Source: Podarcis cretensis (lineage: Eukaryota). Taken from it: a stretch of DNA of 64,000 bases. The stretch lies in assembly GCA_951804945.1 (NCBI GenBank), contig OX638158.1, positions 48,174,001 to 48,238,000 on the forward strand, in the 5' to 3' direction. The position numbers and the translations under genes were made by a program. Below are positions 1 through 64,000 of this stretch, piece after piece; within the stretch, counting starts at the first letter, position 1, and each line of letters starts with the position of its first letter. The notes under the pieces are model-generated. The model was not told the DNA's origin. It was given only the letters and a program-made list of their open reading frames with translations, and searched no databases.

Positions 1-55
1 TGCGATCGGCAAGTCCTAGGCGCTGAGGTTTTACCCACAGCGCCACCCGCGTCCC
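1..55 (-). mobile_element. Sauria SINE, 5' tRNA-related end (cut by window edge)
   Basis: Reverse complement begins GGGACGCGGGTGGCGCTGTGGG (A-box region), matching the 5' ends of the copies at 19415, 35115 and 41294. Confidence 0.85.
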
Positions 56-1034
56 AATAGTAATATAATTCAGTTCAATTCCACCCCCCTATCTTTTTTT
101 TAAAAGTATTTTAAAGAATATGAATATGCTTTTACCTTGAAATACAGCAGTTCTACCTTAAGTCTTTACAAATTGTGGATCTTAGTGTCTGATATATATG
201 TATCTGTTTTAATTGCTTTGTCCAGTATTGATGATACCTAGGGTCTTCTGCTATTGACTGCAAATTTCTACAGGATTTCTCTCAGTTCCTTACTGAAAAG
301 GAGAGAATAAGAATCAGCAGACAATAAGAATCTTCCATACATGGTACAAAAGTATAACCAACCCTGCGCATAAATAGAGTAATGTCAGACATCTTTCTAT
401 TAAGACCCATGGCACAAAGAGAAAGGTCTCAGAGACGAGATCCTGATGCAATTTGGCTTTCTCCATGGCTGATTGCATGTGTTAGAGAAAGAGATAGATA
501 TCTGATCATGGGTCTCATTCATCTATTAATCATTTTATTTGTATGCCACCTTTCTATGGTTAAAACCATGCTCAAGGCAGCTTACAACATGAAAAAAATG
601 TGTAATTACAAACAACAAAAGTAGTCATAAACAATAAATAAAACTCATCAAAAAGTAAACAAATTGAACATTTTCCACATACATCTAAAAAGATATAAAA
701 ATAAAGATACTAAAAATATCAACCACAACTCCTCTCCCAACTTATTTCTTAAGAACTTAGAAAACCACCTTCCACCACCATCAGGCCACTGGTTCCTTTT
801 GCTCAGTGTTGTATACACTGGCAGCAGTTTTCCAGGGAGCCTTTGTATATCCACCCCTGGACATGTTTACCTCAAGAACCTAGGACCATCTGCACATGTA
901 AAGAATGCACTCTACTACTGAGCTATGCCCCTTCCTCAAATGTTCTTGCAAAAATTCTAAAGCTTGATAAAATAGTTAATGATCTCTGATATGGATAGGA
1001 GTTTGGAAGAAGGAATAGTTAAGCCTCTGTATTG

Positions 1035-1160
1035 CAGCGTTCCCCAACTTAGTGCCCTCCACATGTTCTGGAATATAACTCCTCCTTGAACATTAGCCAT
1101 GCTGGTTGAGGCTGATGATGTGCTCTCCAGGTGTTCTGGACGACTGGGTTGGAAAAAGAC
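1035..1160. mobile_element. Degenerate hAT-type palindromic MITE
   Basis: Resembles the intact 59921-60056 element (GCCCTCCAnATGTT...ACTCC...GATG...); ends are eroded. Confidence 0.45.
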
Positions 1161-1345
1161 AGCCATACAAGCAGAGGGGCTGGGCAGGCTTTTCAGTTTT
1201 GACTGGTCTGTAAAATAAAAACACAAATCCTGCACTTCAAATCTTAATACTTTTTGAGAGGATATATGGAATGCTTTCCTTGCCCAGCAAGTAATAAACC
1301 TTTACTTATACAACATCTGTAATCTGTGACTGTTTCTTCATGCAG

Positions 1346-1493
1346 GTACACATTAGCAGCTCAGGATTTGGTAATGCGAGCCAGAGGAGTGCTGAAAGAC
1401 AGAGGCTGGAGGATATCCAATGACAGACTGGGCTCAGGAGATGACATTTCTGTCTTCGTCATTCCTTTGATACATGGAAACAGAATCTTGTAA
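1346..1493 (+). CDS. PPM1H: PPM1H (PP2C-family Rab phosphatase), final coding exon
   Basis: Acceptor tttcttcatgcag, then (R)YTLAAQDLVMRARGVLKDRGWRISNDRLGSGDDISVFVIPLIHGNRIL*. Matches the recalled PPM1H C-terminus with the PP2C GSGDDIS metal-binding motif. Synteny with let-7i and MON2. Confidence 0.95.
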
Positions 1494-4400
1494 AACAAAC
1501 ACGAATGCTGGTAATAGGAAAGGTGTTTTTTTTTTTTTTACAGTAAGAACCTCTGGAAAAGGCAGGCTATCAAGAAAAGAGATCAAGTTTAACTTAAAAA
1601 TTATGTTCTAAGCTTGGTTAGACTGGGATATTTCTACATGAAACATAGAGGCTGAATTGCAATGATTTAAAGGCATCTCCTAGAAACTGCAGCTTCCCTG
1701 TGGGGTTTTGTTTTTTGTGTGCGTGCATATCAGGACCAGGACTTTAATGCTGCTAGTATATTAGTGATTTATTTTTAATGTCCCTCCTGGTGAGGACCCT
1801 AGTGTAACCTGATAGAATATTTTTCTTTCCCAGTTTAATGTAGCCAGAATTAACACGTGAGATGCAAATTGGGAAAGCTATTAAAATTGGTAATGTAGCC
1901 TATTTCCCCCATTATTAATTGACTGGCTAACTTTGCTTTTGAGCAAATTTAAGCTATAAGTTACTAAGGTGAACAAAACCTAACATGGCAGTTAATTATT
2001 TTTTTGTTCAAATCTTGTTTATGTTTCAGTGGATATTTTCAAAAAGATGAGTTTTATTTATGTCAATAAATCAAGCTTTTCCTCTTGTACACCATCACAA
2101 ACATTTTGGAACCTTACAGTTACCCTTTATATGTTTAGATGGTGAAGCCAACCTTTTCTCTCAACAAGGTCTAATCTACACCTCCTGTTAGCACACTTGC
2201 TTAAGAGAATAGGGAAGGCTGTTTGGCTGGAAAATGTGTTCCTTATTGTCAAGATTTTTGTATTTATAACTATGATGTAGCAGACTGGGAGAATTCTTGA
2301 TTTAGAAAGATTTCCCCAGAAATCACCATTTCTTTGGCACCACACGTTTTCATTCATTGAATGCTTCTGTCTCCTCTAATTTATATCCTGTTGAAAGGAT
2401 CGTTATATACGTACTGTTTAATTTATTGTACTTGGTAATTTGTCTTCTGATTTCTCTCTTATTAACTATGTAAGGCTGGTATGTTTCAGAAGTCTCCTCC
2501 AGAACAGTAGCTTTTCATCTTTTTTCCTGCTATACCCTTTCAGCATCAATTTCGTTTATTGATTCTCGGATATTGCAAGGGCCAGAACACATTGCTAGTA
2601 GACATTGTTAATCCGAAAGGTGGAGGGAGGAGCCATTGCAGAGTGATAAGACTCATCAGCTTGTTTGACATTCTGTACCTAGGCTTTCGAATATTAACAT
2701 AGCAACAGAATAGAAACTTAAGGATTTACATTTACCTGTACAACCACACATTTTATGTACTCTAGGATGAAAATGAGTCATCCCAATTATCATTCGTATT
2801 GTTACAGGTGACTCAAAATTTAGTTCTCAAGTATTATCTCCCTGGCCAAAAACAGTTTTAGGTAGCTGAGAGCAAATGAGTGGACAGTGATTGTGGGCAG
2901 TTGATGAGCCATCTCAGAAATGTTAGGGGTTTTTTTTGAAGAGAAACTACCAACATAGCAAGAGTATGGTACCACATGTTCCCATAAGTCTTTTCTGTGT
3001 TTATATTCCCCCCCCCCCCACAAAAACACTCGTAATAGAATTAGCCTGGACATAATTATTATTATTTTTTAAATAATATTTATTAAAAATTTTCCAGAAT
3101 AAAAAGGAAAGATAGCAAGAAAGAAAGAAAAAACAAATATGATTTACACTTGGTTTCAGTGGCATCTTTCCCGGACTTCCCCCCCTCCCCCTCTTGTATT
3201 CCATTTCCCTTAAATTGATTCCACAGATTCTTACCCCAAATTTTAAAACCTTATTTGTAATTTTAAATAACCCATTTATTCCAAATTAATTTATCTTATT
3301 TATCTTAATGAACCATTTCTCCTTATATTTTATATAATTCCCTAAGATCGACCCCATTTCCCTTCCACGAATTCCCCTATTTTCAAACAACAAACATGAA
3401 AAAAGAAAAGAAAGAAATAATATATAATTTTACAGCCTTTGGATTCCAAATCTCTCCCCCCCCCCCATTCCCCGGTTCCAATCCCCAAAGTTCATCCATT
3501 GTCTACTGCCAGCCTGGTGTATCCACGTCTAGATCTCAACTCCACTTTGCCGTCTTTTGATAGCTTTTAATTTCAGAAACTCCAGTATTGAAAAAACTCT
3601 CAGAAAAAGTCATTGTTCTTCCATCCAGACCTCTATGTTTAAGAGTCTAACTTAAATTCTATTTCTTGGTCCTTTTAAAGTCTGGATGTTCCAAATACTC
3701 CGGCTTCAAATTTGGTCCAGCTCTTATTCCTCAGGTTGCTTTTTCCTGTTCTGCTGCAGAAACCTTCTAATTCAGAAACTTCTTGTTCTCCACAGAGGCT
3801 TTTGTTATTCAGGAACATAACTTGCGTCAAGTCCCTTCCTTTCTTCAATAGATAAATCCATTGTCTCCTTTAGTATAGAAACCTCTGTAGACAAAATAAT
3901 GCTTCGTTTTTGCAGCTTTCCCAAGAGATAACAGATCCTGCTCAAATTCATAGTATTTTTCCACTTGCTGCTACTGTTGCAATAGCCTGGACATAATTAT
4001 TTGCTTAAACAATATATTGTACATATCTGTTGGAGTAGGCATTTTATTAATGCTACTATAGTCAACTCTGCATTCCACCCTTGCACCAGATGTTAAGTTG
4101 TTTCAATATGCTGCTGCAGCAGCAAATAAATTTCAATCTGCAACTGAATAGTTCAGAAAAGTGTTAATACTGACATGAAGTAAATCTTGCAATAATGTTT
4201 TTCTGATACTATAAAATCTAAAATTTCATGAAAAGTAGATTTTCATAATGCGGTGTGTTTTCACAAATCAGCAATACTTCTCAAATTTATTCTCAATAAA
4301 GTACCTCGTTTTTCCAATCATATATGTTCAGATTAGCAGGTCACATTTTGCCTAAAAAACTGATAGTGTAGCCCTTCCACACAGCCTCGTTTTTTCAGTT

Positions 4401-7100
4401 CAGGCAATATCATTTTTCTGGGTCATCAGGTCATCATTTGCTTTCAATCTCATGATGACAGACATTCTTTGGCAGCAAACATTTCATTTGTGGAATATTA
4501 CTATTAATGTAACAACTGTCTTCATTCTGTTTGTATACTTTTGCACAGAACTTGAGCACATTTCCCATTTCCAGTGCCATAAGTGAAAAGAACGTATTTA
4601 GTGGCAAACAATCCCATTGGACCAACCAAAATAAAAGGACTTTTGCCAGTGCAGGAAAACTTTAAACTGGATTTTCATTTTGACTCATAAGAATACACTA
4701 CATATGATAGTAACCTAGGTTGCAGCTCCAGAAAACATCTGTACATCAAACTGGTTCAGAATGACCAGTAGTTCTGAGTGCATCCAATTCTTCCTAGAAT
4801 AGAATAGTATCTAGACTGCTACATTTTATCATGTCATGAAAAAATATTTTTGAAACATTTAAATGAAACATTAATTTTCAGTGTTGCACTCTACAATACT
4901 TCATCCAGATTTGGTGATACAATTTCAAATCAGTAGTAACATCATTAAGAGTGATCCTGGAAATGTCCACTTTGTTTTTCAAAGAGGCAGCAGTGAAACG
5001 CTTAAAGTAGCAACAAAAACAAACTCTTGCTATTGTTCAGACGTACTTTTAGGAGTGAATCAATAACCCAAATTGTACCATCCCTTTCAATTCCCAGAGA
5101 GACCAAAGCTAAACTCTGGATTGTTAAATAAAATTTGTGTTTAATTCAAACTAAACAAACTCTTTTGAATTCATTTAGAAATTAAGCCAACTTAATCTGA
5201 ACTTTTACTTGCCTCCATCTCTATAAGATACTCAGTAATGGTTTTCACCAACTTAGAGCTGTATAGAACATTTAGATTGTTTTATTTAATCTTTCAAAAT
5301 AGCAATGCGCTATCTAGATGAATCTATTTTATGAGAGCCAGTAGACAGGATTCAGACAGAAGTGAGTGGCAACCCCTACCCCCCCTTAAAAGCCTCCTCC
5401 CACTACTGGAAACCCTCCAGACTGACATCCTATAAACTTTAAGGCTACTTTTGGAACTGTTGCTTTGCTTCTGTGGGTAAGCAAAAGTGTTTTCTGCTCA
5501 TGCATTCAGTGAGGGATGGATCTTGCCCCATGCGCTTTATTATTGGGTCGCAGCATAGAACATTTGCCAAGCCTAGCTGAGAGCTATGCAAACTGGACAG
5601 CTAAATTCCATTCACACTTCAATAACGGATTTCCAGGTGTGTAGTAATACCGTTTTTTGTTTTTAAAAAGAAATTGCAATATGGAATTTAGTATTGTCTA
5701 GAAATAATTCACTCTGCTGCTGCTGCATCAACAGTTTTATAACCCAAGATGAGGTTGAAAATCATGCTTAAAACTAAACCAGTTACATATATCTTAAAGG
5801 TGAAAGGTTACTGGAAATTAAGGCTATAGCTTGGGAAAGTGGTGGGTTGGAAAATCGTCACTGGGTCACCATCTATTTCAACAGTGTTGGTAACAGTGTT
5901 GGAAATTATTAGAATAACTTGCCTAAAGAAAATGGGGAAAACTCAGACTTTCATACCATCTATCTCACCTAGGCCAGAACTAGAAGAGCTTTGAGGCAAA
6001 TAAAAATTGAGATGAGAGGAAATTCACTTGTCTTATGGAGCTGCTACAGCCACATGATCAATGTTTGCTATCCAATTGTAAATATTCAATGATAACATTG
6101 TCCAAATTTGCAAATCAGCACTACAGAGATTGCCCGAGACACATTTTATTAGATCGCTTAGCTTATCTACTCTTTCCTTCTCCCCTGATTTTAAAACATT
6201 CTAGAACAACCTCCTGATTCTGTCTGCTCTTTCCAGTTCATACAGTTCAAGGGAAATTCCCCTTTTCAGTAAATATCTGACAGCTGTAACTCAGAATAAT
6301 TTTGGTAAATTCTGATTAGGAAGAAGTTAGACATTTTATTTTTATCAAATAATCAAAGAGTTGTTTTTCAGTACTTGCCCAATGTCCATAAAGAGAGTTG
6401 CATTGTCAGTTTTAAAACTAGCAGTCCGGGATACTTGTTCTATAAGAACGTTCTTCAAGGTACTTCGCTAAGTGACATGTTGAAATAAAATATTTTGTAG
6501 GTTGTTGCTTGAACTTTACAGGTACTTGTCTTTCATACAGCACAATCCTACTAAATTTATTTTAGTCCTTTGCCCTTTGCTTAATGCACTCTTGCAGTTT
6601 TGTTTCTTATGTTGTGAGTTATGTGAAAATTGCACACTTGTAATTTTTCTTTCCTGTCATATGAAGATGACATAGACAGTGGCCAAATACCTCTTCAATC
6701 ATTCTGCCAAATTCTACCTACGTTATACTTGAAGGAGGCTTCTCCCTGTCAACCTCCACTTTACTTTGATGTTCCATTGTATATCAGTTTAATTTTGCCA
6801 TTTTCTTCCTTTATTGGCACAGTGACTGTAAGCAAGGAATGTACTATATTCTGGGCTCAGCATTCCAAACAATGAAGAGAGTCTTCTGGATAAAAATTGT
6901 TTGGATCAATGTACTTAAGCGTGGTGACTGTGAAATGTCAAAACTTTTTTGTAACCCGAGAACAAAAATGTTTAGTAAAGGGATATATTTTATGTGTTTT
7001 GAAACTTTTAAGTGCAATGAAATAAGGAAGCTGGAAAATGTATGCACAACAAAGTTTTAAAATGATATTGTAAAAAATAAATAAATATAAAAACTTATTT
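1494..7100 (+). other. PPM1H: Putative long PPM1H 3'UTR
   Basis: AT-rich sequence after the stop; overlapping AATAAA hexamers at 7076-7085; Pumilio-type TGTAHATA at 4018 and 6077. Earlier AATAAA hexamers exist, so the end is inferred. Confidence 0.5.
3061..3982 (-). mobile_element. 5'-truncated non-LTR retroposon (L1-like 3' tail) in the PPM1H 3'UTR
   Basis: Perfect 19-bp TSD TAGCCTGGACATAATTATT (3042-3060 and 3983-4001). Minus-strand AATAAA (3079-3084) with an A-rich tail. G-rich GGGGAAGTC motif shared with the 3'UTR of the L1 near 27257. Confidence 0.8.
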
Positions 7101-8920
7101 TGGGTAGTATTGCTGTGAGCTTCTTTTCTGGGGCAAAAAGCTGGTGAATTCTGTCAGTGAAAATATGATATAGTCTACAATTCCCCATCCTTCAGCTTTC
7201 TTTTGAGCTGTCTCAGCCAAACTATAATTGCATAGGTACATACTACACCTTCTTTTTAAATTTTTCCATTTGTTAAGTTCTCTTGCAGTGCATGTTCAAG
7301 CACTCAGCTATCAATTCTGTTTGCTGAAGAACAAAATGGGAATAAGCAGAGAAGAAAATTGATGTAAGTAAAATCACCTAACTGAATTCCAGAGCAAATG
7401 CCCTGTTGGTTATTATAGATTTTTGTATGGTTTGGGTCAGTGGAGTGCTGCTTGTAAAATTCCAAAGAAGCACATAATAAGTGAACAGCTGTTGTTTCTA
7501 CATATGGACAAAATTACTTTTAAAAAGTTTGTACTCTGTTACTGTCAAGTAATATGTCAACTAGCACTTTATAGTTTTTATAGTATTTTAATTGCTTTTC
7601 AGTAATTCGACAGAAGTTAGAAGATAAATGCTTGCTTAATAATACAACTTGGAGAAAGCTGTAATGCATGTTTCTTAAGTTTGGCTGGTGACTGAAACTC
7701 CATAATGCACAGCTAGCTACGAATTCTGTTCTGCAAGTGTATTATAAATACTGGCAGATATCAGGGAGAGCTTTAAAGGGATTCTGTGTTTCTAAATAAT
7801 TGAAACGATACTAAAAATGGTTTAGACACATCAAACAATACCAAGAAGCTTAAAAACTTTAGTTTTGTATAATGCTGAGACAACAAAGGGAAGTGGGAAT
7901 ATTTTAGCTCCATGTGCAAGGCTTAAAGCTGATGAGGAAGGGGTGGCTTAGCTACAAGGGAGAGGGGTGAGAGAAAAAGATAACAGCAAAGGGTTAGTCA
8001 GTGCTCTCCTTTCCAGTGTGTATAGTAACAGGGGCTTCAGCTGGTCCCTCTTATAACTTTCACTCAGATAAACAGTGATTTGCCTGTGCAGTGAAGTGAG
8101 CAGATGGATTGTATAATAAAGGGAAAGCTCTGCTAAGCTTGGTTGATGGTCCAAGCTGGAGGGGTGGGGATGACTAACTATAGCCCATGGAAGAATCAAG
8201 GTGATATGTATAATGTATGATGGAGGTTCTCCGTATCAAGAGGCTTTGCTGGGGCCAGATAGAAATTTCCAAAGGTTAGATTTACCCTTGTTACCTATTC
8301 ATAAACATTCTGTTTCAGAAGAATCCACCACTGATTACAGAATCACATTGCAGGTTGTCTGAGTTTATTTTAAAAGCAGTTTCTTGAGCAAGGCAACCAT
8401 AGTTCTTTCTCTTTCTTTTAAAAATAATATTATAACCCACAGAGCCCTGTTTCCTATGAAGGCATTGGTTGAATATATAGGATAAATATTTCTCTTTCAT
8501 ATTGTTGTTTGTACTTGCAAATATCCATGTAAGTTGGCAAATATTTCATAATAGGCACTACTGTTTGTTTTGAGAATTAGTTCCTAATATGTGGCACAGT
8601 TCTTTGAATTCAACATATACATATATTTTGAGAGGGCATTGTTGATGCTGGCATATGTTTAGTATAGATTTATGAGGTACCCAGACTGAGAATGGACTAG
8701 AATGTTTCCCCATTGTTTTAATTTTACAGGATCAAAATTATTTAACATTGCTCTGGAAAACAAGCTGAAAATTAACATTTGCTGAAGAAGTAAATTCCTA
8801 AAGTGTATGCGACAATAAAAAATATGGTACACCCCACCCTGCAGTCTTCCCCCGGGGTGTTGTTCTCTTGACCTCTGCCCCCACCCAACTTAGAGGAGAG
8901 AAAGCCCAGTTGTTCTATCA

Positions 8921-9246
8921 TAAAGATAAAGGACCCCTGGACGGTTAAGTCCAGCCAAAGGTGACTATGGGATTGCAGTGCTCATCTTGCTTTCAGGCCA
9001 AGGGAGCCGGCGTTTTTCCACAGACAGCTTTCAGGTCATGTGGCCAGCATGATTAAACCGCTTCTGGCACAATGGAACACCGTGACGGAAACCAGAGCAC
9101 ATGGAAATGCTGTTTACCTTCCTGCCGCAGCGGTACCTATTTATCTACTTGCACTGGTACACTTTCGAACTGCTAAGTTGGCCGGAGCTGGGTCAGAGCA
9201 GTGGGAGCTCACGCTGTTGTGGGAATTCGAGCTGCCAACCTTCTGA
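8921..9246 (-). mobile_element. Sauria SINE (older copy lacking the extreme 5' end)
   Basis: Colinear with the other Sauria SINE copies (GGACCCCTG...GTTTACCTTCC...GGTACCTATTTATCTACTTGCAC...TTCGAACTGCTA). Confidence 0.85.
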
Positions 9247-12200
9247 GCAGCTATCTTAAGTTGTATGGGCTTCTGCTAGAAGGACTTGTTACTTGATTCC
9301 AGACCTAAGGCCTTAATGAGATAGACCTATGGGTTGTAGTTAACACTGCACAGCAGAATTCCATTTGTGCACCAGGGTTTCCCCTTCCTCTCTTCCCATG
9401 TGCCCCAAAATCTGCTCCAGAGGACCCTTCAACCCTCTGGTGCAGATGTTGAGGATGCATGGGGAAGCACATGGAGAAGGGGAAAGTCAATTCATGCAAG
9501 TGGAAAGTCTCTTGCTTGAGCAGAACAGCAGAGTTGTATACAACCCATTGCTTCTCAACTGTTTCAAATGGGAGCCATTTGTAAACTCAGCCTTCCAGGG
9601 ACCACCTGTAAACTAACTTCACTTTTCAAGTTCTACTTTCACCCTCCATAACAAAGTGTAAGAATATTATACTAGTAGTCGGCACCAAGCAAGTATACAC
9701 TTCATTTTAACCTCAATATAGGAACATATAGGCAGAATACATTTGAATAGAATTGAAGTATGACAAAGGGAGAAACAAGTGAGCCTATCTCATAAAAAGA
9801 CATCATGACCTTAATGGTTGGTTGTTGGCCTGGAGAAAGGCAGCTTGGGAAGGGGGGGGGCACTGCTACCCTTCCAGGAAATATTGGCATTGCAGTTTAT
9901 GGAACAGAGGTCTATTGTTCTCATTTTCTCTGCTCACTTCCTCAAAACATCCAAGTAAAAATGAAATTGTCCAACCTTTTTCAGTTATCAGATGGGGCCA
10001 TGGCAGCACATAACATGCTATCTCATCATATGTTGTGCTGGTTTAGATGCTATGAGGAAGAGACACATGGAATGGCAGCAGCTATTTGGCTCTAGCTACA
10101 TCCTAATATGGTTACTCTTCCAGACCTTTTCAATATATTTCTAATTTTACTGTGCGACCAGAAAATGAAGAGCCACAACTTTCCTTTCTAAAGCATAATA
10201 CTGCTTTTTATACTTGGTCCATGAATTTCTTAGTAACTATCACCATTTAAAAGACATTTTAAGGATGTTCCTTGTGCATTACCTTTTGTTGCTCACATGA
10301 AGTTTGAAATAGAAACCTGCGTGTGCATTTTCCTATTGCAAAATAGGCAGAAATTTTAAAGCGAGAAAAATGGCATGAGTGGCACCACCATTCTATTTCA
10401 AAATAATTTCTAATAATAATTAAGGGTAATTACATATTAGCAAAGCAATGACTTGTTTCAAAATCAGTGGCACAGTTGATTTTTTTTGGAGAGCTCAATT
10501 GCCCAGGCCTGCCTTATCCCTTTGTCCCCCACTATCTTGTTCAATAATCATTCTTCTTCATGCAAATGTAGATGGAGTGAACAGGGAAAGGTTAAAATGG
10601 AAGCAGGCTATCTTTCATCAACATTGTAATTTTACTGCTTGGCTTGGTGCCAAATACTCGCTGCAGTCACTAACTGCCATTCCAACGTGAGTGAAAGGAT
10701 CTTTAATAAGAGTGTAAATAAAAGCCAGGCTGAGAAATGAGTTTTCCATCCCAGCAATCACTGGCCTAACCTCTGCCGTAAATAGTCTTTCAGAGCAGCA
10801 CAGATGGAATACCTGCACCTGGGGATCAAGGCAATCTCTGAGCAGTGCAATTTAAGCAGCTGGGTACAATCGAAACATGAATTAGCTGGGATAGGCTGAA
10901 GAATTCCATTTTATATATATTATGTAGAAACAAATAGTTCACTATAAATTTCCCTTTCACAATGGAGTTGCTTTTTTAAAGCCATTTCTCTCTTGGAAGG
11001 GGCAGATGACTACAGCTGTTGAATTAATTAAGCCACGAGAATTTCTCATAAGATGGTATAACAATAGGTATTTAATTTATGATTATTGATTCAATAGTGT
11101 GAAAGTGATTTATCTGATCACAGCAGTGGTAGCAACGGCACCACAAGAACGATAGGTCATTCTAGGTTTATGTGTCTGAGTGGTTTTATTGATTCTGAAC
11201 TACTGAGTCAGATGTACTTGGCAACCGAACCCTCAATACTTTTTAAAAGCCCTTTATACCACCATTGGTAACAATTTATTGTACTGATCAAGTGTTGCTC
11301 TGTAGTGGAGTGACAGCAAACGTATGTCAGAACTAGTAACGTTTTGTTGTTGTTGCTCAGTAGATCAGTCTTTTAAAAAACAAAATCATGTGCTATTAAA
11401 GCCCCATGACATTTTACTGCTTGTTAAAAGGAGACAGCATTACGCAATCTGTACTAGGATCTATCTTATATTGGAATATAGCTAAAGATATAGCTGAAAC
11501 GTTTTGGCACATGACAAAATCTCAAGCTGCATGACTTGGTACCAATGTGAACAGTGGGCATTATGCTAAGTGATTTAATGAGTATTAAAGTGGCATGCCT
11601 ACATATAAGAGTGATAGCAATAAATAGGCATACAAAGATGACCGTATGGACCAGCACAACAACCACGTTCATTGTACCAGTTTAAAAATGGCAAGTTACA
11701 TTACATTTACATTTTTAATGTAAATGATATCTCTTTCAATTAAGTTGCTATTTAGTAGTGGTGCATCAGTGCACAATCACATTCTCTTCCTTAATCTTCT
11801 TAGATTTTAGTCTAGTCTAAATAATGGCTTACTTTTATTTGTATACAGGCTTTTAATTTTTATGCACATGCATAACATTTAAGACTATTGATACAGGAAC
11901 AAATGAATGACACTGCTTCCTTTCCTATGGCCTCTATGCATACACAGGAAGAATGAGTGTAACAGCATATGAAATCGTCACATTCCATTCTTTTATCTTC
12001 TATACAACTATGTCACGGCACAACTCATGGAATAACCTTCCATAAACATCAATGTGTTACAGACTATAGTTCATAAACTAATATTTGCCTCCTATCGAAT
12101 TGCAGCCAAAAGGCATTGCAATCTGCAATCTACTTGAATGAAGATGTGTTCTACAAAAGGCAAACAATGACTGCACCAATCTCTCTTAGAAGAGGAGTTG

Positions 12201-15200
12201 GATAATAAATATATCTTCCCTTCCCTTAATATATAAACATTAAAAACAATTCAGCTCTAGCCATGGGTAACAAGCTTTATATAATTATTAGTTGTGCCAA
12301 ACATTTATAAGCAATCTTTGTACATTAAAAGGTGTCTCCAGAAAAATTAAATAGATCTTTGGTGAACCCAGTACTGCACATCTGCACCCACATAAGCAAC
12401 TTAAGCAGAAGGGTGTTTCTGCCAAGGAGCCAAATCTAGTTAGGATACCAAGAATGAGCACTTGTAAGAGTTTCTTAAGTGGCACAAGTGTCATGCCTCC
12501 ATGGCAAAGGTTTTCAATCTTTTTGAGTCCATGGCTTTCTTGACCAACTACATTATTTCTACAGCACCCTTGTGTGAATCAGGAGTCCAGTTATGTCACC
12601 CCTTGCCTGCAGAGCTGGTAGCCTCTCACCATTTTTCAAACACCCTCCCCTCAGCCTCATCTCCTCTCCCCTCTCCTCAGGAGTCTGGGCAGCCACAGGC
12701 CCTGTTCTCTGAACTGCCCCACCCCCACGAGGTGCCTCCTCACACTGCCCACAGGGGCCTGGGAAGCACCCCCTGGCCAGCCCGAGGCACCATTCGCCTG
12801 GAGAGCTTGTAGCCAGGGCTGCTGCAACAAACAGCCGTGCAAGCCTTTAGGAGGCAGAGACGTACGGGGGGGGGGGGGGAGGGAAGGAAAGAGGGAGAGG
12901 CCAGTGTGTGCGTGTGGCATGGTGAGGGTGCTGTTTACATGCATGTCCCTAACCCCATCCACTTTTGAGCATTCATATATTCAGGCATTAAGATTTTACA
13001 ACTCCCAACAGTAAATTAAGGAAACCCTACAAATTAACCCACATTGTCTCAGGAGCTATTAATACAGAAATGGGAAACTTGTAGTACGCCTGTTGTTGGG
13101 CTCAAATTTACACCAGGCCCAGCCAGCATGAACAAGTCAGGGATGATGGGAATTATAGTCTATCATCTGGAGGGCCTTAGATAATTCATATTTGCATCAA
13201 TGTATCATAGTATCTAGGGAACTCCTCCTAGTCACCCTAGCTTGAGATTAGATAGGCGACCAGGGGGAGGACCTTTCCTGTTCTGGCACTCCCTCTCCAG
13301 GTATTTGGCAATTCCACACCATATAGTCAACACATATGCAATACACGACTTTCCCCCAAAAAAGCCTGGAAGCTAGTTTAAGGGTGCTGAGAATTTTTAG
13401 CTCTGTGAGGGGTGAACTACAGGTCCCGGATTCTTTGGGGGAAATCATATACTTCAAATGTATGGCATGATCCCGCCCATTATTTGCCTGCCATAACCAC
13501 AGCTGGCCTTCAGGGTCTTGGCCAAGACTAGCTCTTTCTACCAGGTATTGGAAAAGTAGATTTACTTCACTGTTCTCTGCGGTTGTGGTTATTTTAAATC
13601 TTGTATTATATATAATTTATTATTATAGTTTTATTTTGTAGTAAGCACTTTCTTAACAAGTTACAGGAAGGTGAAGCATACAAAATCAAATAATTGCATC
13701 CAACTTTTTAGCCCCACTGACAATTTTGAAGAAATGCCAACAAAACACCTGAAAGAGACACCCCAGAACACTGATGAATATTCAAATATTCAAGCATTAT
13801 TTCCCCGTTCATGAGATGGAATAATGTGATGAATGTATTATGCAGCATTTCTGAATGGTTTGGCTTCATGGTAAACTCTGTGATGAAAGGCAGGCAGGAT
13901 ATGATATACTTTAATAAATGGGTAGACTCACTATACTAGTTAAATCTATGTCTACAACTCAGTATTTTCCCCAAGTACTAAAAACTTTGCTCTCAAGCCA
14001 TGCAGATTTCATAAATTGTAAGTTACTAAAACCACCTGGAATAATGTAGGGAAATGTAACATTTAACAGCACCTTCAGCACCAATTATGATCTTAACTAC
14101 ACCTACATGTAATAGCTGCTCACTTTAAACCAGTCCTGTGCAAGAGTTCTACTAGCCCATCCCACTTTCCTAAAATGCCCTCTAAAATAATAAGCCTGAA
14201 GGGAATGGAAGGCAATTTTAGTACAACAGCTTGAATATAGGTTTAGTTAGTAGAAAACTATTTTGTTCATGGAAGTGGTTCCCAGCTTAGTAGTGAGAAA
14301 AGTGAACCCAAGTCCTGTAGGGCTGTTTTTAAGGTCAGTCTTTGTCTTCCTTTTTCAAAATATTTCTCATACCCTGAACAGAGTGGCACGGAAAGAAGTA
14401 GCTTCTGCAAGAGTTCACAGAACAGGACTAATACATTATCTCATCCTTCTCAGTTCTTTGGATTTAAGCCCTTATTTCTGCTTCAAGAAGATCAATGTAA
14501 TACTGAATTCAGCCCCAAGCATTAATGCCTTATCTACTGATACCAATGAAATACAACTGCAAATACCCGAAAAGGTTATTTATAGGCAAAACTCACGAGA
14601 AAGAAAAGCTCCCATTCAATTCATTTAATGAATTTTAAATTGTGTCTAGTTCCATGCAGTTATGTTGCTTTTCTGCATATACCTTTAAAAGTGGCAGCTT
14701 TATAACTGCTAGGATTAAATTATAGAACTGTGCTGTCTTGCTAGTGGTAGGGGTCATATTGGAATGATGGGCACTAGTCTGAAAAACAGAAGAGCAACTG
14801 ATGAATTAGCTATGGGAAAGATATCTACTTAAGAGCAAAACATAAACTGCTTCAATTGTTCAATGCTTTGTAAATTGCAGAACTAATTATATTCTTCCCA
14901 GCCCTGGAACTAGGGAGGGGAAGAGAACTGTACTCAATATATATCTACCTATGTATGCACACATAGAGAGAAGAGTTACTTGCAACCCACAAACTGCTTT
15001 TACAGTGAATTCTACCCTATTTTTTGTATACTACACTAATGGAATAAATCTTGTTGAGAAGCGCTGAGCATTTTGCCAAATTCACTAGCAGCTGAAATGA
15101 AAACATCACTCCTAAAGCTATGTAAAGTTCATGAAGGGTTGCACTCAGAGCAATTAATGGACACAACCAACTTAGGTCAGAAATTCCAGTGGGTCTGCTC

Positions 15201-17360
15201 TGAGTAGAACTTAGTTGGATACAACCAAAGTTCTCTCTTACTTGGTGTAGGAGTCCGCAGTAAAGACCCACATCCAATTATGTGCTTCAAACTGCATTAC
15301 AAAGACAGTTTGAACTTGAATGAGTAAATGTTCATCATAGTTCCCTGTTGTGTGCAAAAATCTGATTGGCTTCCTAACTGATGATGCTGAAACTCTTAAA
15401 ATTTAAAAAGCAATTTCATCCTGACCTCACGTTATGATTTACAAGGAATTTTTTGCACATTTTCAAAAATCCTATAGTCACTCCTCATTCTTATGGGATA
15501 CTGATTCCAACAATACTACTGAGAGGATGAATATAGTCAGAATTTTTTTCCTGAGGTTTCATAAAATTATTCAATGTAGAAATGTTTGTGTTCGATGAAT
15601 CTTTTAAAAAAATAATCATAAAGTTTCCTTGTGTATCCTGAAAGTACTGTTTTAAGTGTTCTAGATCTAAGTTTAAGCTACATCTTTTAGATAAAGTGAA
15701 AAATAACACGTTTGCCACAAAGACTACATTTTCCCATTACTGCTCTAACTTGTGTCCTCAATTTATTTTTTCATCATATCTTCTTTAAACAGGCCACCCT
15801 ACCTTACAGCTTTCTAAGTTTCAGGTGTTTTTTTAAACAAAGAAACTCACTGGAGCTCAGCATACAGCACCAAAGATATTAAATAAAGATAAATGTGTTT
15901 TATTATATAAGCTTTTCAAATTAACGTATTCCTGTCTTTTCATGATTTAGCCATACAAAGTTTGAAAAAAATAAGAAATCCAACACCTAACTAATAAAGC
16001 ATACAACACAGAGAAGATGTTGCTCACAATACTAAGTACTGAACAACGAACCTTTACAAGTAAAGAACCTATTGTTTTCCAATCTATAGCTCAGTATATA
16101 TTCATTTCAGCAAGGGCAAACACTAGTTTAATTAAGGAGCTTTTATATAGTGATCATACAAGTTTGTGTTTCATACTAGTATTAAAAATCCTTTAAGATA
16201 TTTTACCCACAGTTCTTTCGCTAATTATTTTTAATTTTGTCATCTAATAATAGTGGAATTTGGGTAAATTGAGTTATATCCAACATGAATCATACTCAAA
16301 AGTAGGTCCTCCTAAATCAATGGGCTGAAGTCCATTGATTTTAATGAATCTACTCTGAGCAGGACTAATGCTGGATGTCACTATTTCACTTTACTTTTTA
16401 TCCTAAGGTTTTAAAACATGGAGATATTAGAATTAATGAAATATTAGGTGCTTCTAAACTTAATTAAATATTAGTTAAATGGTATACTGGAGGGAAAACA
16501 AACTAGTTAGACAGCTATGCACTTACCTGGTAATGTCCCATTATAAATTGGACTCTTGAGTAGACATGTGTAGATTTGCACTGTTAATTCTAAAGCTGAA
16601 GACTATAGCATCTGTCATTAGGAAGGCATGTGATGTTATGTATTATTCTTACAAAATAGTAGGTATTGATATCATTGTCTTATTTAATGTAACTACTGTT
16701 TTTTAGTATTTTTATATGCAGTGCAGAATAAATGCACAGTCGTTAAAATTTATGAAAACCTCATAAATGGTGTTTTATTGATGTCATTTCCATAACCAGA
16801 ATTCAAACAGTAATTGCCACTCATTATATCCCAAACTCATCAGCCCAGCAACACAATCTAAACATATGTCCTTGCTGGTGTAATACAAGTATCAAAATTT
16901 CACTATAAATATGTAAGTGCCCATCTAAAGATTTAAAGAGATTTGTCGTATGAGATGCTGTCTATTCAGCACATGCAATATGTACAATAAATTTTAGCTT
17001 TCCACGGATATGTAATAAATAACAACAGGCATTTTCTTTAACCAAACTAATAATCTGAATAGAACAGTATCTGTCAGGACTCACTAAGGAATACAACATG
17101 CAAAACTGACGTAAATACTGTGCATTTCAAAATTCAGACATTTCCTGAGGAAATAAAAAACTGTAAAATGCAACATTTCAGTTGTGCGAAGCCAAGCTCT
17201 GCAAAGCCATATACTGAGAGGCATTAAACACACACAGAGAAACGGCAAAGGCAAGCTTGGTTCTGTTGCCACCCCTCCTTCCGTATGCAAGTAATCCCTG
17301 GGAAAACAAAGGGGATTCCCATTGTCATTGTCTTCATCTGCAGCTGATCATCACCAGCAC

Positions 17361-17444
17361 TAGCAAGGCAGTAGCTTGCGCAGTTATCTCCACAGCGGGC
17401 AATGTCATAACCCGACCAACAGCACAAACTACTACCTCAGCCAG
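17361..17444 (-). ncRNA. MIRLET7I: pre-let-7i microRNA hairpin (5p 17418-17439, 3p 17362-17383)
   Basis: Reverse complement contains UGAGGUAGUAGUUUGUGCUGUU (let-7i-5p) and CUGCGCAAGCUACUGCCUUGCU (3p). Loop GGUCGGGUUAUGACAUUGCCCGCUGUGGAGAUAA carries the LIN28 GGAG motif. Syntenic between MON2 and PPM1H. Confidence 0.98.
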
Positions 17445-17549
17445 GGGCATGGTGCTCCCGACCCCATCCTGGAAGGAGAGAATAAAGGCGGGCATGTTCC
17501 ACCCACAATAAAATGAAGAGCCCAGAGAGAGAGAGAGGAAGGAAGGAGC

Positions 17550-18950
17550 CATGGCAAAAGGGTCCGGGCTCTTTCTGACGGTCCTCTTGTCTCCTTTATC
17601 TGCAGCAGACATCAGCCAGACTCCCTTCTTCGCGAAGGGCAGGAGGAAACCCCGCCCAGAGCGCGCATTACAACGCCGCCGCCGCCAACCCCCCACCTAC
17701 CCCGCCGCCGCCACCACCCGCTCTGCCCTTTTCCTTGCATGACCTGAAACTGACGCGAGGGAGTCTCGTTTATTAGGTACATTACAGGCCACAGCTGGTG
17801 CAGTCCCCAGGAGCTTAATTGTCAATCGGCGCGAGAAGGGAAAGCGAAGGCGCGGGAGGGGAGGAGGAACAAGGGGGAACAAAACTGAGGAGAAAATTCG
17901 CGCTCCCATATTCCCTGACACTCACTCGCTTTCGCCTCAGCTTTAGAGCATCGTTCCGCGGCGGAGAGAGAAGCAGGGACCGGTGCCCTCCCCCCTCCCC
18001 TCTCAAAATTCGAACATGACCGTTGCAAGCTCTCTCTCCCCCCCTCCCCAGCCAACCGCCCGAACGCGCGCGCGCCGGCCCCCCGAGGGAATAAAAGGCG
18101 GTGAGGCGCTTGACGAGGCGCCATTCCTGGCGGCTGAGGGCACACGATGGCGCTTGCCGCCTCACGCGCCGCCGCCGCCGCCAAGCGGATAGACGAAGGC
18201 GGGAGAGGAGAAAGGAAGAACACGGTTTTTTTCGGTCCCTTCCTTTAAGGGCAGCAGTTAAATTCTGCTCCTCTGACGGCGGCGAAAGCATCTTCCTCTC
18301 CGCGCCGCCTTCCCCACCCCCCGCGCTGTATCGCAGTGACAGACGCCGCCGCCGCGCTCCCGCCCTTTCCGAGGCTCCGCCGATTTCCCTTTCTCCGGAA
18401 GGATGAGAAAAGCCCCCCCCCCACTTCCCTCCGCCTATTGCTCGTCTCCTTCTTGGCGCGCCTGGCCACCCAAACCATAAAGATGGGGGAAGGGGGGGAG
18501 GGAGCGCGAGTACTCACGCTCTGTCCACGTGACTAGTAGGCCTGGCCTGTCCCATAGCCTTCCAGCGCCATCTTGAACAAGAACAGACCGGCAACGGAGC
18601 CGGGTTGCGGGGAGTGGGATGGGAGGTCGGTGCTCTCGACCTTCTCTGCTGCGGCCCCCGAGGAAAAGACGGCACTGGTCAATTAACCCCCTCGGGCAAA
18701 CAGGAACTCGCTTTAAAGCCCTTGCCTCAAGGAATGCTGGGAAATGGGATGTGTTTCCCCCCTCCCTTTTCTTCGCGTGAGGAGGAAGAGCAAATCTCGG
18801 CGCGAAAATATTGAGGGGTGTGGGCACCTGACGACCAGTCTCGCGCTCCGAGCGAAGTGTGCTGGGAAATGTAGTCCAGGACAAGCTAGGCCTAGCCGGG
18901 GAATCGAGTAAAATTTGCGTTCGCCAGGCGTTAAGTTGCCTATCGAGCTG
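17550..18950. promoter_or_regulatory. CpG island: pri-let-7i promoter, probably bidirectional
   Basis: Sharp GC/CpG enrichment with (GCC)n runs; E-box CACGTG 18526-18531; YY1 CGCCATCTTG 18566-18575; ZNF143-type CTGGGAAATGTAGTCC 18862-18877; directly upstream of let-7i on the minus strand. Confidence 0.85.
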
Positions 18951-19414
18951 CAAAGGGGCACAACAGATAAAAGGCGAAAAATACTGTTTCATACGGCTAA
19001 AATCCTAAAAATAAGCCACGCTAACCATAACGGGACTTTGAATAATCATGCAGCACCATACTGTAATTTAACCCACTGTAATATATATAATCTGTTAATC
19101 ACCTGCAGTGTCATGGACAAAGGTCGTCGTCGTTTTGAAATGCATTTAAACTCGTGTTTTGCTGTAAATAATTTCTAGGCGTTCTAAGCAGGCGACATGC
19201 AAAACGATAAGAAGTTAAAATGTATCACCCATATTCAAATGGTACGTGGAAAGATTTTAAAGGGAAACTAGTGTCTACATGTCTACTCAGGGGTAAGCCT
19301 CATTGAACTGACTAGGATTTATAACGTAAGATAAGCATTGGCTTACAGCCTATATCACAAAAAAAGTTGTAGGTGATCTTACCACCTCATTACCACCACC
19401 ATTAATACAGATAG

Positions 19415-19747
19415 GTAAAGGTAAAGGGACCCCTGACCATTAGTTCCAGTCGTGGCCGACTCTGGGGTTGCGGCGCTCATCTCGCTTTACTGGCCGAGGG
19501 AGCCGGCGTACACGTGGCCAGCATGACTAAGCCACTTCTGGCGAACCAGAGCAACGCACGGAAACGCCGTTTACCTTCCCACCGGAGCGGTACCTATTTA
19601 TCTATTGACGTGCTTTCGAACTGCTAGGTTGGCAGGAGCAGGGACCGAGCAACGGGAGCTCACCCCGTCGTGGGGATTCGAACCGCTGACCTTCTGATTG
19701 GCAAGTCCTAGGCTCTGTGGTTTAACCCACAGCCCCACCCTAGTCCC
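19415..19747 (-). mobile_element. Sauria SINE with both ends and TSD
   Basis: A/B boxes (GGTTCGAATCC), (ACCTTT)n tail, 14-bp TSD ATTAATACAGATAG at 19401 and 19748; short internal deletions relative to the 35115 copy. Confidence 0.92.
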
Positions 19748-21189
19748 ATTAATACAGATAGAGGCCAATTAATCAAAACTTAAGCAGTGCACGATATGCA
19801 AAAAAAAAAAGCAAAAGAAATGAAATAAAACTTAACAACTAAATTATTTATCTGGCTAGACTTGCTGAAATAAAGTTTTTAGCAGGCACCCACAACAATA
19901 TAGTGGGAACAACAATGCTTGGTGCTGTAACCGAAAGCCTCCCCAGAAGAGCTTAACACTAGCCCACGTGGCACAATGTGTTTCCACCAAAAGCTGAAGT
20001 AAGGCTTTAAAGCTAAAAACTTGAACACGTTAGCAGCTAGCACCAAGATTCAAAAGTTGTTTTACTATATTTTGTGCTGTCCATGCATGCTTCAGTAGCT
20101 GTCTTTAAAGTTACAGGCAGAAAAGTGAACTTATACTCAAAGCGCATAAATGACAAAACCAAGATCTATACAAGGAGTATGCAGATTATTTACAAGGTTT
20201 ACTGATATGGTAAGAGGCTGTGGATCGACAGAATCCCAAGCTTTCCTGTTTTGAACAGGAAGTAGAGCTGGGGAGGGGAAAATTATTACAAAAGCAGTCT
20301 TAAGTGGCTAAATTAAAAAGCAGGAAATTCATTCCTCAAAGGATGCATGAACTGACACTTCCTCTACCTCGGTTTCTCCCTCTCACATCTGACAGACTGC
20401 TCTGCTAAACATTCTAAAGGCCAACATATAATGTACCTTTTCACACATTTAGATTAAACATCATAAATTCAGGGCAGATTGTGTGGTAAACTGAAATCAA
20501 TCTGAAACATATCTATACACTATATGGGGGACTTACCCATGTAAGTAATTAGAGTTAGCCTTACATTACTATGAGAAAATACCAATTGTAATAACCAATT
20601 CAAAGCAAATTTTCTATTTATGCCTGACATTTTCTAAACAAAAGAACATACAGACTGGTTGCAAACTATAAAAAAGTTAATTTACCACTAAATCAAGATA
20701 TCATTAATTCAAATCATTGGCTCATATTGCTTCCTGGAGCAGGTAAGCATCAGAAAGACTATTGTTCTATAACACAGAAAGAAAATGTCAAGCTATCTGG
20801 CTGGCAAATAAGTGTCATAAGTTGAGAGCACATTGCAGAGTTTATGGTATGAGCTCATTGGGCGATTCTGGTGAAATACAAGATGGCATGTCCTGGAGGT
20901 AGTAGGAATAGTGTCTCTTTCCCAATCTTTGTATCAAGCTTGCAACATATACAGCACATGATCCACTGTAACAGTCAAGATGACTTCAAAAGGAAACAGA
21001 GCTTGGCATATCTTCCTTCCCAGAGGGTAGCAACCTTTAACTCAATGTCTGCAATCCTGGGCACACATAATTGAAAGTAAGCACTAATGGTGGATAGGAT
21101 AGGATTCAGCTAAATATCTTTCGGCTTGTAAGTGCAGACTTTACCATGTTCATTTGTACTACATTCAGAACACTTAAGATATATATTTA

Positions 21190-22832
21190 AAACAATTTAA
21201 TGCAACCTTACTGAAATAAAAACTGAAACTTTTTAAATCCATACAAGTATGCTTTTTGGCTGTTCCATGACAAAAGGTGCAAGTCTACAAAGCACCACAG
21301 AACAGTAACCATGGAGGCTTCTGAGGTAAGAGCACAGAAAGGGCTCCATTATAGTAGTTAATGGCATGTGCCTTATCTGTGACACTATTTATGTGGCAGG
21401 TGACCAGACATGCTTGTAAAGTGTGTCACCTCCATAGTAACTTACTGTTTTGCTGAGGTTCTCACAGCAGAGAATGGGCAATAGAATAAAACTTTGAATC
21501 CAACATATTCCAGTATTATCAAGATTAGGGTCTGACTAAAATTTAAGTGGTGTGGCCTAGGGATAAGATTTCTTTGCAACAATGAAGAGGTTTTACAGGA
21601 AATACCCATTCCATGGCACTTCATAGTAAAGGGAAACAAACAATTTTACTTCATGACAGTTTACTATATCTCTAAACTATCTTCAAAAATACACTTCTCG
21701 GTTTGTATCACACACATATTATACTCAAAGAGTAGAACAGTTATTCTTCAGGTTGAAAAGACGTTACAAAACAAAGCACTTAAAATTATTGAAACAATGA
21801 CAAGAAATACAAGTAAAATATTGCTGATACTTAAAAATCATTTTGCTTTAGTCATAATTCAAACAATAGTGACCAATGCTGTTTGGGGCAAAACTGAAAA
21901 AAATATACATTTCAACTAAAAGGGTTTTTTAAAAAGCAGAGCTACAAAAAAGGGCTGACAGTAAAACAATTATTTAGTGAAATGAGGTATGGTAGTGTTT
22001 TGAGTGCTACACAGCAATTTTCTGCTTATGCAGATTCATTTATTTCAACATGGCAGCTCACAGATTTTTGCCACTATCTTTATTCATACGTCCTGTTAGC
22101 AGAATTGTTATTCATTGGCCACAGATAAGATACATTCAAATATGCCAAAAGAGAAAAGGAAAAGAATCATCTGCATGATCAGATATGAATGAACATATCT
22201 GCCAACAAAGAAGGCAAATATTAAGTAAAAATGCAAGCATACAACTTAGTATTCATAATAAATACATTTTCAAGCTTTTAACATTATTGATGTTTAAAAA
22301 AGAATTTAAACAATAAATGCAACTTTTTTTTTACAGAACTGTACGATTTATTATACACACAAGTACATTTTCCCTTTGTTTACAAAGGCTGGTTACAGAT
22401 AATGTGGAATGTTACAGTACCTTCTTGCATAAAATTTTAGTACAATTTTGTACTTGAAAAAACGGTGCAAAACACCTGCCTAATAAATCCGAATGAATTA
22501 GGTTTCTTTTTTTTTCTTAATTACATCATTAACACATACACAACAAGCTGTACATAAGCCCACTTTTCAATCACCACTTCAAGTTACTGTAGCAAGTACT
22601 GTACTTTAAAATGGATTCCAGTCAGTGAGTCAAAGGCTTGCATTGCTATTCACCCAGAAACATTTGAGATGCAAGCTTGAAGTGATATGAATCACAGAAT
22701 TCTGGTTAGTACAGTTTAAAGGCGGTCAACACTGCTTGCCAAGTACTGGTCATGAGATTTCATCAAAGATGTCTCACATTAGAACAAACATTCGTTTGAT
22801 GGATGCATTTTTCTTGAAAAGCAAAAATTTGG
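21190..22832 (-). other. MON2: Putative MON2 3'UTR with alternative poly(A) signals
   Basis: Follows the TGA stop; minus-strand AATAAA at 22347-22352, 22079-22084 and 22039-22044, and ATTAAA at 21196-21201. True end unknown. Confidence 0.5.
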
Positions 22833-22996
22833 TCAGGACTCTCCATTCTGTACCTTGGATGCTGGTGGGTGCATAAAGTCCTTAAAGGGAACTAAAGCTT
22901 CTTTGAGAGCAGAACAGACCTCTGAAGATGAGCAGGTGATACATTCTACTAAAGTTGGATACAAAGCAATAACCTGTGCCCATGTGTTAGCATCAA
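22833..22996 (-). CDS. MON2: MON2 last coding exon
   Basis: [54 protein letters not shown]; acceptor ttttacag. Confidence 0.95.
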
Positions 22997-25235
22997 CTGT
23001 AAAAAAAAAAAGCAAGTAATTTTATAGTGTATTCTTTAAAGAGTATTTTTCCACCTCAAGTCCCCCACCCTGACTTAAAGAGGAGAAAGATACACATCAT
23101 CCACAGAATAACAAAAAGGTAAATGCAGATGCCCTTTCATACCAGCCCAGTTAATAAACGTAACAGGAAAAACAGTATGTTTCACCCAAGACCACTGCAG
23201 CTTAGATTCAATAAATACATATGTTTTCTAAGCATCTTAATTCCTTTGCTAGATTGCCGTTTATTCAAGAGAAGGGCTAGGATTGTAACTTTATAAGTTG
23301 TGATTCTTCCATCTGAATGATAGCATATGTGTACACTTCCTATGAAACAAGCTTGCACAGTTTGAAGCATTAGCCAGTTCATACTTGACTGTGGACTCTG
23401 GAAGGCTAAAACAACCAGACTGAATTGACTATTACATCCCTAGACCCATCATTTTACTGTGGTATCCAAAAGCTGTAAAAATTAGGACTTGCTTTGAGAT
23501 ACATTTTTTAGAAAACGTACAGGCAAATCTAACAATGAGTCAACATATAAAGAACTATGCATAGTATTATTTAAGACTGTTCAACAAGTAAACTCTATGG
23601 TAGAGGTGTATCCGCCTTGCCCCACGACAGTGAGTGCCCGGGGCATGCTACTTTTACTGTGGCTGGGCCCCTTTATTTAAAATTTGTGGGTGCCTGGGCA
23701 CCCAGAGCCCCACATAGTTGGTGACTATGGTATAGTACTATAAGGGGTCATCTCACTGAGGAACGTATGAAGATACATATTTCACACACACAGTTTTTAT
23801 TTTACTTACCATTTTCTGGTTGAGTTTTTTTAAGAGAATCTATGAGGGTACTGACAGCTTTTAAAACAAATATTATTTCTGTGACTTGTTGCCTATAAAA
23901 GGAATAACAAAATCAGATGTGAATTTAAGTTCGAGGAAAATTTGATTAACTTGAGCTTATGCAAAATAAATTTCTGCAATGATTTCTAACAAAATCTAAA
24001 ACTGAACTCTTAAAATTATTATCTTTTCACTGTGACATCTCATTTTAGGATGGATTATATCTAGTTTCATTTTCAGAATGAAGTACAAGTGTATTATAAA
24101 TATCAATAGAGACGTCATCAGGTGAATGTTGACAGGATTCCATCCAAGATGGATCCCCTGAAGAATAAGGAGCAGATATCAAATGCTCAGGGGAACTGAA
24201 GTTTGCAGAAGTACAAGCAATTGGGGAGCGAGGACTAAGGTGGCACCCCTTGCAAAAAGAAAAGAAAAGCTCTGAGTATTATCAGCAGCTACAGAATGCC
24301 GAGTGTCTGCTGGTCAAAACAAAACAAAACAAAACAGGAACTGAATTGGGGGAATAACCTAGAAGGCATCACTAGATAGCTTGAAGCCTGAACAGGAACA
24401 CCCCACATTGCAACTGTTTTGCAGTTTCCACTTGTTTCTAATAGACATCATTTTTAGGAATTTAAAAATACTATTGCAGGGATACAAATAATTTTGCCAT
24501 GAGCAATACCCAGGCACATCATTTGGAAATTAAGGCATATTTTAAAAAGCAGCTTCCATTAGGGCAGGTATTGGGAACCTTTGTCCCTCCAGATGTTGCT
24601 GAACAACATCCATCAGCCCCAGCAAAGCATGGCCAATGGCCAGGGATGGTGGAAGCTGTACCTCAACAACATCGGCACTGGGGCATGGAAGTCTCCCATT
24701 CAAACAGAAGATCAAATCTTAGCTGATGAGCACTGAGTTCAGTCATGCTTGGTCACTATCTCCCAAACTGGCGAATTTTGACAGGTGGGAGTGGTATCAC
24801 CCACTTGCCAAATATGGCCCATGAGCGTAGGGGGAGATAAATAATTGGACCACTAGGCCGAAAAGGTTCCCTATCCCTAAACTACATTTTGGGTGCTAAA
24901 ATTCACGCTCTGTTTTTGAATGCTTCTTACAGAGTTGCTGTGGCCAAATTCATGGTGATTAGTCAAAAATATTTAACTGATCATCAGTATCTACCAAATC
25001 AACTAAGATTCTATTATATTTTTGTTATGGTCATTATATGTAGTAAACTAGAAGACATAGCTATTATTATTTTCAGGTGACCAAGATATACAGATATACA
25101 AGCCTTTCAGCTACCAATGCTTTTGTAACAACATTCTTTTAGATACTGGTAAGGCACATGAGAACCCCAACACAAAAAGGCCTTAAGGAGGACAGCAACA
25201 TACAAACCTTAGAAAGAAAATAAGCAGCTCCCTTA

Positions 25236-25286
<51 letters not shown>

Positions 25287-28200
25287 CATACCGTGGAAGG
25301 GGGCACTTGCCACTTAGCCTTTCATCTTCTATGTAGCGATACAGCACATCTTGTGATCGTTTTAAGAGAACTGAAAGTGCCATTCGTGAAATGTAGCCTT
25401 CTTGAGGAGTTGTCACTTTATTACTGAATGAAAACTGAAGCAATGTTTCAAAACACATCTTTGAAAATTCCTCTCTCATACGAATATCAATTTCGGCTTC
25501 TGTCAAAAACAAACAAAAAACTATTTAAATGTACTTATTGAAATATATTATTCTAAATGAATGTTGGACTAACAGAGCGTATGGGAAAGGATAATGATTA
25601 CAAAAGCAAATTGTATCTGAGATAACATACATATAAATATATACATTAAAAGTACAAAATACCTGGGGGTAAACTTAACATCCAAGAATGTGAATTTATT
25701 TAAGGATAATTATGAAAAATGTTGGTCAGAAGTTAAAAAGGATCTGGAAATATGGTCAAGGCTGAAACTCTCCTTGTTAGGCCGAATCGCTACTATTAAG
25801 ATGAATGTATTGCCTAGAATGCTGTTTTTATTCCAGACGTTGCAGATTGTGGACAAGATGGACTGTTTCAAGAAGTGGCAGAAAGACATATCAAAATTTG
25901 TCTGGCAGGGCAAAAAGCCCAGAATTAAATTTAAGATTTTAACTGATGCAAAGGATAGAGGGGGGTTTGCCCTGCCGGACTTAAGACTTTATTATGAATC
26001 AGCAGCCTTCTGCTGGTTGAAACACTGGCTACTTCTTGAGAATACTGACATTTTGGATCTGGAAGGGTATGACAATAGTTTTGGTTGGCATGCATATTTA
26101 TGGTATGACAAGGTAAAGGTGTATAAAAGTTTTAAAAACCATATTGTAAGGAAAGCATTGTACAATGTTTGGATTAGATACAAAGATTTGTTGGAAAGTA
26201 AAACCCCTAGGTGGGTGTCACCAATGGAAGCTAGGGAAGTAAAAAAGCTTAATATGGATTCTAAATGGCCAAAATATCATGAGATCATAGAATACGATGG
26301 TGAAAGGGTGAAACTTCAGAGTTATGAGAAACTAAAACCTAAGGTTCGAGATTGGTTGCATTACTATCAGATAAATGAGACGTTTAAACAGGACAGGAAA
26401 ATAGGATTTCAGAAAGAGAAGTCAAAATTAGAAACAGAATTGTTGGAACCCAATACTAAGAATTTATCAAGAATGTATAACTTGCTGTTAAAATGGAATA
26501 CACAGGATGAAACGGTGAAATCAGCTATGATCAAATGGGCACAAGATATAGGTCATGATATCATGTTTGCTGACTGGGAACAATTATGGACCACCGGTAT
26601 TAAATTTACTGCATGTAATGCTTTAAAAGAAAATATTATGAAAATGATATACCGGTGGTACATGACCCCAGTCAAGCTAGCAAAGATTTACCATTTGCCT
26701 AATAATAAGTGTTGGAAATGTAATGAGACTGAAGGCACTTTCTACCACCTTTGGTGGACCTGCCCAAAGGTTAAAGCTTTCTGGGAAATGATCTATAATG
26801 AAATTAAGAAGGTCCTTAAGTGGACTTTTCCTAAGAAACCAGAGGCTTTCCTTTTGGGTATGGTGGGCCAAGTGGTGTTAAGAAAGGATAGGACTTTTTT
26901 TATGTATGCCACTACAGCAGCAAGAATTCTACTGGCAAAGTATTGGAAGACGCAAGAATTACCTACTCTGGAAGAATGGCAAACAAAGGTGATTGATTTT
27001 ATGGGACTGGCCGAGATGACGGGCAGAATCCGGGACCAGGGGAAAGAGACAGTGGAAGAGGACTGGAAGAATTTCAAAATATATCTTAAAAATAATTGTA
27101 AAATTGAGGAATGTTAAGATGTCAGGGGGTAAGAAGTAAAGAATTGCAGCAGTAAACAAAAAAAAACTTAAGAAATATTTACGAAAAGGAATTAAGACAA
27201 TGGACTTAAGGGTTGCTAAAGAATTATTAAACAAGGATGCAGGGATGGGGAGGTATGGGGAAGTCAAAGAAAAAAGGTTATGAACCGATGAGTATGAAGT
27301 TATATTGTGTTATATTGCTGTTTATTATCTGTGTGGAAAATTAATAAAAATTATTATAAAAAAAAAAAAAAGTACAAATAAACTGGACAATTTTAATCAC
27401 GTTTAAAAATAAGTCTCTTGTGAACTATTCAGCTGTGCTAAAGAATAAAACAACACTAATCTAAAGGGTTTATCTGTGCCTAATTATTCATCTAGTGCAC
27501 ATGCTATTTAATATTTTCAGGCCAAATGTTTAATGTATAAGGAATCCTTCCATGTGTCTCCTTATACGACTTTATTGTTTGGTTAACATACCTGTAAATG
27601 AAGATGACTGCGAATGTATAGAGCCTTTATTGAGCATAGTCATAATTTGACCAACAAATTCCTTGGGAATAAAGTTAGCATAAGGCAGTATCTCTGTGCT
27701 GATGAGCTGCACCACCTATAACAGATGAGAACATATAAATGTTATGTTGAAAATTCATTCACCAGAAGTTCATTAATACCCAGGAGATTTGGACCCCGTT
27801 GCAGAAATAAATAATGTCAACAAACATATATAAACATATATATAAAGAACCTCTGCCTTTTTAGCATGAGATCTGTACACACATGGCCCATGTCTAGGGT
27901 GAAGAACAAGAGCAAGCTTTGGGCTCTTATACCCTCCCTGCACTATCAAAAGAACCCTGAATGTGAACACATAGGTGCATTAATCCTTACCTGAATAGGT
28001 TCCTGGTATATTAACTAAATAACATAACCTAGTTTTTATTAATTAAACATTTTGCTAGCAAATACTTTGAGTCACTTGACAGGAAATATGCACTCACCTC
28101 AACATCAATGCTTTCATTTCTCTGAAACTCTTGAATAGAAAGATTATCTGGAGGGGAACTGAAAGGAAATGGAGAATAGCCTTAACATATGGGATTGAGA

Positions 28201-29087
28201 GACCAATTTGTTTGTTTGTGTGTGTGCGCGCGCACACAATTGCTTTATATGTTTTATTGTGTTGTGAAAACGTTTTGAGATGCTTCACAAGAAACAATTA
28301 ATATATGAAATTCACAATATTATATGAGGAACCACGGGACGAAGCTTTTCAGACCCTTGACCATACTAAATATCCCAGTGTGAAAATCCTTTATGAGCAA
28401 TTTGAGTATATTTAAATAGTTTACAATCCTTATATATTTCAACTTGCAAATTGTATTTAATTTTCTTATTTTGCAAATGGGGAACTGAGGCTGATACTCA
28501 TATCCAGTAAGCCACACAGCAGCGGGATTTGAAAGAGTAGATCATGCACTGAACCACACAGTCAAAAGACATTTACTGCGGACACTTTCTTTTTATACCT
28601 TCCTGTTTCATTTCATGCTTAATCAACTTAGTATATTAAACTGGACAGTTGAAGGCAGATTATTCTTGCACTTACTATAAATGAAATAATACATCCCTAT
28701 CTTTTCAGCTTTCAAGTGAGACAAAGACACACGGCAGAACACAACACTGTTGAATGCTATTATGTCTTTTTGCATCTCAAAACAAGGAATAATTATTCTG
28801 ACTTTTCAGAGAGCCTCTCACTGTTTTTCAAAATGTCAAGTACAGAATTTGACAAGCACAGAATTTTCCTTTATCACAATTTAGGTAACTATTGCAAACT
28901 ATCTGGTATATTGAAAGGGCTAATTAAATTACTGTGTGCCTGCAGAGACAGAAGGCAAGACCATCTCCCAAACATTATGTTATGTTTCTACTGCATAAAC
29001 ACTGTGCTGGCCATAGTTAAATATTTAAATTCATTTTCTGTGAAACAGAAAATGAGCAGTGGGATATTGATATAAAAATAGTGGGTC

Positions 29088-29128
<41 letters not shown>

Positions 29129-32100
29129 TGATGTAATGGTGATACTAAGCTGCCAGGCTTCTGTCAGCAAAATAGAGAGAGAAAGAATTCTCAGCAATTC
29201 CTTCTCTCTGCACTGCAGACCTCCACCCCAATTATTACAGCTGGGTGACCCTCTGGAGCCAGTTTGGAAGCAGAAAGAGGGCTGGAGACTGAAGAGGGGG
29301 AAGAGGAGTAGCTGAAAACTGTTTTTCTTCCTTTTCTGCTGACACTAGTCTAACTGTCAGCTGATCACATCTTTCCCACTGCATGGGGAGTTTTAAGAAA
29401 TTGTGACTCAGCATATGCTTGGCTCAACAAGGCTTAATAGTCAGACTTCTTGGGCATGAATGTTCACTATAGTGTAAGAGCCAAAAACTTTAGAAACACT
29501 CAATATTAGGTTTCACTTATTGGTACAGTACTGCTATTTCATCCTTATTTGTTGGACCAGTTCAGCCTATATTCACCAGCTAAAGACTACAAAGTTTTTA
29601 GTACACATGCCCATCTAGCTTTTGAGAACCTTTAGCGCAGAGCTTTCCAAACTTTTCATGTTGGTGACACACTTTTCAGACATGCATAATTTCATGACAC
29701 AGTAATTCAGTTTTACTATCAAACCAGAGGTTAAACTAATCCCTTTCCAGCCCCGGGAGGAAGAAGAAGAAGAGTTTGGATTTGATATCCCACTTTATCA
29801 CTACCCTAAGGAGTCTCAAAGTGGCTAACAATCTCCTTTCCCTTCCTCCCCCACAACAAACACTCTGTGAGGTGAGTGGGGCTGAGAGACTTCAGAGAAG
29901 TGTGACTAGCCCAAGGTCACCCAGCAGCTGCATGTGGAGGAGCAGGGAATCAAACCCAGTTCACCAGATTAAGAGTCCACTGCTCTTAACCACTACACCA
30001 CTCTGGCAGGAAGCATTCACACGACACGCCGGCACACTAATGTGTTGCGGCACAGGGTTTGGAAAGCTCTGCTTTACTGACACAGAATGGGGAAAAAACA
30101 ATGAGCCTCAAAGTTTTCATAAGGTAATATAATTTAGGAAATTACATAATGGTGTTAATTCTCATAATTTGCATCTGTGTCGACTTAGCGCTTTCCTAGT
30201 CATGGAACCATTCCAAAGTTTGAGGAAGAATCAAGTGTTCTAAGACAGAGGTGTTTAAGAGCCAATTTCATAAATAATAAAATCAGATGTGTTCTTCACT
30301 CCGTCTTTAATCCCACACAAACAAGAAGTTGCACTTTACCTTTTAGTAAATAAAAAGTTTTCAAAAGTGTTGGCTAACTCTGGCCACATGCTGTCAAATT
30401 TTCCAGAGGAAGCATGCTGCCTTGCAACTGGTAGGCCAATGGAGAGAACTTTCAGGAGAGAAGAAACTGCCAGCTTCCAGGTGCTTTCTGAAGGACAAGC
30501 ATACTTCAAACTAAGTGGCATTCTCAATGTCTGCAAAAATAAGTATGCTTACGTAAGTCAAACAGTAAGGTGTACAAGAAAGAAATGTGCACTTTATTAT
30601 TTTTTGTACTTGTAACACAAAGAAAGAAGCTCACTTAAAGTACAGATCAAATACAGAAATAGAGAAAGAATGTGCCTGCAGGCAAGGAGGACAGAAAGAA
30701 AAAGAAGCAAAAGTGGGCACCTGGGTTTCCCCATGCAAACATTACAGGACCGGAAGGGAAGACGGGAGTGTCATGACAGTGAACAATAATAATGGAAATA
30801 GACAAATTTTGGGAATTTTGTAATACTAAAATGCTTTTTACTGTCTAGTTCCGAATACTCCAGTCTTACATTTGATAGAAACCCATTTTCAAAATGAATA
30901 TAAATGCTAATCCACACAGGCCATTTCATTTGGTTTGCACATGTGGAAATTTCAAATACTATTCTTGGGGTAAAAAATTTTCACTGTGCATTCCTACTAA
31001 AAAATGGTAATGTTTGAAATGCACATATATCAAGAAGTCACAGCCAATTCCTTTCCCTCAGTTTGTGTGTGCCATGACTGCTTTGTCATTAGGCAGGAGC
31101 AAAAACTGACTGGGAGCCATCTAATCCCCAAGAGTTTCTTCTCCTGCTTTCATGTTCTTGGTGCAGCAAGAGCCCAACCTGACGATGCCAGCAGGAAATC
31201 CATGGTTATCATCGTTATTTATATATGTATAAATGTCTCTGTGTGAATATATATACACAGAATCATGAAGAAAACAAATGTCACATAAACCCAGCAATGT
31301 GTTTCTAAATGTGATAGAGGTTAGTCATTACATGCCAGCCAACTGCAGATTTTATTCAATTACACTAGTACTAGGACATCCTAGTCCTCTTGCTTCCGAT
31401 TACCATAGTCTAGTCTCCAACAGCGGCATTGTTTTCCAGTGTGCAAGGGACTAAAACAAAGAATCCAAGCACCAACTATATGGGTAACTGTCAAAGTTGA
31501 CCCAAATTTCTGCAGAATATATTTATGGACAGTAATTATTGTAACACAAAATGGTTATGGCCAAAATCAAAACACAATCACTCTTAGTGCTCCAGAGCCA
31601 TTCCACAAGCTAACCTCAGAGCAGAACTATAATTAAAGAATTATCTTAAAATTTATATATGAATATTTACCTTGATAATATTTTGAAGAACTCTCTCATT
31701 TACAACAGCTTTGTGACAAGCTGTCTTTTGGTACAGGTCTACCACAACTTCTAAAGACCTCTCAGCAAATGGTACATAATTCAATGCCACCCACTCTGCC
31801 TAGAAAAGTAAGATTGGGACATCAGTGCATGTAGAGAAACAAGACTATCTGAAAAAAAACAAATCCTGCAATGGACCTATTTTGATGCCATGCAAAAGAA
31901 TTTGAAAATTCCACAAGGAAAATTATTTGATCCATGAAAAACTTACAAAAAGAAATCTTCCAAGCCCTCACACATACAGAATTGAGAATAGGGGTGCACA
32001 ATTGAAATTTAAAAGTAATTTTTAAGCAAGTGAAATGTTGCAATTTATGCAGCAAGAACACTAAGCACAATCTTTAAAGAATTTGAACTCACCGGTGCAA

Positions 32101-35100
32101 ACAGTTGTATCTATTGTGATTCCATTGTGTTGCATGATAAACAGAATAAGGGAAAATTAATACACATACACACAGTATCTATTAAAATTCTGATGACTCA
32201 TTCTTCTGTTGAGTATGATTAGTATTGTAAATGCATTCAAAGCAATGGTATCACAAAACAGAAGAATGAAAAGAGAGCCTAACAGGAAAATTTAGAATGC
32301 AAAACTGAGTGCAGGTTGATTAAAGCAACTTTGTTAGGCTAATATAGATCTATTTTGCTAGTTTTCACTACAAATGTATAGTTTTCTTTTCTAATAGAAT
32401 GCAGTCTCAAAATGGAAAGGTAACAAGAAAAAAAAGGAAAGAACTTGAAATGAAAAACCAGCAAACATTTATTAAATTAGTTGATAACACAAATGTCCAA
32501 ATGCAGGAAAATGATGGCATTTAAATAACTCATGCAAAGCTGATCATATCTGGAAGCCAGTGACCTCAAAAAGAGACTGCTAAAATTCAACACACCTCAC
32601 CTGATTGTATTTTGCATTTGCAATGTGTTTTGTTTCTAGCTGTCCATATTGCGGTGGTTTACAGGAAAATTCAACAAATGCCAGCAACTGATCAAAGATA
32701 GCAGGATACATTATTTGCATGCTTTCTGAACCCACACATATGGCCTATAAGAAGCAAAACGAAAGCATTAATATTTCTAGAAACATAAAGCACGCAATAA
32801 TGCAGCTCAGGGCCATTCAATAAAGCTCCGTTTTAAAAGATTCAGGGCAGATAAAAGAAATTACCTCCCTCACAAAGCAGCTGGCTGAACTACGGAATTC
32901 GTTATCACAAGATGTAGTTAGAATGACAAACTTGGATGGCTATAAAAGAATCAGATTCATGGAGAAGTGTATCAAAGGCTGATAGCCAAAATTGCTATGT
33001 CCTACCTCCACCATCAGAGGCAGTATTTCTCTGAATACCGATTCCTGGGACTCACAAGTGGGGAGAGTTCTGCTGCACTTAGGTCCTGCTTGCAAACTTC
33101 CCAGAGGCATCTGGTTGTCTTCTGGGAGAATAGGATGCTAGGCTAGATGGTGGGACTTTGGTCTGATCCAGCAGACCTCTTCTTATATTCTTATCAACAG
33201 TACAGTGGTACCTTGGGTTAAGAACTTAATTCGTTCTGGAGGTCCGTTCTTAACCTGAAACTGTTCTTAACCTGAGGTACCACTTTAGCTAATGGGGCCT
33301 CCTGCTGCTGCTGCACCATTGCTGCACGATTTCTGTTCTCATCCTGAAGCAAAGTTCTTAACCCAAGGTACTATTTCTGGGTTAGCGGCGTCTGTAACCT
33401 GAAGCGTATGTAACCTGAAGCGTATGTAACCCAAGGTACCACTGTATATGGCATAAGCACACAAACAAGAGGGTTCTGGCCATATATTGTATGGAATGAT
33501 AGAAATGGAAGGGACCTTAAAGGCCATCAAGCCCAACCTCTGTTTGCTGCGACGATGATTAAGTTTGATTTTGGTTATGAAGTATCTCTCTTCCTGGCCA
33601 CAACACACATACACACTGTCAACAATTTGAAAGCATGTGTTACAAGAATCTGAGAAGCTGTGGGCATTTAGTTTCCGAAGCATGAAGAAAGGGTCAACAA
33701 ACTACTAACTAGCACACACAAAACATACATTGGATGCATTCCAGTCTGTGGAACTGTGACAACAGCGTTCAGAAGGGGTGTTCTGTAATATTATAACAGA
33801 AAATATGCATCAATTGCTGGGGTTAACTTGGTAACTGCTCTGCCAGGGTGGATTTGATTTAAATCACGAGTCAGTAAGACTTGATGTAAATCACGAGTCA
33901 GTAAGACTTGATTTAAATCATGTTTTTTGCAGAAAGACTCATTCTTGCTGGTATAATCTTAATATCTACAACCAGATGAAGGTTTCATTTTTGGAATAAT
34001 AAATTTTCAGAGTAGTTTTTACAGTTATATCAAAAATTACTGATTTGGTTATACTATTAGAAATACATAGACAGATAATTATGAAATTATTGTGAGGTTC
34101 AATAAGTTAACTGTTTATATTTGGACAACTTTTCTGCTGTACTTTATTGGAAGGAGAAAAATAATGATTTCCTTAATAAAAATTTAAACAATTTATTTAA
34201 CTAAAACAATAACATTATAGCATATGTATCCATGTTTGCTTACTGATATGGTTAAACGGTTTGGTTTTGTTTTTTTAAAAAATTAGATTGAGTTTTGGAA
34301 CACATGAAAAGCTTAAAACAAATCCTTATTTCCTAATGAATAGCCTTTGGACTATAATGTAACTTAAACAGAAAACTATCCTTAGGAATTTTTTTCCTCC
34401 CAAGGTATTTTATTTTAAAAATCTGATTTAAATTAAAAAAAATCCGATTTAATTTTTTTAAAATCTTTTTTTTATTATTACTTTTTTTTAAAATCGTTGT
34501 TATCCACCCTGTGCTCTGCATTTATTCCACAATAGAACATTTAAAAATAAGATCAAATAAGAACTCTCAGTACAATCTTATCCTTAAATTACACTAAACA
34601 GATGGGAACTCAACTAAAATTCCACTCTGCGTAAAATACAATCTTATATAATGTTATGGTTGTGATGGTGGTACACAATGCCAGTGCATGTGACAAAAAG
34701 AAGTGGATTTCAGGGTGTTGCAGGTGCAGAGAAGAGCTTAGTCTGAATCCTATGCTTTGTTAGATCTTCACTGTCCTTGACAATGGCATAACATGATGTC
34801 ATCAAAAGAAGTGGATTAAATTCACACACACTCCAACGTCTCCCTTTTCCACAGGTTAGACACCAATTCAATACTTATAAAGTATGTTTCTCACAGTGTT
34901 ATGTAGTCCACAAGTAAGACTTATAGTAGTGTGTGACCAGTGGGAAATAAACTATTCCTATGAGGGGATGCCTTCTTTTTTCACCCTGGGCGTCTCAAAA
35001 TGTTCACATTGCACAGCAACATAACTGGTTCAGCAGTGATGGAAACTCGCTTCTCCTGTTTCTCAGTGCACTGCTTTCTCCTCAATATTACCAACCAGCT

Positions 35101-38100
35101 CATGATATTTATTAAAGGTAATAGTAAAGGGACCCCTGACCATTAGGTCCAGTCGTGGCCGACTCTGGGGTTGCAGTGCTCATCTTACTTTATTGGCCGA
35201 GGGAGCCGACGTACAGCTTCTGGGTCATGTGGCCAGCATGACTAAGCTGCTTCTGGAGAACCAGAGCAGCGCATGGAAACGCCGTTTACCTTCCCGCCGG
35301 TGTAGTACCTATTTATCTACTTGCACTTTGACGTGCTTTCGAACTGCTAGGTTGGCAGGAGCAGGGACTGAGCAATGGGAGCTCACTCCGTCATGGGGAT
35401 TCGAACCACCAGCCTTCTGATCAGCAAGTCCTAGGCTCTGTGGTTTAACCCACAGTGCCACCTGCGTCCCCCCATGATATTTATTACTGTGAGCTTATTC
35501 CTATAAGTAGGCATTTTTCTTTGTCTCTGTGTCCTCTATATTTATTACTTGAAATAACTTTCCAACCCCCTCACACCGCAATGCAAACATAAATACGATG
35601 TGTTCTATGCACATTGAGTGGAATAAGTGGCACCACAGTGAGGCTGCAGAATGGTTGCTGCATTTAGCATGATACTCTTTCCTTCTTCATATGAGTATGG
35701 CTAATTCTTTATCAAAAGGCTGCTGGTGGCTCTGTCTTGACTTCCAAGGGATCCTCTGTGTAAAGGGAGCCTTAAAGCTTATGGCTGAAAGTATCAGCTG
35801 CTGATTCTTAACCCATAAGCCACCTGTACCTCTCACATAATCAACTTTGGCATTTTCTTTAAAATATCATACACAATTATTCTTGGTTCACTGCAATTCT
35901 GTATGAATGTCTGATTCAACAACTTTATGAAGATGACCTAACTGCAAATGTAATCTGCTGAAGTCACGTTTGAACAGGAAAAAACCTGCAGCAAGCAGAA
36001 AAGACAGGCCTGGAAGAAGCTCTCAAGGAGCAAAAGTACCTTATAAAACTATTACCGTTGCCAATTATATCTACCAATATTTAACCAATTCACATTATAG
36101 ATGGCAATATGAAGTTGCGTGTCTGCCTTTCAGAAAGAATTTAAAAACTACATTATTACCTTTTGTAAGACATCTAAAGCTGTTAGAACCGCTTCTTGCA
36201 AACTTGTTAGAACTGCCTCCGTGTATGATGGTAGGATGAAAGGGGATGCATCTGAACTGATTGGAACAGAAACTGCACCATGTAGAATAACACCCAATTT
36301 TTGGAGATCATCCATACTGAAACCTGTTTTGATGTGCTGGTAAAGGGCTGGGAATATCTGTATTAAAGCTGTTAGAAAAGGCTGGCTGGGGATAAAAGTC
36401 ATTTTATCGCAAGAAACTGGAGGCTTTGTGCTTTCTGAGCCAATCCTAAACCAGCTGTTCCAGGCAGCCCACCAAAGATTCAAGTCTTCAATTTCATCTG
36501 TTATTACAGGAGGTTCTGCAACATTATACCTTCCAATCCTTTCTCCTATAGAATCAGTTCTCATAAAAGATCTTCCAAGGCCAGTGGCAGTCACTGTTCC
36601 TATGAGGACAGGCACAGGCATATTAATAGCAGGTGGTGTGTCAGGTTTTTCAGTTTCTCTAACAGGGGACACAATTTGTAAGATTTCCTGAAAGCTTTTC
36701 AAAGCAGCCAGAGAAACTTCGTTGTTTTTGCTGAGTGCAGCTGACTGGATGTGATCAAGGAGGACATCCCAAGCTTGAGAAAAATCTCCTGTTGGGGAAA
36801 AAGAAGTTTCAGAAAGTGGTCCATTTCATTATCATGCCCCCCCCTTCTCCTTTTTAAAAGTGACTTTTAGTAAGTGGCATAATTATGACGATACATCGTA
36901 AGAAAAAAGCTCAGCAGGAGAAATCAGAGGATAGGTTTGCTATATAACCAAGAACACACTGTTACAAGGCAGCATTTATGATCTGTGGTTACAGAATATG
37001 GAGTATATTATTTGCACTTACTGCTTTTCTTTTTTTTACAAAATGTAACTCAAAGTGACTTACAAAAATAGCACATTCGAAAAAACTAAAGCAGAGTAAA
37101 AGCTAAAAATGCTTTCGTATTTATAAAAAGGCAGGACTAGGAGGCCAGATAAGGCCAGGCAGCAGAGGGTGTGTTGTAACCTGTTCTGAGATTATTTTAT
37201 GATGCATGGTGGGATACAAATCTTAATAAATAAAAAAAAATCAACCTATAACTGTGGGATCTTCCCCATCCCAAGTAAAATATATTCACTGGCCATAAAC
37301 ATGCAAAGAAGACATTATACCTAAGGACTGTAGAAGGTATCTCCTTGTGTTAAATATTCTAGCTACTCCAGCCAACGTTAACACCCATGTTTCAGCCCAC
37401 TGTTTCTCTGCTGTATCTCTTGAATGGTGAATGAGGATATTGCCACCACCAGACTCAATCTTCTCTTTATCAGCCGTTGTAGACGACTCCCTCACTCGAT
37501 CCAGCAAATGAAACAGAACCTATAAAACAAAGCATTCCAGAACTTAATAGTCTAGCCGTTTCTTGCAACTGAAGCTTACAAAATAATAAACAAAAATGTG
37601 GGCCTCAGGCGAAGTATGTGAAAGATTCCAGTTTACTTAACTTTACCAACACCAACATTTTAAGCCTATAGATGTTTGCTCAGAAGTATCAGTATATTTC
37701 AACACCATGTTCACCTGGAAGTTCACAACCACACTTAAAATAGTCTGCACTGACAAGCACTCCACTATGTTTTCTCAAAAAGTATTTGCTGCAACATGCC
37801 TGACACTGACTGCAATGGGAGTTCATAAAGGTGTGTTCCAATATCAGTGACTTTGTAGAAAATGTGGAAGCACATCTTTCAAAAACTGCACAGCTTCCAT
37901 CTTAGCTAAGATGCACATGAAGCAGAATGTCATGAATGTTAAGATAAGAGAGACAGAAAGGAAAAATAGATTATGCATGAGAAGGAAGTTGTACATCTAT
38001 AAGGCAAATTATTAAGAAGCCCATGTTGCAGTTTAAAGTACCGTATTTTTCGCTCTATAACACGCACCTGACCATAACACGCACATCGTTTTTAGAGGAG

Positions 38101-41100
38101 GAAAACAAGGGAAAAAACATTCTGAATGAAACAGTGGATGTATCATTTTTGGGCTTCATGCTGTGGCCACAGACATGTGATCTGATGGTGAATTTGGGGT
38201 GACCCAATGCAAAAATCCTGAGAATTCCTGTGGATCCATGCTTTGTAACCACGTTTTTGCACCATTGCAGCCCCAGGCAACAGTGGGTGCGTGATTTTTT
38301 TGGTGCAGGCTGTAGCCATGGACATGCTATGTGATTTGATGGTGAATTTGGGGTGACCCAATGCAAAGATCCTGAGAATCCCTGTGGATCCATGCTTTGT
38401 AACCACATTTTTGCACTATTGCAGCCCCAGGCAACAGTGGGTGCGTGATTTTTTTGGTGCAGGCTGTAGCCATGGACATGCTATGTGATCTGATGGTGAA
38501 TTTGTGGTGACCCAGTGCAAAGATCCTGAGAATCCCTGTGGATCCATGCTTTGTAACCACATTTTTGCACCATTGCAGCCCCAGGCAACAGTGGGTGCGT
38601 GATTTTTTTGGTGCAGGCTGTAGCCATGGTCATGCTATGTGATCTGATGGTGAATTTGGGGTGACCCAATGCAAAGATCCTGAGGATCCATGTGGATCTA
38701 TGCTTTGTAACCACATTTTAAGTGGGGAGCGAAGGAAAAACAAATAAGGGACATGAGAGGGGTGTGCAGAGAAGCAGCTGGCTAAGAATGCAGGAGAGGG
38801 ATTTAACGGGAGGGAGGAAAGAAAGGCAAAAGTTTCCCCCCACCCAAGCCAGCCATCTCTCTCTCTCTCTCTCTCTCCCCCTCCCTCCCTCCCCCCTCTC
38901 TCTCCCTCCCCCCCCTCCCCCCCTCTCTCACTTCCCCCCTCTCTCTCCCTCTCCCCCAGCAGCACCCGAGCACAGAGAGGAATTCCCCTCTGCTTGCCTG
39001 GAGGGGAGGGGCTTTCCCTGCTCTTTGTTCCGTTTCAGCAAACACAGCAACGAAACAGAGGAGGGTGAGCAGTAAGACCCTGAGGCAGAATGCAGGAAAG
39101 CAGTCACTTCCTCTTTTCAGTTTTCCCTTCTCCGTGAAGTGCCGCGATTTGATTTTTGCCTGATTTTTCGGCTCCAGGGACCACACATTCACTCTATAAC
39201 ACGTACAGACATTTCCCCTTCCTTTTTAGGAGAAAAAATCTGTGTGTTATAGAGGGAACAATACGGTAGGTTATATGTCTGTAAAGGCTAAAACCCACTG
39301 AATTACTTGGCAAAAGCTGGCAGAAAGTCAAAAAAATGGATTGGACACTAAGGACCAATAGAGAATAGGGCGATTTCCTCTTGCAGTAAATTATACATTG
39401 TAGCCAAGATAATCGAAACTGAAAAACAAGAATACCAAACACACATAAATACAACTAGGATAAGACACAGTTGTGATATTACTGTTTTAAGATGCATGAT
39501 TTTCGTATTGTACCTTCCAAATAACTGTGTGCCACGTTGAGTGCTGAAGTAAAGTTCCATGAGCACCAATTGTAGAGAATAAGGTCTGCCCAGCACTCTT
39601 TCTCACAGCAGGCCGTGGATCTACACAGAGCTCCCCCAGTTTGGCATACAGACACAGCCAAAGGCAGTCAAAGGGTGGCGCTGGGTGAAAAGGACGGTTC
39701 AGTGCTATTCCTTTTTCTTCTGCTTGCTTCTGTAGCAATGCTTCCTCTTTGTTCAGATCTTTTTCAATAATTTCACCTCTTTGGAAGAAATAGTCTGAAA
39801 TGTTCCACTGCAAAAACAAAGAATGCATCTTCATAAATTATATTTACAGAGCACAGAGAAGGGTGGCAACCATCCTGTTGAACTAATTACCCTAAAAATT
39901 GTGCCAAGCTCCATGCTAGTACTAGTTTTGCTGGCTAGTTTTCACATTTTTATGCAGGAAGGTTTTGAGAAGTATTGCTGGAGTGCTAAATTGAGTTCCC
40001 TTTTAAATGGGTTTTTATAGTAGCTGGTTTTAAATACTACTTTAAACAGTGGGGTTGTCTTAATTCTTTGATGCTGCTTTGGGTTTCATTTAAAAAAAAT
40101 AAAGGAACAAGTGTAAATGAATGAATGAATGAATGAATGCATCCAGCAGCAAGGGGTTACAGCTAAGAACATATTCTGGTTGACCTGTGAATTATAATCC
40201 TGAACAAGCAATAAATAAAAGACTGGGCTACAATTTCAATCCTGCTGCACACTTAACGATAAACCATATTTTATTTGGGACAAAATAATACTCAAAGTAT
40301 GTCATGCTGATGCTCCTCTTACTCATTTCTGGCAAGAAGGTCTTAGAACAGTTGTGCTCATTATTAATTTATACAGGACAGAACCTGTTACTTGAAATAC
40401 TTTAGTTTTCCAAAGAAAAACTTAGCTTTCACCTCAATGGACTCAGCTTTTCCTACCGGGTGCCTGATTCTAACTAATAAGCACAATCCAGAGAAAGTAG
40501 AACTGGCTTAAATTACACCAAAAGTCAATGGAACTTGACACTTAACTCTCCCTTGAAAGCTGTGTCCAATCAGTTCAAAAAATCTCAACACCATAGAATA
40601 TGTTTTCTGGAACTTGCACACCAACTCCTTCTATTTTGTATCAATGAATCAGGAATTGTATTTCTCAATATCTGAAATATAAAAACCTGGCAGCTGCCGT
40701 TTGTTAAGGAGTTGTAGCTCTGACGGGGTAAACTACAATTCCCAGGATTCTTTTTTTTGGGGGGGGGAATGCACTTTAAATGTATGGTGTGTGTATGCAG
40801 TCCAAGTCTTAGAGAGCAGTCCTTTGCACATTTACTTAAAAGTCAATCTCTCTGTTAAATTAGGCGAAATAATGCTAAACATTAGAGTAAAGGTTCACAG
40901 CTAGGGATTAAACTAAACACTCACCAAGAGACCAATTGATGTTAAGCTAATGTTGAGTTCTTGATTGTGAAGCCCAAAGCTTCCAGCAACATCTACAACA
41001 ATCTGTAGGCAAGTACATGGCATCGTTGGCAAGAAGTCAGTCACAACCAACTGTAGGCACTGGAATGCAGTCCTTATTAGAGACTCTCTATTAACAAAGC

Positions 41101-44100
41101 AAAACAAAATTTTCTAGGTTTATCAAATGGTCATAAAATATCATAATACCAAACAGACGATTACGCAGTTGATAGATTCAACTAGATACGTGGTAGCTCT
41201 GCATCAGTCAAACTCTTTGTGCTTAGCTGCTTACTATACAGACCTGTCCATTTTTAACATGCTCAAGGAAGCCAATCCCCTCCACCAAATTATGGGACGT
41301 GGGTGGCACTGTGGTCTAAACCACTGAACCTCTTGGGTTTGCAGATGGGAAGGTCAACAGTTCGAATCCCCATGACAGGGTGAGCTCCCATTGCTCTGTC
41401 CCAGCTTCTGCCAACCTAGCAGTTCGAAAGCACACCAGTGCAAGTAGATAAATAAATACTGCTGTGGTGGGAAGGTAAACGGCATTTCTGTGTGCTCTGG
41501 CTTCCATCACGGTGTTCCGTTGTTCCAGAAGTGGTTTAGTCATGCTAGCCCCATGACCGGAAAGCTGTCTGTGGACAAACGCCAGCTCACTCAGCTTGAA
41601 GCAAGATGAGCGCCGCACTGGATAGTCATCTTTGATTGGCCTTAACGGTCCAGGGGTCCTTTACCTTTTACCACCAAGTTGTATGGAACTGGCAAGTCTA
41701 CACATTAATGGCTTGTCACATGTAATACCACCATTCTCTTCGACTTTCATATGACCATCATGCAATGTCTTGTATGTGTGGCATAGGTCATTCACTTTAC
41801 AGAAGCAAAAACAAACCGCAATGCACTAAATACATTTAAGGCTTATATTTGAGATTATTAGCTAAAAGGTTATAAAGTTTGGGTGAAAATAAGCAGCTTT
41901 TCTTTTCATATAAACACTAGGTGCAAAAAGATGAAGCTTAGAGGACATCAGAATATTTAATTTTTTTAGTAAATTGCTAGAGCGACAAAAAACTTGTTAC
42001 CCTAGGAATGAGGTTACTATATTTTGCACAATAATTTGGTGCAATAATTATATAAAAAAATAAGACTACGGACCAGTACCACAAAGTGACCTAAAAAACG
42101 GAAGCAGCAATGAAGATTAGCAAACGTTTGCATCTTGGCTTCAAGAAACTCACCCCTGATCACTTCTGATTGCTCCCATGACTCCAAGTACCAAGGGCCA
42201 CCCAGGCCCTAGACTGTCACCCTGGCTTTGCAAAATCTGTAGCACACATTCCAGTTGCTTGAGCCTAATATCAGGGTGATTGATGTTTGACAGTTCTTTC
42301 AGTGGATTTAGAAGCAGCAACTGAAGTCTCTAGAAATAAAAGGGAAGCAGAGACTGAACTTTAGTTACGAAAGCATCTTGAAGCTAAACAGCATCATACA
42401 CAGAAGTGACAAGCTCAGTGGGGAGGCAGGGACCTATTGAACACCAGTGGCAGCTGCGGAGGGTCAGAAAGCGAAACACTGAAATTCTACATCAGGTGGT
42501 CTCCAGCCTAAATCCAGCCTAGGCTGCCTCAACTCAAAAGATCCTGGCCAGCAGCTACTTTTCTTGCATATCATCGCTAGAAGTGTAGCTGCAGCCAGAT
42601 CTATGCCAAAAGGTTTAGAAGAGAGGAGAAAAGAGTGGGAAAATGTAATTGCCTAGTAGCCACCAGCTGTCTGTGTCTCCTGCTGCTTACTCATATACAG
42701 TGAAAAGTCCACACAAGATGCCTGGGTTATTGCCTCATCGTTACTCGACCTGATTCCCCTAATACCCCACAACCTCCATTCTGCAATAAAGCCTCCTGTT
42801 TATTGTAGTGCTGAATCTTGTAAAAAATAGTGAGCAGAACAAAGAAACAGAAACAGAAGCAACCCTACAACCTCCAGGTTGGGATACTGTTCTGGTATCT
42901 ACCTAGCTAGGTATGAAGCTGCTGTAACAAAATACTGGGGTTCCAGTTCTACACTGACTAACTTAGGAGTAAGCCCCTTAGGTCTGAATCAGCACACATA
43001 GAACAGCACTGCTATTTAGCCCAACAAGCAGCCACTTCTACTGGCTGGAAGATCAGCCTTGACTCCTACAAGTCAGCTATGTAGGATGGGAAATTCCAGA
43101 AGCACAGACATTCCAGCTATATATTCATTACGTAGCTAACAATGCACAGAACTGTGGAAAATAACTTCTGATTCTTATTGACAATTAATATAAATTACAC
43201 GGCGACTGCTTGCTATGGAGCATAATTTCCAGAATATTTTTTTATTTCCTGGAGCGTTATTTTACCTGGTTCTGAGAAAGTGAAGGATCATGGTTAAATG
43301 TCAGCCCAGCCTTGATGAGAGACGTTAAAGCTTCTGCTCCCCATTCCCTCATCCGTGAGTTTGGATGTTGGCAAACCTAAATATACAATATAGCTTTCTT
43401 TATTCAAGCCAGAATGCACATTAATAAACATTCAACATTAATAATAGGTTTTCAACCTATGCATTCTTTTAAAATACTGATAACCATAAGCTGATCTGGT
43501 ACATATATACAACAATTGCTGTGTTATTATATTAATAGTAATTTCTGCGGCCCTTTCAACATGCATGGTGCTTTGTCATTCTTATCTCATGTGGCTTCTG
43601 AAAATAGGAAATACAAGATACATATTTCTTATTTGACTAATAATTAATTCTAGGTTTAGATGTTTTGTATCTTAATAAATTCTCTATCCAATTCCAATGA
43701 TATATGTGATTGCAGATTTACCAACTGTGTAAGCTGGCCCTAAGCTACAAATGAGTCATTCTACATATATCAAAATCTCTCTTTGCAGCTCAGTCTTTTT
43801 CCTTATGAGGTTTTACAATATGATCTATTACCATCAAACAGCAAAATGAAAGGATTCACTCATTAGCACAAAGTCAAACAGTAAATAAGGTAGACAAACT
43901 TGCAAGAAAAACTTACCTTCTGCATAAAAAGAGGGAGGAAGCAGTAGGGAAGAAGTAAAAAAATATGAAACCAAGACAGCCAGCAATAATCTTTAATATA
44001 TCATCACTGAGCTTTACACCATAAACAGTTTTAATACAGAGATACGGTGTTTCCAAAGTGTGTCCTGTGTGATTGGAATGGTTCTGTAATATTGTAAAAT

Positions 44101-47100
44101 AGATGTTGAGAACTGATCTATTTCTCCAAGGGGAAAAAGCCTTATTGTTTGTCAAGCCTCTAAAACAAAACCACTTTTATGATGCCTATCAATCCTAAAA
44201 ATGTGAAAAAGTTCATTTGCTAATCCTGTGTGAAAAAGAGATATACACTGCATGTTAAAAAGAGATACTGCAGAAATTTCCCCAAATCCATACATACATT
44301 TCCCTCCTTGCTACAGAGCCACGGCTGGGTGGCGGCGGGGTGTGTGTGTGTCCCAGGAATGTGGGACTCCATGTCTCTTTATCTGGTCACCTGGGCTCTC
44401 CCCTAGGCCAGGCATTCACCCCAGGCCACATCTCTCCCTGGTTCTATTTCCACGCCCTCCTTCTGCTTGACTGACTGCTATGAAAATAAATCTTGCTGCC
44501 TGGATAGCAGCAGGAGTGTAGGTGTGGGGGTGTACGCACACACTCTACATCTGACTTTCGTGGGGCTGGAATGTAGTCTAGTGTATAAAGGTAAGAGTCA
44601 CATCCTTTGATCCACCCACTTTTGCCTCTGGCCCCGCCCTCCATGCATAGAGTTAAACCTCGGTTGTCGAACGTAATCCATTCTGGAAGACTGTTCGACG
44701 TCCGAAATGTCCGACAACTGAGGATTCAAAGGGTGGTCAGCAAAGTCAATGGAGAGAAAGGGGGGGGGGGCTGTAAGCTGTTTGGCTTCCAAAAAACATT
44801 CGAAAATAAGAGAATTTACTTCCAGGTTTTCGGCGTTCAGGAGCCGAAAAATTCAAAAACGGAGCCGTTCAGGAACCGAGGTTTGACTGTATGTGGTTCT
44901 CCAGAAAAACGCCCATGTGAGAATGCAGTCTTTGGGCTGAAAAACCCCATTGTGGAGAATCACCACCTGTCAGATCATCTCGGATTTATATTTTTTTCAC
45001 CCATTAGAATATAAAACCTTACATTCTATAAATTCCATAAAACACCCTTATTACTTATCAAGTTACAGAGATCTCTGTAATAAAAAAAGGAAAGCTCCAC
45101 GAATAAACTTAGAAGAAAGGATGTTGGTCAGTCCTATAGAACAGGGATGTCCAACAGGTTGATTGCGATTGCACTGCCAGTTTTTAATTCTGAAAGTAGA
45201 TCGCAGTCTCTTGAGAGTTGGCCTCCCCTGCTATGGAATTTAAATCCAAAACTGCATTTTCCAGTAGGATCCAGTTTGAAATTAAGATATGAGAATTTTG
45301 TGAGTTTTGAGACAAAACTTTTTCATTCAATTCAGTATAAATGGTAGCACAAGTCCTTCCATTGTAGCCAGTGAAACTCATTGTGTTTCTATTTTATATA
45401 TACATTTGTTATCTACAACCAAATTTTTATTGACAACTTAAAAAGACTACATTTTACACAGACTGCAAATGTCTATGCATTTTTCTGTTAAGGTAATCCT
45501 AGCATTTTAGCCAGCCATGTAATAACTAGAACAGACAACTACTTTATCCTAACTGTATAAAGAGCAATATTCCTATGTATCATCAGGATGCTTCTTTCAC
45601 TAATTTGCAATTATGAAATAGCTTCTGACAAGTGATTCCCATAAGTGTTTCTATAGGATGGGATTACACATATGTGCACTTAAATCCATATATGACAAAC
45701 CATTCACAAGCAGTTAAATAAGACTAATATTTGACTTATGAACAGACATGTGTATCATTTCTTCCCAGGTGATGACTATACTAGCACATGTGACTTATTT
45801 GAAATAACTATGGTATGCATGAGAACATTGCAACTATGTAATGGAGTTTATCATGTGGATCCTTTCCAACCTAATCACCATCCTACCAGGAGGTAAAGTA
45901 CTCAGGCACACACACAGCCTTGTACCAAAAGTCCTTAAGACAGCTCAATATTAGATATATCAGAGGAAGTCAACAACAAAGAGTCCTCTTTAATAGAGGT
46001 AAATGAATTCCGCCCCCCTGCTTCCAAGCTTCCAGCATTCTTTGCATGGACATTCTCTTTACAGTAAATGATATTATGGGAAACTCCTAAGCAGAATTGG
46101 TTACCAGGAAGAGTAGCTCCAGTCTCCATAGATGGCAAGGATACAATAAGAGGTGCCTTTTCATTTGAGATTATTAAAATCAGTTTGACAGCACCATCTC
46201 ACTTACCTAGAATTAAGTCCAACTGAACACACTGGTACTACATCTAAGTAAACATACACAGGATTGAACTGTAAGTATTACCGTATTTTTTGCCCTATAG
46301 GACGCACTTTTTCCCCTCCAAAAATGAAGGGGAAATGTGTGTGCGTCCTATGGGGCGAATGCAGGCTTTCGTGCACCGACCCCTCTCGCTCTCCAGGCTT
46401 CAGGAGAGCCCCACCGCCAGCCCCACAAGCTCAGGGGACAGCGGGGAGGAGGAACGCCACCATCCCGCTGTCCCCCGACCTGGTTTGGAGGCTGGCGGCG
46501 GGGAGAAGCCTGCTCCTCCCCGCCGCCAGCCTTCAAACCAGGTCGGGGGACAGCGGGATGGCGCGCTGCGCCTCTCCTGCTGTTCCCTGAGCCTGCTTCT
46601 CCCAACCGCCAGCCCCACAAGCTCGGGGGACAGCTTCCCGCCCCAGCCCCATGGCGGGGGGGGGGGGGGGGGAATAAATTTTTTTCTTTATTTCTCCCCC
46701 CAAAAAACTAGGTGCGTCCTATGGGCCGGTGCGCCTTATAGGGCGAAAAATACGGTATGTTCCTCCGTCTACATTTTGTAATATTTTCTAAGATACTACA
46801 CCTTTATTTCTGCCTTTGCAGATGTATGCCTTTAAGTATGATATGTCAACTTGCCTGGGCTCTGCTTTTCAACATCATCAAAACAGCTTGATTTAATAAG
46901 AAGTTATAGAACCCACACTTAAATAGTGTTGAGGGGAAAACAATGCAAATTCTATAAGAAACAAAAAATAATCTAGAAACAGAATAGAAAATAAGATGAA
47001 ATTAAAAACCAATGTATTGGCTTTAAAAAAAAAAAAACCCTTACGTTTTTAAGTTTTAATACCACAGAGGAAAAATACAAAGGTTCACCTAATGGTTATA

Positions 47101-50100
47101 AAAATATTGTTTACCTCTAGGAGATGGCCAGTCAGTGGTCTCCATAAAATTTCAATCCTATGCATGTTAACTAGTCCTGTTTCGAGCAACTTAGCAACAG
47201 CAAACAGTGATGGCTCCTAAGCATAAACAGAATTCAAAACAGTCACTTGACTTAACAACCTATTGCATTATATTTTTCCATTTAAAGTATTTATACTCTG
47301 CATTTCTACTTCCTTAAAACAGCTTATTTTCTGAGTTAGTTCCTAATGCTAATCTTTCTATTTGCTGGGTCAGCACATTTTAATATTTAAACTTTAAATA
47401 AACAATTGCATTAGTGTACCTTCCTGTGAAGCTCACATATCATGTTGTTATAATGCCCTAAATTCAGTAGTAGAATCATTAGCACAATTCATTCTATATG
47501 ATGCTGACTTAACAAATAATATATTGCACTGCAAGAAATTTAAAAACCAAAGCTAGGAGTTAGTTAATTTATAAAGCATGTCTGAAAAGCAGAATAAAAT
47601 ATACCATACCTTATTATTTCCATAGGCCATGTCCATCGCTTCCAGCGACAAGGAGCAAAGTGCATTTATTAAATGATGTAATGAAACATCATCTAGGTAC
47701 CTGTGGGAAGGATCAATTATTAGAACTATTGCCAAAAGGGATTAGAAACAAACATTGTGATCTAAAAGTCAGTTTTCTTACTGTGAGCTTTCAAATAGCC
47801 TGGAAAGTATGTTGGAGATCACTGGTAAGTCAGTCATAACAGCTGTAGTTAGAACCTGAAAGGATACAATTAAATTATGTAAGCAAATGCATAACATAAA
47901 AATACAATGTGATTTATTCTGCTACACAGTAAAGAAATTCTTACGGTGCTGGGTCCTTCCACAGCTCTTCCAGGCTTCAAAGCACCTCCAACGCCAGGCT
48001 TTAAACCAAGAATCCATACAAGATGCTGAAATGAAAAACACATTTTTAAACTTAAGTGCTTGCATAAAGGTCCACGTTAAACATTAAATAAGTTTAAAAC
48101 AATCTATGGTTTTATGTGAATGAGCAGAATGTGCTGCACACTTCACTACATTTCTGCAGTGCTTCTCTTTTGCATTTTGCCATGCTGCACATGAAACAAG
48201 CCAAAGTTTGACTTGTTGTATTGTCCAAACTCAGGCTTGTGCTTTGTTTGAAAAGAAACAAACCACAATTCCAGGTCTGGGAACGTAAGAGGAGCATGCA
48301 CCAACACACTTCTCATTTACATTAAACAATTGTTTTTTTGTTTTAAACTATGGGTTAGTGTGACATTCAAACTAGGCCATAAAAAATACTTTTCAAGGTT
48401 TGCACTTCTGTGACCAAGGACAGATCCACATCATACATTTCAAGCATATCCTATACACATTTAAAGCACATTACTCCCCCCAAGGAATCCTGAGGGATAA
48501 AGTTTGTTAAGGGTGCTGGCAATTGTAGCTCTGTGAGGATGAGAGTACAGTTCTCAGGATTCTTTGGTGGAAGTCGTGTGCTTTAAATGTGTGTGGGGTG
48601 TGCTTTAAATGTCTGGTGTGGATCTGCCCAAAGTGTATTACATGCTAATATTTCAACTTTAAAAATTCTGCTTGAATCCTCCAGCTGTTCTGTGGATGGT
48701 TTTTTTCCAGCTCGACTACGGTACTTGGCTACCTTCATTACAGTTGTGGGTACATTTCAGTTAGTCACAGAAAGGTAAGGGAAGCAAAAAGCTCATTAGC
48801 TGCCCTGCTGACCATGTTCATGTAAAGCTACAAAAATCGCCATGCTTTAATTACAAAAGGTTTGAAAAACACAATTGTGTGGGGCTGACTTGCTTCATGG
48901 AAAGAGTTTCACTCAAAGAGAATATCCACCCAAGAAGTTAAAACAAAATGCAAGTCAAGAAAGGTAAATCAAGCATTAACCATTACTCACCTGGAGTGTA
49001 GCTAACACAAGTTGCCAGGATGTACCAAGGACAGCTCCATGACAATGAGCCAAGCTAAGTAATGTCCTCATGCACTGTATATTCTTAGAAGTAAGCTAGG
49101 AGAGCATTTAAACAGTTAGAATTTTCGAAGTAGAGAAAATAATAGCATTTGTGAAAAAAATGGTAATAGCAAACACAATGATGGAAACCCTGCAATCCGT
49201 TCTTTTATTTTCCCCCTCTATCTAGACCTACATGTATGTGATGAATTTACATTGGAGTTAAATTACAGCAGCTAAATGACACTGGAAGAACCTAGCCATT
49301 TTAATTCATTCAAACCTCTTAATCCTTCTATTTCAACAAGCAAATCATTATGATAGCCAGTTTGTCCTGCTATTTTCTACTCGTCAAGTGAAAATGGGGC
49401 AGAAAAAGAAGATCCTCCTTTCCAACGGGAAACATGCAGTTCAGGATACAAAAGAATGTGTTGAAGTAAAACCTGCATATACTCAGTGAAATTCTTGGCA
49501 TCCTTTATTTATTTATTTATTTGAGGTTTTACTTCAAGTTTTAAAATTTACTAGACAGGTGACTGATATTGTGAAACAGAAACAGCTATTGTTTGAAGAA
49601 AAAAAATTTGCACAGCCTTTCCTCAGCATGGTCCCACTGACTTCAATGGATGCAGAACTCTGGGTTATAAGCAAACATTTGCCACTCAATATACACAGAG
49701 AATGCAAATTGTACACTGCATTTGTTGCCCTGTTATTGTGAATTTTAGTACAAGGCTGGTCTTTTGAAACTTTGAGTCTGTTGAAAAGAGCTTTTATTCT
49801 GGCTGACAGATTCATCTACGTACACAGGATATCAAAGAAAAATATTGTTAACTTTAAGGAATTATTTCTAGAAATCTGAAACATCCTTACAGTGCAGAAA
49901 TCATGTTTATATTTGCAACTAGTAAATTAAAACAACCTCAATCTTAACCTAGCACCACAAATTCACTGTGTATCTCCTATAAGCTCATGCATGTTTTACT
50001 ATATCTACCTGTATTATCCCATTAATAGTAGAACATGGTCTTTCAAGATTTTAGGAATGAAACAGCAATCTCCTTCTCAATTTGGTCATATTGAGAGTAG

Positions 50101-53100
50101 CAACAGGGCTAAGTTAGACAGCTAAAACTTAAGGATAGTATGGAACTGCAGTTTCTTTTCTCCTTAACCATTGTTAGATATTCAGACCACTGAATTCACA
50201 ATAACAAATGGAGGTATATGGAATGATAGCAAGAGGGGACACAAAACAAAACATGAAAAAGGCAAGACTGATCCAAGAAAGAATCAGTGAACATTATAGC
50301 AATATAGAATGACCACCCACTTCACCAGCACTAGAATAGAAAAGGGAAGGTTAAGATCCAAAGCAGCAGGATGGATTCTAATGTAAGGGAGCACAGGAAC
50401 AGCAATCCAGTCATAATGAATGGGTATTCTTCAAGTTAGGACAAATTATTTTGCTACCAAAATACCGGTAAGCAAGGCAAGAGAAAGCAACAAGAGGCAA
50501 GTTACTTACCTCGGGAAACTCTTAAAAGGACTAATAGAGAGTAGCAGAAATTGTATACTGTAAAAGAGGAGGGAACATACTCTATCCAGTCAGCTTAGAA
50601 AGGAAACCAAGGCTCCTAACCTAGCACTGGTTTCATAGAAGAAGTATATGTCTGATGGAAGAACAGGCAGGAAGGGGCCAGAACAATAATCTGCAGTGAC
50701 AATAAAAGTCCCAAGACTGGGCATTCTGGCTTGTCTCATCCAAAATGGCCACCTTGCTGCTGGGAGGGTACCTGAAGAGATGGGTGTGTAGCTGGGCTCC
50801 CCCTTCTCTGCATGCAGGAAACAGGGGGGAGAGGAGGGGAAGGAAGCTGGTGCAAATTTTGCTTCTGCTGGGTGGCTGTTCCTCGTAGTAGATTGGTGAA
50901 AAAGGAAAACTAAGGGGGAAAACATGGATGAAGCGGCTTGACAGACAAGTGGTACAAAGAGGAAGAGCAGACAACAGACACACAGGAAATGTCTAAGTTC
51001 ATAAGCCATGCCCATAATCTATCTATAAGCACCAATTCCAACATTAGGTCATATTCTAGCATAGCCATGCAACAAAACAGTGCTACGAAGACAGGAGCTG
51101 GCTGGGTTCCCCAAGCATCCCCGTACTTGTCCCTGTATAAGCGAGTGGCTGACATTCAAGGAGGAGAATGCACTTTAAAAAGACCCTGAAAGTGACTGAG
51201 GTGGGGACCTGGGAATGTTTCAGTTTCTAATCTGGGGATATATATAAACTGAAATGTGAATACAAATTAACTGAAGTATTCACCCAAACCTATATAAATG
51301 CTTTGTGTAATTATTATATTGCTGAAAATAGGATGAATGTAAGTCCATGGCAAACAAGCCAAGATTCCAAATGCTGATTCACATCTTTTTTGTTTGTAAA
51401 AGAACGTCTGCTTCAAAACGCATGAAAAGCACTGAATGCAAGATTTCTTATTTGGACATATGGTTTGGAAAGCTGCCATGTACAACTCCCTGACTGGTAT
51501 ATTTAGACCACGTTCTATGCCACCATTCATACGTTATGATGTATGCATACTTGCAACACAAGTACAATCCAATGCATGTTTAAGGGGATAAGTATGTTTA
51601 AGGTTTGCATGCTTAGGATGACATGCAGCTTGCTTGTGCACATGAGACTTCCCATTCCTGTCCTTTTCCCTGCAGGCCCTGCTCCCCTACTTCTGCTCTG
51701 AATGGAGGACCCTCCAGAATACATGTGGGAAGGAGAGAAAGGGGAAATCCCTTTGCATCTGCTAGTGCAGATCTTGTCCATAATCTTTTTGTTGCTACAG
51801 TCAACCTTTATCCCAAAAGCTGTTATGATATAAGACAGTCTGTTTTTCAATGTTTTATTGTGTTTTTATATATGCTGTAATCCACCCACAGTGGATGGGG
51901 AAACCCAGATGATGGGGAGACTACAAATAATAGAATTGTTGTTGTTGTTAAGTGGCTCCATCTTTGCACATAAATTATCAGCCACTGGAATTCTGCTAGA
52001 TACTTTTTGTAATCTGGGTGCTTTTCTAAAAGCTGCAAAATTAGATGCTAATATTTTAAACAACATAAACTGAATTGCTAACATTCTTAAATCTTGGTGA
52101 CCAAAACTGGACACAGAGGAGGCCCTTTCAGTTAAGTGAAATCAGTGGGACATTTCATTGTCACACAAAGGTAATTAGGTATGCGGCATGCATCTAAAAT
52201 ATTCCTGCTAAGTCCCTCAAATCTAATTCTGCATTACTGTCTTCGACTACATGCTCACTCCAATATATCTGCTGGACTATGGGGCAGACGCGTCACTGGA
52301 CTTTTGAGATAAAAGTGAAAGTCTAGTAAAATTAAACCATCAAATAAGAAAATGATATTTACAAATTATATTTTACCATTACTGTTCCCTGTGGTTGGAG
52401 AGCAAGGGGTTGTCCTACTGCTACAACTTGCTGGTGAGACTCACTTGATGGACTAATCATCTGAACATTCTGCCCCTGGATGGAATATGCTAAAAAGCAA
52501 AAGAAGAATTCTAAGAATTCGATTATAAGATACAGACTTCACCTTCCCAAGACAGAAATTTTGGGCAATTCCCATCTCTCACTACTGCACCCAGAAAGGT
52601 TCCCAAATCCTCTGGAAGAGAGTGGGTCCTGCTGCCGTGAATTTCAGGGAGAGGCTGGCAAAAATTGCCTGTCCCCAGCAGACGCAACCCTTGGCCGCAA
52701 CTCTCCTCAGAAGTTGCCTTCACCTGAGGGAATAAAGCCTGCATCTAACCCTCTGAAAAGGATATGAAGTTTGAAAATACACACACATAGAAGTAAATTT
52801 ACTTATTTAAGTTACCAACACCAAACTATTTTTAGGATTGGTAACAGAAGTAACATTTGATACATTATATTTATTTCTAAAAGGGCAAATAGTTAATCCC
52901 TTTAAAAATCACAAGAGGTAAAGTAAAAAGAAAAAAAAAAGTTTCCAGTAATTCCACCCCACATCACTGAAAAGGACACCCATGTATATTAAAAAAAACC
53001 ACAAGAAAATATATTAGAAAAAAATTAAGGGAATATAGTTCCTCTAAAGGCTATTTTAAAATCCATTTCTTTTTAAAAATGGGTTATGGTCTGTGGCAGA

Positions 53101-55691
53101 TATGAAGGTTATGCTGTACCTAAAGTTCTTAATACAATTTCCATTACATTTAAAGCTATAAATATTATTTTCAGTTTATAACAGGAATCAAGCTGCAAGG
53201 CTTTAAAGGGGGTGAAGAACAGATCACTCATGTGGGCTGTTAATGTGGTTCTGCCTTTGAAAGAAAAAAAAATACTACTCTTTCAGGATCAGGATATATC
53301 TCAAGTGGCTGTAGGTAGGGAAGACCAGATTATTTCACAAAAGACTATGGTTCACCTCAAACACTTCCACAGCATCATATACCATTCTGCCAAGCACTTG
53401 TTTATCAAATATGTGTCTGGAAAAGCAAAAATTTTCAACCATGTTATGGCTCTTTGCTTATAATTGTGTATGCTCTTGTTTACAAGAAGAAAAGTAAGAC
53501 CAAATAATATCCTTACATTTACCAGAAAGTGCAGCAGTAGTAGTGTTCAGCACAGTTAGGGCATAATGAGGAGGCAGGGAGCCTTTGCAAATGGCAGTAA
53601 TGAAGGCATCTCTTGATGTTACGAGACCAAGTTTTCCACACAATGCAGCCATAGTCAATTCTGCTTTTAAAATATTTTCTGTGGCAGCTTCATCAGTGCT
53701 GAAATAGTACAAATAAGTAAAAGGCATGATTCATACATATAAGAAGAAGCCGAAAAGGGAACACTCATACTTACGCATTTACTATGAGGAAAAAATGCTA
53801 TGGAAATATTCAAAAAGGATCAGCAGCCATGTTGGCCCATGGGGGGGGGGTAGAATCAAAAATTCATAGCAGGTTACCAGGACTAATCAAAATGTCACAG
53901 AACGCTGACAAAAAAAAATACTATAAAGATACAGGAGACATTTAACTCTGATCAAGTTTTTTAAATAACACCAGTTTTATAATACCGTAGAACACCAGTT
54001 TTATAATACCGTATTCTTAAAATCTACACATTTCAGAGATGCAGAAAAAAAGGATTTTTTTCTAAACCATACTGATTTGTAAATGAGCTGGGGATTAACA
54101 CTTTTAATGTATAACATTATTTTTAAATGATTCATTTGCTATTTAGCTGTATTTTAAATCCCCATTGTTAGTCAGTTTGACTGATTGGCAAACTGTTTGT
54201 TGTAAAAACGTGAAGAATAAATAAATAAAGCTGTCCTTTAAGAGTAAACAAATCATTTCCACACAGCTGTACCATGCATGCTTATAACTGAAGCACTGTA
54301 AAGCTAAGTAAACAACAAAATATTACTGCAGAGAGAAAAAAAGGCCTATACAATATTCTTAACACCCAATAAATCTATTACTGTGTCACATCCAATCTTT
54401 TATACTTTCCCCCCTCAACGTATAATTATGTCTTCTTTAGTCCTTGGAAACTCTGCTACCTCGCAGTTGAGGTTCTAAGTTTCAAACTTGTTTCAAAACC
54501 AAGGTAAGAACAGAAAGCTCTGAAGAATGAAGCGTAGTTGTAAACTGACTGAATACCTTGCATCCAGAAGTAAAGACAGTGCAGCAAGTAGACCACACCA
54601 GCAAGCGTTCACCATTTCTTCCCAAACTGCTCTGCTGACTTGGGAGAGGAGGATGAGAGTAATTTTAAAACAACATTTAGTAACATGAATACATGCATTT
54701 TTCTTTTAGTATATATGCATTTTTCTTTTAGTATATATATATTCCATTTCCAGTCTACTAGACATCACCAGTAAGTTGGTACAAGACAGGCTATAAGGCA
54801 GACCAGGCTTGCTTGGACTATCTTTCCACTCTACAGTTTCAGAGTCAAATATGGCTGCCATGAATAACAGCAACAGCCTGGCTGGGAGGTGTGACAAATT
54901 ATCTAATGAGGACTATAGCTTTGTCTGTCAAGGCAAGTTTTTAAGAGAAAATCCAAGATACAAAAAAACTATTTTAGGCACCTTAGTTCAGTGGGTTTTT
55001 TGAAAAAGCAGACATATATACATGTTCTTAGAAATTACAAGAATACAAAAATGGGGATGAGTAGGAACCAAAACAAGCATTCCTTTTGAAAAACCAGGGA
55101 GAGGGGCAATAAAAAGAAAGAAGTGATTTACATTCAGTTAAAAAGTGAAGGTGAGGAGGACGCTGAGCTCACCTACACACAGAAATACCTACACCAGGTC
55201 CTATACATCTGTAAGCAGCTTTATATTACTTTCCTTTTATTAACCTTAAGCAATACCAATCATTATCACATACCTGTTTCTTTGTCAGTTTGGTCAGATG
55301 CTGAATTAAAATCTTGCAGGTCTGAGGACTGTGTCGGTGAAGACTGTGTATCGGCTGTTGTTACTTGACTCTCCATTTCAACCTGTCCAAATTCTTCCTC
55401 AATCATGTTAGTGATGCCACGGACAAGATCCAGTAAAGAATGGAATGCTACTGACATGGCATAGCCTTCAGGAATTGTGGGTGGCTCAACTTTGTCCAAC
55501 ATCTCTAGGCTAAGATGGGGGGGGGGATTAAATAAATAAATGTAAGCAAAAGGAATAATATGCCTTTGGTACCCATCGCTTAGCTAACAAAACACTCTGT
55601 TGCAAATATCACAATTTGCAAAGCAAACCAAATATTGCTGTAAAACTGAGGTTTCTTACACTGATACTAGGGAGGGCAGGATATAAATAAA

Positions 55692-55729
<38 letters not shown>

Positions 55730-58700
55730 TCTGTGCAATCATAGTTAATTGCTCCAAACATCAATGCTCAAAGGAGAGCTAGCTCACTAAACCTTTCAAA
55801 TATTTCCCAGATGTATTCACTTACATTGCAATCCTATGTATGTTTTCTTGGAAGTTACTGCCAGAGGGCTGGTTTACACATAATACTAAACCATGCTTTA
55901 GCACTATGTGAATAAGCCTTACTGAAAATGGAACAGGCTCTCAAACTTCCTCCTCCTCCACCCACACAGTTGGGAATCCTTCTACCAAGATTCCTTTCTA
56001 TTTTAAAGATGATTGGCTTAGCATTATATGTAAACCAGGAATCCCGGTTTAAATTAAGCAATGAAAAGTTGCTAAACAAGCCAGCTTTGTGGTTTGAAGT
56101 CTTCCTCCGCCCCTCATGTACTTGGAATAATTGTGCTTTGTCCACATAGTGCTAAAGCATTGTTTACCACTTCATGTGCATGAGCCAATTGTGTCCAATG
56201 AGGCTTGCTTCTTACTCTTGCTGTTCTGGCTTCTGTGATAGCTGCGCAGCCTGCACTCACTCCATAAGACGCACACACATTTCCCCTTACTTTTTAGAAG
56301 GGAAAAAGTGAGTCTTATAGAGCAAAAAATATGGTATTTATACAGATAAAAAAAAATCTACCTTACAAATATAAATTATTCAACACTACAACATATATCT
56401 GTGCTGGTAATTCCTTAGGGTCATTGGAGGTACTTTTTAACAGTTATGTTTGTCTTCTGATGTCATAACTAAAGAAACACACTATAATTATAAACCATCC
56501 CAAGACTTGAACAGCAACCCAAATAAATAGAGCCTAATAAGAAACCAGAGGAAATATGTACTGAAAGGAGGTTAGGGCACCACAGAAAAGTAATTTCTAA
56601 TCCATCTGGAGAAGAAACAGATCTGAGGCACAATCATGAAAGAAACCAATACACAGAGACACGATCAGAACGACTCCAAGTGCCCACCAGGGTAGCACTT
56701 GCCTGATGCTACCCAGGGCTGTTTCCAGAACAGATCTTCTCCATATTCCTGCTCAGTTACAACTACTTAGGATGTGGCAAATTCATGGTTTTAACGATCA
56801 ATACTTTACTTACTAGGTAGCTTTAGCACTGCCCTGTGTTGACACGCTGAGGATGGGTATCCAGGTTCCTCTGTATTCAAAAGCAGGCAAGACTGTCACA
56901 CTTCCACCCATCCCTAACATTCCAGGATTGGTCTGTGCTGAGGCTGTACCACCAGGCACACTTCCTCCTATACAGTGAATCAAGTGGGGGAATTAACTGC
57001 ACTTCAATATTAATTTAATTAGTTAAGCGCAACATGCCGTATATACTCAAGTATAAGCCAACCTGAATATAAGCCGAAGCACCTAATTTTACCACAAAAA
57101 AACTGGGAAAACTTATTGACTCGAGTATAAGCCGGTTCACCACACCACAAACCTGGTGGCGGCGGCAGCGGCGGAGGAAGAACAAGCAGCCCGAAAGGAC
57201 CCTCACTCGAGTATAAGCCGAGGGGGGCTTTTTCAGCATAAAAAATGTGCTGAAAAATTCGGCTTATACTCAAGTATATATGGTAACCCTTTTTCTTAAT
57301 ATCATTAAGACAACATTCCTATAAGCAAAGGTTATTCAAACAATGTTTTATCCATCTGTTTTGAATGCCCCCTCCTGGCCAATCATTTCCAGTGCATCTT
57401 GGATTTCATTAAAGAGGTCTTACCGACACCAGTGGAGCTACACTGAAAAGCTAAAGTCACTCAGACTCAGAAATTTAAAATATTAGTAAATTAAACCACT
57501 CAAAAGTTATGAGATGCAGCATATGCATTAAGATTTTGAGGTATTTACTGAAACAGGCGCTGGCAGGGTTAGCCCAGGGCATTTTGCCACTAGAGGGAAA
57601 ATGAGAAATGCTGCCTCCACACCTCCACCTGTTGAGGAAGAAAAGGTAGCTATCCAGAACCTGCTGCATGGGTGTCCTGGCCCTGGGTGCTGGTATGGTG
57701 GTTTAAAAAATATGACAGCTTTAACTGTTTGATATGATATGCCTTCCATTCAGAGTTACAGAGTAAGGTTCTATGCAAGTTCTTCTAAAAGGCTTTATTT
57801 TACCGTTTGCAAGAATGATCAAGTTATCATTCTCATGAATACAACTCAAAGTACTAATTGAGCTAAATAAATAAAATGTTTATTGAAACCAGTACTCCTA
57901 AGAGGGAATGATTGATAAATGGCTCAAAATAGTCCTAGGGTCTAGTTTACCTGTTTGGTTTGTTGCAGCTGATGCATTCCCTGTATTTGGTACGAGAAAC
58001 AGTGACTGAATAAATGATCCCAGAGCATTCACGATGTCACGGAATACCTTAGTTGAATGCTGCTTCATATCGTAAGACTGACAGAAGGACCTGTTACACA
58101 ATTCGGACAGAGTAAAAATGCAGTTATTTAGAAAATGCTTTTGTGACTTCATCAGTGACTCTGCATTATGAAACACTCTTTCTTATACTGATTGGAAAAA
58201 GTATGTGGTAGCCACAGAAAGGCTTCATGTTCTACAGGACAACATTTAAATTCTAGAATTTAAAACAAATTTAAGGATATTAAAATCAGTGACCCACTAT
58301 TTGTATACATGCACACCTAACACAATACCTGTGCACTGTTATTTCAATTATCCAAATATTTTATCGAAAGCGTTACTTTAATTGGTATATGGTATATCAA
58401 CTAATATACTTCCACTACCTTAATAACTGAGGTTGCACACAAAGTCTGTGTATCGATTCTACAGCAACAGCTCTTAGCCACTGAGGTTTGTCTGCATCCA
58501 GAAACTTCACAAGCAATGATAGAAAGATCTCACATTCAGTTACCTAAACAAAAATACTTTTATTAGTTAAAAGAAAATTCTGAACAAGGCATCCTTAACA
58601 CGGAATTTCTGCTAATAAGGCAGGGCCCCTCCCTGCAAATGTTTGCACTTGCAATTTTGGGAGAAGGGCTATTTGGCACAGTCCCATAGCAAGGAAGCTA

Positions 58701-59453
58701 ATAACACTTGGGGGGGGGGCTAGAGAAAGCGGAGAATGGGGTAAAATGGAAAGGAATAGTTTGCTGTTCCAGTTACACATTCTTAGGCTTAGCTACAGGC
58801 TCAGTGGGAACAAGAGGGTGGTGGCAAAGGAACAAGCTGAGCTTTGAGAGGCTATATGAAGGAAAGAAGAGGTGGAATAAATAATTTTCTATAGCCTAAC
58901 AATTTCTGAACAGCTAAAGATTGAGGGGAAGCATTATCCTTAGGTTATTCTGTTATCAAGGCGTTACAGTATTGCCACAGTCCTCTTTAGGCATATGTGT
59001 CTGCAGTTTCACCTCCCTCAAGTCAAACAGAGGACTATTGGTGTGACTATTTGCTAGCATAACCAGGGATTATTTGTATGCTGAAAGCTAAGAGAAAAGA
59101 TGGTGAAGAAGCCTGTTCTACATTGAGCTCCCTTAAAATTCGGGGGGGGGGGGGAACGGACCACATTTTGCATGGTATTTAAGATTTATCCTGTGCATAA
59201 TAGTGATATTAAAAATGTCCTCTTACCAGTAAACTATAAAACTGTTTGATCAAAACGGAAACTACTCTCAAAAGGCGCATGCAGATCGGGAAATACGGTT
59301 TTTCCACTGGTGCTGGTGAAGATGAAGTACTGGAACCTTGTCTAAATTTTATATTTGGTGAGAAGAGCTTTATCACTAGTGGACAGACCCTTTCTTTAAG
59401 GAGGAAGCTGAATTCTTGATGCTGGAAAATAAAAGGACAGTGTTAGAACGCTA

Positions 59454-59508
<55 letters not shown>

Positions 59509-62500
59509 TTAAAGTTTAGGCACATAGGTTTATACTAGGGACCTCACCAACCTTCCACAGTAACCCCTTTGATACCAAAGGTGGGGAAGCAAAATTGATG
59601 GACTTGATCCATTGATGAACTTTTAAAGTCTGATGGTCATTCACACTCCAGCACTGCCCATCGCCCCCTTGCCCTTTAGATAATCCCCCCCATGGGTAGT
59701 ACTGCTCATTCTGTTGCTCTAAAGTTAACCAAAACACAATCTAAGTATTAGGTTAAGAGGCGCTAATCATACAGATGCCAAAGATATGTTAACAAAAATG
59801 GTCGAGTCTTTCCTATTTCAGAAACAAAGGCCTGGATCTTAACTGAGCTTCTGCTGGCAGGAGCATCCCAAGCTGAGCTTTGCTCACATGAAGCTCCTGT
59901 CAGTGAAAGAGGCAGTAGGGCAGGCATAGGCAAACTCGGCCCTCCAGATGTTTTCAGACTACAGTTCCCATCATCCCCGACCACTGGTCCTGTAAGCTAG
60001 GGATCATGGGAGTTGTAGTCCCAAAACATATGGAGGGCTGAGTTTGCCTATGCCTGCAGTAGGGCAACTTTCACTAATTCTCCCTCCCTCCAGTAGTCCC
60101 TCGTGCTTCCAAAAAATCAACTCTGGAAGGTTGGAAGAGATATGGAACAGCGTAAGAAGCAGCGCAGGAGGATGGGGGAAAATCAGCAAAAATGGCCTCT
60201 TCCCTCACTTTCCAGGAGTGGATCCCACACACAGATATTGGTCCCATCTGTGAAAAGGAGCCCTTCCCTTCACAGGTGTCTAGTTAGGACCCCCAACCAC
60301 AATATATACAGTTTCTAAAGTCTTTGTAGCTGAAATTCCCCTCCCCTTTCTAAAAACAAAAGCACTCACTTGTAAAAATACTTGCGGGAAATCATTGAGG
60401 ACTGACTCAAGCAGTTCCAGACCAAATGTCCGGGTCATTTCTGTCATGCCTACAAGCCAGTAAGGTGCATCAGCATTAACCAGCTGACAAAGATCCTAAA
60501 AAAAAACCAACAACACTCTTGTACTTTTATTCTCAGGAATCAGCCTGGAAACCCAACCCCCTCAATTGTCACCTAGTCTGTACTTCGCAATGTAATTCAC
60601 CATATGGAATTTTTAGACATACCATCAAACCATACTCTGGTATTAACACGTCTGAGTTTCAGTCACTCCTTCCTCGTTGACATACACAATCCTCTATATC
60701 CTTTCCTGGTTTGAGGCAAGCTACTATTTTGCCTAAAGAAGCCTACTATAGTTTGTGATTGCCTTGCAAACTGAGTCTAGAAACGGGGTCTGTTCTTCAT
60801 TTTTATCCTGTTTTTCAGAGAAGGGCAAATCATAGTTCAGATGATGATGAACTGTAGTTTGCCTTAAATCAGGAAAGGAGGCAAGTGCTGAATGCAAGCC
60901 CGTGTTTTGCCAGTCCATGATTTTGCATTGCATTATATCAGAATCAGCCCATTGTTAAGAAATTGCATTTGCCTTTATTTAATTTCATTATTCTGTCCAG
61001 CAATTTAAATCCACCAGTTAGATAGTGCTGTTTCTTTTTAAGTTTCTGAAAACATTGAGAATATTCTGACTTATCTATGCAAACACATCCAAACCTTTAG
61101 CTTCTCAAATTGCTCCCTTTTACCATCTCTGTAGCTCCTCCGTATATTGAGCTCTATAGCTTCTAGAGATGAGCAGAAGAATTATGTCCAGCATGCTATG
61201 GTTTTCCTCCATAATATTAAGAATGCTCTGTGTACATTAACCTTTTCTCTCTCTCTTCAAAATACTTGTATCATATTATCTCTCAAACCAAAAGCAAGTA
61301 ACAAATGACTATTGACTGATCTCAGAAGCTTAACTTTGTACGTAAATTAGACTGTATATAATAAAAAGAACGACAAGAATTCAAGTAAGTTCCAATACCT
61401 GAAAAAGCATATATGCATCTTTAGCACATGGTTTCAAGGTGCTGACAGATCTTCTGTTACTGTTTCCTTGAATTCCTATTGGTTGCTCTATAATATCTGT
61501 ACAAAATACAGAATCCAGTTCAGAAACACAATGTTAAGAAAGAATGCATGGCTGTTCAATTTTATATATATATATTAACTAAGGCTGATGCAGCAACTTG
61601 GGGGTTTTAGCAGATGCTTGTGGTCAACACCAACCTTCCCCCAAAAGGTTGCTCTCCCCCCCCCCCCTCTTGCCACTGCCAGATAGAACAGAGTTGCATT
61701 TAGTTACTTTTCCAGATTCAGAGATGTGACAAGTAACATTCAGAAGGCATGTAGTAGAGAACTGGCAATCAAGAAGCACATTTCTCCAACTAAACACAAG
61801 GTAAAAAGCATGACTTGCAGTTATTGAACAACCTGCCAATTCAAAGCCTACATCAGACAGCTTCATTTAAAAAAACCGCATGATGTAACACTTGAACAAA
61901 TTGGTATCCATGCTTCAAAAGCCACCTTTCCTTTATCGATTACACTTTCCACATTAATAGAGTGCTGAATTTTGACCTGGACTGAAATCTCCACTCATCT
62001 CAGCATACCCTATGCAGGATTGATGTGACGATAAAATGGGATAATCTTTGACCTGGCCCTCCAAATTCCTCAGATGAAGCCAGTGGTGGAGCTTCATGCT
62101 CTGGCACCGGGGGGCGGAGAGCAGGTGGGGGCAGGGCTGGTGTGCATCCTGGGGATGTGGCGCCCAGCGCGGGCGGGGGGACAGCCGCGATGGCACCCCA
62201 CCGGGATCACGCTGCCAGGGGCAGTGCGCTTCCCCTTCACTCCTCTTCCTCCGCCAGTGGATGAAGCGCTATACACTAATCTATTTACTTTTAGAATCAG
62301 GGTACTACTATATTGGGCTCCACCTACTTATAGCAAACAGACTTTTGCTATAAGTACCAAATGTTATGTAGTATTTTAATTGCAATACAAACACATACCC
62401 ACCTTTATAGTGTTCATCCTCAGCAACGACTCTTTCGAAAACAACAGTAACTACTTGCCGTACTGTGGCTGCCGCAGTATTATTTGTGATATTGTCTTTT

Positions 62501-63682
62501 GTGAAGTGCAACCGAAAGCAAAGGACAATTGCCTAAAAAAAATTTAAACAGTACTCATTACACAACCCAAATAATAATCAAAGCTAAGGTGTAGAAATTA
62601 TAAGTTTCTAAAACATTAAGTTGAATTTTAAAATGTTTAAGTTTCCGCCATCCTAAAATGCATCTATCTTGGAAACTGGCTCCTCTTTTATGTTTCATCA
62701 AAAGCCTCTTCACATGTGAAAAGAAAAATAATAATGTACAAGTCACACGACTGCTTCAACACTTTCATGTCAAGAATGCCTCAAGGATGCCCCTCTGTCA
62801 CCCGTGTGCCAAGTACAAATAGCAATAATATAAAGAGACATTCTCAGACAGCCTCACAACTGTGCAGCTCTCTTTTACTGAAAACTTGATCCAAACTATG
62901 CATAATCCGATCACCATAGCTGACATAACTTTTAATGGATGAAATTAAGTAGTTGCAGCATAATTTTGATAAGCTTGTAGTTTAACTCAACATTTTATTT
63001 TGCCAGCTTTAAAACATTTTACATTGCCCAGAAACCTACTTTATAATCTAAGTGTAAAATGATATTGAAAACTTTTTTGGCAAAAGCTCAGATGAAGAAC
63101 AGATATATTTTGGTCCTTTTCTGCCATGATGCCCACCTGAAAGATTACTCTCCTATTTGCCAGAAAAGGCAATTTGCCAATTGCAAAAGGGCCATCTTGG
63201 ATTTCCCCCCGATTTTACTAATTCATCCACACTAATGAAACATCTAAATGATCCTTTTCCTAACATTGCTATTTGTGAATGCTATTATTAAGGAAACATA
63301 GGAGACCATGGGACACTCTCAGTCTTTTCCTGAGAAGAATTTCAAAGCTAAGGTATTACTTGAACAGGCCTGTAGGGATTGCGTAAATAAGCCACACTGG
63401 TGTGCCATTTTTCTTTATATTTCCTTTGGTGTACAATGAAAGACAGCCTGTGAAACTTACTTGAGATTCACCGTGGAATTTTCAAGATCAGCTCATATTT
63501 ATTGGTTAACATATAATGAAATACCACAATTTGATTTATACAGTGCCTACCTTAGAAAGTGCTTCATCATGGACAACTGTGTTGGTTGTTAATAATACAA
63601 GGACCGTCTGAAGAAGCTTGAGTTCTTCAAGGCTATTTTCCATCAGTTGCCAAAGCATATTGATAACATTTCCAGCAGCAAC
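22833..63682 (-). CDS. MON2: MON2 (regulator of endosome-to-Golgi trafficking, DOP1 partner; Sec7/BIG-related DCB-HUS-HDS scaffold), spliced gene, 5' exons outside window
   Basis: 32 GT-AG exons with compatible phases translate colinearly to the recalled human MON2 from ~aa102 to the C-terminal QNGES*. Confidence 0.98.
23810..23892 (-). CDS. MON2: MON2 exon (83 nt)
   Basis: [27 protein letters not shown]; ag...gtaagt. Confidence 0.95.
24563..24700. mobile_element. Degenerate hAT-type palindromic MITE
   Basis: CCCTCCAGATGTT...CCATCAGCCCC...GGGATGGTGG; resembles the 59921-60056 element. Confidence 0.45.
25239..25282. repeat. (CA)22 microsatellite
   Basis: Perfect dinucleotide run. Confidence 0.95.
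25292..25499 (-). CDS. MON2: MON2 exon (208 nt)
   Basis: [23 protein letters not shown]...SGKCPLPR; gtatgt donor. Confidence 0.95.
25657..27371 (+). mobile_element. Young 5'-truncated LINE-1: ORF2 C-terminal half, 3'UTR and poly(A)
   Basis: Open frame from KYLGV through [17 protein letters not shown] and GGFALPD to the CWKC...HLWWTC zinc motif (ORF 25690-27117). AATAAA at 27343 followed by poly(A). TSD AAAAGTACAAA (25648-25658 and 27368-27378) at a TT|AAAA endonuclease site. Confidence 0.93.
27592..27715 (-). CDS. MON2: MON2 exon (124 nt)
   Basis: [41 protein letters not shown]. Confidence 0.95.
28098..28158 (-). CDS. MON2: MON2 exon (61 nt)
   Basis: [20 protein letters not shown]; gtgagt donor. 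Confidence 0.93.
29088..29127. repeat. (TAA)n microsatellite
   Basis: About 13 perfect trinucleotide units. Confidence 0.95.
29638..30071. mobile_element. hAT MITE interrupted by a nested SINE
   Basis: 15-bp TIR CAGAGCTTTCCAAAC at both ends; near-identical 8-bp flanks CTTTAGCG and CTTTACTG. Confidence 0.8.
29762..30007 (-). mobile_element. tRNA-derived CORE-type SINE nested in the hAT MITE
   Basis: Minus strand begins GCCAGAGTGGTGTAGTGGTTAAGAGC with B-box-like GGTTTGATTCC; CORE-like TGACCTTGGGCTAGTCAC...CTCAGCCCC; (CTT)n tail; flanking AGGAAG repeats. Confidence 0.75.
30340..30530 (-). CDS. MON2: MON2 exon (191 nt)
   Basis: [24 protein letters not shown]...ENFLFTK. Confidence 0.95.
31671..31799 (-). 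CDS. MON2: MON2 exon (129 nt)
   Basis: [43 protein letters not shown]. Confidence 0.95.
32093..32110 (-). CDS. MON2: MON2 18-nt microexon (IQLFAP)
   Basis: aatag|ATACAACTGTTTGCACCG|gtgagt; phase 0/0; peptide present in the recalled human MON2 between KYNQ and AEWV. Confidence 0.92.
32601..32744 (-). CDS. MON2: MON2 exon (144 nt)
   Basis: [48 protein letters not shown]. Confidence 0.95.
32841..33194 (+). mobile_element. CR1-type LINE 3' end fragment
   Basis: Degenerate CR1 3' features (TTCAGGGCAGATAAAAGAAA...AGATTCATGGAG...GGTCTGATCCAGCA) ending in a (TTCTTAT) tail. Confidence 0.6.
33203..33444. mobile_element. TcMar-Tigger-like MITE
   Basis: TIR CAGTGGTACCTTGGGTTA / TAACCCAAGGTACCACTG; TA TSD on both sides. 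Confidence 0.88.
33844..34511. mobile_element. Non-autonomous hAT element
   Basis: TIR CAGGGTGGAT; perfect 8-bp TSD TGCTCTGC; subterminal GATTTAAATC repeats. Confidence 0.88.
35115..35470 (-). mobile_element. Sauria SINE, full length with TSD
   Basis: Same consensus as the 19415 copy; 15-bp TSD CCATGATATTTATTA (35100 and 35472). Confidence 0.92.
36160..36788 (-). CDS. MON2: MON2 exon (629 nt)
   Basis: [37 protein letters not shown]...[11 protein letters not shown]. Confidence 0.96.
37321..37519 (-). CDS. MON2: MON2 exon (199 nt)
   Basis: [45 protein letters not shown]...LLQSL. Confidence 0.95.
38041..39266. mobile_element. TcMar-Tc2-like non-autonomous DNA transposon
   Basis: TA-CCGTATTTTTCGCTCTATAACAC...GTGTTATAGAGGGAACAATACGG-TA imperfect TIRs. 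Confidence 0.85.
38175..38719. repeat. 154-bp tandem repeat, ~3.5 copies, inside the Tc2 element
   Basis: Unit ATGTGATCTGATGGTGAATTTGGGGTGACCC... starts at 38175, 38329, 38483 and 38637. Confidence 0.95.
39514..39807 (-). CDS. MON2: MON2 exon (294 nt)
   Basis: [12 protein letters not shown]...[22 protein letters not shown]...VIWK. Confidence 0.96.
40925..41087 (-). CDS. MON2: MON2 exon (163 nt)
   Basis: [23 protein letters not shown]...ISLTSIGLL. Confidence 0.95.
41294..41670 (+). mobile_element. Sauria SINE
   Basis: GGGACGTGGGTGGCACTGTGG...GTTCGAATCC...CCTTTACCTTT tail; degenerate CCACCAA TSD. Confidence 0.9.
42154..42329 (-). CDS. MON2: MON2 exon (176 nt)
   Basis: [59 protein letters not shown]. 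Confidence 0.95.
43266..43376 (-). CDS. MON2: MON2 exon (111 nt)
   Basis: [37 protein letters not shown]. Confidence 0.95.
43917..43919 (-). CDS. MON2: MON2 3-nt microexon (AAG, Lys)
   Basis: cttccctactgcttcctccctctttttatgcag|AAG|gtaagt in a phase-0 intron between ...HLLE and VCQH... Confidence 0.8.
44650..44889. mobile_element. TcMar-Tigger-like MITE
   Basis: Left end (TA)GAGTTAAACCTCGGTT, right end AACCGAGGTTTGACTG(TA). Confidence 0.75.
46281..46755. mobile_element. TcMar-Tc2-like MITE with GC-rich internal inverted repeat
   Basis: TA-CCGTATTTTTTGCCCTATAGGACGCAC...GTGCGCCTTATAGGGCGAAAAATACGG-TA. Confidence 0.88.
47115..47216 (-). CDS. MON2: MON2 exon (102 nt)
   Basis: [34 protein letters not shown]. 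Confidence 0.95.
47610..47700 (-). CDS. MON2: MON2 exon (91 nt)
   Basis: [30 protein letters not shown]. Confidence 0.95.
47782..47855 (-). CDS. MON2: MON2 exon (74 nt)
   Basis: [25 protein letters not shown]; flanked by 89-nt and 81-nt introns. Confidence 0.95.
47945..48025 (-). CDS. MON2: MON2 exon (81 nt)
   Basis: [27 protein letters not shown]. Confidence 0.95.
48421..48626. mobile_element. Palindromic MITE-like squamate repeat
   Basis: Inverted ends CAGATCCACA / TGTGGATCTG; related partial copies near 13310-13470 and 40690-40800. Confidence 0.6.
48991..49095 (-). CDS. MON2: MON2 exon (105 nt)
   Basis: [35 protein letters not shown]. Confidence 0.95.
50510..50557 (-). other. MON2: Candidate MON2 poison (PTC) cassette exon, 48 nt
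   Basis: Branch-like CTGAC at 50589-50593, ttccctcctcttttacag acceptor, GAG|gtaagt donor; in-frame TAG and TAA. Confidence 0.5.
52377..52489 (-). CDS. MON2: MON2 exon (113 nt)
   Basis: [38 protein letters not shown]. Confidence 0.95.
53517..53698 (-). CDS. MON2: MON2 exon (182 nt)
   Basis: [47 protein letters not shown]...SGK. Confidence 0.95.
54557..54638 (-). CDS. MON2: MON2 exon (82 nt)
   Basis: [28 protein letters not shown]. Confidence 0.94.
55274..55509 (-). CDS. MON2: MON2 exon (236 nt)
   Basis: [22 protein letters not shown]...DQTDKET. Confidence 0.95.
56255..56334. mobile_element. Solo right end of a Tc2-like element
   Basis: Similar to 39185-39266 (CTCCATAAGACGCAC...GTCTTATAGAGCAAAAAATATGG-TA); no matching left TIR seen. 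Confidence 0.6.
56814..56967 (-). CDS. MON2: MON2 exon (154 nt)
   Basis: [52 protein letters not shown]. Confidence 0.93.
57037..57283. mobile_element. TcMar-Tc2-like MITE
   Basis: TIR CCGTATATACTCAAGTATAAGCC / GGCTTATACTCAAGTATATATGG-TA; internal CTCGAGTATAAGCCG repeats. Confidence 0.85.
57951..58090 (-). CDS. MON2: MON2 exon (140 nt)
   Basis: [46 protein letters not shown]. Confidence 0.95.
58419..58543 (-). CDS. MON2: MON2 exon (125 nt)
   Basis: [42 protein letters not shown]. Confidence 0.95.
59227..59421 (-). CDS. MON2: MON2 exon (195 nt)
   Basis: [29 protein letters not shown]...KQFYSLL. Confidence 0.95.
59457..59506. repeat. (AT)n microsatellite
   Basis: About 25 perfect units. 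Confidence 0.95.
59921..60056. mobile_element. Intact palindromic hAT (Charlie-like) MITE
   Basis: TIR CAGGCATAGGCAAACTC; perfect 8-bp TSD CAGTAGGG; whole element is near-palindromic. Confidence 0.92.
60370..60495 (-). CDS. MON2: MON2 exon (126 nt)
   Basis: [42 protein letters not shown]. Confidence 0.95.
61399..61496 (-). CDS. MON2: MON2 exon (98 nt)
   Basis: [33 protein letters not shown]. Confidence 0.95.
62081..62259. mobile_element. GC-rich hAT MITE
   Basis: Imperfect TIR CAGTGGTGGAG / CTCCGCCAGTG; perfect 8-bp TSD GATGAAGC. Confidence 0.85.
62403..62532 (-). CDS. MON2: MON2 exon (130 nt)
   Basis: [43 protein letters not shown]. Confidence 0.95.
63551..63682 (-). CDS. MON2: MON2 exon (132 nt), most 5' exon in the window (DCB region)
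   Basis: [44 protein letters not shown]. Confidence 0.95.
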
Positions 63683-64000
63683 CTTGGGAACAAAAATTGA
63701 GATGGGCTATTCGATGCCAAGATACTATGTGGGGGGAAATGACTATAGAAGTGTCAATCATTAATTCCATCGTACTTAATAAATATTGAATATGCTTTTT
63801 CACCCTGTAAAGATTTGCAGGGGATCGCCTCAAGCAATATGTTCTCTTCTTTGACTGACCTTTTAAGATGGCCCCAATCCACCTCTACTGGAAGCAGGGC
63901 TGCAACTCACTCTGCCTACCCAAGAAAGAGGTGGGGAAGGGAAAAGCTGCTACCACCTGGGAATAACAAAGCACTTTTGAAACTACTGAGCTTAAATAGC

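Follow-up and report, generated by a model that had tools for sequence, protein, structure and literature searches.

We describe a 3-nt exon, AAG, within an intron of the MON2 gene of the lizard Podarcis cretensis. We are highly confident that it is a conserved cassette exon adding one lysine (K) to the protein, that most lizard tissues likely skip it, and that its inclusion is likely neuronal under the control of SRRM3/4. RefSeq already has the exon in its protein models for Podarcis muralis and for other amniotes; this lizard copy of a catalogued SRRM4-responsive MON2 microexon is real but ordinary, with little weight as a discovery.

The microexon and its splice signals

The window analyzed here is a 64,000-nt stretch of P. 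cretensis DNA, and MON2 lies mostly within it on the minus strand. A P. muralis MON2 protein was mapped onto the window exon by exon using tblastn; the match runs from residue 99, at position 63691, to the C-terminal end at 22836. Over the length that aligns, the large exon (36151-36822) and P. muralis MON2 are 100% identical. Pfam searches of the P. muralis protein returned PF16213, PF12783, PF09324 and PF16206, with the DCB, HUS, HDS and Mon2_C domains all present. The microexon, its splice signals and the two flanking exons are located as follows.

47115..47216, minus strand: upstream MON2 exon, 102 nt, ending ...GHLLE, with donor GAG/GTAAAC (tblastn of the P. muralis protein)
43922..43990, minus strand: AG exclusion zone, 69 nt, with polypyrimidine tract (sequence)
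43941..43943, minus strand: UGC motif at -24..-22, predicted SRRM3/4 response element (sequence; role based on the main text of 10.1101/2024.09.17.613571)
43920..43924, minus strand: microexon 3' splice site tgcag (sequence)
43917..43919, minus strand: 3-nt microexon AAG (sequence; +K P. muralis RefSeq proteins XP_028603630.1, XP_028603632.1 and XP_028603633.1)
43911..43916, minus strand: microexon 5' splice site gtaagt, consensus AAG/GTAAGT (sequence)
43266..43376, minus strand: downstream MON2 exon, 111 nt, starting VCQH... (tblastn; skip junction in lizard contig sets X1, X8 and X15)

The host intron (47114-43377) is 3738 nt long, lies in phase 0 between ...GHLLE and VCQH... and is divided by the microexon into parts of 3195 and 540 nt. 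On the minus strand, the context of the microexon reads ...cttccctactgcttcctccctctttttatgcag/AAG/gtaagt. The inclusion junction is CTCCTAGAG-AAG-GTTTGCCAA, and the skip junction is CTCCTAGAG-GTTTGCCAA. Splicing the exon in gives HLLE-K-VCQH with the frame kept, which confirmed both the phase-0 intron and the change from HLLE-VCQH to HLLE-K-VCQH put forward in the original prediction. The added residue is Lys824 of the 1739-aa Podarcis isoform.

The splice signals that had been described were also found in place. The AG-free, pyrimidine-rich zone, estimated at ~70 nt, measures 69 nt (43990-43922), UGC occupies 43941-43943 of the minus strand (-24..-22), and ugcag/AAG/guaagu is present, its AAG at 43919-43917, with the perfect donor claimed for it, the only perfect MAG/GTAAGT donor among the 414 AG-N3-GT sites on both strands of the window. 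The nearest AG upstream of the acceptor is at -73, and a gap at least as long as that of the microexon's AG-free zone precedes 1.0% of the 4136 minus-strand AGs in the window. The pyrimidine fraction of the 29 nt before the acceptor is 0.86. Further TGCs occur at -66 and inside the acceptor tgcag itself (-5), and CTAC at -28 and TTTAC at -40 are weak candidates for the branch motif.

A chance filter (YAG-N3-GTRAG, AG gap of at least 40, pyrimidine fraction of at least 0.7), which was fixed after the site was known and is thus indicative only, matched the microexon alone on the minus strand of the window and nothing on the plus strand. In 100 order-2 Markov simulations, this post hoc filter yielded a mean of 0.02 matches per strand, with a match in 2/100. 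The microexon region is single-copy in its own genome. In a comparison with contigs of close lizards, which is too shallow to carry weight, 43892-43933 and the UGC were free of listed changes, and four fell in 43934-43981.

Several other elements were noted in and around the gene. The host intron carries a 477-bp repeat insertion (46279-46755) that is missing in the contigs of sets X1, X5 and X10 and has many copies elsewhere in those runs; it is likely a mobile-element insertion that is polymorphic between lizard lineages. Another MON2 intron contains repeated units of ~85-90 nt (38055-38717) followed by a GA/CT-rich simple repeat (38757-39068), with repetitive open frames. A 54-nt in-frame exon flanked by ag/gt at 33782-33729 (minus strand) occurs in 10/10 Podarcis cluster members and in no other fetched homolog, is missing from one further P. 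muralis model (P0001), and is possibly a lacertid-specific alternative exon. Downstream of MON2, just past the GC-rich interval 18001-20000, lies a let-7 precursor that is presumably let-7i by synteny. It occupies 17359-17445 (minus strand) and scores 67.1 bits with Rfam RF00027.

Lysine-containing proteins and lizard transcripts

Of the 761 homologs, the best 120 comprise 16 with K at the junction, 90 without it and 14 in which the pattern is unmatched. With cluster members added, 195 amniote homologs were fetched, of which 32 are +K, 147 are without K and 16 lack the junction. The residue inserted between HLLE and VCQH is K in 32/32 carriers, and these often occur in isoform pairs with K as the sole difference. 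Carriers include Sphaerodactylus (gecko), Crotalus and Pseudonaja (snakes), Chrysemys (turtle), Strigops (parrot) and, among mammals, several carnivores, bats, Jaculus (jerboa), Capra (goat) and Elephantulus (elephant shrew). By these +K proteins, the exon is conserved across amniotes, from lizards and snakes to a turtle, a bird and mammals, and the mammalian +K isoform mentioned in the original prediction is borne out by annotated proteins. No +K protein from fish, amphibian or human was present among the 195 fetched homologs.

Within the Podarcis cluster, three of 10 members carry K, namely isoforms X1, X3 and X4 of P. muralis MON2 (XP_028603630.1, XP_028603632.1 and XP_028603633.1), and these read HLLE-K-VCQH as in the window. 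Later P. muralis models (XP_077790808-10, XP_028603631.2) are without K, as are the P. raffonei and P. lilfordi models. The expectation that standard annotation usually misses such exons therefore holds for these latter models and fails for the three that include the lysine. In the Podarcis isoforms P0122, P0126 and P0129, the part ahead of the microexon is two residues shorter, so that the junction falls at 822 and not at 824; this suggests a 6-nt alternative splice site upstream of it.

Transcript evidence was sought in eight of 22 listed runs, none of them recorded as RNA; the eight are assembled contig sets of unknown tissue, in which minor isoforms are lost. Among the matches listed, the skip form was found in 3/8 sets (X1, with a joint skipping 3738 nt, and X8 and X15, whose loose ends match the upstream exon), and there was no AAG inclusion junction, which weighs little against inclusion in the lizard. 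A contig of X5 ends at exactly 43915, that is, after AAG plus GT. Its reading as use of the microexon donor was set aside, given that X6 and X8 from the same study run through this position.

Regulation of the exon and alternative explanations

A 3-nt MON2 exon has been catalogued in mammals as the vast-tools events HsaEX0039778 (human) and MmuEX0029412 (mouse). The human position, chr12:62544766-62544768, is one that we take to be in hg38 coordinates. In the supplement of PMC7935315, HsaEX0039778 is listed there as a 3-nt exon whose PSI in HEK293 is 0 with GFP and 95.9 with SRRM4, whose PSI in day-50 neurons is 78.9 versus 7.65 in progenitors, and whose PSI is 0 with mutant SRRM4 versus 31.9-80.0 with wild type in 8/8 cell-line sheets. 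For MmuEX0029412, also 3 nt, the supplement of PMC4387716 gives a PSI of 76-85 for cortex and hippocampus of wild-type mice and of 58-76 for those lacking Srrm4 (mean change -14.9, p 0.0115). A loss of 15 PSI on knockout is modest, and SRRM4 alone thus does not explain inclusion. The SRRM3/4-dependent neural signature that had been assigned to the lizard exon is thus matched by SRRM4 dependence and neural inclusion in the human and mouse supplements (PMC7935315, PMC4387716), provided that the exons are orthologous.

We infer this orthology from the gene, the length, the human order upstream of an 18-nt exon, and the single K at the junction in mammalian proteins. Both mammalian events share with the lizard exon a location in MON2, a length of 3 nt and preservation of the frame; HsaEX0039778 lies upstream of the 18-nt HsaEX0039780, in the same order as the lizard exons, and mammalian MON2 proteins also have a K at this junction. 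They differ from the lizard exon in species only, and the inclusion level and tissue pattern are human and mouse measurements. In the window, the 18-nt microexon (IQLFAP, 32110-32093, minus strand) has a 66-nt AG gap and an upstream UGC. Like the 3-nt exon of the same gene, HsaEX0039780 is raised by SRRM4, from PSI 57.5 to 98.0 in the supplement of PMC7935315, but it is a separate exon whose inclusion already stands near one half in non-neural tissue. A zebrafish mon2 mutant described in the available text of PMC12626420 deletes the 18-nt exon and not the 3-nt one, and hence says nothing on the latter. The mouse Mon2 microexon is called a well-characterized SRRM4 target in the available text of PMC13174390, where its length is not given, so either exon may be meant.

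The lizard exon resembles the SRRM3/4-dependent neural microexons (3-27 nt) in its length, its preserved frame, the UGC before the acceptor, the long AG exclusion zone, the strong donor and its location in a vesicle-transport gene, and it stands at the minimum length of that class. It falls within 3-27 nt with canonical AG/GT, it preserves the frame between coding exons with annotated +K/-K pairs, and it combines a UGC near the 3' splice site, in an AG-free pyrimidine tract, with a strong 5' splice site. According to the main text of 10.1101/2024.09.17.613571, which does not mention MON2, 74-79% of dependent microexons carry a UGC between the branch point and the AG, this UGC is not strictly required, the 5' splice site is strongly influential, and regulation is largely conserved in orthologous minigenes. 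No mon2 row was found in the supplements of PMC12626424 and PMC13281805. The P. cretensis genome contains two SRRM_C (PF15230) loci above the Pfam cut-off, which would fit SRRM3 and SRRM4.

In the mechanism that we propose, the exon would be too short for ordinary exon definition, and the flanking exons would be joined by default, giving the skip form seen in lizard contigs. As mammalian work suggests, SRRM3/4 would act at the UGC in the long AG-free pyrimidine tract, and the consensus donor would help SRRM3/4 commit the tiny exon.

Since this intron alone holds 20 AG-N3-GT sites, we weighed against this mechanism the possibility that the site is a chance motif of AT-rich intron sequence and that the +K proteins stem from an alternative splice site or from faulty annotation. 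Its probability is negligible. The microexon is the sole site of the form AG/NNN/GT in the intron that codes for K, and a 3-nt shift at the flanking splice sites was ruled out as the source of K because the donor GTAAAC and the acceptor ...ATTTAG cannot give AAG. The identity of the inserted residue (K in 32/32 insertions) and the PSI data for the 3-nt MON2 exon in the supplements of PMC7935315 and PMC4387716 likewise stand against it, and together these findings effectively refute this reading.

It is very unlikely that the exon is real in mammals and silent, or nearly so, in this lizard, with the RefSeq +K models produced by homolog projection or rare reads. Such silence would agree with the lack of an inclusion joint in the eight contig sets of unknown tissue and with the 7/10 Podarcis models without K, including all later ones, but the splice signals are all intact and extreme for the window, +K models also exist in a gecko, two snake genera, a turtle and a parrot, and SRRM_C loci are present in the genome. 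We also see a slim chance that the lizard exon is included in a manner that is neither neural nor SRRM3/4-dependent, for example in muscle or broadly. Against this, seven human cell lines have a PSI of 0 without induction, and the value increases with wild-type and not mutant SRRM4 (PMC7935315 supplement); the largely conserved regulation of orthologous minigenes (main text of 10.1101/2024.09.17.613571) points in the same direction. On the other side, the lizard contigs are of unknown tissue, and a UGC is not diagnostic at the 74-79% of dependent microexons given in that main text. A conserved, probably neuronal cassette exon under SRRM3/4 remains our preferred reading.

Predicted consequence of the lysine

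The spacing between a conserved W and an H position that bracket the site was compared in distant homologs. It is 13, as in the skip form, in 103 of the 106 that cover the site (150 returned), and 14 in the other three. On this basis, the skip form is probably of the ancestral length. A phmmer alignment to Sec7 (8UCQ) pairs K with R without a local gap; the ancestral status of the +K form that this might imply was rejected, as the W-to-H spacing in Sec7 is 13.

AlphaFold2 models the skip form of residues 734-985 as a solenoid made up entirely of helices (pLDDT 95.4). The junction lies in the final turn of fragment helix 74-92, and the best structural match of this model is Sec7 8UCQ (E 6.8e-06). 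In the +K model (pLDDT 95.6), the helix still spans 74-92, and the following loop is one residue longer. The alignment behind the +K model consists mostly of skip-length homologs and leans to that fold, so that the model indicates tolerance of the lysine, not its effect. The lysine is thus predicted to join the final turn of a HEAT-like helix, making the loop that follows one residue longer and leaving the fold unchanged.

The microexon site lies ~30 residues ahead of the Pfam HDS domain (853-931). In the available text of PMC6642134, Dopey1 binding and dimerization of MON2 are assigned to 1458-1718, and the smallest phosphatidic acid-binding fragment is 1-1035; the lysine is therefore unlikely to act directly on Dopey binding, and it may affect binding to the membrane or to other partners. 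The frame-preserving lysine would most likely cause a small tuning of such binding. Most of 45 microexons have minimal phenotypes in the available text of PMC12626420, so that a strong effect of the lysine is less likely a priori, and our literature search, which lacked most subscription papers, found no functional study of the 3-nt MON2 exon. We regard with some doubt, as a tentative and rather unlikely proposal, a neuron-specific lysine that acts as a one-residue switch, altering lipid or partner binding by MON2 and thereby retuning neuronal endosome-to-Golgi traffic. This proposal is based on the helix length kept in 103/106 distant homologs and on the position of the site inside the phosphatidic acid-binding region 1-1035.

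The exon serves as a positive control that 3-nt exons can be spotted from raw sequence, and it offers a small annotation fix, as newer Podarcis models omit the microexon. For the biology of MON2, the +K and -K forms provide a clean one-residue comparison with which the role of the lysine may be addressed.
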